From NCBI RefSeq assembly GCF_009914755.1, contig NC_060938.1: a stretch of DNA of 64,000 bases. One strand, given 5' to 3'. The notes beneath the pieces are model-generated. The model was not told where the DNA came from, ran no database searches, and saw only the letters and a program-made list of their open reading frames with translations. Below are positions 1 to 64,000 of the stretch, one piece after another. How positions within the stretch are numbered: the first letter of the stretch is position 1; every line of letters starts with the position of its first letter. The DNA is from the human T2T-CHM13v2.0 reference genome, Homo sapiens. The position numbers and the translations under genes are program-made.

Positions 1-175
1 AAATGAAAATCCATGAATGCTCAAGTCCCTCAAATAAAATGGTGTAGTATTTGCATATAACCTAAGCACATCCTCCCCTATACTTTAAGTCATCTCTAAA
101 TTACTTACACCTAACACAATGTAATGCTATGTAATAGCTGTTCTACTCTGTTTTTTACTTGTATTATTTTTATTG
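1..175 (+). mobile_element. MER2 (Tigger-family DNA transposon) fragment
   Basis: Sequence atgctcaagtccct...aaaatggtgtagtatttgcatataacctaagcacatcctccc...tactttaagtcatctcta matches the recalled MER2 consensus. Confidence 0.8.
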
Positions 176-1276
176 ACAATGAGTACATGTCAAAGGAGGT
201 GGCCACTTGATTCAAGGGAGTTCTCATAGAGAAGATACTGGCTGAACTAAGAGTTGAAGGATAAATGGGATCACATAAGTTGGAGATAATGTTGACAGAA
301 GCATTTAAAATAAGAAAAACAAGACTTTTAGTTCTAACAAGATTTCTCTCTGTTTTACCATGCTAAGTACAACGATAAACACTGGAAATAAAATGAGACA
401 ACCAAAAGATAACTTTGAAAGGTAGAGAGTGAAAGGCAAACTGGTTAGCCACCCCAGGACTAAAGGAAAAACACAGTGGCAGAGCATCTCTTACCCCCAC
501 CCAACTGAAGAAGGTGATGTGATGCAAGCCCAATGTTTCCCAACTTCCCACATAGCAACAGAAGGCAGCCCAGGTAGGGTCCTTCCTCCCCTGGATGGAA
601 AAAGAGTTCTACCCACAAGACCAGGCAAGTCCTGCAGGCTCCACCCCAGCCCCAGCAGTGCAGATCAATCAGAAGCCCCAGTGATAATGAGGAGCCAGAG
701 GAAGCATTCTCTGTCCAATCTACACACACACATTTCCCTACCTAGAAACAGTACTGAAACTGACAAGGGGGAATCCTGCTACAGAATTGGCTAGCCCAGA
801 AGCCTCTTTGTCCCCAGAGGCCTCCTCACACAATAAGAGACATAGGGTGGATGTACCCATATGGGAAGCTTCTTCTTTTTGGTGGAAATGAAACTTCCCT
901 CCCCAGCTTATAGGTTCCAGGCAGCCTGACCAAGGGATGCTCCTTCTGCCCCGTCAGATGGCACTAGTGGGAAACAGTAGGAGTCTCAGGTAAATTAAGC
1001 AGACCAAAATAACACCACAAAGGCTCTGATAATTAAATTTTCATTGGAACCACTGTCCACAAAAGATGGCCAAGACCTGTCTGCTAAAACTAAGCATGTC
1101 TGCTAAAATCAAAAATTTAAATAGGACCCAGTGTGTCCTAACATACTAATAGCAAAATGTCCAGGATACAAATGACTAAAAGACAATGAACAAAGAAGAG
1201 GCCTGGGAGTATGAAAACCATTGTCAAGTACAGCAAGAATAGAAAAAGGATATCACAAGAAAGAAAGTATCCAGGT

Positions 1277-1520
1277 AATAATAATGAGAGCTAAAGCCAC
1301 ATTTGTTGCTGATAGTGTACTAGACACTGTTCTAGGAACTTAAAATGAATGAACTCTTCTGTTAAAACCATTCTATTGATTAGGTATTCTCTTATTATTT
1401 CTGTTTTTGCATGGATAAACTGAGGCATAGGGAGGTTAATTAACTTGAACTAGCCAAACAGCTCATAAGTGATGGAATCAGGATTTACAAACTTTCAGTC
1501 ATACTCTCAGTTTCCACTCT
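1277..1520 (-). mobile_element. MIR SINE
   Basis: Reverse-oriented MIR core aaactgaggcatagggaggttaattaacttg. Confidence 0.7.
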
Positions 1521-1904
1521 ATACTTAGAGTGACATAAAGTAGGATAGAGTAGATTGTGAATGGCCATGACTGTCTTTTTAAGGGATCTAGATTGTATTT
1601 TGTAGGCAAATGACTACATGAGCAAATCTGTGTGTTAAAAAAAATAACTCTGGAAATAACAAAAAGGATTAATTAGAAGAAGAAACACTAAAATAGAAAA
1701 AGCAGATAATGGCCATAAGTAAGCAAAGAAAAGGATATTAAGAATCTAAACTAAACAAGTAACAATATCACTGAGGAGAGGCTATTAACAGGGATAAAAC
1801 AAAACTTTAACAGGAAGACATACTAACTCTAAACATTTATACAGCTAATATCAAAGGTTCAAGACACCTGAAGCAAAAACTGATAGAACTTCAAGGTGAA
1901 ATAG

Positions 1905-2232
<328 letters not shown>

Positions 2233-3409
2233 TATAGTCAAGGATTTCAACACACCTCTCTCAATGATCTATAGAGCAGGTGGATAGAAGTCAGTAATGA
2301 TATAGAAGAACTGAACAACCCTATCAACCAATTGTTGATTCTAAAGTTGACATTTATAAAACCTTTCAACCAAAACCAGCAGAATATTTTAGAACACAGA
2401 GCACTTACCAAGAGAGGTCACGAGTTAAACCATAAAACAAGTCTCAATAAGTTAAAAAGGTACAAATTAGACAAGTATTTTATGACAAAGAAGTAATTAA
2501 ATGGAAAACTAATAGCAAAAAGAAATATAGAAAACCCCAAAATATTCTGGAATAAAATATACCCTCTTAAGTAACACATCTGTCAAAGAATAAATCAAAC
2601 ACACAATTACCAACTCTTAACTGAATGAAAATGAAAATACAAAGAATTGGAATGTGTAGAATACAAATAAAACATGCCCAAAGAAAAATTAAGACCTATA
2701 TTAGAAAAGAAGTAAATATTAAATTATTAACCACAGATTTACCTGAAGAAATTATAAAAAGAGGACATAAGTAGAAGTAAGTAGAAAAATAGAAATAATA
2801 AAGAGTGGAAGTTAATCAATAAGGGAAAAAATAAATAGCAAGACCAATAAAACCAAAAGCCAGTTCTTTGACAAGATCAATAAAACTAGTAAATTTCAAC
2901 CCATACTAATTTGGGAAGAAAGAGAGACAGAAAGGCAGAGACAGAGAAAATAGAAGTTACCAATATTTATCCATATAAGATATGAATAATTATACCATAA
3001 CTAGAAATAAAATATAATTACAGATCCTATAGACGTAAGAAGGATAAAAGGAAATAACAAACAACACAAAAACCCTATTTTTATTAAAGAAATCAAATTT
3101 TTAGTTAAAAATTCCCCCAGAAATAAAACTCCAGGCCAAGATGGCTTCCCTGCTGAATTCTGTAAAATATTTAGCAGAGAACACATACCAATTCTGCATA
3201 GTACCTATCAGAAAAATAAAGCAGAGGAAACACTTCTCACTTCATCATGTGAGACCAGCATTATATTGATACCCAAACTAGACAAAGACATTCAAAGGAA
3301 AAGAAAAAAACTATAGATCTATTCCTCATGAACATAGTTGTAAAAATTACTAACAAAATTTTAGCCCAATTAAATCACCAAATATATAAAACAAATAGCG
3401 CATTATGAC

Positions 3410-3765
3410 TGTATTAGTTTGTTTTCACACTGCTGATAAAGCATACCCAAGACTGGGAAGAAAAAAAAGATCTAATTGAACTTACAGTTCCACATGGCTG
3501 AGGAGGCCTCAGAATCATGGTGGGAGGCGAAACAAACTTCTTACATGGCAGCGGCAAGAGAAAAATGAGGAAGAAGCAAAAGCAGAAACCCTTGATAAAC
3601 CCATCAGATTTCATGAGAATTAATTCACTATCATTAGAATAGCACGGGAAAGACCAGCCCCCATGATTCAATTACCTCTCCCTGCATCCCTCCCACAACA
3701 CGTGGGAATTCTGGGAGATACAATTCAAGTTGAGATTTGGGTGGGGACACAGCCAAACCATATCC
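3410..3765 (-). mobile_element. THE1 (THE1C-like) MaLR solo LTR
   Basis: Runs tgtattagt...gagatttgggtggggacacagccaaaccatatc; 5-bp TSD atgac at 3405-3409 and 3766-3770. Confidence 0.9.
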
Positions 3766-4198
3766 ATGACCAAGTAGGAATTTTCCAGGGAATGAAAGGT
3801 TGTTTTAACATTTGAAAATCAATCAACAAAATTCACTGTATTAACAGACCAAAAATGGAAACCATATGGTGATCTTAATAGTGATCCATAAAAAGCATTT
3901 GCCAAAATTCTACATTCATTTCGAATGAAAAAACTCTCAGCTAAGTAGAAATAGAAGGAAATTTCCTCAACCAGAGGAAAAAGGCATCTATGAAAAACTT
4001 ACAGCTAACATCATACTTAAAAAGTCCTAATGATTTCCCCCAAGATCAGGAACAAGGCAAACTGTTTGCTCTCACCACTTGTATTAAGAGTTCTAGCCAG
4101 TACAATAAGACAAGGGAAAGTATTTAAATAAGAAAGGAAAAATTAAAACATGTATTTGCAGGTGATATGATTGTCTATATAGAAAATTCTGAGTAATC

Positions 4199-4505
<307 letters not shown>

Positions 4506-6142
4506 AGAAAATTCTGAGTAATCTACAAAAAAACCCACAAGAGCTAATAAATGAGATTGGGAAAATCTCAGTACTCAAAGCCAATACAAAAAGTCAATTG
4601 TATTTCTATATGATAGCAACAAAAAATTGGAAGGTAAAATTTAAAAAAATTTAATAGCATCAAAAAAATAGAATGCCTAATAAATTTTATAAAATCAAAA
4701 GCTACAAGTCACCTCAGAGAAACTAAAGAAAGCCTAAATAAATGTGGATATATATTAATAAGTGTATTCATGAATCAGAAAATTTGTTATTAGTAGGATA
4801 TCATTTCTTTCCAAGTTGGTCTTTAGATTCAGTGCAATCCCAGCAAGCGGTTTTGTGGAAATAAACTAATTCAAAAATTTGCACGAAAGTACAAAAGACC
4901 TAGAATGGTTAAAACAACTTTTAAAAAGAAGAAAAATATTGGAAAACTAACACTACCTGATTTCAAGATTATAAATCTACTGGTTTCAAAACAATGTTAA
5001 TTGATGTAGAGACAGACATAAAGATCAATGGAACAATAGTGTACAAAAATATACACCTACATATATGATCAATTAATTTTCAACAAAGGCTCCAAGGCAG
5101 TTCAATGAGGACAAGATAATCACTTAAATAGTGTTGGGAGAAGTGGCTACCTGTACATCTAAAAAAAAAAAGTTAACCTCATATCTCTTCTCACACCACA
5201 TAAAAAGATTACTGATGACAGATCTTAGAATTAAGTATAAGATACAGAAAAATAGCATTTTTAGAAGAAAACTTAGGAAGAAATCTTAGTAATACTCAGT
5301 TTGGCAAAGATTTCTTAAATTTGACACATAAAAAAGAAAAAGCATCGGCTTCACCAAAGAAGATATGCAGATGGCAAATAAGCACATAAAAGGATGCCCC
5401 AAATTATTAGTCATTAGAGAAACGCACATTAAAATTACAAGGAGATAGCACTATCCTCCTAGTAAAGTGGCTAAAATGAAAAAGACCAACCAGCCCAAGT
5501 GTTGATAAGGATGTAGAACAGCTTTAACTCCAACAGCTGTTGGTCAGAAAGTAAATGGTTTGTCACTTTGGAAAACAGTTTGGCAGTATTTTAAAGTCAG
5601 ACATACACCTATCACACAGCCTGACCATTCTATACCCAGGTATTTTCTCTAGAGAAATAAAAGCATATGTCCACACAAAGACTCATACGTGAATGTTCAT
5701 AGCAGCTTTATGTAGAATAGCAAAAACTGGAAACAACCCAAATGTGTATCAAATGAATTTTAAAATTTTGCAATATTCATATAATGGAATACAACTTCTC
5801 AATAAAAGTAAAAATATATTTTTACTATTTATATAACAGTCTAGAAAAATGCATAAAAATTTCCAGTGACAGAAAACAGATCAGAAATTGCTTGTATGTA
5901 TGGGGTGGAGGGGTAGAAGCAGGGAAAGAGAAGTTACAAATGATCATAGTGGGAACTTTTGGCTTATGGCCATCTTCATTGTTTTCATTGTGGTGATGGT
6001 TTCACAGGTGTATACATGATGTCAAAACGCATCGAATTGTACAATTTAAGTAAATGTTATTTATTTTATGTAGGTTATATCTCAGGAAAGCTATCTTTAA
6101 AATACCTCACATTTAAGAAAAAAAATTTAATGGTTAGCAGCC

Positions 6143-6150
6143 TGACGTCA
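6143..6150. promoter_or_regulatory. Perfect CRE palindrome TGACGTCA
   Basis: Exact motif seen with its CpG intact; function untested. Confidence 0.3.
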
Positions 6151-7771
6151 TTCTTCCATTTGGTAGAGACTATCACCTGTATGTGTTTCTATTCACACGA
6201 ATTTTTGCCAATGTTCAATGTATTCAGATTTTCTTACTTATACCTGTCTCTTAGAAGCATCAAATCAATGTTTCTTGCCCTAAATTTTCACAGCTACTCC
6301 TGTCAGAACTTATATTTGCCGCACTTTTTAACTTGATCTCCAGAATCTTACGAATATATTTGTTTACTATTTATACAGTGTACTATATATATATTCAGAT
6401 AAATGTAAGCTCCACCTCAGCTCCAGAAACATCCAACTTTTAAGTGTTGAAAGCTTTCTCATGTTGCCAATTGATAGATCCCATCTTTGTTAAACATATT
6501 CTCATTCTAGTATAATTCTGTACTCTCATGTGGCTTCTGAATTTAAAAAGAAAACAAGCCACAACAGAAAATCCAAAATAGAAACAAAAAGACCTAATTT
6601 AGAAAACCAAGTTTAACTGGATTTAAGTATCTCAGAAAACATAAAATGGAGGACTTGTACATTGCAAAAAAACAGCCCTCATTCTACATAGTCTAGAATA
6701 ACATTTTCAACCTCAAGTTTGGCACACACAAGAAAGAATGTTCTTGCAATAATTTTTATAAAATTCTCAAAAACTTACTTAAAATATCATATACTCTTGA
6801 TTACTGAGGTAATGAAGAATGTGACAAAAATCCAACAATGATAGGACATCAAAGCTTAATGAGGTTTGAAATCATCAACCTAGAGTTCTCACTAAATAGA
6901 GAAATACACTGACAAAATTTTAAAATTTTTGAGAAAATTATCTCAATATTTCAGCACATTGTAATTAATTTGTAGCTAGAGAAAATATTTTCCCAACGTT
7001 GTTATAACCATGGAAAACTAGATATCCTTTAATAACAGACATCTTAGAATACGTATTATTAAGGCTTGATGCCCTTTAAAAACTTCAATAGCTTTTACTA
7101 CAGTAATTTGATTTTATTCTAAGTTGCTCTTCATTACCAGTTCATAGAGCAAAAAGCATAAGCCAAACTTCCCAAGGACTCATCACATTCTCAGTTGAAA
7201 TCAAATTAAAAACTAAACACAGGGATGTGCCCTCAAGGCCATCTAAATATATTTTTCTTTATTTGCACACTTTTTAGTACTTTATCTATGACCATCTTCA
7301 TTTCATTGAACTGAAGATTTTTACAAAAGAAATAAGGTTTTCTATCCAGACATTGAAATGTAAAACGTGCAAGAAGATAAAGAAGAACACTTAGGCTAAA
7401 ACCAGGAAAGTAATGCTTGTCTCAGAAGGAATTGAATGAAAAGAGAATAAGAGATACAATGAATTATAATAAGGAGAAAGAGAACATCACATAACTTTAG
7501 ATGTGTGACTAAGACTCAAGGAATTTAAAGTAGATGACAGATCTGCAGAAAAGACATTGGCTTTTCCACTAGAAACTATATTTACTTATAAAGGGAAGGC
7601 AAAGACAAGAAAAGATGGCTGCAGATTAAACTTTACTCGTGTCAACAAGTTTACTGTAGGAAGGATATTTTAAGCAATTTTTTTCAATTATAAACTTACT
7701 TTCAAAATAGGTATTTTTCATGCCATAAATTTGAATGAAATTAACACAAGTAATTTTATGCTGCTACAGTT

Positions 7772-7777
7772 TTTATT
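7772..7777 (-). terminator. Candidate FSCB polyadenylation signal AATAAA
   Basis: tttatt on the + strand, about 145 nt downstream of the FSCB stop codon. Confidence 0.55.
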
Positions 7778-7922
7778 GTTCATTTTCCAACCTGTATTCC
7801 AAGTCTTGGGGTCCCCTTTAATTTGCCTTATTGACAAAGCTACTTCCCGCTGCCCACCCTTTTCTAAAGTATGTTCTTCCAAAACCATGTAGCTTCTGAT
7901 TGCTAGCTTAGGTACAACCTGA

Positions 7923-10400
7923 CTACAGTTCAGGAGGACGTTGTTTTAATTCTATATGAAAAACACTTTCTATTTCAAGAGTGGGAGCCTGTCCATCATT
8001 GGTATTAGACAAATCTTTAAGGACAGAATTGATTTTTGAAACCTCTTCAAATTTTGCTTCACCTTCCAAAACAACCGATCCTAATTTTACTGCTGGAATT
8101 CCTGCCACCTGCGGTGACTGAAATTCTGTAGACACATTCTCTACCAGAGCCTCATCTTCAGGGGTTTGTTCAGATGGTGGAGGTGAAACTTCAGCAGAGG
8201 CCTCTCCTATAGGAAACTCCTCAGTCAGAAGCAAATCAGCTGGTGGGGAATGTTTGTCAACGGAGGCCTCTTCTGCAGGGACATCATCAGCTGGGGGAGA
8301 GTGTACTGCAGCAAGGGTCTCTTCTATAGGAGTCTCCTCAGCTGGTAGAGACTGAACTTCAGCAGGGGCCTCCTCAGCTGGTGGAGGCTGAACTTCAGCG
8401 GGGGCCTCCTCAGCTGGTGGAGGCTGAACTTCAGCGGGGGCCTCCTCAGCTGGTGGAGGCTGAACTTCAGCGGGGGCCTCCTCAGCTGGTGGAGGCTGAA
8501 CTTCAGCGGGGGCCTCCTCAGCTGGTGGAGGCTGAACTTCAGCGGGGGCCTCCTCAGCTGGTGGAGGCTGAACTTCAGCAGGAGCCTCTTCTGCAGAAGC
8601 CTCTGTAGCTGCTAGAAGCTGAATTGCAGCAGAGGCCTCTTCTGCAGTGGTCTCTTCACCTGATGGAGGCTGAAGCTCAAGAGGGGCCTCTTCTATAGAA
8701 ACTCCCTTAGCTGATGGAGACTGAACTTCAGCAGGAGCCTCTTCTGCAGAAGTCTCCTCAGATAGTGGAGACTGAGCTTCAGCAGGAGTTTCATCTGCAG
8801 GAGCCTCTATAGCTGCTAGAAGCTGAATTTCAGCAGAGGCCTCTTCTGCAGTGGTCTCTTCAGCTAATGGAGATTGAACTTCAGCATGAGCCTCTTCTGC
8901 AGAAGTCTCCTCAGATAGTGGAGACCGAGCTTCGGCAGGAGTTTCATCTGCAGGAGGCTCCGTAGCTGCTAGAAGCTGAATTTCAGCAGAGGCCTCTTCT
9001 GCAGTGGTCTCTTTAGGTAATGGAGACTGAAATTCAGTAGGAGCCTCTTCTGCAGGGGTCTCCATAGCTGTTGAAAGCTGAAGTTCTCGAGCCTCTTCTC
9101 TAGGAGCCTCTTCAGGTAATAGAGGCTGAACATCAGCAAGGGTCTCTTCAACAGTGGGAGGCTCTACTTTAGCTGAGGCCTCTTCAAGGGCGCCCTCAGC
9201 TGGTAAAGGCTGTACTTCAATGGGAGCCTTTTGTGCTGAGGGAGACCGAATTTCACCAAGAGGCTCTACTGAAGGAGACTTTTCAGCTGGTGGAGGCAGA
9301 ATTTCAGCAGGAGGCTCTTCTGAAGGGGACTCTTCAGCTGATGGAGGCAGAATTTCAGCCAGAAGCTCTACAGAAGGAGACTCTTCAGCTGATGGAGGCT
9401 GAATTTCAGCAGGAAACTCCACTAAAGGGGCCTCTTCAGCAGGTGGAGGCTGAACTTTAACAGAATTCTCCGCAACTGCAGTGGCTGCCTCAGCATCAGG
9501 AGTCTCTTCAGTTGATGGCTGTACTTGGACATGGGTCTCTTCAGCAGGTCTGGGCTCCGCTTTAGCAGTGGCCTCTTCAACTAATGGAGGCTGTATTTTA
9601 GCTGGGAATTTTTCTGTTGATGGAGGCTCTATTTCAGCAGAAGCCACTTTTTTAACAGCAGAACCTTCTTGTACAACAGGTACAGTTACTTCTTCCCTAA
9701 GCTCATCTTCTAAAAGTACCGGGGGACCTTTTTTAGTCTCCTGAGTAAATGAAGTTCTGCTGATATTTTTCTGCCCAATTTCTTCATTGCTGTTTGTTGC
9801 TGGTTGAAATTCAGGTTGTTCACTAGCAAAAATCTTTCCCGACGATTTATGTTTCAGGGCATCTTCCTTTGACTTTGTAGAAGAACTATCTGGCCTGGAA
9901 ATAACCACTATTTCTGATTCACTAAAGTATGTCTGTTGTTCCTTGTCCACTTTTTCTACAGGGGGGATGTTCATCATGGTCCAGTATCCTGTACGGCTGG
10001 TCTGCTGAGATCTGTCCATTTTTAGTTGAACTGAAGGTATGTTTGGTGGAATTTCTACATCCTGAACACTCTCTGGCAATTCAATAGCAGCTTCTCTAAC
10101 ATCAGCTGACTTTTCTTCAGGTACCACGGTTTCCTCAACTAACTTGACTTCTTTTTTCTCTTCTACAATGGTGTCTGTCTGGAGAGACTTACTAGTCATT
10201 TCCTGTCCATGCTTTCTCTTTGTCCAAGTTTGCTGAAGCTCAGAAGATACTCTAATAGACTCATAGGCTTTGGCAGAGTAGCTGCCTTTGCTTCCAGAAG
10301 TATTACCAATACGATGGGTAGCTTTGGGGCTAGATGATTTTGGTATGGCCATGTGTTTCTTTTTCTCTATTACATCAGTTTGCTGGGATTTGCCTACCAT
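7923..10400 (-). CDS. FSCB: Fibrous sheath CABYR-binding protein (single coding exon, 825 aa, acidic E/A/P-rich repeats)
   Basis: 825-aa ORF MVGKSQQTDVIEKKK...HIELKQRPPEL with AEEAPAEVQPPP repeats; recognised as human FSCB. Confidence 0.95.
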   Translation of the reverse strand: MVGKSQQTDVIEKKKHMAIPKSSSPKATHRIGNTSGSKGSYSAKAYESIRVSSELQQTWTKRKHGQEMTSKSLQTDTIVEEKKEVKLVEETVVPEEKSADVREAAIELPESVQDVEIPPNIPSVQLKMDRSQQTSRTGYWTMMNIPPVEKVDKEQQTYFSESEIVVISRPDSSSTKSKEDALKHKSSGKIFASEQPEFQPATNSNEEIGQKNISRTSFTQETKKGPPVLLEDELREEVTVPVVQEGSAVKKVASAEIEPPSTEKFPAKIQPPLVEEATAKAEPRPAEETHVQVQPSTEETPDAEAATAVAENSVKVQPPPAEEAPLVEFPAEIQPPSAEESPSVELLAEILPPSAEESPSEEPPAEILPPPAEKSPSVEPLGEIRSPSAQKAPIEVQPLPAEGALEEASAKVEPPTVEETLADVQPLLPEEAPREEARELQLSTAMETPAEEAPTEFQSPLPKETTAEEASAEIQLLAATEPPADETPAEARSPLSEETSAEEAHAEVQSPLAEETTAEEASAEIQLLAAIEAPADETPAEAQSPLSEETSAEEAPAEVQSPSAKGVSIEEAPLELQPPSGEETTAEEASAAIQLLAATEASAEEAPAEVQPPPAEEAPAEVQPPPAEEAPAEVQPPPAEEAPAEVQPPPAEEAPAEVQPPPAEEAPAEVQPPPAEEAPAEVQSLPAEETPIEETLAAVHSPPADDVPAEEASVDKHSPPADLLLTEEFPIGEASAEVSPPPSEQTPEDEALVENVSTEFQSPQVAGIPAVKLGSVVLEGEAKFEEVSKINSVLKDLSNTNDGQAPTLEIESVFHIELKQRPPEL
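8341..8592 (-). repeat. Coding 36-bp tandem repeat (AEEAPAEVQPPP), 7 units of which 5 are identical
   Basis: gctggtggaggctgaacttcagcgggggcctcctca repeated exactly over 8377-8556, with diverged terminal units. Confidence 0.95.
8593..9460 (-). repeat. Degenerate coding 51-bp (17-aa) repeat with a 153-bp higher-order unit
   Basis: gcagtggtct recurs at 8644, 8848 and 9001 (spacings 204 and 153); EI(Q/L)PP(S/P)AE recurs every 17 aa. Confidence 0.85.
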
Positions 10401-10412
10401 TGGTTTGCTGGG

Positions 10413-10481
10413 TCATCTTCTCTTTCGAATTTCTTGCCTACACGCTGAGATAGGCTGATTAGAGTCATCACTTTCTTCCAT
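10413..10481 (-). other. 22-codon uORF in frame with FSCB (probable ancestral N-terminus)
   Basis: ATG at 10481 (gaaATGG) is 81 nt upstream of the FSCB ATG; it reads MEESDDSNQPISACRQEIRKRR, then TGA at 10415-10413, then PSKP-M. Confidence 0.85.
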
Positions 10482-10731
10482 TTCTAAGAGTAGTGATTTC
10501 AAACTTATTAATTTTCAAGTAATGACCAAAAATCACAAACGTACCAAGTGTCAAAGACTTTCCCTTTCTTAGGTGTCATTCTGTTGAGCTCCCTCAGAAA
10601 AAAAGTAATTCATAAGCTATTGCATTCCATACTACACTCTTGTTGGATCCCACCTTATTCAGTAAGCGTCTTTCTTCTTTAGTCTCTGTTATAACTAAAT
10701 ATCACTTTTAGAAGTTTCCTTCAAGGGTCTA

Positions 10732-10739
10732 TGACATCA
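10732..10739. promoter_or_regulatory. CRE-like site TGACATCA in the putative FSCB promoter
   Basis: One-mismatch CRE about 250 nt upstream of the first ATG; CREM-tau sites are typical of spermatid genes. Confidence 0.45.
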
Positions 10740-11307
10740 TAGCCAGTTCTGCCTTCAGGATTCCATCAGTGGTATTCCTAGGACTTTTAAACTTAGTATA
10801 CATCCATAGGTAATGGCTGCAAGTGAGAATCTACTTTTTGAAACAAGTTGAAAAAAAGCATTTGTCTACAAAAGAACATCAGGTAAATTCCAGTAATGCC
10901 ACTTTCTAATTGCTGAAATTGATGCTTTTTTGAACTTTCAATTCTGTTCTTTTCATCCTATTATCAAAGACAGTAATGCAGAACTCAGAATGCTGCAGCC
11001 TATTTTCAATTGTACAAAACAACCCATAACATGAGTGAGGATGTTCTATCAATGTATTTTATATGACTTGAAAGGAAGTTACTACTGTTTGAAAAACTTG
11101 AATTCTGAAGTTCATCTTCATATAAGCTGCTTTTCTACATCCTTAGCCTTCAGTAACACAACAGCCTATTATCAAAATATAGAAGGCAGGTTTATCTTCT
11201 AAAACATCATGAGATATTTTAATTTTTATTTAACTATTTTAGAGTGTAGTTGCATCCAAAATTTGCCAACTAAAAGAATGAGTCTAAATACATGCCAAGT
11301 GAGATAA

Positions 11308-11560
<253 letters not shown>

Positions 11561-11917
11561 AGATAAAAACATTAAATTGAAGCTATGAAAAGGAGGAATT
11601 CCAGTCAAGCAGATTGTAGATGACATTGTATTAGATTTGGAATACAGATAAAATTTTAACTCATATCACTCAAGAATTTTACTAGAAAGATGAATATTGA
11701 TCAAACAGTATGCAAAAACATTGTGCATTAGTCTGAGGAAAATCAAGAGGAGAAAAAAGACTTTTAAAATACAGTTATAGGAGACAATGTAATAACCATA
11801 TGCCAAATAATAATTATGACTGCATTAATCTGGGAATATTTTTAAATTTCTTTATGCCATATTGCCCCTAGAAAACATAGTGAATTGAATAATTCCCCTT
11901 TTTTTCACATGCATTGG

Positions 11918-12016
11918 TGTTATGAGCTGAATGTTTGTGGCCCTGTCTCCTTACCCACAAATTCATATGTTGGAACCCCCAAAGTTATGGTATTTAAAGA
12001 TGGGATCTTTGGGAGT
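11918..12016 (+). mobile_element. MLT1 (MLT1A-like) LTR 5' fragment
   Basis: tgttatgagctgaatgtttgt...aaattcatatgttggaacccc; cut by the Tigger1 insertion at a TA. Confidence 0.65.
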
Positions 12017-12018
12017 TA

Positions 12019-13170
12019 CAGGCATACCTCATTTTATTACACTTTGCTTTTTTGTGTTTTACAGATACTGCACTTTTTACAAATTGAATGTTTGTGGCAA
12101 GCCTGCATCGAGAAAGTCCATTGATGCCATTTTTTTCAAACAGTATGTGCTCATTTCATTTCTTTGTGTCACATTTTGGTAATTCTTGCAATATTTCAAA
12201 CTTTTTCATTATTATGCTATCTGCTGTGGTGCTCTATGATCAGTGATCTTTAATGTTACTGCTGTAAATATTTTGCAGCATCATACCCTATATATAACAA
12301 ATTTAATAGATAAATGTTGTATGTGTTCTGACTAATCCACCAGCCAGCTGTTCCCCCATCTCTCTCTCTCTCTCTCCTCAGGCCTTTCTATTGCTTGAGA
12401 CACAACAATATTGAAATTAGGCAAATTGATAGCCCTACAATGGCCTCTAAGTGTTCACGTGAAAAGAAGAATCACAGACCTCTCATTTGAAATTCATGTT
12501 GTTTTCATGCCTGCTAACACAACATCCATTCTGCAGCGCATGGATCAAGGGTTAATTTTGATTTTCAATGTTATTATTTAAATATATTTCATAATGCTAT
12601 GGCTGCCATAGATAGTGATTCCATTAATGGATCTGAAATTGAAGGTAAATTTAAACCCTCTGTAAAGGATTTACCACTTTAGATGCCATTAAGAATATTT
12701 ATGAATAATGGTAATAAGTCTAAATATCAACATTAACAGGAGTCTGGAAGAAGCTGATTCCAACCCTCATAGATCACTTTGAGGGCTTCAAGATTTCAGT
12801 GGAGAGAGTAACTGCAGATGTGGTAGAAATAGCAAGAAAATTTAAATTTTATGTAGAGCCTGAAGACATGACTGAATTGCTGCAATCTAATGGTAAAACT
12901 TTAATGGATGAAGGGCTGCTTCTTATGGATAAGCAAAGAAAGTAGTTTCTTGAGATGGAATCTACTCCTAGTGAGGTGCTGTGAACATTGTTACAATAAC
13001 AAAGGATTTAGACTATTCCACAAACTTCACTGATAAAGCAATGGTACGGTTTGAGAGGATTGACTCTGATTTTGAAAAAAAGTTATGACACTATAAAATA
13101 GTATTGCATGCTACAGAGAAACATTTCATAAAAGGGTCAATTGGTGGGGCAATCTCCATTGGGTTGTTTA
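12019..13170 (+). mobile_element. Tigger1 DNA transposon, internally deleted, 3' end missing
   Basis: TA followed by the terminus caggcatacctcattttatt; transposase remnant tcatgcctgctaacacaacatccattctgcagc...atggatcaagg; internal jump near 12490. Confidence 0.9.
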
Positions 13171-13484
13171 TCAACATCTTTGTGATCACAAAGAGAGAGC
13201 CTGGTGTTTCTCTCAATTATATCTGACAAATATTGCAGGTGTGTTTTGTAATCAAGTTTCTGAAATTTCATGTAATATCTTCAAAGTCTATTTTGGGTCA
13301 ATTCACAACAAGAAATAAATGTCAAAGCCAACATTGCACTAATTGGGTTAATATAAGATTACATGTATTGGATTAGTTTTGCTTCTTTAACTTAAATAAG
13401 ACTTTTCCAAATTTCCTTAAACTGAATTGTCCATTTCAATGAAATTGAATTCTCAATTTCCAGTCCTTATATCTTTATGTTTTC

Positions 13485-13659
13485 CTCTCTTGTCTGTCTT
13501 TTTCATACAAGCCATTTTGACAGGGGTGAGATGATACCTCACTGTGGTTTTGATTGGCATTTCTCTGATTAGTGATGTTGAGCATTTTCTCATATCACTG
13601 TTTACCATTTCTATGCCATCTTTTAAGCAATGTCTATTCAGATATTTTGCCCATTTTTT
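13485..13659 (-). mobile_element. L1MA-like host element, distal ORF2 piece
   Basis: Encodes REMPIKTTVRYHLTPVKMA; the element continues at 19886. Confidence 0.75.
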
Positions 13660-13990
13660 GTATAAATTTATGCGGTACAAGTATAATTTTGTTACATAGA
13701 TATATTGCATGTGGTGGAGTCAGAGATTTTAGTGTTACAATTACCTGAATAATATAAATTGTACCCATTAGGTAATTTCTTATCATCCCCCACTTCCATC
13801 TCCCACACACTTCTGAGTCTCCATTGTTACATCATTCAACACTCTGCATCCATGTGGATGCTTTATTTAGCTCCCACTTATAAGTGAGAAGATGCATTGC
13901 CTTTCTGTTTCTGAGTTGTTTCTGTTAAAATAATGGCCTCCAGTTCCATTCATGTTGCAGCAAAAGACATGATTTTACTTTTTTAAATTT
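13660..13990 (-). mobile_element. L1PB-like 3' end (first part)
   Basis: tacaagtataattttgttacatagatatattgcat...tgtacccattaggtaattt resembles an L1PB 3' UTR; continues at 19720. Confidence 0.7.
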
Positions 13991-14004
13991 TCTACCAGGT
14001 TAAG

Positions 14005-19716
<5,712 letters not shown>

Positions 19717-19719
19717 TAG

Positions 19720-19885
19720 CAATTTTATCATTTTTTATGGCTGAAAAGCATTCTAACATGTATATACACTACATTGGCTTTATCCAGTCATCCAATGACG
19801 GACACTTAAGCTGATTCCTTATCTTTGCTACTGTGAATATTGCTGCGGTAAACATACTAGTATAGGTATCTTTTTGGAACAATGA
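19720..19885 (-). mobile_element. L1PB-like 3' fragment (second part)
   Basis: ttttttatggctgaaaagcattc continues the sequence interrupted at about 13985. Confidence 0.65.
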
Positions 19886-22800
19886 TTGCCCGTTCTTTAA
19901 TTTGATAATTTGGGTTTGTTTTTTTTTCTAGTGAGTTGTTTGAGTTCCTTGTATATTCTGGTTATCAATCTCTTGTCACATGATTAGTTTGCAAATGATT
20001 TCTCCAATGCTATGGTTGTCTTTTCACTTTGCTGGCTGTTTCCTTTGCTGTGCAGAAGATTTTTAGCTTGATGCGATCCCATTTGTCTGTTTTTGCTTTG
20101 GTTGCCTGTGCTTGCCCAGACCAATGTCCTGGAGTATTTTTACTAGTTTCATAGTGTTATATCTTAGATTTAAGTCTTTAATCCATTTTAATTTGATTCT
20201 TGTGTATGGTGAGAGATAGGAGTCTACTTTCATTCTTTTGCATATAGTGATCCAGTTTTCCCAACACCATTCATTGAAAAGACTATCTTTTCCCCCATTG
20301 TGTGTTCCTGTTGTCTTTCTCAAAAATGATTTGATTGTATGTAAATTCTTGGATTTATATCAAGGTTCTCTATTCTGTTTTACTGGCCTATGTGTCTGTT
20401 TTTATGCCAGTACTGTGTTATTTGGTTACTATACTTTGTGGTAAATTTTGAAGTCAGGTAGTATGATGCCTCCTGTTTTGTTCTTTTTGCTCAGGACTGC
20501 TTTAGCTATTCAGGGTCTTTTGTGGTTTCGTACAAATTTTAGAATTTTTTTTTCTATTTCTGTAAAGAATATCATTGGTATTTTGTTAGGGATAACATTG
20601 AATCTATAAATTGCTGAGTAGAATTGTAATTTTAATAATGTTAATTATTCCACTCCATGAGCATGGAATATCTTTCCATTTTTTGTATTATCTTCTATTT
20701 CTTTTATTAAAGTTGTATAGTTTTCCTTGTCTAGATCTTACACTTCATTGTCTAGATTGACTCCAAGGTATTTTATATTTGTGCAGCTACTGTAAATGGG
20801 ATTGCTTTCTTGATTTCTTTTTCAGATTGTCCATTACTGGCATATAAAAATGTGGCTGATTTTTATATATTTATTTTGTTTCTGCAACTTTACTGAATTT
20901 ATCAGTTTAAACAGTTTTTTGGTGGAGTCTTTAGGTTTTTTTATGTATAAGATCATGTTATCTGTGAACAAGGCTAATTTGACTTCTTCCTTTCCAATGT
21001 GGATGCTTTCTGCTTCTTTTTCTTGCCTAATTGATCTTTCTAGGACACCCAGTTTTATGTTGAATAATGGTGGCAAAAGTGGGCATGCTTGTCTTGTTCC
21101 AGTTTTTCCCCATTCAACACAATGCTAGATGTGGGTTTGTCATATGTGGTCTTTATTATTTTAAGGTATGTCCTTTCTATATCCACTTTGATGAGGGTTT
21201 TTATCATAAAGAAATGTTAAATTTTATCAAGTGCTTTTTTGGCATCTATTGAAAGGATCATGTACTTTTTGTTCCTGATTCAGTTAAGGTGATATACCAC
21301 GTTCATTGATTTACATATGTTGAACCATCCTTACATCCCTGGGATGAATTCCACTTGATCATGCTGAATGATCTTTTTAATGTGTTGTTGCATTCAGTTT
21401 GCTAGTATTTTGTTGAGGATTTTTGCATCTTGTTCATCAGTGATATTGGCCTGTAGTTTTCTTTTTTGCTGTGTCCTTCTCTGGTTTTGGAATTAGATTA
21501 ACGCTGGCCTTGTAAAATGACCTTGGAAGTCCTCCCTCCTCTTCTATTTTCTGGAATAGTTTAAAGAGAATTGATATTAATTCTTGTTTAAAGGTTTGGT
21601 AAAATGCAACAGTGAAGCCCTCAGGTCCTGGGCTTTTATTTGATGAGAGACTTTTTATTACAGCTTCACTATCATTACTTGTTACTGGTTTGTTGAGGTT
21701 CTATATTTCTTCATGGTTCAATCTTGGCAGGTTTTATGTGTCCAGTAATTTATCTGTTTTTTCAGGTCTTCAAATTGGTTGGCATATAGTTTTTCATAAC
21801 AGTCTCTAAGAATTATTTGTATTGCTGATGTTTTGGATGTCGGGTCTCCTTTCTTGCTTCTGATTTTATTTATTTCAATCATCTCCTTTTTTTAAGTCTA
21901 GCCAAAGGTTTGTTGATTTTATTTTTCAAAAAACCCTTTTTGGTTTTGCTGATCTGTATTGTTTTTTAGTCTCCATTTTATTTATTTCTGTGCTGATATT
22001 TATTATTTCTTTCCTTGTACTAATTTTGGGTTTTGTTTGTTCTTGCCTTTCTAATTCCTTGCAGTGCATCATTAGGTTGTTTATTTGAAGGCTTTCTACT
22101 TTTATCATACAGGCATTATTGCTATAAACTTCCTTCTTAGTACTGCTTTGCCATATCCCATAGATGCTGATTTGTTGTATTTTCATTTACATTTGTTTCA
22201 AGAAATTTTAAATTTCTTAATTTCTTCATTGATTCATTGGTTGTTCCGGAACATGTTGTTTAATTTCCACGTGTTTGTGTATTTTCAAAGGTTCCTCTTG
22301 TTACTGATGTCTAATTTGATTCCACTGTGGCCAGAAAAGGTACTTTATATGGTTTTTATCTTTTTAAATTGATTCAGACTTGCTTTGTAGCCTGGTCTAT
22401 TCTAAAGAATGTTCCATATGCTGATGAAAAGAATGTGTATTCTGCAGCAGTTAGGTTAAAAGTTCTTTAAATATCAGTTAGGCCTATTAAATCTAGTATA
22501 TTGTTTAACTCTGTTTCTTTGTTGCTTTTCTGTCTGGATGATCGGTCTGTTACTGAAAGTGGAGTATTAATGTCCTCTACTATTTTTGTATTGCAGTCTG
22601 TCTCTCCCTTTAGATCTATTAACGTTTGCTTTATACACTTGGGATCTCCAGTGTTAAATGCATAGATATTTAGGATTTGTATACTGTCTTGCTGAATTGA
22701 CCTCTTTATAGTGACTTTCTTTGTCATTGTTACAGTCTTAGATTTGTAAACTATTTTATCTGATATGAGTAGCTACCCTTGTTCATTTTTGGTTTCCAGT

Positions 22801-25215
22801 TACATGGAATATCTTTTCCACCACTTCACTTTCAGTTTATGTGTATCTCTATAGGTAAAGTGGTTTTCTTGAAGTCAGCACTTAGGTGGGTCTTGTTTCT
22901 TAATCCATGCAGCCACTCTACCCCTTTTAATTAAAGAATTGTAACAATTTACATTCAGTGTTATTACTGATAAGACTTACTATTGCCATTTTTTGGCTTG
23001 TTTTCTGATTTTAAGATTCCTCTCTTCCTTTTCTCCTTCCTTTCTTTCTGTCTTCCTTTGTGGTTAAGTGGTTGTATCTGGTAGTATGTTTTAATTTTCT
23101 TTATTTTTAGTGAATCTAGTGTAGGTTTTTCACTGTAGTTACCATGAGGCTTACAAAGAACATCTTATTTACATAACAAGTTATTTTAAGGAGGCGACAA
23201 CTTATCTTACATCACAAGCAAAATAATAGAAACAAAAGTAAAAAAACCCACACAAAAAAATTCTACACTTTAACTCTACCTTCTCCCCAACCACACTGTG
23301 ACTTTTAGTTGTCTCAATGTACACATTTTTATATTATCTATCTCTTAGCAGGTTGCTATAGCATTATTGTTCTTTGTCTATTTGTCTTTTGGGCTTCATG
23401 CTAGATTTATGGGTGGATTTCACACTACAAATACAGTAATAGAGTACTCTAGATTTTCCCATTTACTTAATTTAACCAACGCATTTTATACCTTAAAGTT
23501 TTCTTTTACACATTAGTGCTTTTTTCTTTCAGACTGATGAACTCCCTTTAGCGTTTCTTGCAAGACAAGTCTGGTGTTGGTGAATTCTCTCAGTTTTTGT
23601 TTGTCTGAGAAAAAAATATATATGTCTCTCCTTCGTAGTTAAATGTTAATTTTGCTGGTTGCAGTATTCTTTGATGACAGTTTTTTTTTTCCTTTGGGCA
23701 CAGTGAAAATGTCATTCTAGTCCCTCCTGCCTATATGGTTTGAGGAGTCTGTTGCCAGATGAATTTGGAACTTCTTCCTATGTTGTTTCTTTTCTCTTGC
23801 TGCTCTTGACATCTGTTTGTCTTTGACCTTTGAGAGTTTAATTATTATATGCTTTATGATAAGTAGCCATATTTGGGTTGAATCTGTCTGGTGCCCTAAG
23901 ACCTTTCTGTATGTAGTATTTCTTTCTTTCTCAAGTTTTGGAAAGTTTTCTGTTCTTATTTACTTGAATAAACTTTCTACACCCTTCTTGCTCAGCCCCC
24001 TCTTGAACACCAATAATTCTTAGATTTGGTCTTTTGAAATAATTTTCTATGTCTTGTAGGTGGCCTTCAGTCCTTTTATTCATTTTCTTTTTCCTCCTCT
24101 GTGTATTTTCAAATAGCTGGCCTTCAAGCTCACTGATTTTTTTCATTGGTTGGTTCATTCTGCTGTTGAGAGCCTCTAAAGAGTGCTTCAATTCAGCAAA
24201 TGTATTCACTTCAGCAATGTCCTATTATTTTAATCTTTTTGTTAAATTTCTCTGCTAGATTTCTGAATTTCTTTTCTGTGTTACCTTGGAGCTCATTGAG
24301 TTTTCTTAATATTGGTATTTCAAATTCTTGGTCAGAGAGCTCACATATCACCATCTTGTTAGAATCAGTCATTTAATTTTTACTTTGTCCTCATGGGGAG
24401 GTAATGGTTTTCTGTTTGCTGTTGTTTCTTGAGGGCATATGTCTATGTCTTTCTATTGAATAATTAATTATTTATTCTAGTTTACTCTGTCTGGCTTGTT
24501 TGGGCTTTTACTGAATATGTTTGCTTAGCAAATCTTGTAGGTCACTGCCTCCTTGTTGATGCTGAGTGACATCTTAGACCCAGGTTCACTTCAGCTATAA
24601 TAAATGGTCAGAGTGCTGCCTGTCCCAAGTGGGGGATGTTCCAAAGGGATTATCCCAGCAGTGTGGGAAGAGTGACTAGGGGTTTTTGTCCAGTGGATCC
24701 AAAGAACATACCTTCTACAGTGTGCTGCTGCTGAACAGTCATTCTGATTTGGCATCTCCTTTGGCCAAGTTACACAGCAGAGTTTCTAGGATTAGGAAAT
24801 GGTAGTACCAGCTCCCCTCATTGTCTCTGCCTGTCCTCAAAGATATTTCTGTATTCAGGCAGTCATGATGCTTCCTATGAGAACTCAAGAAGGTGGAGAA
24901 GCTGGTCAAGAACCTCAATTTCACTTCTTCCACTGTATAAATCATGAGTTGTGGGGAGATTTTTTATATGCTTGGTGCCGGGCAGAATGGGGGTGGAGGG
25001 GCATTATGGATGTGGAAGATCAATTCTCCTACCATCTACTCAGAGTTTTTCCACTTTTCTGAAGCCCCAGCAACTGTCTCTCATCTTTACACTTGAGCTC
25101 TGCGTTGTTGGTGGTGAAAATCTTAGTGTTCCATGTTTGTTTTTGGTTTTCTGTATGGAGGAGAGGGAGGGGAAGCCAGCTTGCCTCTACACTGCCATTT
25201 TGGAACTGGAAGTCA
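19886..25215 (-). mobile_element. Old L1MA/L1M-like element: ORF2, ORF1 and 5' end
   Basis: ORF2 remnants ([22 protein letters not shown]), ORF1 remnant (KRPNLRIIGVQEG) and a YY1-like 5' terminus gccattttggaactggaagtc near 25195-25215. Confidence 0.8.
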
Positions 25216-25530
25216 GAACTTGATCTTTCTTAATCATGTACCAAACTGTCATAGTAAACTGCCTTTTGCTACTAGTATTAGCTTGTTCATAAAAATATCA
25301 TGCATAGATAATTTTAAAAATTACCTAAGATTTCAAGTAGAATAATGAGATTTCATGGAGCAGTTTCTCATTCCATTCTTAAGACATACATATGTTTCTT
25401 TTGCTCGAATCATCTACATGACCCCACTAATCATTACACAAACTCTCTTTCAATTTAGGACTTGGCATTTTATCTTTTGTTCTAGAAATCCCAGATGATT
25501 CAGCTCTTTCTCCCTCACTTGGTTCACATC

Positions 25531-26204
25531 TGTTATGGATTGAATTGTATTTCCCCAAAAGATACGTTGAAGTCCTACTGCCAGTACCTGTGAATATGAC
25601 CTTCTTTGGAAATAGGGTCTTTACAGATGTAATTAGGTTAAAATGGTATCCTTATAAGAAGAAAAATATTGGGGCTGGGTGCAGTGGCTCACACCTGTAA
25701 TCTCAGCACTTTGGGAGGCTGAAGCAGGTGGATCACTTCAGGTCAGGAGTTTGAGACCAGCCTGGACAACATGGCAAAATCCTGTCTCTACTAAAAATAT
25801 AAAAATTAGTCAGGCATGGTATTGTGTGCCTATCATTCCAGCTACTCAGGAGACTGAGAAACAAGAATTGCTTGAACCTGGGAGGTGGAGTTTGCAGTGA
25901 GCCAAGACTGTGCAACTGCTCTCCAGCTTGGCTGATGGAGTATGTCTCCTTAAAAAAAAGAGAGAGAGAGAAAGAAAAATTTGGGCACAGACACAGAAGG
26001 AAGATGGGCATGTAAAGATTGAGAGATTAGAGTTATGCTGCCACACAGTAAGGAATATCTGGGACTACAAGAGGCTTCAGAGGGACCATGGTCCTGCTGC
26101 CACCTTAATTTGGGATTTCTAGCCTCCAGACTTTGAGGGAATAAATTTGTTATCATAACTCAATTTGTGGTACTTTCTTGTTGCAGCCCTAGGAAACTAT
26201 TACA
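25531..26204 (+). mobile_element. MLT1B/C solo LTR interrupted by an Alu
   Basis: Runs tgttatggattgaattgt...ccctaggaaactattaca; perfect 5-bp TSD acatc at 25526-25530 and 26205-26209. Confidence 0.85.
25673..25970 (+). mobile_element. AluS (Sz/Sx-like)
   Basis: Alu dimer with an A/GA tail; approximate TSD aagaaaaat(a)ttgg. Confidence 0.9.
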
Positions 26205-27029
26205 ACATCATTTTGTAGCCCCATGTTTCTGACTCTTGCCTGACACACTATACTTCTGACTCTCACTCTCTGGTGTTTGTTTCTTTATTTTTTATTCAGG
26301 CTTGTCATTACCATGTTTGACCCATTTCTATAATCATAAAACCACAGAGATTTGCTGAAAGGCCTCCTCCTGATGATTTAATTTTATCAAAACAAGTTTG
26401 CTGAGTAGCATTTAATTTTACTTATAATTCTAATGACTTTGAAAGCTATGATTTAGTGATGGCAGAGATGCTACGAATTAATATAGGGCAAATATCTAAA
26501 CTGTGACCTATATTGCCTTGTTTTTAACCGAATAGAACAAGTAGGATGAAGCCTGAAAAAATGCCCATTTGCTATAACAATGAAGAGGTTATTGGTAATT
26601 TTATTAATAGTAAGAGCAACTTCAGTAGAAGGGTGAGGACAGAAGTCATAAAATTTTAAAATCTCTGTACATTAAAAATAAAATGCAATATGAGAAACTA
26701 AGAAAAATAAGTGTGAAATTTCACATATTTAGCCTTAATATCCAAAATCAATATAAAAATAACACAATAGAAAAATTAACAAAAGGCATAAATAGAAAAC
26801 TTGAAGAAGAAAAATAAGACCAATAAATACATGAAAGAGATCAAATTCACTTCTGAAATAAAAATTAAAATAATTCCAATGTAAAAGTAGCAAAGATTTA
26901 TTTTAAAGATACCCAAAAAATAAAGTGCTAGTAAACGGATAATCTCCCACATTTCTGGCTAGAGTTTGACTCGATATAATCTTTATTCTGGATAATTTGA
27001 AAATACATATCAAATTTCTAAATTCTGTA

Positions 27030-27550
27030 GATTTAATGTACAAGGTAAGTATAGTTAATAACGTATTATATACTTGAAATTGCTAAGGGAGTAGATTTTA
27101 AATGCATTTACCACAAAAAAATAGTAACTATATGAGGTGATGAATATGTTGATTGTGATAATCACTTCACAATACATATATCAAAACATTACATTGGGCT
27201 GGACACAATGGCTCATACCTGTAATCCCAGCACTTTGGGTAACTGAGGCAAGTGGATGGCTTGAGCTCAGGAGTTTGAGACCAGCCTGGGCAACATGTTG
27301 AAACCCTGGCTCTACAAAAAAATTTAAAAATAAGGCAGGCATGGTGGCTCATGCCTGTAGTCTCAGCTACATGGGAGGCTGAGATGGGAGGATCGCTTGA
27401 GCTCAGGAGGCAGAGATGACAGGAGTCAAGATTGCGCCACTGCACACCAGCCTGGGTGACAGAGGGAGACCCTGTCTCAAAAACAAAACCCAAAAAACAA
27501 AAAACACATCACATTGTGCAACTTACATGTATACAATTTTTATGTGTAGA
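27030..27550 (+). mobile_element. L1MA/MB 3' end fragment interrupted by AluJ
   Basis: tatacttgaaattgctaagggagtagattttaaatg...gtaactatatgaggtgatg is an L1M 3' UTR motif. Confidence 0.7.
27197..27503 (+). mobile_element. AluJ
   Basis: gcttgagctcaggag in both arms; TSD acat(t/c)acattg. Confidence 0.9.
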
Positions 27551-27624
27551 ATATATAAAGTTTCTAAAATATGCACACAACTTACCAACAATTCTACTTT
27601 CAAGAAACTTGAATTTTTGAAATA

Positions 27625-28085
27625 ATTATTTCCTGAAGAAATATTTTTGAGCACCTATATATTCCAATGACTGCTGCTAGGTATTAGGGAAACAAAAAAA
27701 CTAGACATTGCTTCTTGCCTTCATGTACCTTACAGTTTAGTGGGAGAAACTGAATATATAAACAAGTTTAAAATCAAGTTTAAAAAGTATATTAAGTAGT
27801 GAAGAGAGCATATACTTTACCTAGGTTAATAGAAGCTGAAGGGGTTTGTAAGAGAGAGCTTCTATTAGAGAAAGCAAAAAAGAGTCACATTAGGAGGCAA
27901 ATGCCATGTTCTAGAAACTGTAAGAAAACTGCTGTGGCTGGAGGGAAGGCCAAGTAAGGAAAGCATGCATGAGATATGCTTGAACAAGTAGACAGGAGCC
28001 TGATGATGCAGCGACTTACAGATTCTACCAAGAATTGTTATTTTGTTTTAAATGCCACATAAAAACATTGAAGAGTTTTAAGTTT
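27625..28085 (-). mobile_element. L2 fragment
   Basis: atatttttgagcacctat...cttacagtttagtgggaga resembles an L2 3' region. Confidence 0.55.
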
Positions 28086-28431
28086 CCTCTGTCCTCTGTG
28101 TTTATAATGATTGTAGGAACAAGGAGGAAGTGTATTAATGCCTATGCTGCAAAACAAATGACCACAAATAGCCCATCTTAAAACAATCCAATTTTATTCT
28201 GTTTCTGTGGGTCAAGGATCATGGTACTGGTGAAATGAGTCCTCTGATCTGGATCTCGCCAGGCTGGAATCAATGTCAGCTGCACCTTCAGTTAAAGCAG
28301 AGATGGATGTAGCAGGCCATCAGTATATTGACAATGTCTGAAATCTTTTGTGAGGGTTAGGGAAATGCCCAAAGTAAAAGGATTGAATTGGATGGGATCA
28401 ATGAAAGATTAGAAAAGGAATCAAATGAGTA

Positions 28432-28995
28432 TGAGAGTTGACCAAGATGGCCTATGTCGCCCTCAGCTTGACTAAATTTCAGATAGGCTTCTTCTCTGGG
28501 ACCTGTTTTCTTAGAGCATTTATTTAAAAAATAAACTCGCAATTGTAAATTCTTTCCCTGCTCCTCTAAGATATAAATCTTTCTTTCTAAAAGCAAATCT
28601 TTCTAAAAGCGTCCTGCCAGTTTTACAATCCAGGACTGCTTTCTCAAGGACCTGGGAGCCATCCTTTTGAAATGCAGTCACCTAAGAAGATAGTGCCCCT
28701 ATCTTCCATTCTCTGTGGGATGATAGAAGACTACATTCAGCTCCAAACTGTAAAACTACCTTCTGTCATGAATACATGAGAAAATTTACTTTTCCTTTCG
28801 GTAAGGCCAATTAGCAAGCACAGATGACCTAAGCTTTGCCCCACCCCAGGTCTTTGTCTCTCAAAAATCCTCCCGTCATTTGTTTTAGTGAAGTTGAGTT
28901 CAGACAATGTGTTCATCTCTCTTTTATTACAATAGCATTGAACAAAGTCTTCCTTGCTGGTTTAGCTTGCTTCGATGCAATTTTTTGCTTTGACA
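28432..28995 (+). mobile_element. ERV1-class solo LTR (MER67/MER31 group, subfamily unresolved)
   Basis: TG...CA termini; the 3' segment caatagcattgaacaaagtcttcctt is shared with the LTR at 52715. Confidence 0.6.
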
Positions 28996-29230
28996 GAACA
29001 AAAGAATAGATTTTTTTTCAGGCAAAGTTTAGCATGTGTAGTAGCCAAAGGAACAAAGACATGAAGCATCCTGAGATAGTGTAGTCTCAATGTTACCAAA
29101 TATCTCAGACTAAAAAGTGTTTTACTGTTAGTGTAGGCTGCAATGTCTTATTCTGGTAACCCTTGTTTAATCACAGGCTACAGAACAATTTTTGTCCCAC
29201 CCTTCTTTCTATTATTGTTTATGGCAAAAG

Positions 29231-29277
<47 letters not shown>

Positions 29278-29360
29278 TGTATATATATGTGTATATGTGT
29301 GTATATATATGTATATATATGTATATATATGTGTATATATACGTATATATATACATATAT
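29231..29360. repeat. (TA)n(TG)n/(TATG)n compound microsatellite
   Basis: Seen directly in the sequence. Confidence 0.95.
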
Positions 29361-29729
29361 GGCAGAGTTTTTTTAGATATTGTTTTGGTCTTTTTTTTTT
29401 ACTAAAAGAAACATCTAGAAAATGCAAATAAGTCTGGGATAGAAGGATATTGGTTTTTTTGTGTGTGGATGATTTTACAATTCCTCACTTTACCTCTATA
29501 ACAAGATGCCAGGGGTGTCTGTATGTGTGTGTGTTTATTAATTCAATAAAGTTAGTTCCAGAATACATCAGTAAGTTAGTACATATTCAGAATAATTTCA
29601 AAAAAGTATACAATTCAAATCAATATTCATATGATTATTCACAAACATTCAGAAATATTTGAGTGCCTCTGAATCTTCAAGTTTTAAATTAAATATTATT
29701 CTGTCTTCTATTTATTATTATAGATCTTC

Positions 29730-30168
29730 TCTTCACTCTTTTCCCTACATTTTACCCCAGGAGTATGGGCCAAATGGACCTCAACAATGAGTGGCAGTGC
29801 TCTCTGACTTTGATTGGATTCAGCAAATGAGGTGCACTTAGCAGAGATCTGATGGAGGCAGAATAGTGAAGTTCTCCCAGCTCCTTTACTGAAGAGTTGC
29901 TTCGAGCTGGCTGAGTCTCTCAGACAAACATCACAGCTTTTATAAGATCCCTCTCACTTAGCTTTCTCCATACAGCATTCCCACTTTTTCTTGCCTCCAA
30001 ACCAATATTCTCCTTCCCCTTTCAGCCTAGGGATAATGATGTTACTAGCCTCAAGGTAACCTTTGTGATTTCCCTATACTCTGCTCAGACATCTATAACT
30101 AGTTCTCATTAAACTCTTCTTAAATTACATAAATAGAGCATTTTCCTGCAAAGCCAGTGAATGATGCA
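29730..30168 (+). mobile_element. LTR33-like ancient ERVL LTR
   Basis: ttcagcctaggg...cattaaactcttc...tttcctgc resembles the recalled LTR33 3' half. Confidence 0.5.
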
Positions 30169-30667
30169 CTTATCATATTTAGGGATCTGAGGATGTTATT
30201 ATGTCATAAACTTTGAAGTCACTGGTATATGATTTAAATTATAACTCCCAGATAAGAATGCACAGTTACCAGTACTCTTTGTCTAAGTGTTTTAGATTAA
30301 TAGTATTTATTTCAGATTAAATCAGAATTTAGCTAGAGAAATAAAGGAGGTGAAAAGGAAGTTTATGTCAGTTCTTTTTAATGCACCATATGGGAAAATC
30401 AAATTGAGTATTAGTTCTATTACATCAATGTAATAGATGTAGCCTTTTATTACGCTACATTACAGGAGTCAGACAGCGGGAGCTTAGTGACAACAGTCAA
30501 TCATCTCCCTTTCCTAACCTAACCCTGCTTCAACAATCCAGGAAGTCTCTTTTAGGATGGATATTGCTTAGCAATAGAGACAAATGTAGTACATTCATTT
30601 GGGCTATGCCATAGTTGCCACTGGGCCCTCAGGTTAGTCTTTTTTACAAAGAATATGAGTTATGTGA

Positions 30668-31020
<353 letters not shown>

Positions 31021-34000
31021 ACAGAGCAATTTTTTTACCTAGGTAGGTTCTGCTCCTCCTTAGTTCAAACCACCAAGTTATGACATTAGAATCAGAACCT
31101 ACTTCTAATCCAAAAAAAAAAAAGCCCAACACAAAGGACTAAAACATTCTTGTATGCAGCAACTAATAATCAATATAAGGTCTTAACATTTCTATTTTTA
31201 TCTAAAGACTTACAATCCCTATACAGATTTAACATTTTTTCTCTTTTCCATTTCTCCTGAGAAAATTAAAGAGAATTTAACAAAATCCCATATGTAGATT
31301 TAAAGCTCAACATATATAAAACCACTCAAGTGGTTTTGTCAACAAAATGGATATATAATAAAACATTAAATTACTCCTCCAGATTATCTCTAAATCTAAA
31401 ACATTGTCTCTCCTGGTTGAGAGAATATCAGACTTAATCAAACCTATTAATGAAAATTTTCATACCTGTTTGGGTAACTTATTGAACTCCTCCTAACTCC
31501 AGTTTCTCCTTAGACAAATGATATATGGACAGGCTCAAATATTCCATGTATAGCAATTTGAAAGAACCCTTTGGATGAAAATTTCTGTTTAGTCCAACAC
31601 ACTTTTTAAAACTTTTTATTTAACATTATATAGTTTTAAATAGAACATTGTTTTGACAGAAATTTGAAAAGTATAAGCTCTACTTTGAATTTTTCTAATT
31701 ATATAGAAGCAGAAATGCTCAAGCAGAAAACTATTGAAAATGCAAATTCAGCAATTTGAAAGGCTATTAAAAATTCTTTATTAAAAAAGAAGACCAGAGT
31801 TTTTAAACATGCTCAGAAAAAAAAAATGCTTAGAAAAAATCCCCCAGGGACAAATTATGAACTTGCTGAGAAAGAACTTTAAAAGTATATAGTTATCCCT
31901 TCTATTAATTCTGACTTTAGATTGTGGATGACTACAGATCATTTTCATAAATATATCTACCAGAAGTTTCTATAAAAACAATATTAGAGTTAGATTATAC
32001 TTATGAAAAATCCACTGCCCCATCCAGAATAAACCCACCTTCTGACTCCTCTGCCCTGCATAAGTCTTCACTGAAGAGAAGGCTAAAGGAGGCAGTCTTG
32101 GACTAGAATTTTTGCAATAGGATGGTAAAATCTGAGGTACAGCTGTGTTTTATGCAAATTACATGTGACCCCAAAACTTGAGTACCCTTTGACGATTTGC
32201 CCACAGAAACAGCACCCCTCAATTAACTTCCAGCATTTGCTTGCTTTAAATAGCCCCAACGTGTTAAGTAGGTTAAAAAATATCCACATCAACTCTTCGT
32301 GAAAATACACAGCCTCACATACACATAACAAAGGTAGCATTAGAGCAATTGAGAAAAAAATATACTCCTACCACATGAAGGCATTTGAAATAATCCTTTG
32401 TTTAAGGGACTGAATGTACAATGGATTAAAGTTCTAGCTCAGCTGAACAACATAAGTTCTTATGTTGGGCATGCTCAGCTCTTGCTGAAAGGTCAAAGCT
32501 CTCCATGGACAACAGAGGCTACTGCACACACAAATGGGGCATAGCACATGACTCTGGAGATTCATTCTAAAAGTATGACTTGTCAGCTCTAGCATTACAA
32601 AGCATTAAAACCCAAACACTGTTCTCTGATGATAACATTGTTCCTAACTACTTGGCACCAGGAGTCACAGTGAAAACCACTGACAGCAATAAAAGGCAGA
32701 CTAAGGAAATAGGATCCCCACTTCTCTGAATTTCAACATGACATTACACTATATTGCATTCAGTGCACGGCTAGATCTTTTTAAGTGTGAAGCCCATGGG
32801 ACTTGAGAGAAAATTTTGATGATGCATTTGGAAAAACTGGAAAGCATCCTCACCTCAACACTACATATAAGCTTTCTGCTTCAATCATACAAATAAGCAA
32901 CTATACCACCACCCTTCTGGTTTGTGTTCTGTTGTTTTAAAAGAGTTATGTAAAACAAATTTTTCCAATTCCAGCCTCAGAATGAATGCCAAATCAATTA
33001 ACAGAGATCAAATCACAACAAGCTCAACCCGCAGAGATTTCAAGTAGGCATTACTTGAAATCAAGTATTTTGATGCAGACTGAATATTAATGTTGCATCA
33101 AATAAGATAGAATAGAAATTTCTAAGTTTCCAAAAATGGGATTGAATCCAGATTGTGAAAATCAGAGAGTGTACACAGATCTGTATGGTGGATTAGTTCT
33201 ACACATATATTTATGTGACTGTAAACATAAAAGCCTTCTCCTAATTCTGATGCTGAAAGTTTCTTTAATAAGAAGCAAAGGCATTACATAAGAGATGCAG
33301 TCTAACATGCAAATATCCTTCAGAGAAGAAAAACATTTGTAATAAGCTTATAAATGACATTTCTGTGGATTTTCCTTTTTTCAGAGCAGACTTTGATAGT
33401 GAAAAGAAGGAAGAAAACATGTAGGCCCTAAAGATCCTTAAAAGAGGGAAAGAGGTGACAGAAGGTAAAAAGGGGTAGAAGATCCTACAAATAAACATAG
33501 CCTCATAGCTTACTGCACAATTTTTTCAAGGTTTTATTATACCATAGAAAATTGCCCCAAAACATACTGACATACTGAGACCTCTAATATTTTATATATG
33601 TATATATATTTTTTAAAATATTAAACCAACATACGAGTTTCCAGTATGTAACAATAAGAAACATAGATAATAAGGAAAACATAATTTTGCCAGACCAACT
33701 TAAGTGTTTTTTTAGAGAGCAATTTCTCAGTTTAAGCACATCAGATATCTGCAAGAACATTAAGAGGCAGGATTAGCAATAACAAATAAATGCTTAACAT
33801 TTATATTCAACCAGACAAATATCAAATGATGTATACGTCATTTGATGTATACAAATATCAAAATGATGTATACCTGGTGGAACTTTAAAAAATGACAACA
33901 TATTTACTGATTTTGTTAAAAAGTCGGCTTCTTTTTGTTAAAAAGAAGGCTCAAAGGATAGGGGCTGTCCCATGTGAGATAATTCAGATAAAGCTTGGAA

Positions 34001-34260
34001 AAGGAGAGAGTCCAAGATCAGCCCCAGGGACGATCCGTAGGTGACTAATGCTCTCCTCATCCAGTAATAAATGGATTCATCCATACACTAGTCATCATCT
34101 GCATAAATCTCCCAGATTGCTCATGTTCTTTTTTCCAATTATCTAAAGAAATATTTTAGAACTTTGGGCAGTACTAAAAAAATAAATCTCTATTAATGAC
34201 CTACTATGTGTCAGGAACAGTACTAAGCACATCATATAAATTATTTAACAAATATTTGAG

Positions 34261-34732
34261 TGTGGTGGACAGAATAATGGCCCTCCCAAATATGTCCATG
34301 TCCTAATACTCAGAATCTGTGAATATGTTAGTGCATATGGCAAAGGAGTATTAGGGCTGCTAATCAGATGACCTTGATATGAGGGGATTATCCTCAATTA
34401 TCTGGCTGGGCCAAATGTCCTTATAAGTAGGAAAGGGAGGCACAAGAGTGAGAGATTTGAAGATGCTATGGTGTTGGCTATTCTCTGTTGGCCTTGAAGG
34501 TGGATGAAGGAGCCATGAGCCAAGGAAAACACAGGTGGCCTCTAGAATCTAGAAAAGTAAATGAATTCTCCCATAGAACCTCCAGAAGTAATGCAGCCCT
34601 GCTGATACCTTGATTTTAGCCAAGATCCATTTCAGACCTCTGACCTTTGGAACTGTCAGAGAACACAGCTGTGCTGTTTTAAGCCATGAAATTTGTAGTA
34701 GTTTGGTAAAGCAGCAATAGGAAACCACTACA
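34261..34732 (+). mobile_element. MLT1D solo LTR
   Basis: Runs tgtggtggacagaataatggccc...gcagcaataggaaaccactaca; near-TSD ttgag/ttgac. Confidence 0.85.
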
Positions 34733-34739
34733 TTGACTG

Positions 34740-34920
34740 TTCCATTATTTCATTTAATCCTTATGAAATTCTATAAATGTATTATTATTGCTATTTTACA
34801 GATAAAGAAACTGAGTCCGAGAGTTTAGTTAACTTGCCCAAATTTACCCAGCTAGTGGGTACCTAAACCAGGTTTCAAAACTATTCTAATTCCAAGGTCT
34901 ATCCATTTAATTATTATAAT
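34740..34920 (-). mobile_element. MIR SINE
   Basis: ttttacagataaagaaactgag...taacttgccca. Confidence 0.75.
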
Positions 34921-36604
34921 TCTTCTCTCATGGGTTGATATTACCATACACTCAACATTACAACTCCCCACCACGTATTTATTCCAAGAAAAGATTTCAT
35001 CACTGGGGCCTTACTCTGTACCTGCACATGAAGCAGCTGGTGCAGACTGTGGCTCTTCCAACTCAGAATGAATGAGAATGTGGTATAAAACAGTAAAACA
35101 GTGACTTATTGGAGGAGCAAAACTAGGAGTTTTACACATATAGATGTGAGCAATGAAGCAGGGAGGCATTCTGACAGCTGCTGATGACAAGCAGATTGGC
35201 TGCTATAGCACGTCAGACGCCATGAATCACAAGAGAGCTTTCAGTAATGGTTCCCACCAGTACAGCCCACTGACACCATTTTTCAGTGTTGACAGACTCA
35301 AACATTCCCATTTCCAGTGACTCATTGGGCAGAGACAATTTGACATATGGACTGACCACTCCTGGATAGAGACCCCTCTACTAAAGAACATTAATGTATA
35401 TTGCAGTTTTACTATTAATCATTTAAAGCACTATTGTTTTGCCTTCTGATTTATATTAGTTTTCATGGAAATAGCCATTGACTAAACCTCATGCTAAGTA
35501 TGAATCCACTCAGATGTCTCTACTCCAAGTCTCAAGGTTTCACTCTTTTCCAATCAATTCTCTATCACATAAGAGATCTGGCAAGATTGCAACTTATGTT
35601 GTAATTCTGCAACCTGCACAATTAAATTTTGTGCCTGATTTTCAGTAAGCTATAAGAAACAAGGAATTTTTTAAGCAGCTCTCTGGTTCTCTGATAATGA
35701 CTTTGGCTGGGAGCTTAAAGACCTGGGTTTGAATTTCTTCTCTGAGTGCTCCAGTGCATTCAAAGAAAAGCATTCCATACCACAGTGCTTGTAGTCGTCA
35801 TCACTTCCATAATGGTCAGCACTACCAATGCACTTGATTATTAGGCACTTCCACACAATTAACAGCAGATGAAAATTTTATTAATCCTGATGACACTATA
35901 TACCATATATTACTAATATCTCATTACACATTTGCACAGAACTCAGTACTGTATTCAAGCTCAAGCATACAACCAATGCAATCCCCAAATCTCATCTTTG
36001 AAGGTCTGTTTCCTGAGACTACTCCTAATACCAGCTTTGTATTGGTTGGGAGACAGGAGAGAAAACCCATACCAGTTATTAACACAGAGAATATAACATA
36101 AAAAATTATTAAGGATAATTTTTTATCCTTAATTGGAAAACTGAAAAGACAAAAAGGAATATTAAGAAATCATTGAGATAGTCATACAAAGAGCAGCTAC
36201 CACCTCCAGGAGCTGGGAATAAAAAGGGGGAAAGGTTGTAATGATAAAACTTAGATGCTTGGAGAAGGGACCCATGGAACTGAACTCAGATCTCTGAGGA
36301 AGGGGCAGTGTTCAGCTAGCTCTGGTGTCCCTGAGTAGTCATAATAAGGCTGGTTACATGAGTGTTAGAAAAACTGCAATCTGATATCCACAGCAGCTAT
36401 GGAAAGAACTGACACTGCTTCTGAGATAAAGAAACTTTGCTGGGGAAATGCTGAAGGGAGCAGGCATGAGTACCCCTACCTCCTCTATCTTTGCAAACTT
36501 CTAGTTGCCCCTATTGGCAAACCCTAACAGAGAACCAGCCTGCCTGCAAAGCAGAAAGGTGGGTTTGCAGTGTCTCAGTTCAAGCAAAGAAACACATGGT
36601 ATAC

Positions 36605-36810
36605 TGTTTAGCTCATTCATTCACTCACCAAACATTTTTAAATGCCTACTATATTCTGGGCACTGGTGACCACTGAACAAAATAACAAAGTCTCCACTTT
36701 TGCGGTTGACATTTTGGTAGGGTGAGGCCAATAATAAATAAATAGACAAATATTTAATATTTGAGGTGGTAAAAAATGCTTTGAAGGAAAATAAATCAGT
36801 GATGGGGTGG
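36605..36810 (-). mobile_element. L2 3' end
   Basis: cattcattcactcaccaaacattttt...cctactatattctgggcactg. Confidence 0.7.
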
Positions 36811-36859
36811 AGAGAAATGGGTGCAGAAGCAGTAGAGATGGAGGCTGTGTAGATAAAGC

Positions 36860-37090
36860 ATGAGCAGTAGAGCCACACTGCCAGCACCTGAGTCCTATCT
36901 CTGCTTCTTACTAAACCTATGATCTCAGGCAAGTTACTTAGCCTCTCTGTACCTCAGTTACTTTACGCGTCAGATGCAGATAATGGTGACAAAAATATCA
37001 ACTTCATGGAATTGCTGTAAAGATTAAATAAACGGGTATCTATAAAGTGCTTAGAATAATATCTGGTGTATAATAAGTTCCATATTGTTA
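36860..37090 (+). mobile_element. MIR SINE
   Basis: MIR core ggcaagttacttagcctctctgtacctcagtt. Confidence 0.8.
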
Positions 37091-37455
37091 AAGAGTGGTA
37101 TCATATAATGACAGACTACAATGAGCCTAGACTGGGAGGAGGGAGAGTGTGGTTACGGTAAAAGAAGACATAAAAGGTATGGAAACGGTAATGAGGAACA
37201 AAGAAGACCTGAACTCCAGGCCAGTGATATGACGGATATAAAAGAGAAAACAGCTAACCGTGAGAAGTCTGAGAGGGAGGCAAAGTCTTCAAAGGAGAGT
37301 CAGGTTTAAGCCACATTCAGAAAAGAGGCTGAGAATACTGCACTGTAGATGATAGTGGATGCAATTTAGAGAAAGACATAGAAGTGTGAAAGAAGTATTT
37401 GCCACTTATTACCTTACTTTTACTAAAAGTAAAAACGCTATGATTAGAATGATAA

Positions 37456-37766
37456 GGCCGGGCGCAGTGGCTCACGCCTGTAATGCCACCACTTTGTGGG
37501 GCCAAGGCGGGCAGATCACCTGAGGTCGGGAGTTCAAGATCAGCCTAACCAACATGGAGAAACCCCGTCTCTACTGAAAATACAAAATTAGCCGGGCATG
37601 ATGGCACATGCCTGTAATCCCAGCTTCTCAGGAGGCTGAGGCAGGAGAATTGCTTGAACCTGGAAGGCGGAGGTTGCTGTGAGCCAAGATCACGCCACTG
37701 CACTCTAGCCTGGGCAACAAGAGCGAAACTCTGTCTCAAAAAAGAAATAAACAAACAAACAAAAAA
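37456..37766 (+). mobile_element. AluSp
   Basis: Diagnostic gtcgggagttc, aacatggagaaacccc and ggcaacaagagcgaaact; TSD aatgataa. Confidence 0.92.
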
Positions 37767-39376
37767 AAATGATAATAGTTTTCTGACGGTAAAAACACCA
37801 AAACATTTATTATGAGCAATAATATAATTTCTATAACACTGTCTAGTTTACAAAATGTTTTCACATCTACTGTGTTATTGCTCATAATAAAATTGTAAAA
37901 CTGAAACAATATACATTCACAATGAGAGTGAAGACATAGGCAAACCTAGTATTAGTCCAATAATTCTCAAACATTTGACAGTTGCTAAGAGGGTGAATAT
38001 ATCTACTGAAAACTAAAATAAGGCTTTAGGGAAAGTATGTTGTAGACACTAAGATGTTTTCACATTGTATATGTAAAACAGTAGATGGATTCTGAGCTTC
38101 TGGTGTTTCCAAATAAAAAAAGGCTTTTTGGTAGAGCAATATACTAGTTAAACCACAAAGTACCTAGATAGTGGATCCCTAATGGCCCAATCACAAGGCC
38201 ACTTTTCAGAGGTCCTACCATATTGGAAAACAGCCCTTAAAATGTGGCCATTCTGCATACTTGTCAACACACTGAAACCTCAAGGTGACCCACACTAAAA
38301 GGTCTGTCTCTGCTCTCTTACTCAGCTGTCATTCCCAGCATAATTTCAAGGGACTTCAGGGACTTCCAACATGTACTTTATATAGATCACGTAGAAGTCC
38401 AAAATGCCACAATAGTATCAAAAAATAGATTTTTAGGATAACAGAATCAAAATTAGTTTCCTAGTATGACACAAGATCTTAAAGAACCCTCATCTAATCT
38501 CTCACGTTATTGATTTGAACAATGAAGTAGAGCGAAAGAAAGTGGCTTTACTCAAGGGCACACAGATTCACAGCTACATAGTGACAGTATAGGGCTAAAT
38601 TTCTGGTTTCCTAGATACTGAGTTCAACATTCTCATTCAGCTCTACATGCTGCCTTAATATTATTGGGAGAATGATACAGGAAAGGGAAGCAACCTGGAA
38701 TTAAAACTGATATAGGAAAAGAAATATTGGTGGGGAGGACATGTCTTACAGATGCATATGACTAACCTTACAGAAGAGAAAAAAGTGGCTCATCAGTGTA
38801 TTTAATCACTGTGTAACATGCACACATATTCTGCAGATTTCTCAAGTGACAGGACTTAAAAATTTAATTTCTACAGCTTATTATTTCTACATTTGAACTG
38901 ATTTGTAAAAACCTTGAAGACAACTCCATTTTCCAAGTCTTGGTATTCCCTCAAGCGCATCACAAACTGGGCCCACAATAGTTACTCAATAACTGCTTCC
39001 TATGTATGTACCTGATTATAATACTTGACAAAATATTCACCCTTTGGTTATGAAAATTATTTTTAATTTTTTCTTCTTTGTTTAGCAAAGCAACATTTAG
39101 AGTTATTCTAAAACTGTCTACTGATATATAGATTTTATTTAGAAAACATTTGTTTTATTCAGTTAGTCATTTTTTAGCAAAATTCACAAATCAAAATTAT
39201 GATTTAGATTAATATAAAGTAACACATTTGAAGTTATGAAGCTTTGCTTCATGAAAGATTTAAGAAAACAAAGATTATTCTACATGAAATGCCACATAAA
39301 GCAATTTAGCAGACTTGAAAAACAAGAAAGGGGAGGGAATATGTGCAAAGAACTACATAGGAATGGAGCACTTTTA

Positions 39377-39390
39377 GTTTCTATAGTAAC
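39377..39390. promoter_or_regulatory. RFX X-box consensus match GTTTCTATAGTAAC
   Basis: Exact match to GTYNCY-AT-RGNAAC in apparently non-repeat DNA. Confidence 0.4.
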
Positions 39391-40916
39391 CAATATAAAT
39401 GAATACTGTTTTGGAAAATGTACTAGCAAAGTCAGTGAGACGTAAATTTATGAACACAAAAACCAAAGACCCAATTCAATCCTATGGTATAAATCCACAC
39501 TTTTCCTCTAAATGGAGCTGAAATTTTTTTAAAAGCCCTATTGCTAACTGGTCTGTTCAAAGGATTTTTTTCTTAATTTGCTATTCTGCCTTCTGGGTAT
39601 TTGTCTACTACACAAACATTTATCAATAACTAGAAATGACTTTTTTATTGCCTGCTGGATCGTTTATTAAAACTCTAGTGGAGAAGCCAATGAGAACATA
39701 ATTGTCTAACAATCCCTTCTTCCCAACTGTGTGTGGTAAATTGACTCCAGAGACCAGGACACACAACGTGATAACTTTTTCAAAATTAATTGAAATATTA
39801 ATCATAAAACAAAAAAAGAAAAATATGTATATATTATTTACTTTTATCTAAGCGAGTAAATCTCCTTTGTTATAAAAACTATACTAAATGTATGTTTTCA
39901 GTTTTTTAGATAAAGAGAGAGGACTATGTGAAGTTATTTTCAGAGACAGAGAAAATCCATTGCCCAGGCGCCCTGTTGTTCTTCTGATTTGTGTATGCTT
40001 AGCCTACTCAGTATAATAAAGATGGTCAAGGATTATACAATTTACACCCATTTAAACATATATACTTTTCTCCTAAAGTAAATGACTAAAACAAGACATT
40101 TATCTGAAGAAGAAACTTCCTGTAATCACGTAAGTGTTACAGTGATGAAGAGAGCCGAACAGTTATTTCAACATTTCATGTAAAATTGTCATGAAAAGGA
40201 AAAAATTTCACAATGTACAATGCAAAACACTTTCATTTAATACTTGTTTTATTATTATCATTGAGTTGTCTAGAAATCAGTGTCTTTAAGCATATTGAGG
40301 TTGATTTTCAACATGCCAATTATCTTACTCCAAGTGTTTATTCCAATGCTTTAAAAAGAAGGAATTACATCTAAATGCCTTGTGTCTGTATATTGACCTA
40401 GCTTGATGAACTGGTGATGCTGCTTCCTTCAGCCTCATATTGTAAAGTGTTCTTCCTACATCCTTCACAGTTACAATGTAATCAGATTTTCTAAATATCT
40501 AATTGTTAATACTCATCTTATTCCATAATGATGCTACTGATAGAGACTATGTGCAGACTAATAAGATCAAAGTCAAAATGACTGATCTTGCCAAAAGATC
40601 TTTTTTATTTTCTATTATGTATTAAGAAACACTATAGGAGGTGCTGGAAATGTAAGAATGAGTAAGATGCCCTGCTGTCCAGGATATCACAAGCTAGCCA
40701 GAAAAAGAAACAAAAAAAAATGGCTATCAAAATATTGTGGTTGCATAAGAATTCAGTAATTCAAAGGAAAAATTCAAATTAAAACAAGTTTTCAACATTT
40801 GTTATAATGTCTACTACTTTGTTTTGAAATATTTCTAGACTTGAAATTCCTAATTTTCCAAAATTGATATTTGTGAGAAAGTAATCACTAATACTCTGAA
40901 AGGTTAATATGATCTA

Positions 40917-41340
40917 TATTTAGAAGAAAACCTTCAGACAAATTAAATTTAGCAGAGTTTATTTAAGCAAAGCTCATGAATCAAGCAGCACATTGAACAA
41001 GTTGAAGATCATTTAGCTCCACCCGTCAGTGTAGGCAGGCAATATTTGTAGACAGAAAAAGGAAGTAATGTACATAAAGAGCTTCGTTGATTATAGCTCC
41101 ACATTTGGGCCTGGTGTGATGAGGCATTTGCTTTATATGGACATGGTCTGATCAGTTGGCAGTCTGTGATTGGCTGTTGGCAGTCTGTGATTGGCTGAAG
41201 CTCAGCTGCTATGATTGGCTAAGACTCACCTACTTGTTACAAGAATATATTCTTAAGTTAGGTTACAGTTTGTTCACATACTAAGATAGGTTGCTTTTTG
41301 CTACTTAGAGAGGCAGCTCTAAGCCAAATTTAATTTAACA
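40917..41340 (-). mobile_element. MER57-family ERV1 solo LTR
   Basis: Minus-strand start tgttaaattaaatttggcttagagctgcctc; tandem CCAAT boxes. Confidence 0.75.
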
Positions 41341-42107
41341 GGACAGTTTCAAATATATGTGAGGCAATATATGTGAAATTGCTTTCCATGAAGTATTTTG
41401 AATGAGCCTTTTTCAAATGTCTGAAGAACTGTATACCATGTTAGTATAATTAAATTTTACACAACTGAAAATTTTTATATAAAAAATAAATACTAATTAT
41501 TCATATATGTTAAGATTTAGAAAGCGTATCCTTTTCTTCAATAAATACATTAACTTTACTGTAAAGAAAATTTGTTGCCTTACACGATCATCTATAATTT
41601 TAGTATTTCAAAGATGACATTATTTATTTTGTTATATTAAGGAAAAGTAAAGATGTTTCTGGAAGGCACCAGGAGTCCTGTCTGCACTGAGCACCATGAA
41701 GTTCACCTGCATTGAGTTCTTTCCCTTTGTACAACACTTACTCCCAGACCAAAAAATAACTCCTTCTCTCCAATCTGTGTTCCAGGCAAACCAATAGACT
41801 CCAATTGTCTCCCGAAATGCTTAAAGTGCTTTTCCAATATCCACTATGTTTGGGCAACATATTAAAAATATACAACAAAAAATTTTTGCTGTGTTTTTCT
41901 TCTTAAGCATGTAGGACACAGGGCTCAAAAGTAATGAATATTTCAATGTTACCAAATTCTTCAACTTCAGTTTTCATTATTGTTGATCTTGTCCTTCTGG
42001 GTGGGCATGGATAGTATTAAAACACTTTGTAGATATGAAGATTGGTTTGAAAATTTTGGCTACTTTAGTGCAATGCAATCTGTCAGTTTTCCTAAAGACT
42101 TGTTAGG

Positions 42108-45100
42108 CATGATCTAACATCACACCTAGAGGAACTGGAGTAACAAGAATAAACTAATCCCACAGCTAGCAGAAGAAAGTAAATAACGAAAATCAGAACA
42201 GAACTGAATGAAATTGAGACCCAAAAAATTGATACAAGAATCAACAAAACCAAAAGTGGAAAGGATAAACAACATGAATAGACCACTTGCTAGATTAACA
42301 AAGAAAAAAAGAGAGACTAGATCCAAATAAGCACCATCAGAAATAACAAAAGTGACATTGCAACTGATCCCACAAAAATACAAAAGATTTGTAGAAACTA
42401 TTGCGAACACCTCTATGCACACAAACTAAAAAATCTAGAGGAAATGAAAAAATACCTGGAAACACAGTCTCCCAAGATTGAATCAGGAAGAAATTGAAAT
42501 GCTGAACAGACCAATATCGAGTTCCAAAATTGAATCAGTAATTTAAAAACTTATCAATGAAAACAAGCCCTGGACCAGATGGATTCACAGCTGAATTCTA
42601 CCAGACATACAAAAAAGAGCTAGTACTGATTCTACTGAAACTATTTAAAAAAAAATTGAGGAGGAGAGACTCCTCCCTAACTCATTCTACAAAGTCAGCA
42701 TCACCAGGATAAAAAAAAAACCTGGAAAAAAACACAACAAAAAAGGAAAACTACAGGTCGGTCAATATCCTTGATAAACATAGACACAAAAATCCTCAAC
42801 AAAATAATAGCAAACTGAATTCAATAGCACATCAAAAAGTTAATTCATCATGACAAAGCAGGCATCATTCCTGAGATGCAAAGTTGGCTCAACATATGCA
42901 AATCAATAAATATAATTCACCACATGAACTAAAATAAAAACAAAACCCATATGATTATCTCAATAGATACAGAAAACCCTTTCAAAAAGATCCAACATCC
43001 TTAATGATAAAAACCCCTAAGGAAATAGGCATCAAAGAAACGTACCTCAAAATATCCTTAATGATAAAAACCCTTAAGGAACTAGGCATCAAAGAAACAT
43101 ACCTCAAAATAACAAGAGCCACCTATGACAAACCCACAGGCAACATCATACTGACTGAACCAAAAGTAGAAGCATTCTCCCAGAGAACTAGAAATAAGAC
43201 AAGGGTGTCCACTCTCACCACTCCTAATCAACATAGTACTGGAAGTGCTAGCAAGACAATCAGGCAAGAGGAAGAAATAAAAGGCATCCAAATAGAAAAA
43301 GAAGTCAAATTATCTCTCTTCACTGATGATATAATTCTATACAGAGAAAACCCAAAGGACTCTGACAAAAGGCTATTATAACTGATAAATGACTTTATGA
43401 AGATTTCAGATGCAAAATCAATGTACAAAAAGCTGTAGCATTTCTATACACTAATATAGTTCAAGCTGAGAGCCAAATCAAGAATGCAATTTCATTTAAA
43501 ATAGACAGAAAAAATAAAATAAAATACCTAGGAATACATCTAACCTAGGAGGTGAAAGATCTTTATAAAGGGAACTACAGAACACTGCTAAAAGAAATTG
43601 TAGAAAACAGAAACAAATGGAAAAACATCCCATGTGCATGGATTAAAATAATCATTAAAATACCCATACTGCCCAAATCAATATACAGATTCAATGTTAT
43701 TCCTATCGAACTACCAATGTCATTTTTCACAGAACTGCTAAAAACTATGCTAAAATGTATATGGAATCAAAAGAAAAAAGAAGAACCTGAAAAGCCAAAG
43801 CAATCTTAATCAAAAAGAACAAACCCAGAGGCATCACACTTGACTTCATACTACTCCATAACCCAAACAGCATGGTACTGGTACAAAAACAGACACATAG
43901 ACCAATGGAACAGAATGCGGAACCCAGAAATAAAGCCATACACCTACAGTCATCTGATCTTTGACGAAGCTGACAAAAATAAGTAATGGGGAAAGAATTC
44001 CCTATTCAATAAATGGTGCTGGGATAGCTGGCTAGCCATATATAGAATGAAACTAAAGCCCTACATTTTACCATATACAAAAATTAACTCAAGATGGATT
44101 AAAGACTTAAAATGTAAGACATCAAATCATAAGAATACTAGAAGAAAAACCTAAGAAACACCATTCTGGACATCGGCCTTGGGAAAGAATTTATGACTAG
44201 GTCCTCAAAAGCAATTGCAACAGAAACAAAAATTGACAAGTGGGACCTAATTAAACTAAAGAGCTTCTGCACAGAAAAAGAAATTATCAACAGAGTGAAC
44301 AGAAAACTTACAGAATGGGAGAAAATATTCACAAACTATGCATCTGACAAAGATCTAATATCCAGAATGCATAAGAAACTTTAATAATTGAACAAGCACA
44401 AAACAAATAACCCCATTAAAAATGGGCAAAAGACATGAACAGACACTTCTCAAAATAAGAAATACAAGCAGCGAACAAACATAAAAGAAAAAATTTTCAA
44501 CAAAACTAATTATCTGAGAAACGTGAATCAAAACCATAATGAGATACAATCTCGTACCATTCAGAATGGCTATTAATAAAAAGTCGAAAACAATAGATGT
44601 CGGTGAGGCTGCAGAGAAAAAGGAAGACTTACATACTGTCAGTGGGAAGATAAATTAGTTCAGCCACTGTTGAAAGAAGTTTGGAGATTTCTCACAGAAC
44701 TACCATTCGACCCAGCAATCCTATTACTAGGTATACATCCAAAAGAAAACAAATCGTTCGACCAAAAAGACACATGCACTCTCACGTCCATTGCGGTACT
44801 ATTCACAATATCAAAGACATGGAATCAACCTAGGTGCCCTTCAGTGGTGGACTGGATAAAAAAATGTGGTACAGATGGATTAAAGACTTAAATGTTAGAC
44901 CTAAAACCATAAAAACCCTAGAAGAAAACCTAGACAATACCATTCAGGACATAGGCATGGGCAAGGACTTCATGACTAAAACACCAAAAGCAATAGCAAC
45001 AAAAGCCAAAATAGACAAATGGGTTCTAATTAAACTAAACAGCTTCTGCACAGCAAAAGAAACTACCATCAGAGTGAACAGGCAACCTAGAGAATGGGAG

Positions 45101-46410
45101 AAAATTTTTGCAATCTACTCATCTGACAAAGGGCTAATATCCAGAAACTACAAAGAACTTAAACAAATCTGCAAGAAAAAAATGAACAACCCCATCAAAA
45201 AGTGGGCAAAGGATATGAACAGGCAATTCTCAAAAGAAGACATTTATGCAGCCAACAGACACATGAAAAAATGCTCATCATCACTGGCCATCAGAGAAAT
45301 GCAAATCAAAACCACAATGAGATACCATCTCACAACAGTTTAGAATGGCGATCATTAAAAAGTCAGGAAACAACAGATGCTGGAGAGGATGTGGAGAAAT
45401 AGGAACACTTTTACACTGTTGGTGGGAGTGTAAACTAGTTCAACCATTGTGGAAGACAGTGTGGTCATTCCTCAAGGATCTAGAACTAGAAATACTATTT
45501 GACCCAGCAATCCCATTACTGGGTATATACCCAAAGGATTATAAATCATGCTACTATAAAGACACATGCACATGTATGTTTATTGTGGCACTATTCACAA
45601 TAGCAAAAACTTAGAACCATCCCACATGTTCATCAATGATAGACTGGATTAAGAAAATGTGGCACATATATACCATGGAATACTATGCAGCCATAAAAAA
45701 GGATGAGTCCATGTCCTTTGCAGGGACATGGATGAAGCTGGAAACCATCATTCTGAGCAAACTATCACAAAGACAGAAAACGAAACACCACATGTTCTCA
45801 CTCATAAGTGGGAATTGAACAATGAGAACACTTGGACAGAGGGTGGGGAACATCACACATGGGGGCCTGTCATGGGGCGGGGGGCAGGGGAGGGATAGCA
45901 TTAGGAGAAATAACTAATGTAAATGATGAGTTAATAGGTGCCACAAACCAACATGGCATATGTATACCTACATAACAAACCTGCACGTTGTGCACATGTA
46001 CCCTAGAACTTAAACTATAATTTAAAAAAAAAAAGTGGCACATATATACCAAGGAATACTATGCATCCATAGTATTTGCGGCAACATGGACACAGCTGGA
46101 GACCATTATCCTAAGTGAATTAATGCATGAACAGAAAACCAAATACCACATGTTCTCACTTATAAGTGGTAGCTAAACATTGGGTACTCATGAACATAAG
46201 GATGGCAACAATAAACACTGGGGAGGTCTAGAGGTGAGAGAGAAGGAAGGCGGCAAGGATTGAAAAACTAACTTGGGTACTATGCTCAGTACCTGGATGA
46301 CACAATTATTCCTGACCCAAACTTCGGCATCACACTGCATGCCCAGGTAACAAACCTGCACGTGTACCCCCTGAATCTAAAATAAAAGTTGAAAGATAAG
46401 GAAAAAACAA
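42108..46410 (+). mobile_element. 5'-truncated L1PA15/16-like LINE-1 hosting a younger L1 insertion
   Basis: ORF2 remnants (LFTDDIILY); 3' UTR ending ctgaatctaaaataaaagttgaaa. Confidence 0.85.
44874..46034 (+). mobile_element. 5'-truncated L1PA6-like insertion
   Basis: ORF2 C-terminus, 3' UTR and A tail; TSD-like flanks aaaa(t)gtgg(t/c)aca at about 44861-44873 and 46031-46042. Confidence 0.88.
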
Positions 46411-46920
46411 AAACAACAAAAAACAGTTTTTAGCATGGTTCCTTCCTTCTTTGTTAATCACTGTATCCCTATGTACTGCGCTTAAGTGAGTTTGGGGATA
46501 GCTTTCAACTCTGCTATGCTTGCCCATATATTCACAATTTCTCCTGCTCTTTATTCCTCTCTTTAGATCTATATTTCCATCTGATATCATTGTACTTCAG
46601 CCTGAAGAATTCCTTCGACATGTCTTATAATGCTCATGTGTTCATGATTAATTTTTTCAGCTTTTGCTATAGCCTGGAAACTCAAGATAATACACTGAGG
46701 CATGGAGTTCAGCTTTTCCCTTCTCACCATTTGTTTCCCTTTTCTCAGGAGTTTCTGTCCTATGTTGCTTATTGTTAAAGGTCTGGAAACAGTTGTTTGA
46801 CGTATTTTGTCTGTTTTTGTTTTTGTTATTCAAGGCAGGAGGGTAAATCTGGTCCCTGTTACTCTATCATGGCTAGAAGCAGAAATCTTACCCTTTCATA
46901 GACAAAAAATGGATCTGACT

Positions 46921-48160
46921 CTTTTTTTCCAGCTTTATTGAGGTGTAATTTAAAAATAACAATTATATATATTAAAGATGTATGATGTCATGTTTTAACA
47001 TACATACGCATTGTATAACGATTACTATAATCAGATTAAGACATCCTCACCACACAGTTACCCTTTTTTGTGTGGCAGGGGGGTGGGGTGTGAAGACACT
47101 TCAGATCTACTCTCTTCACAAATTTCAAGTAAACAGTACAGTAGTATTAACTATAGTCACCATGTTTTGACCCTAGCAACTACCATTCTACTCTCTGCTT
47201 CTCTGTGAGTTCAACTCTTCTAGATTCCACATATAAGTGATATCATACAGTATTTGTCTTTCTATGTCTGGTGTATTTCACTTAGCATAATTGCCTCCAG
47301 TTACATCAATGTTGTCAAAAATGGCAGGATTTCCTTCTTTTATATGAATAATATTTCATTATATATGTGTATAGTATATGTACATATATGTATGTGTATA
47401 TATTATATATGTATGTATATAATATATATGTATATATGTATGTGTGTGTGTATATTACATATACAAATATATGTATATACACACACACATACACATATAC
47501 ACACACAAACACACAACAGTTTCTTTATCCATTCACCTATTGATGGATACATAGGTTATTTTTGTATCTTGGCTATTGTGAACTTGGGGGTACAGATATC
47601 CTTTAGAGACACTAATTTCATTTCTTTTGGATATATACCCTGAAGTAGGATTGCTCGATCATATGGTAGTTCTATTTTTAATTTTTTGGAGGAACTTCCA
47701 TACTTTTTTCCAAAACAGTTGTTAACAATTTACCTTCCCACCAACAGTATTAAAGGTCATTTCTCCACATTCTTGCCATCACTTGTTATCTCTTGTCTTT
47801 TTTATAATAATCATCATAATGGGTGTGAGGTGAGATCTCATTGTGGCTTTGATTTATATTTATATTTCTGATTTATATTTATATTTCTCTGATGATCCAT
47901 GATTTTGAACATTTCTTCCTATACTTGTTGGCCATTTGTAAGACTTTTTAGAAAAAACATATCTATTCAGGTTCTTTGCCCATTTTTAATAGGATTATTT
48001 GGCTTTATTGCTACTGAGTTGCATGAGTTCTTTATATATTTGGACATTAAGCTTTTACTCAGTACATGGTTTTGCAAATATTTCCCCCCATTCTGTTTTC
48101 TTTTTATTGATTGTTTCTTTTTCTGTACAGACACTGTTTAGTTTGTTGTAGTCCCACCAA
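46921..48160 (-). mobile_element. L1MA8/9-like 3' end
   Basis: cagctttattgaggtgtaatt...tagattccacatataagtga...; contains an expanded TA/TG tract. Confidence 0.75.
47355..47515. repeat. Degenerate (TA)/(TG)/(CA) microsatellite
   Basis: Seen directly in the sequence. Confidence 0.9.
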
Positions 48161-48232
48161 CTTTCGATAAAACCTATGTCATAGAATATGTTGTTTTCAT
48201 CTTTGTGTTAAGTGCCTTTTATGATTTATTAA

Positions 48233-48673
<441 letters not shown>

Positions 48674-50814
48674 TCATATTGAGGTTACAAAAGGATTTGA
48701 ATTTGAAGGATATGAAAGAAAGCATTTCTCTAAAGAGAACTGACGCTCTACTGCTCTGGGGAGAAAATGGGCTTTCATCTTGGCAGAAGGATTTCAGTGA
48801 GGTACCTCAGAGTACTTAACGTGTCATTTGCAATTGGAGGACCTAGTGGTCTGTTGTCTATTTATACCTGTGCAATCTACATCATGATTTACTCTGGCTA
48901 GCTGTTCTAATGGCAAAGCAAGGAAGAATTTCCTGAGTTGCACATGGCTTGTACCCTCAGAGAATGCATGAATTTCCCTTCAAAAACCAGGAGGAAAAAG
49001 CTGGCTTTATTGATCTTAGGCCCTGTCCAAAAAACTAACTAGAGGTACAAAATAGATCTCAGTAAAAACAATCTGAAGGTACTGCTGGGTTACACGGTGC
49101 TAAAAAAAATAAGTAAATGACTCAGTATAAATTAGATATGCTGTCCTCTATAAGGAAACTTGTCTTAGGTGAAACATCACCAGCATTTACAAGAAATAGA
49201 CTTGTTTTTAAACACCTATTGAACCCAGAAGAGAGCACAGGTGCCAGACAAGGATGACAATGCCAATTGAAAGAGAACTCTTTTCCTACCTCCTCTCTAC
49301 CTGAAGGGCCACAAAAAGGGTTTATGAGATGAGAAAGAAAAGGATTTAGGAATGCTAATTAGAAGCCTCAATTTTAAAGCAAGTTTGGATATTTGATAAT
49401 TACAAAGAAAAGATCACATCAATTGCTATATTGAGATGCTGTGATCTCTAGTGACTATTGAAACTTTTATGTTACCTAAAAGAGACCAGAGATGTTATGG
49501 GGTCTGCCCAAGTTTTCATTCAGGGGCAGGGGAAGAACTAACTCCATAGTTTAGATTTAGAGGACAGTCAATATGAGAGGAGTCAAAAATAGGGTGGCCT
49601 GGTATTACATCCCATAGATTGTTCTTGTTCAGTATAAAGGTTTTGTATATTTTTGTATACAAAATACACAACTTCTACTTCTTCACTGAAGTTAATATTA
49701 GATATGGAAAGCTAAATCATAATTCTGCTGTATAAGAAATACACCATAATGATTAAGGAAATAATAATGTTTATTTACAATCATAAAAATATGTAGAATA
49801 GCTTTTTAGTTATGTAAATTTACCCAAGAAGGTAGTTGAAATGAAAGTAAGAGAAAAGCCTATTATGAGCTCTTTTTTAAACCTCTTCATGGTGTCCTTT
49901 TAAGTTGTTTAATTTTAACAACTCTATTCCCTTCGGTGTAAACATTTTGATTTCAGCAACATTTCATAATTTATCCAACATGTAAAATCACATTAATGCA
50001 ATGTTTGACTAAATTTGATTTTTTTAAAAAAATTTGTTCATTTTAGACAAGAAAATGTGCTTCAAAGAAATCAGAAATTATTATCACATTATGTATTACA
50101 GCCATTTATTTGTGGAAATGGAGCATGAAATAAACTATTTAGTTCATTAGCTCGAGTAGGAGAGCACTGTTCAAGCATGTCGTCCATTAATCATTGATAA
50201 CCAGTGTTTAGTGTGCAGACATGCAAGACTGCTAATCTGGCTAAATAATATAGAATCCTCTTTATCAACATCATAGTATGTGCAACTTTTATGTGTCATT
50301 TATCACAGTCCCCTTGGCAGAGCCCATGGAAAAAAAGCTTTGAATTGAGATTAATTAAATAGTAAAGCTTTATGTGTTTTCAGAAAACAGATCTTGAAAT
50401 TTTCAAATATTTTCCTTGTTCTTTTTTTTCTCTTATGATATCTCAAACAAAATTTGGCAAGACATCTGTGTGACCAGTTCAATCTCTAACTCCCTTTTGA
50501 AATCATGGTCTACCCTGTTCTTATAACAAATGATTGATGTCCTGTCAATAATCAACTCCTGATGAATGCTGCTGAATAATCATCAGTAATATTGAATGGG
50601 AGGAAATCCAAATGAAATCTTGTACACAGTGTATTCAAATAATCATTTTCCTCGGCATCGAAATACTAGAGGTAGATTGATTATACTTTAGAGATAAGAG
50701 CAGTGGATATTTTCTTCCCAAGGTTATCAATAAAATCACTTATAAAATTAACTCTGCCACTTTCCAAATATACTGCCCACCCTTAATAGCAAAAACTTTA
50801 AATTCTCTTTAAAA

Positions 50815-51600
<786 letters not shown>

Positions 51601-52492
51601 GATTCTACATGGATGTAGAACAAAATATATAGGTCTCTTTCTTTTCATAGACAGAGGATCTGGGTGAAGAGAGACTGAGACACAGGTGTCCTAAAGCAGA
51701 GGACAACAGTGCAGAAAGAGGACCTGTGCCATCTGAAGGCATGCCTCACAGCAGAGAAACATCAACTCACCTGAAAGGGAAGCAATGGACAGTTGCATTA
51801 ATGAAATTGGATCATGCTTTCTGCTTGTTATTAAATTTTACTTTCTGATAGTTAAGGAATGCTTGTAACTGAGGAAGTACCGACTTTTCTGGAAGGCATA
51901 TTTCCCAGATTTGTAAGAAGAGTTAGAACCACAAAAACATGGTAGCAAAAAAGGTAACTCACCATGTCTTTTGGGCTTCGGGTACCCCAGCCTGAAAATT
52001 TGGTTCTATTTCAGCAATCAGGTAATTTAGTAGTATTTGTCTTTTTATATTCCCATTTAAATAAATCTAGACTGTATTACATCTGCTCTTTCTGAATATG
52101 TATAAACCACATCCTAAGATCTGCTGGCTGTGGAATTTAAATATTTGCCCAAACTGGCCACTTCACTTTCTCTGGGCTGGAAGTCCTGTAACACCAAGTC
52201 AATCCCATATATAAGCTCCTTTTATTTCCTCTTACATGACCAGGCTTGGACATGTTTTTGGCTTGCCTTCAACACTCTCCTTCAAGACTTAATTTTTAGC
52301 ATCTTCCATTGGCAGATAAGGGTCCCTTTCACATCCAGGTCTTCAGATACAGCTTCCAAACACCAAGTGGCCACAGATCCCATCTTCTATCACACCATCC
52401 TATCAGGGGAACCAGACTAGACAAAGAAAAACTTAAAGGCAGTGCTAGTCCTGTCAAACTCAGAGGATGCTTTAATAGCATTTGCTCTGAAT

Positions 52493-52564
52493 TTTGAATT
52501 GAATTAATTCAATTTGAAATTTGAATTGAATTAATTCAATTTGAAATTTGAATTGAATTAATTC
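52493..52564. repeat. 27-bp tandem repeat (2.7 copies) of a palindromic unit
   Basis: Unit tttgaattgaattaattcaatttgaaa, containing the perfect palindrome aattgaattaattcaatt. Confidence 0.95.
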
Positions 52565-52714
52565 CCCAATCTGTACAGACTCACAAGATGGAGAGAGAAG
52601 TAATCATTGTTAATTGTAATAATAATAATATTGACTAACATTTAATCAGCCTTTATAATGTGCTAAGGACTGATTTACTGTGGTTATATGAATATCTTCT
52701 TTAAGCCTCACTAC

Positions 52715-53179
52715 TGACAAAGATTTTCTCCTTGATCAAATTTTGGTCAGGTTACCATGAGCCCTCTTCTGAACTGGGACCTTGGCCCAGCCTATCTCAG
52801 CCTAGCCCAGTTAAGCAAGAATCTTGTTAACTCCATTTAGCAAGAATCTCCCAACCCTTAATACACGATCTCCCTTAATGTCTGATCAAATTCATTATCC
52901 CCTACCTTTGATGTATAAATCCCTGGCCTACCTTTAACAAAAATTCTTTTAGAACATTAAGCAAGAATGCCCCTACCCTTGATCTCTCCTCTTAGTAATT
53001 TTCCATTCACTGTCCCCTACACTCTGTTCTTTGGCTATAAAATCCCAGCTGCTTTTGCGGTAGTCAGAGGGAGCTCAGTTGCTCCCCACTATTGTGACAG
53101 TCATGACCCCTATTGCAATAGTCTTGAATAAAGTCTTCCTTACAGTTTTAACAAGCATGAGAATAATTTTTCTTTAACA
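52715..53179 (+). mobile_element. MER31/MER67-like ERV1 solo LTR inserted in a MIR
   Basis: Runs tgacaaagattttctccttgatcaaatttt...ggctataaaat...aataaagtcttcc...tttctttaaca; near-TSD ctac/caac. Confidence 0.75.
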
Positions 53180-53375
53180 CAACCACTCTATGAGGCATGT
53201 AATGCCTGCATCTCCTTTCTACCAAGATAAAACAAAGACAGAAATTTCAAATAAAACATTTAAGTACACACAATAATACCCAGGATTGGAAGCCAGGCAC
53301 TGTGACTTCAGAGGCTAAGCTCTTGGCTATTTTCCTTTGTAGGAAAATACTGTTCTGCTTCAAATTGTGTTTTAG

Positions 53376-53376
<1 letters not shown>

Positions 53377-53420
<44 letters not shown>
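53377..53420. repeat. (CA)22 microsatellite
   Basis: Perfect repeat seen directly. Confidence 0.97.
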
Positions 53421-53424
<4 letters not shown>

Positions 53425-54603
53425 TTCAATTGTGGTGATGTTAGACTAGGCTTTTATGGCTTATGAAGATGTAGGTTAGCAGGAGAGAAAAACAGACTAA
53501 GTTAATCTTTCTCAGTCAACCTCTTTTAAAGAAAATGATGCTACATGAACTTCAATGGAAATAGAATTTAGTGCAATGAAAACTTAGCAAGTGAGAATAA
53601 AGTGGAGAAAATGCTGTTTTGACAATACCCAGAGATAGTAAAACCTTCAAGTTCACTGTTTTTTTTTTGTTGTTGTTGTTGTTGTTATTGACAAAATGTA
53701 GACTCTGCTGCTGAGAAGTTTAATAAAAGAAAATATATTAGCTAGCTTTTAGGTATAGGTCAGTGAAATCCACATTAGGGACCACTTTTGTTACATATCA
53801 GAAATCTTTTTATTAGGTACAATGCAGTTCTTTCACTCTCTGTGCCAGACAATCTGGCTGGTTAAAACAATTTCATGTTTTGGAAGGTCATGCTTGAGGT
53901 GGGAGTAACAGGTTTAAGAGCTCAACTACCCACAAGAAGAATAGGAAAAATTTTACTCCTACTCAAGCAGCCAACCACTGTCAAAACTGAAAGAAGCATC
54001 AGTAAAATAAGAATACACTTACTGTAGTATCAGCTGTGAAGAAATTGGGCCACCTAATGGGAAAGTCTGAGGCAGAGAGAGGAAAAGAAGAGGAAGTAGC
54101 AGGAGGATAGAGAAAATCAGTGTTTTGGGCCCACACTGTCATGGCAAACAAGCTAAGTCTGTGGGTCTGAGGACTCCCAGGAACCTACATGTACTCAGGG
54201 CATCTCATATCCTGTGAGAACTGCTCTGAACCTACAAAAGGTGTCCTACCTCCACCTTCTAGGGCATAGGAGGACATATGAATGCATATCCACATATGTG
54301 AGCAGGGATAGGTAAAGACCATTCTTTCTCCCATTCTCCCCATTGGTAATAGAGTCCCCATGTTTTAGGTGGCATCATGACCTGCCAGCTTGAAGCTGCA
54401 TTTCCTTGGCTCCCTTGCAGATAGTTGGATTAGAAAGATCTTGCCAAACGAATGTGAGCTAAAGAGATATGCACAACATCTGGGACTTGTCCTAAAGTCT
54501 TGCACTTTTTAACTAGGAGACTGACATCAAGAAGCTTAAAGTAAAATTAAAAATTGGATGGCAGTAATAGGATTCATAATGGAAGCAAGCAAATAAATGT
54601 TTT

Positions 54604-54953
54604 TGTATTCGTCCATTTTCATGCTGCTGATAAGGACATACCCAAGACTGGGCAATTTACAAAAGAAAGAGGTTTAATGGACTCACAGTTCCACGTAGCT
54701 CACGAGGCTTTACAATCATGGTGGAAGGTGAAAGACATGTCTCAAATGGTGGCAGACAAGAGAGCTTGTGCAGGGAAACTCCCCTTCATAAAACCATCAG
54801 ATCTCCTGAGACTTATTCACTATCATGAGAACAGCATGGGAAAGACGTGCCCCGATGATTCAATTACCTACCACCAGGTTTCTCCCACAAAGGGAATTGT
54901 GGGAGCTACAATTCAAGATGAGATTTGGGTGGGGACAGGGCCATATCATATCA
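54604..54953 (-). mobile_element. THE1B solo LTR
   Basis: Runs tgtattcgtccattttcatgctgctgataa...gcttgtgcagggaaactcccc...gagatttgggtggggaca...catatca. Confidence 0.9.
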
Positions 54954-55112
54954 GCTATCATGTTACATAAATGGTATAAATAAATACTACCATGTCACCA
55001 ATAAATAGATGCTACCATGTTAACTGAGATGGAAAAACAAGATATGCCTGAAACTAAACATGTCAATGGCAGTGGGGGAAACAGGTCAGATTTAAGAAAT
55101 AATTATAATTAA

Positions 55113-55430
55113 GGCCAGGCGTGGTGGCTCACGCCTGTGATCCCAGCACTTAGGGAGTCCAAGGCAGGCAAATCACCTGAGGTCAGGAGTTTAAAACCAG
55201 CCTGGCCAACATGGTGAAACCCCACCTCTATTAAAACTGTACAACAATTGGCCAGACGAGATGACGCATGCCTGTAATCCCAGCTACTCAGGAGGCTGAG
55301 GCAGGAGGGTCGCTTGAACCCGGGAGACCGAGGTTGCAGTGAGCTGAGATCACGCTACTGCATTCCCACATGGGTGGCAGAGCGAGGCTCCATCTCCACA
55401 AAATAAATAAATGAATAAATAAATAAATAA
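55113..55430 (+). mobile_element. AluSx-like
   Basis: Alu dimer with an (AAAT)n tail, lying tail-to-tail with the adjacent L1. Confidence 0.92.
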
Positions 55431-55674
55431 ATGATTAAAAATCAAACTCTTTTTTTTAATTTTATTATTATTATACTTTAAGTTTTAGGGTACATGTGCA
55501 CTATGTGCAGGTTTGTTACATATGTATACATGTGCCATGTTGGTGTGCTGCACCCATTAACTCGTCATTTAGCATTAGGCATATCACCTAATGCTATCCC
55601 TCCCCACTCCCACCACCCCACAACAGTCCCCGGAGTGTGATGTTACCCTTCCTGTGTCCATGTGTTCTCATTGT

Positions 55675-59503
<3,829 letters not shown>

Positions 59504-59566
59504 TATGATGTTAGCTGGTTATTTTGCTCTTTAGTTGATCCAGTTTCTTCCTAGCTTTGACGGTCT

Positions 59567-60666
59567 TTACATTTTGGCATGTTTTTGCAGTGGCTGGTAC
59601 CAGTTGTTCCTTTCCATGTTTAGTGCTTCCTTCAAGAGCTCTTTTAGGGCAGGCCTGGTGGTGACAAAATCTCTCAGCATTTGCTTGTCTGTAAAGTATT
59701 TTATTTCTCCTTCACTTATGAAGCTTAGTTTGGCTGGATATGAAATTCTGGGTTGAAAATTCTTTTCTTTAAGAATGTTGAATATTGGCCCCCACTTTCT
59801 TCTGGCTTGTAGAGTTTCTGCTGAGAGATCCGCTGTTAGTCTGATGGGCTTCCCTTTGAGGGTAACCCGACCTTTCTCTCTGGCTGCCCTTAACATTTTT
59901 TCCTTCATTTCAACTTTGGTGTATCTGACAATTACGTGTCTTGCAGTTGCTCTTCTCGAGGAGTATCTTTGTGGTTTTCTTTGTATTTCCTGAATCTGAA
60001 TGTTGGCCTGCCTTGCTAGATTGGGGAAGTTCTCCTGGATAATATCCTGCAGAGTGTTTTCCAACTTGGTTCCATTCTCCCCGTCACTTTCAGGTACACC
60101 AATCAGACATAGATTTGGTCTTTTCACATAGTCCCATATTTCTTGGAGGCTTTGTTCATTTCTTTTTATTCTTTTTTCTCTAAACTTCCCTTCTCCCTTT
60201 ATTTCATTCATTTCGTCTTCCATCACTGATACCCTTTCTTCCAGTTGATCGCATCGGCTCCTGTAGTTCTTGAGCCTTGGCTTTCAGCTCCATCAGCTCC
60301 TTTAAGGACTTCTCTGCATTGGTTATTCTAGTTATCCATTCATCATGTAGTTATCCATTCTTCATGTAGTTCTTGAGCCTTGGCTTTCAGCTCCATCAGC
60401 TCCTTTAAGGACTTCTCTGCATTGGTTATTCTAGTTATCCATTCATCTAATTTTTTTTCAAAGTTTTTAACTTCTTTCCCTTTGGTTTGAATTTCCTCCT
60501 GTAGCTCGGAGTAGTTTGATCATCTGAAACCTTCTTCTCTCAACTCGTCAAAGTCATTCTCCATCCAGCTTTGTTCTGTTGCTGGTGAGGAGCTGCATTC
60601 CTCTGGAGGAGGAGAGGCACTCTGCTTTTTAGAGTTTCCAGTTTTTCTGCTCTGTTTTTTCCCCAT
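59567..60666 (-). pseudogene. L1 ORF1, disrupted
   Basis: ATG at 60666 (MGKKQ...); the C-terminal 219 codons are open, and the coiled coil carries a stop and a duplication. Confidence 0.9.
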
Positions 60667-61259
60667 CTTTGTGGTTTTATCTAGTTTTGGTCTTTGATGA
60701 TGATGACGTACGGATGGGTTTTTGGTGTGGATGTCCTTTCTGTTTGTTAGTTTTCCTTCTAACAGACAGGACCCTCCGCTGCAGGTCTGTTGGAGTTTGC
60801 TAGAGGTCCACTCCAGACCCTGTTTGCCTGGGTATCAGCAGCGGTGGCTGCAGAACAATGGTGGCTGTAGAACAGCAGATATTGGTGACCTGCAAATGCT
60901 GCTGCCTGATCGTTCCTCTGGTAGTTTTGTCTCAGAGGAGTACCCCACCGTGTGAGGTGTCAGTCTGCCTCTACTGGGGGGTGCCTCCCAGTTAGGCTGC
61001 TCGGGGGTCAGGGACCCAGTTGAGGAGGCAGTCTGCCCATTCTCAGATCTCCAGCTGCATGCTGGGAGAACCACTCCTCTCTTCAGAGCTGTCAGACAGG
61101 GACATTTAAGTCCGCAGAGGTTACTGCTGTCTTTTTGTTTGTCTGTGCCCTGCCCCGAGAGGTCGAGCCCACAGAGGCAGGCAGGCCTCCTTGAGCTGTG
61201 GTGGGCTCCACCCAGTTCGAGCTTCCTGGCTGCTTTGTTTACCTAATCAAGCCTGGGCA

Positions 61260-61730
61260 ATGGCAGGCACCCCTCCCCCAGGCTCGCTGCTGCCTTGCAG
61301 TTTGATCTCAGACTGCCGTGCTAGCAATCAGCGAGACTCCGTGGGCGTAGGACCCTCCGAGCCATGTGCGGGATATAATCTCCTGGTGTGCCGTTTTTTA
61401 AGCCCCTTGGAAAAGTGCAGTATTAGGGTGGGAGTGACCCGATTTTCCGGGTACTGTCTGTCACCCCTTTCTTTGACTAGGAAAGGGAACTCCCTGACCC
61501 CTCGCACTTCCCGAGTGAGGCAATGCCTCGCCATGCTTCGGCTCATGCACGGTGCGCTGCACCCACTGTCCTGCACCCATTGTCTGGCACTCCCTAGTGA
61601 GATGAACCCGGTACCTCAGATGGAAATGCAGAAATCACCCATCTTCTGCATCGCTCAGGCTGGGAGCTGTAGACTGGAGCTCTTCCTATTCGGCCATCTT
61701 GGCTCCACCCCCGAAACTCTTAAGATTTAG
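61260..61730 (+). CDS. L1 ORF0-like antisense ORF, extended to 156 aa
   Basis: MAGTPPPGSLLPCSLISDCRASNQRDSVGVGPSEP matches the ORF0 N-terminus; expression unknown. Confidence 0.45.
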   Translation: MAGTPPPGSLLPCSLISDCRASNQRDSVGVGPSEPCAGYNLLVCRFLSPLEKCSIRVGVTRFSGYCLSPLSLTRKGNSLTPRTSRVRQCLAMLRLMHGALHPLSCTHCLALPSEMNPVPQMEMQKSPIFCIAQAGSCRLELFLFGHLGSTPETLKI

Positions 61731-62874
61731 TGAATATGGCTTAAGGGATAAGTGATAGCCAAGATGTCTCAGCACATATATCTAGCTGACTGGGTGGTGG
61801 TGCCATTCATTGAGATAGAGAATACATAGAAAAAAGCAATTTTAAGGGATTGACTAGAAATCTTGGTTAGTTACCACAACAAAGCTGATGCATCTGACAC
61901 AGGAATGGAGCCAAATTTTTCCTTCTTTGCAAAGAGTACCAGTGCCCTGAAAATACAGAGAAAAGACCTCATGCACCCCTTCTTCCACAGGTTGGAGGAT
62001 GATCTCATGCTTAAAATGAAAGAACTATTCATTAATGGCAAAAACAGAGGCACCCGCCTCCAGGAAGCATATTAATTGTACAATCACTGTCATAATATGA
62101 GAGACTTTGCCTTCTGCATCTGAAAATGCCTCTCCATGTGGGGACTCAAAATCCAGTATGACAGGTGGAGTAGAACCCAAAAGCACACACAATGGAATTG
62201 AGACATAAAAAGGAGGCATGAAAATTTTATGCCATGGAAGCTCCAGTAAAGAAAGAGTAATAGCAATCAAAGATCACTATATAAGATGATTAAACAGCCA
62301 CTCATTATTTTCTCCCATTTGTATTAGAAAAGGGTGCTGATCTTCATGCTATTCACTGTCATCAATAAACCTCTCTCTTTTTCTTGTTTTCTATAAAGAA
62401 CTTGTGCTGCAAGTGTAATCACTGCCATTTGAATAAAAAATATGGCCACACCCTCAATTGGAATTACCTGTGGGTGGTGGTCACTGTGTGGAGTTGAATG
62501 GGAAAATGAGCTTGATAAACAGCTGGGCCTGCTGGACCAATGCCTCGTCTGTGACACTGCCATAGCCCAGCAGTATTTGTTTTTTTAATCTGTTCAGAGG
62601 AATATATTAGTCCAAGTCCCACTTGGAAACAGAAAACATCCTTCCTGTGGTTGAAGTAGATATAAGGGAAAATATTATGTAGAGTATGGCACCTGACAAG
62701 ACAGACACCTTCAGAAAAGTTGCCTGCAACTTTCACAAGCACAAAACAAAATACAAGCACAGTTCCCAGCTTGGTGGGTGCAGAAAACTTGCATCACATC
62801 ATCCCCTGGGTGTCTTGAGTTTGCCAGAGCCCTAAGATTATCCAACAAGAAGCACCGAAATATATTAATTATAA

Positions 62875-63030
62875 ACACTAACTCTGGAGCCAGACAACCT
62901 GGTTCAAATTCCAATACTGCTACTCAACTTAGGCAAATTCCATATGTTCTTTGTGCCTCAGTTTCCTAATCTTTAAAAATGGAGATATAATAATCTACAA
63001 GACTAACAGGCTTCTGGGTTAAATGATTTA
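62875..63030 (+). mobile_element. MIR SINE
   Basis: ctctggagccagac...ggttcaaattcc...tgtgcctcagtttcct. Confidence 0.75.
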
Positions 63031-63043
63031 AAATGTAAAATGT

Positions 63044-63398
<355 letters not shown>

Positions 63399-64000
63399 TT
63401 ACGCATTCCTGCTACTGGAAAAGGAGGTGGGGGACCCGAAAGGACCTGTTTAAAAATCAGCAGCAACACTGTCATCTAGAGTCCATCCTGAAGGGTTGTC
63501 ATATGAACACACCATAGCCCAGGATCAGCCTCCTTCACCTGAAATCAACAATAGCAGTATAGAAATCCGAGGCACGGTGCACAGTCTCCCACTAAGCTGA
63601 ATACACATTTTCCTTACCAAAAAGTTACCTAGTTGGGGGATTTTTTTCTCTATATTCTGGCCAAGAGCAGTCACTCTTATAACTTCCTTACCTGCCAGAA
63701 GGCTGCATCTCTTTTGGCCTGTTTAAAATTTTGAATTCTGGAACCTAAAACTTTTGGATACCTCAAGTTGTGGAGAACATAAAGCATCACATTAAAATGT
63801 GTGGGGTATGGGACTAAACCTAAACTCAGACATGGAAACATAAAGTGTTTCTCTACTGCCTGCTGAATTTGGGGCCACTGTAGGTTTCTAACATAATAAA
63901 TGGTATCTGGGAATTCCTTGCAATACAGGGCTACAATTTGATCTCCCTGGTCATTAGCAAAGTCTAAAAAAATGGCTCACAACTTGGACCTCTCTGAAAA

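What the first reader, a model, noticed from the sequence alone, without database searches (positions are those of the whole stretch)
10401..10481. FSCB appears to have lost its ancestral N-terminus to a single nonsense codon, leaving an in-frame uORF and removing an RR(R)PS PKA site
Seen: an ATG at 10481 lies exactly 27 codons upstream of the annotated ATG (10400) in the same frame. The frame reads MEESDDSNQPISACRQEIRKRR-TGA-PSKP-MVGKSQQT with only that one stop, and an in-frame stop at 10515-10517 makes 10481 the first possible start. The upstream ATG has strong Kozak context (G-3, G+4), while the annotated one has C-3. Inference: the TGA ends an Arg run and is one CpG transition from CGA (Arg). 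Restoring it gives an 852-aa protein with RKRRRPS, a canonical PKA R-R-x-S site, in a protein known as a sperm PKA substrate. My recollection that mouse Fscb begins MEECEEPEEPISLGRQEYRRRRRPSQPMVDKSQQT fits this but needs verifying. The human protein would then depend on leaky scanning, re-initiation 12 nt after the stop, or readthrough of a leaky UGA-C. That implies a lineage-specific hypomorph or a translational switch in a sperm-tail gene.
Basis: partly seen in the sequence, partly recalled or inferred. Interest (0 to 1): 0.88.

Follow-up and report, generated by a model that had tools for sequence, protein, structure and literature searches.

The report
Human FSCB lost its ancestral N-terminus
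A single stop codon cuts off the first 27 codons that nearly all other mammals keep at the front of the sperm-tail protein FSCB, so the human protein starts at an inner methionine, lacks the protein's only textbook PKA motif, and carries the old start as a small upstream reading frame.

Summary
On the minus strand an ATG at 10481-10479 opens the frame of the annotated FSCB start (10400-10398). That frame is broken only by TGA 10415-10413.

The 22-codon remnant aligns residue for residue with the first 22 residues of lemur FSCB (18 of 22, E 2e-10) and Tasmanian devil FSCB (13 of 22, E 2e-6). Of 57 named orthologue models, 50 carry this extension, including two New World monkeys, a lemur, mouse and a marsupial. 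It is the best-conserved 27-column block of the first 216 aligned columns.

Human FSCB has no RRx[ST] or [RK][RK]x[ST] motif. In mouse the only RRx[ST] lies in the lost segment.

Not settled:
- When the stop arose. No catarrhine sequence was visible in 3 of 3 protein searches.
- Which base was ancestral.
- Whether that serine is the real PKA site.
- How the main ORF is reached.

One of them was created by the same T that makes the stop.

Fscb-knockout mice are fertile, so the change may be nearly neutral. This is a real, apparently unreported, moderately interesting lineage-specific truncation of a known kind.

The parts
10479..10481 (-). Ancestral FSCB start codon, now an upstream ATG (G at -3, G at +4)
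   Evidence: It aligns with Met1 of orthologues.
10416..10481 (-). 22 sense codons of the remnant uORF (MEESDDSNQPISACRQEIRKRR), which are ancestral FSCB residues 1-22
   Evidence: 18 of 22 identical to lemur P0003 (E 2e-10). 13 of 22 identical to Tasmanian devil P0056 (E 2e-6).
10413..10415 (-). TGA stop at the position where 45 of 50 extension-bearing orthologues have Arg (residue 23); followed by C
10401..10412 (-). 12-nt spacer, in frame, reading PSKP. It is the ancestral PSQP and holds the Ser of the RRxS motif.
   Evidence: The Ser25 equivalent is Ser in 48 of 50.
10398..10400 (-). Annotated human start codon (C at -3, G at +4). It corresponds to the inner Met28 of orthologues.
   Evidence: Met at this position in 49 of 50 extension-bearing orthologues, Thr in Aotus.
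7923..10400 (-). Annotated FSCB coding sequence, 825 codons plus stop
10375..10416 (-). Out-of-frame uORF of 13 codons. The T of its ATG (10416-10414, A at -3) is the same base as the first base of the TGA. It overlaps the annotated start.
   Evidence: The base overlap is read directly.
10394..10468 (-). Out-of-frame uORF of 24 codons (ATG 10468, G at -3) ending just past the annotated ATG
10508..10630 (-). Four further upstream ATGs of the annotated 5' leader: 10630 (6 codons, A at -3, G at +4), 10625 (2 codons), 10613 (14 codons), 10579 (23 codons, stop 10510-10508)
10515..10517 (-). In-frame TGA that closes the FSCB frame upstream of the ancestral start
10401..10696 (-). Annotated 5' leader of NM_032135.4 (296 nt)
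   Evidence: and the RefSeq rows supplied with the finding.

Best explanation
On the lineage leading to humans, after the split from New World monkeys, one base change turned codon 23 of FSCB (Arg in most mammals) into TGA.

Shown:
- The ancestral start codon and its first 22 codons remain in the annotated mRNA as a short in-frame upstream ORF.
- The protein annotated in humans begins at the conserved inner methionine, the equivalent of Met28.
- The 27 lost residues are the best-conserved block of the N-terminal region.
- They hold the acidic MEESDEPDQP stretch and the basic RKRRRPS stretch, and so the only RRx[ST] motif of most orthologues. Human FSCB has none left.

Inferred:
- Ribosomes reach the human start by leaky scanning past, or re-initiation after, the remnant uORF. 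This follows the scanning model: a strong-context AUG, a short uORF and a 12-nt spacer.
- Output is probably lowered further by the new out-of-frame AUG that the same base change created, and by the other upstream AUGs.
- Human FSCB has probably lost the main PKA input described for the mouse protein.
- Because FSCB is dispensable in mice and evolves fast, the change was most likely tolerated rather than selected.
For: - Sequence anatomy.
- Remnant peptide versus orthologues: 18 of 22 with lemur (E 2e-10) and 13 of 22 with Tasmanian devil (E 2e-6).
- 50 of 57 named orthologue models carry the extension. These include Sapajus, Aotus, Propithecus, mouse, rat, dog, horse, pika and Sarcophilus.
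- Aotus has Thr at Met28, so it cannot start there.
- In 39 non-redundant N-termini, the extension has mean column identity 0.858. The seven following 27-column blocks score 0.595 to 0.796.
- Human FSCB has 0 RRx[ST] and 0 [RK][RK]x[ST] motifs. Mouse P0041 has a single RRx[ST], at residues 22-25.
- The annotated transcript, tagged 'select', starts at 10696. A CRE-like octamer lies 36-43 nt upstream of that point, and a divergent lncRNA starts at 10822. Both fit a promoter upstream of 10696.
- FSCB is described as a PKA target in passages of PMC7401351 and in the title of Li et al. 2007 as cited there.
- Human FSCB protein has been reported in semen proteomics (review passage).
- Tolerance: Fscb-knockout mice have normal motility and fertility. 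FSCB is disrupted in the naked mole-rat. Omega is slightly above 1 among mice.
Against: - No catarrhine sequence could be seen, so the branch on which the stop arose is unknown.
- No population data were at hand, so fixation is only inferred from RefSeq annotating the 825-codon ORF.
- The PKA-phosphorylated residue of FSCB was not seen in any paper read. The three primary papers were not held, and supplements that may list phosphosites (PMC7582274, PMC13588705) are closed.
- No CAGE, long-read or ribosome-profiling data were at hand. The share of testis transcripts that contain 10481, and the real initiation sites, are untested.
- With seven upstream ATGs in the annotated leader, efficient scanning to 10400 seems hard. 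That may mean a shorter leader is used in spermatids.
- 7 of 57 orthologue models also begin at the inner Met. Two of these are marked partial. Without DNA I cannot tell annotation choice from independent truncations.
Confidence: 0.8

Rival explanations
1. Truncation without a uORF effect. In spermatids most FSCB transcripts start downstream of 10481. The old start is then not in the mRNA, and the protein is simply made from the first AUG of a short leader.
For: The annotated leader holds seven upstream ATGs, two of them in strong context. That is unfavourable for scanning to 10400. No transcript-end data were available here.
Against: The only annotated transcript, tagged 'select', starts at 10696. 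A CRE-like octamer sits 36-43 nt upstream of that point. A divergent lncRNA begins at 10822. All three fit a promoter upstream of 10696. The octamer is weak evidence: 14 such sites occur in 64 kb against 12.9 expected.
Confidence: 0.2
2. An evolved translational switch. The remnant uORF, the new overlapping uAUG and the upstream uORFs make FSCB synthesis depend on re-initiation conditions, and this was selected.
For: Multi-uORF architecture. A short 22-codon uORF with a strong start lies 12 nt before the main AUG.
Against: There is no evidence of selection. The knockout has no phenotype in mice. The region shows no unusual RNA structure (z -0.40). A nonsense change in a dispensable gene is explained more simply by drift.
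Confidence: 0.1
3. Stop-codon readthrough or recoding of the UGA keeps making a full-length 852-residue protein with the PKA motif in useful amounts.
For: The stop is UGA followed by C, a context recalled from the readthrough literature as comparatively leaky (recalled, not tested here). The frame is open from 10481 to the main ORF apart from this stop.
Against: - No SECIS or other Rfam family reached E <= 1 with any relevance in 7400-10900. All 5 weak matches fall far below gathering scores and none is a recoding element.
- No stable structure lies downstream of the stop (z -0.40; 66 of 200 shuffles fold as well).
- The bases after UGA are CCCA, not the CUAG motif recalled for high readthrough.
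Confidence: 0.05
4. The extension in other mammals is an artefact of gene-prediction pipelines that take the longest ORF. On this view Met28 is the true start everywhere and humans lost nothing.
For: 7 of 57 models begin at the inner Met. Most orthologue entries are automatic predictions (names).
Against: - An untranslated leader would not keep an open frame and 0.858 mean column identity across 39 non-redundant therian sequences, higher than the coding blocks that follow.
- Aotus lacks Met28.
- The mouse entry of 1074 residues includes the extension. I recall this length as that of the cloned mouse protein.
Confidence: 0.03
5. The TGA is a rare or assembly-specific allele of CHM13 and most people carry the sense codon.
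For: Only one human genome could be read here, and the locus is single-copy in it.
Against: RefSeq's curated NM_032135.4 annotates the 825-codon ORF starting at 10400 rather than an 852-codon ORF. This implies that the transcript evidence behind it has the stop too. I recall the UniProt human entry as 825 residues (recalled).
Confidence: 0.04

Closest known systems
FSCB (fibrous sheath CABYR-binding protein) of other mammals, e.g. mouse FSCB (P0041, 1074 aa)
   Same: Orthologous single-exon gene. The N-terminal region after Met28 is 48-84% identical to human across the 49 hits, followed by proline/glutamate/alanine-rich repeats.
   Different: The human protein lacks residues 1-27, including the RKRRRPS stretch. 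It has no RRx[ST] motif at all, whereas mouse has exactly one, in that stretch.
uORFs created by mutation in a 5' leader (known class of regulatory or disease variants; recalled from the general literature)
   Same: A strong-context AUG upstream of the main start, with a stop before the main AUG, is expected to lower main-ORF translation.
   Different: Here the uORF is not a new AUG. It is the relic of the ancestral coding start, cut off by a stop. The same base change also made a second, overlapping out-of-frame uAUG.
Lineage-specific nonsense changes rescued by a downstream in-frame AUG (N-terminal truncation instead of pseudogenisation; a known kind of event, recalled)
   Same: An early stop close to the start and a conserved inner Met 5 codons downstream. 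The rest of the ORF stays open for 825 codons.
   Different: The lost piece is the most conserved block of the N-terminal region and carries the only canonical PKA motif.
FSCB gene loss in the naked mole-rat (bioRxiv 10.1101/2024.11.26.625329; passages read)
   Same: Damage to FSCB in a lineage thought to have weak sperm competition.
   Different: The naked mole-rat shows gene disruption. Humans keep an open 825-codon ORF, and the protein is reported in semen proteomics.

Membership tests
FSCB orthologue group | Significant full-length similarity to named FSCB proteins | tested here: met
   49 named FSCB hits with E from 4e-95 to 6e-32 for human residues 1-200.
FSCB orthologue group | N-terminal MEES...R[KR]RR[RK]PSQP extension before MVDKSQQT | tested here: not met
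   Present in 50 of 57 orthologue models. In human it is interrupted by TGA 10415-10413.
Upstream ORF (uORF) of an mRNA | AUG and in-frame stop inside the 5' leader of the mature transcript | tested here: met
   ATG 10481 and TGA 10415 lie within the annotated leader 10696-10401 of NM_032135.4.
Upstream ORF (uORF) of an mRNA | Transcript ends in testis that include the uAUG, and ribosome occupancy of the uORF | not testable with these tools
PKA substrate site (R-R-x-S/T consensus; consensus recalled) | Motif present in the ancestral segment and conserved | tested here: met
   RRx[ST] occurs in the extension in 45 of 50 extension-bearing models. A further 2 have [RK][RK]x[ST] and 3 have neither. 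It is absent from the human protein.
PKA substrate site (R-R-x-S/T consensus; consensus recalled) | Demonstrated phosphorylation of that serine by PKA | not tested
   The primary papers were not held. Phosphosite tables are in closed supplements (PMC7582274, PMC13588705).
Programmed stop-codon readthrough | Stimulatory context or downstream RNA structure | tested here: not met
   UGA is followed by CCCA. Folding of 10330-10500 gives z -0.40. Readthrough itself was not measured.
Selenocysteine recoding of UGA | SECIS element in the mRNA | tested here: not met
   No SECIS match at E <= 1 in 7400-10900 on either strand.
Unitary pseudogene | Loss of the open reading frame or of the protein product | tested here: not met
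   825 codons remain open after the inner Met. The protein is named in a human semen proteomics review passage.

The most novel reading that the evidence does not exclude
The stop arose late, on the hominoid or human branch, and uncoupled FSCB from PKA. Human fibrous-sheath signalling during capacitation would then differ from the mouse model on which FSCB's function is based. At the same time the relic uORF, together with the overlapping uAUG made by the same base change, would put FSCB synthesis in spermatids under re-initiation control.
Probability: 0.1. Interest if true: 0.65.

Novelty: new member of a known kind. Interest (0 to 1): 0.45.

Why it matters
FSCB was defined in the mouse as a PKA-phosphorylated partner of CABYR in the sperm fibrous sheath, as passages of PMC7401351 describe it. 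The title of Li et al. 2007, as cited in the naked mole-rat preprint, says the same.

If the only canonical PKA motif sits in a segment that humans do not translate, mouse results on FSCB phosphorylation and capacitation may not carry over to human sperm. Antibodies or constructs designed from one species may also mislead in the other.

The case is also a clean example of a coding start turned into a uORF by one base change, testable with simple reporters.

Its weight is limited because Fscb-null mice are fertile with normal sperm motility.

Tried and rejected
**Dating the stop within catarrhines.** Three protein searches returned no ape or Old World monkey protein:
- human residues 1-200 of the whole protein;
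- Sapajus residues 1-110;
- human residues 1-250 as a stand-alone query, to reach shorter models.

In these searches 746, 36 and 391 candidates respectively were hidden as sample-only or of untold source. The blank therefore says nothing about those species. No primate DNA collection is available.

**Older paralogue or retrocopy.** I looked in the human genome for a copy that might keep the ancestral codon. Only the locus itself matched.

**Selenocysteine or structured recoding.** Rejected. The Rfam scan gave 5 weak matches, none relevant, and the fold has z -0.40.

- FSCB with uORF gave 0 papers.
- FSCB with PhyloCSF gave 1 paper and FSCB with readthrough gave 2; judged by title and abstract start only, none is relevant.
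- FSCB with 'stop codon' gave 13 papers. By title, none is about the human N-terminus.
- I read only passages, not whole texts, of PMC7401351, bioRxiv 10.1101/2024.11.26.625329, PMC7582274, bioRxiv 10.1101/2024.07.25.605203, PMC13588705, PMC9583833, PMC3948348, PMC4770485 and PMC3398308.
- Li et al. 2007 (JBC), Zhang et al. 2016 and Liu et al. 2011 were not held. What they say about phosphosites or the human orthologue is unknown to me.

**Relative substitution counts.** Counting changes in the extension (human versus New World monkeys, by eye) to date the stop gave no usable signal. I dropped it.

**Structure prediction and the Atlas search.** Not used. The segment is short and looks unstructured, and they would not bear on the question.

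Full report
**1. What is in the sequence**

FSCB lies on the minus strand as a single exon, 10696 to 7562, with coding part 10400 to 7923 (and the RefSeq rows given with the finding).

- Reading the minus strand from 10520 gives a stop at 10517-10515.
- After that stop come 11 sense codons without ATG, then ATG at 10481-10479.
- Twenty-one further sense codons follow, then TGA at 10415-10413.
- Four sense codons (PSKP) come next, and then the annotated ATG at 10400-10398.
- The upstream ATG has G at -3 and G at +4. The annotated one has C at -3 and G at +4.
- The annotated ORF has 825 codons, so the uninterrupted frame would have 852.

**2. Is the upstream frame the old N-terminus?**

Yes.

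- Three protein searches returned 57 named FSCB orthologue models (sequences).
- Fifty of the 57 carry a 25- to 27-residue extension before the MVDKSQQT motif. In 49 of them it opens the model; in the deer model P0031 it lies internally, after 105 other residues.
- The consensus of the extension is MEESDEPDQPISAGRQEIRKRRRPSQP.
- These 50 include two New World monkeys (Sapajus, Aotus), a lemur (Propithecus), murid and cricetid rodents, carnivores, ungulates, a bat, a mole, a pika and the Tasmanian devil.
- The human 22-residue remnant aligns without gaps to residues 1-22 of the lemur protein (18 of 22, E 2e-10) and of the Tasmanian devil protein (13 of 22, E 2e-6).
- Among 39 N-termini that differ in their first 120 residues, the extension has mean column identity 0.858. 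That is the highest of eight successive 27-column blocks; the others score 0.595 to 0.796.
- An untranslated leader would not behave like this over therian evolution, and in Aotus the inner Met is Thr. The extension is therefore coding in other mammals, and the human state is derived.

Seven of the 57 models start at the inner Met: Sciurus vulgaris, giant panda (partial), Peromyscus, Mus spicilegus, Scotinomys (partial), narwhal and pangolin. Without their DNA I cannot tell annotation choice from independent truncation.

**3. The codon that became the stop**

- At the equivalent position, 45 of 50 orthologues have Arg, 2 Lys, 1 His, 1 Leu and 1 Gln.
- His, Leu and Gln are one step from CGN but two from AGA or AGG. 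Lys is one step from AGA or AGG.
- In human the two preceding Arg codons are AGA, and the one before Lys is CGA.
AGA-to-TGA is not excluded.

**4. Timing**

The stop is absent from both New World monkeys and the lemur, so it arose after the platyrrhine-catarrhine split.

No ape or Old World monkey protein appeared in any of the three searches. Hundreds of candidates were hidden as being of untold source. The human cluster itself was not listed either.

The stop may be human-specific, ape-specific or shared by all catarrhines. On branch length alone a human-only origin is the less likely case (my estimate, not a computation). The locus is single-copy in T2T-CHM13, so no older paralogue helps.

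**5. What was lost**

- The human protein has no RRx[ST] motif, no [RK][RK]x[ST] motif, and only three Rxx[ST] matches.
- In 45 of the 50 extension-bearing models an RRx[ST] motif sits in the extension. A further 2 have [RK][RK]x[ST] there, and 3 have neither.
- In most models, mouse included, it is the only RRx[ST] in the whole protein.
- The serine is kept in 48 of 50.
- FSCB is described as a PKA substrate in the passages I read (title of Li et al. 2007 as cited).
- The papers that might name the residue were not held, and phosphosite tables are in closed supplements.

That human FSCB has lost its main PKA site is therefore an inference from motif and conservation, not a demonstrated fact. 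The acidic start MEESDEPDQP is lost as well; its role is unknown.

**6. Translation**

The annotated leader of 296 nt holds seven ATGs before the annotated start.

| ATG position | uORF length (codons) | Context / note |
|---|---|---|
| 10630 | 6 | A at -3, G at +4 |
| 10625 | 2 | |
| 10613 | 14 | |
| 10579 | 23 | |
| 10481 | 22 | the relic of the ancestral start |
| 10468 | 24 | out of frame; ends at 10394, just past the main ATG |
| 10416 | 13 | out of frame; A at -3; ends at 10375, inside the main ORF |

The T of the ATG at 10416-10414 is the same base as the T of the TGA at 10415-10413. The one substitution therefore made both a stop in the FSCB frame and a new overlapping upstream start.

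Under the scanning model (established knowledge), a strong-context AUG captures most ribosomes. Re-initiation after a short uORF is possible but inefficient over a 12-nt spacer. Overlapping uORFs are inhibitory. I therefore expect lower FSCB output per mRNA in humans than in species with the intact frame, if the transcripts do include this leader.

Support for the annotated start at 10696 is indirect:
- the 'select' tag of the transcript;
- a one-mismatch CRE-like octamer at 10732-10739, 36 to 43 nt upstream (such sites occur 14 times in the window against 12.9 expected, so this is weak);
- a divergent lncRNA starting at 10822.

There is no sign of recoding. No SECIS was found, and no unusual fold surrounds the stop (z -0.40).

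Human FSCB protein does exist, according to a review passage on semen proteomics.

**7. Consequence**

- Fscb-knockout mice have normal testes, sperm morphology, motility and litter size: 9.6 versus 8.8 pups per litter in controls.
- FSCB is listed among disrupted sperm genes of the naked mole-rat.
- Fscb has omega slightly above 1 among mice.

A gene under such weak constraint can lose its N-terminus by drift. This is my preferred reading. Against pure neutrality stands the strong conservation of exactly the lost block across therians. That is why the case keeps some interest.

**8. Comparison and novelty**

The event belongs to known kinds. It is an early nonsense change rescued by a downstream in-frame AUG, and a uORF made by mutation. 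It is not a pseudogene, since the ORF is open and the protein is reported.

Within the held library I found no paper that reports it (searches; listings and passages only). Subscription papers, including the founding FSCB paper, were not visible, so it may have been noted there.

**9. Verdict**

- Observation: confirmed.
- Evolutionary interpretation: supported.
- Lineage, ancestral base, identity of the PKA site, translation mechanism and phenotypic effect: untested.
- Interest: moderate (0.45).

Noticed in passing
window 10414-10416 (minus strand): The T that begins the TGA is also the middle base of a new out-of-frame ATG (A at -3). Its 13-codon ORF overlaps the annotated start, so one substitution produced both a stop and an overlapping uAUG.
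   Followed up: partly
window 10508-10630 (minus strand): Four more upstream ATGs lie in the annotated leader ahead of the ancestral start (uORFs of 6, 2, 14 and 23 codons). If other mammals share this leader, even the ancestral start was reached past uORFs.
   Followed up: no
window 10732-10739: A CRE-like octamer (one mismatch to the recalled palindromic consensus) lies 36-43 nt upstream of the annotated FSCB start. It fits a spermatid CREM-type promoter but is weak statistically: 14 sites in 64 kb against 12.9 expected.
   Followed up: partly
window 10696-10822: FSCB and the lncRNA LOC105370473 start 126 bp apart on opposite strands, which looks like a bidirectional promoter.
   Followed up: no
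window 8265-9454: Coding tandem repeats occur inside FSCB. There is a 36-bp unit x 7.1 copies at 97% matches (8334-8588, the PAEEAPAEVQPP run) and 51-bp arrays at 8556-9149 and 9235-9454. This explains the wide length range of orthologue models (403-1074 aa).
   Followed up: no
window 10392-10394 (codon 3 of the human protein): Human has Gly where 56 of 57 orthologues have Asp and one has Asn (MVGK versus MVDK). This is a second derived change right at the new N-terminus.
   Followed up: no
P0002 (Aotus nancymaae): The inner Met used as the human start is Thr in Aotus, so this species depends entirely on the upstream start.
   Followed up: no
P0008, P0009, P0036, P0037, P0045, P0049, P0057: Seven orthologue models begin at the inner Met: squirrel, panda, deer mouse, Mus spicilegus, singing mouse, narwhal and pangolin. 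These may be annotation choices or independent truncations; no DNA was at hand to tell which.
   Followed up: no
P0021 (Ovis hybrid) and P0031 (Cervus): P0021 carries two precomputed Pfam domains (PF04719, PF00808) that no other FSCB hit has. P0031 has about 105 extra residues before the MEEK start. Both are probably merged or mis-started gene models.
   Followed up: no
about 170 kb downstream of FSCB, outside the window: A preprint reports a region depleted of Neanderthal ancestry about 170 kb downstream of FSCB (passages of bioRxiv 10.1101/2024.07.25.605203). No link to the stop codon is shown.
   Followed up: no
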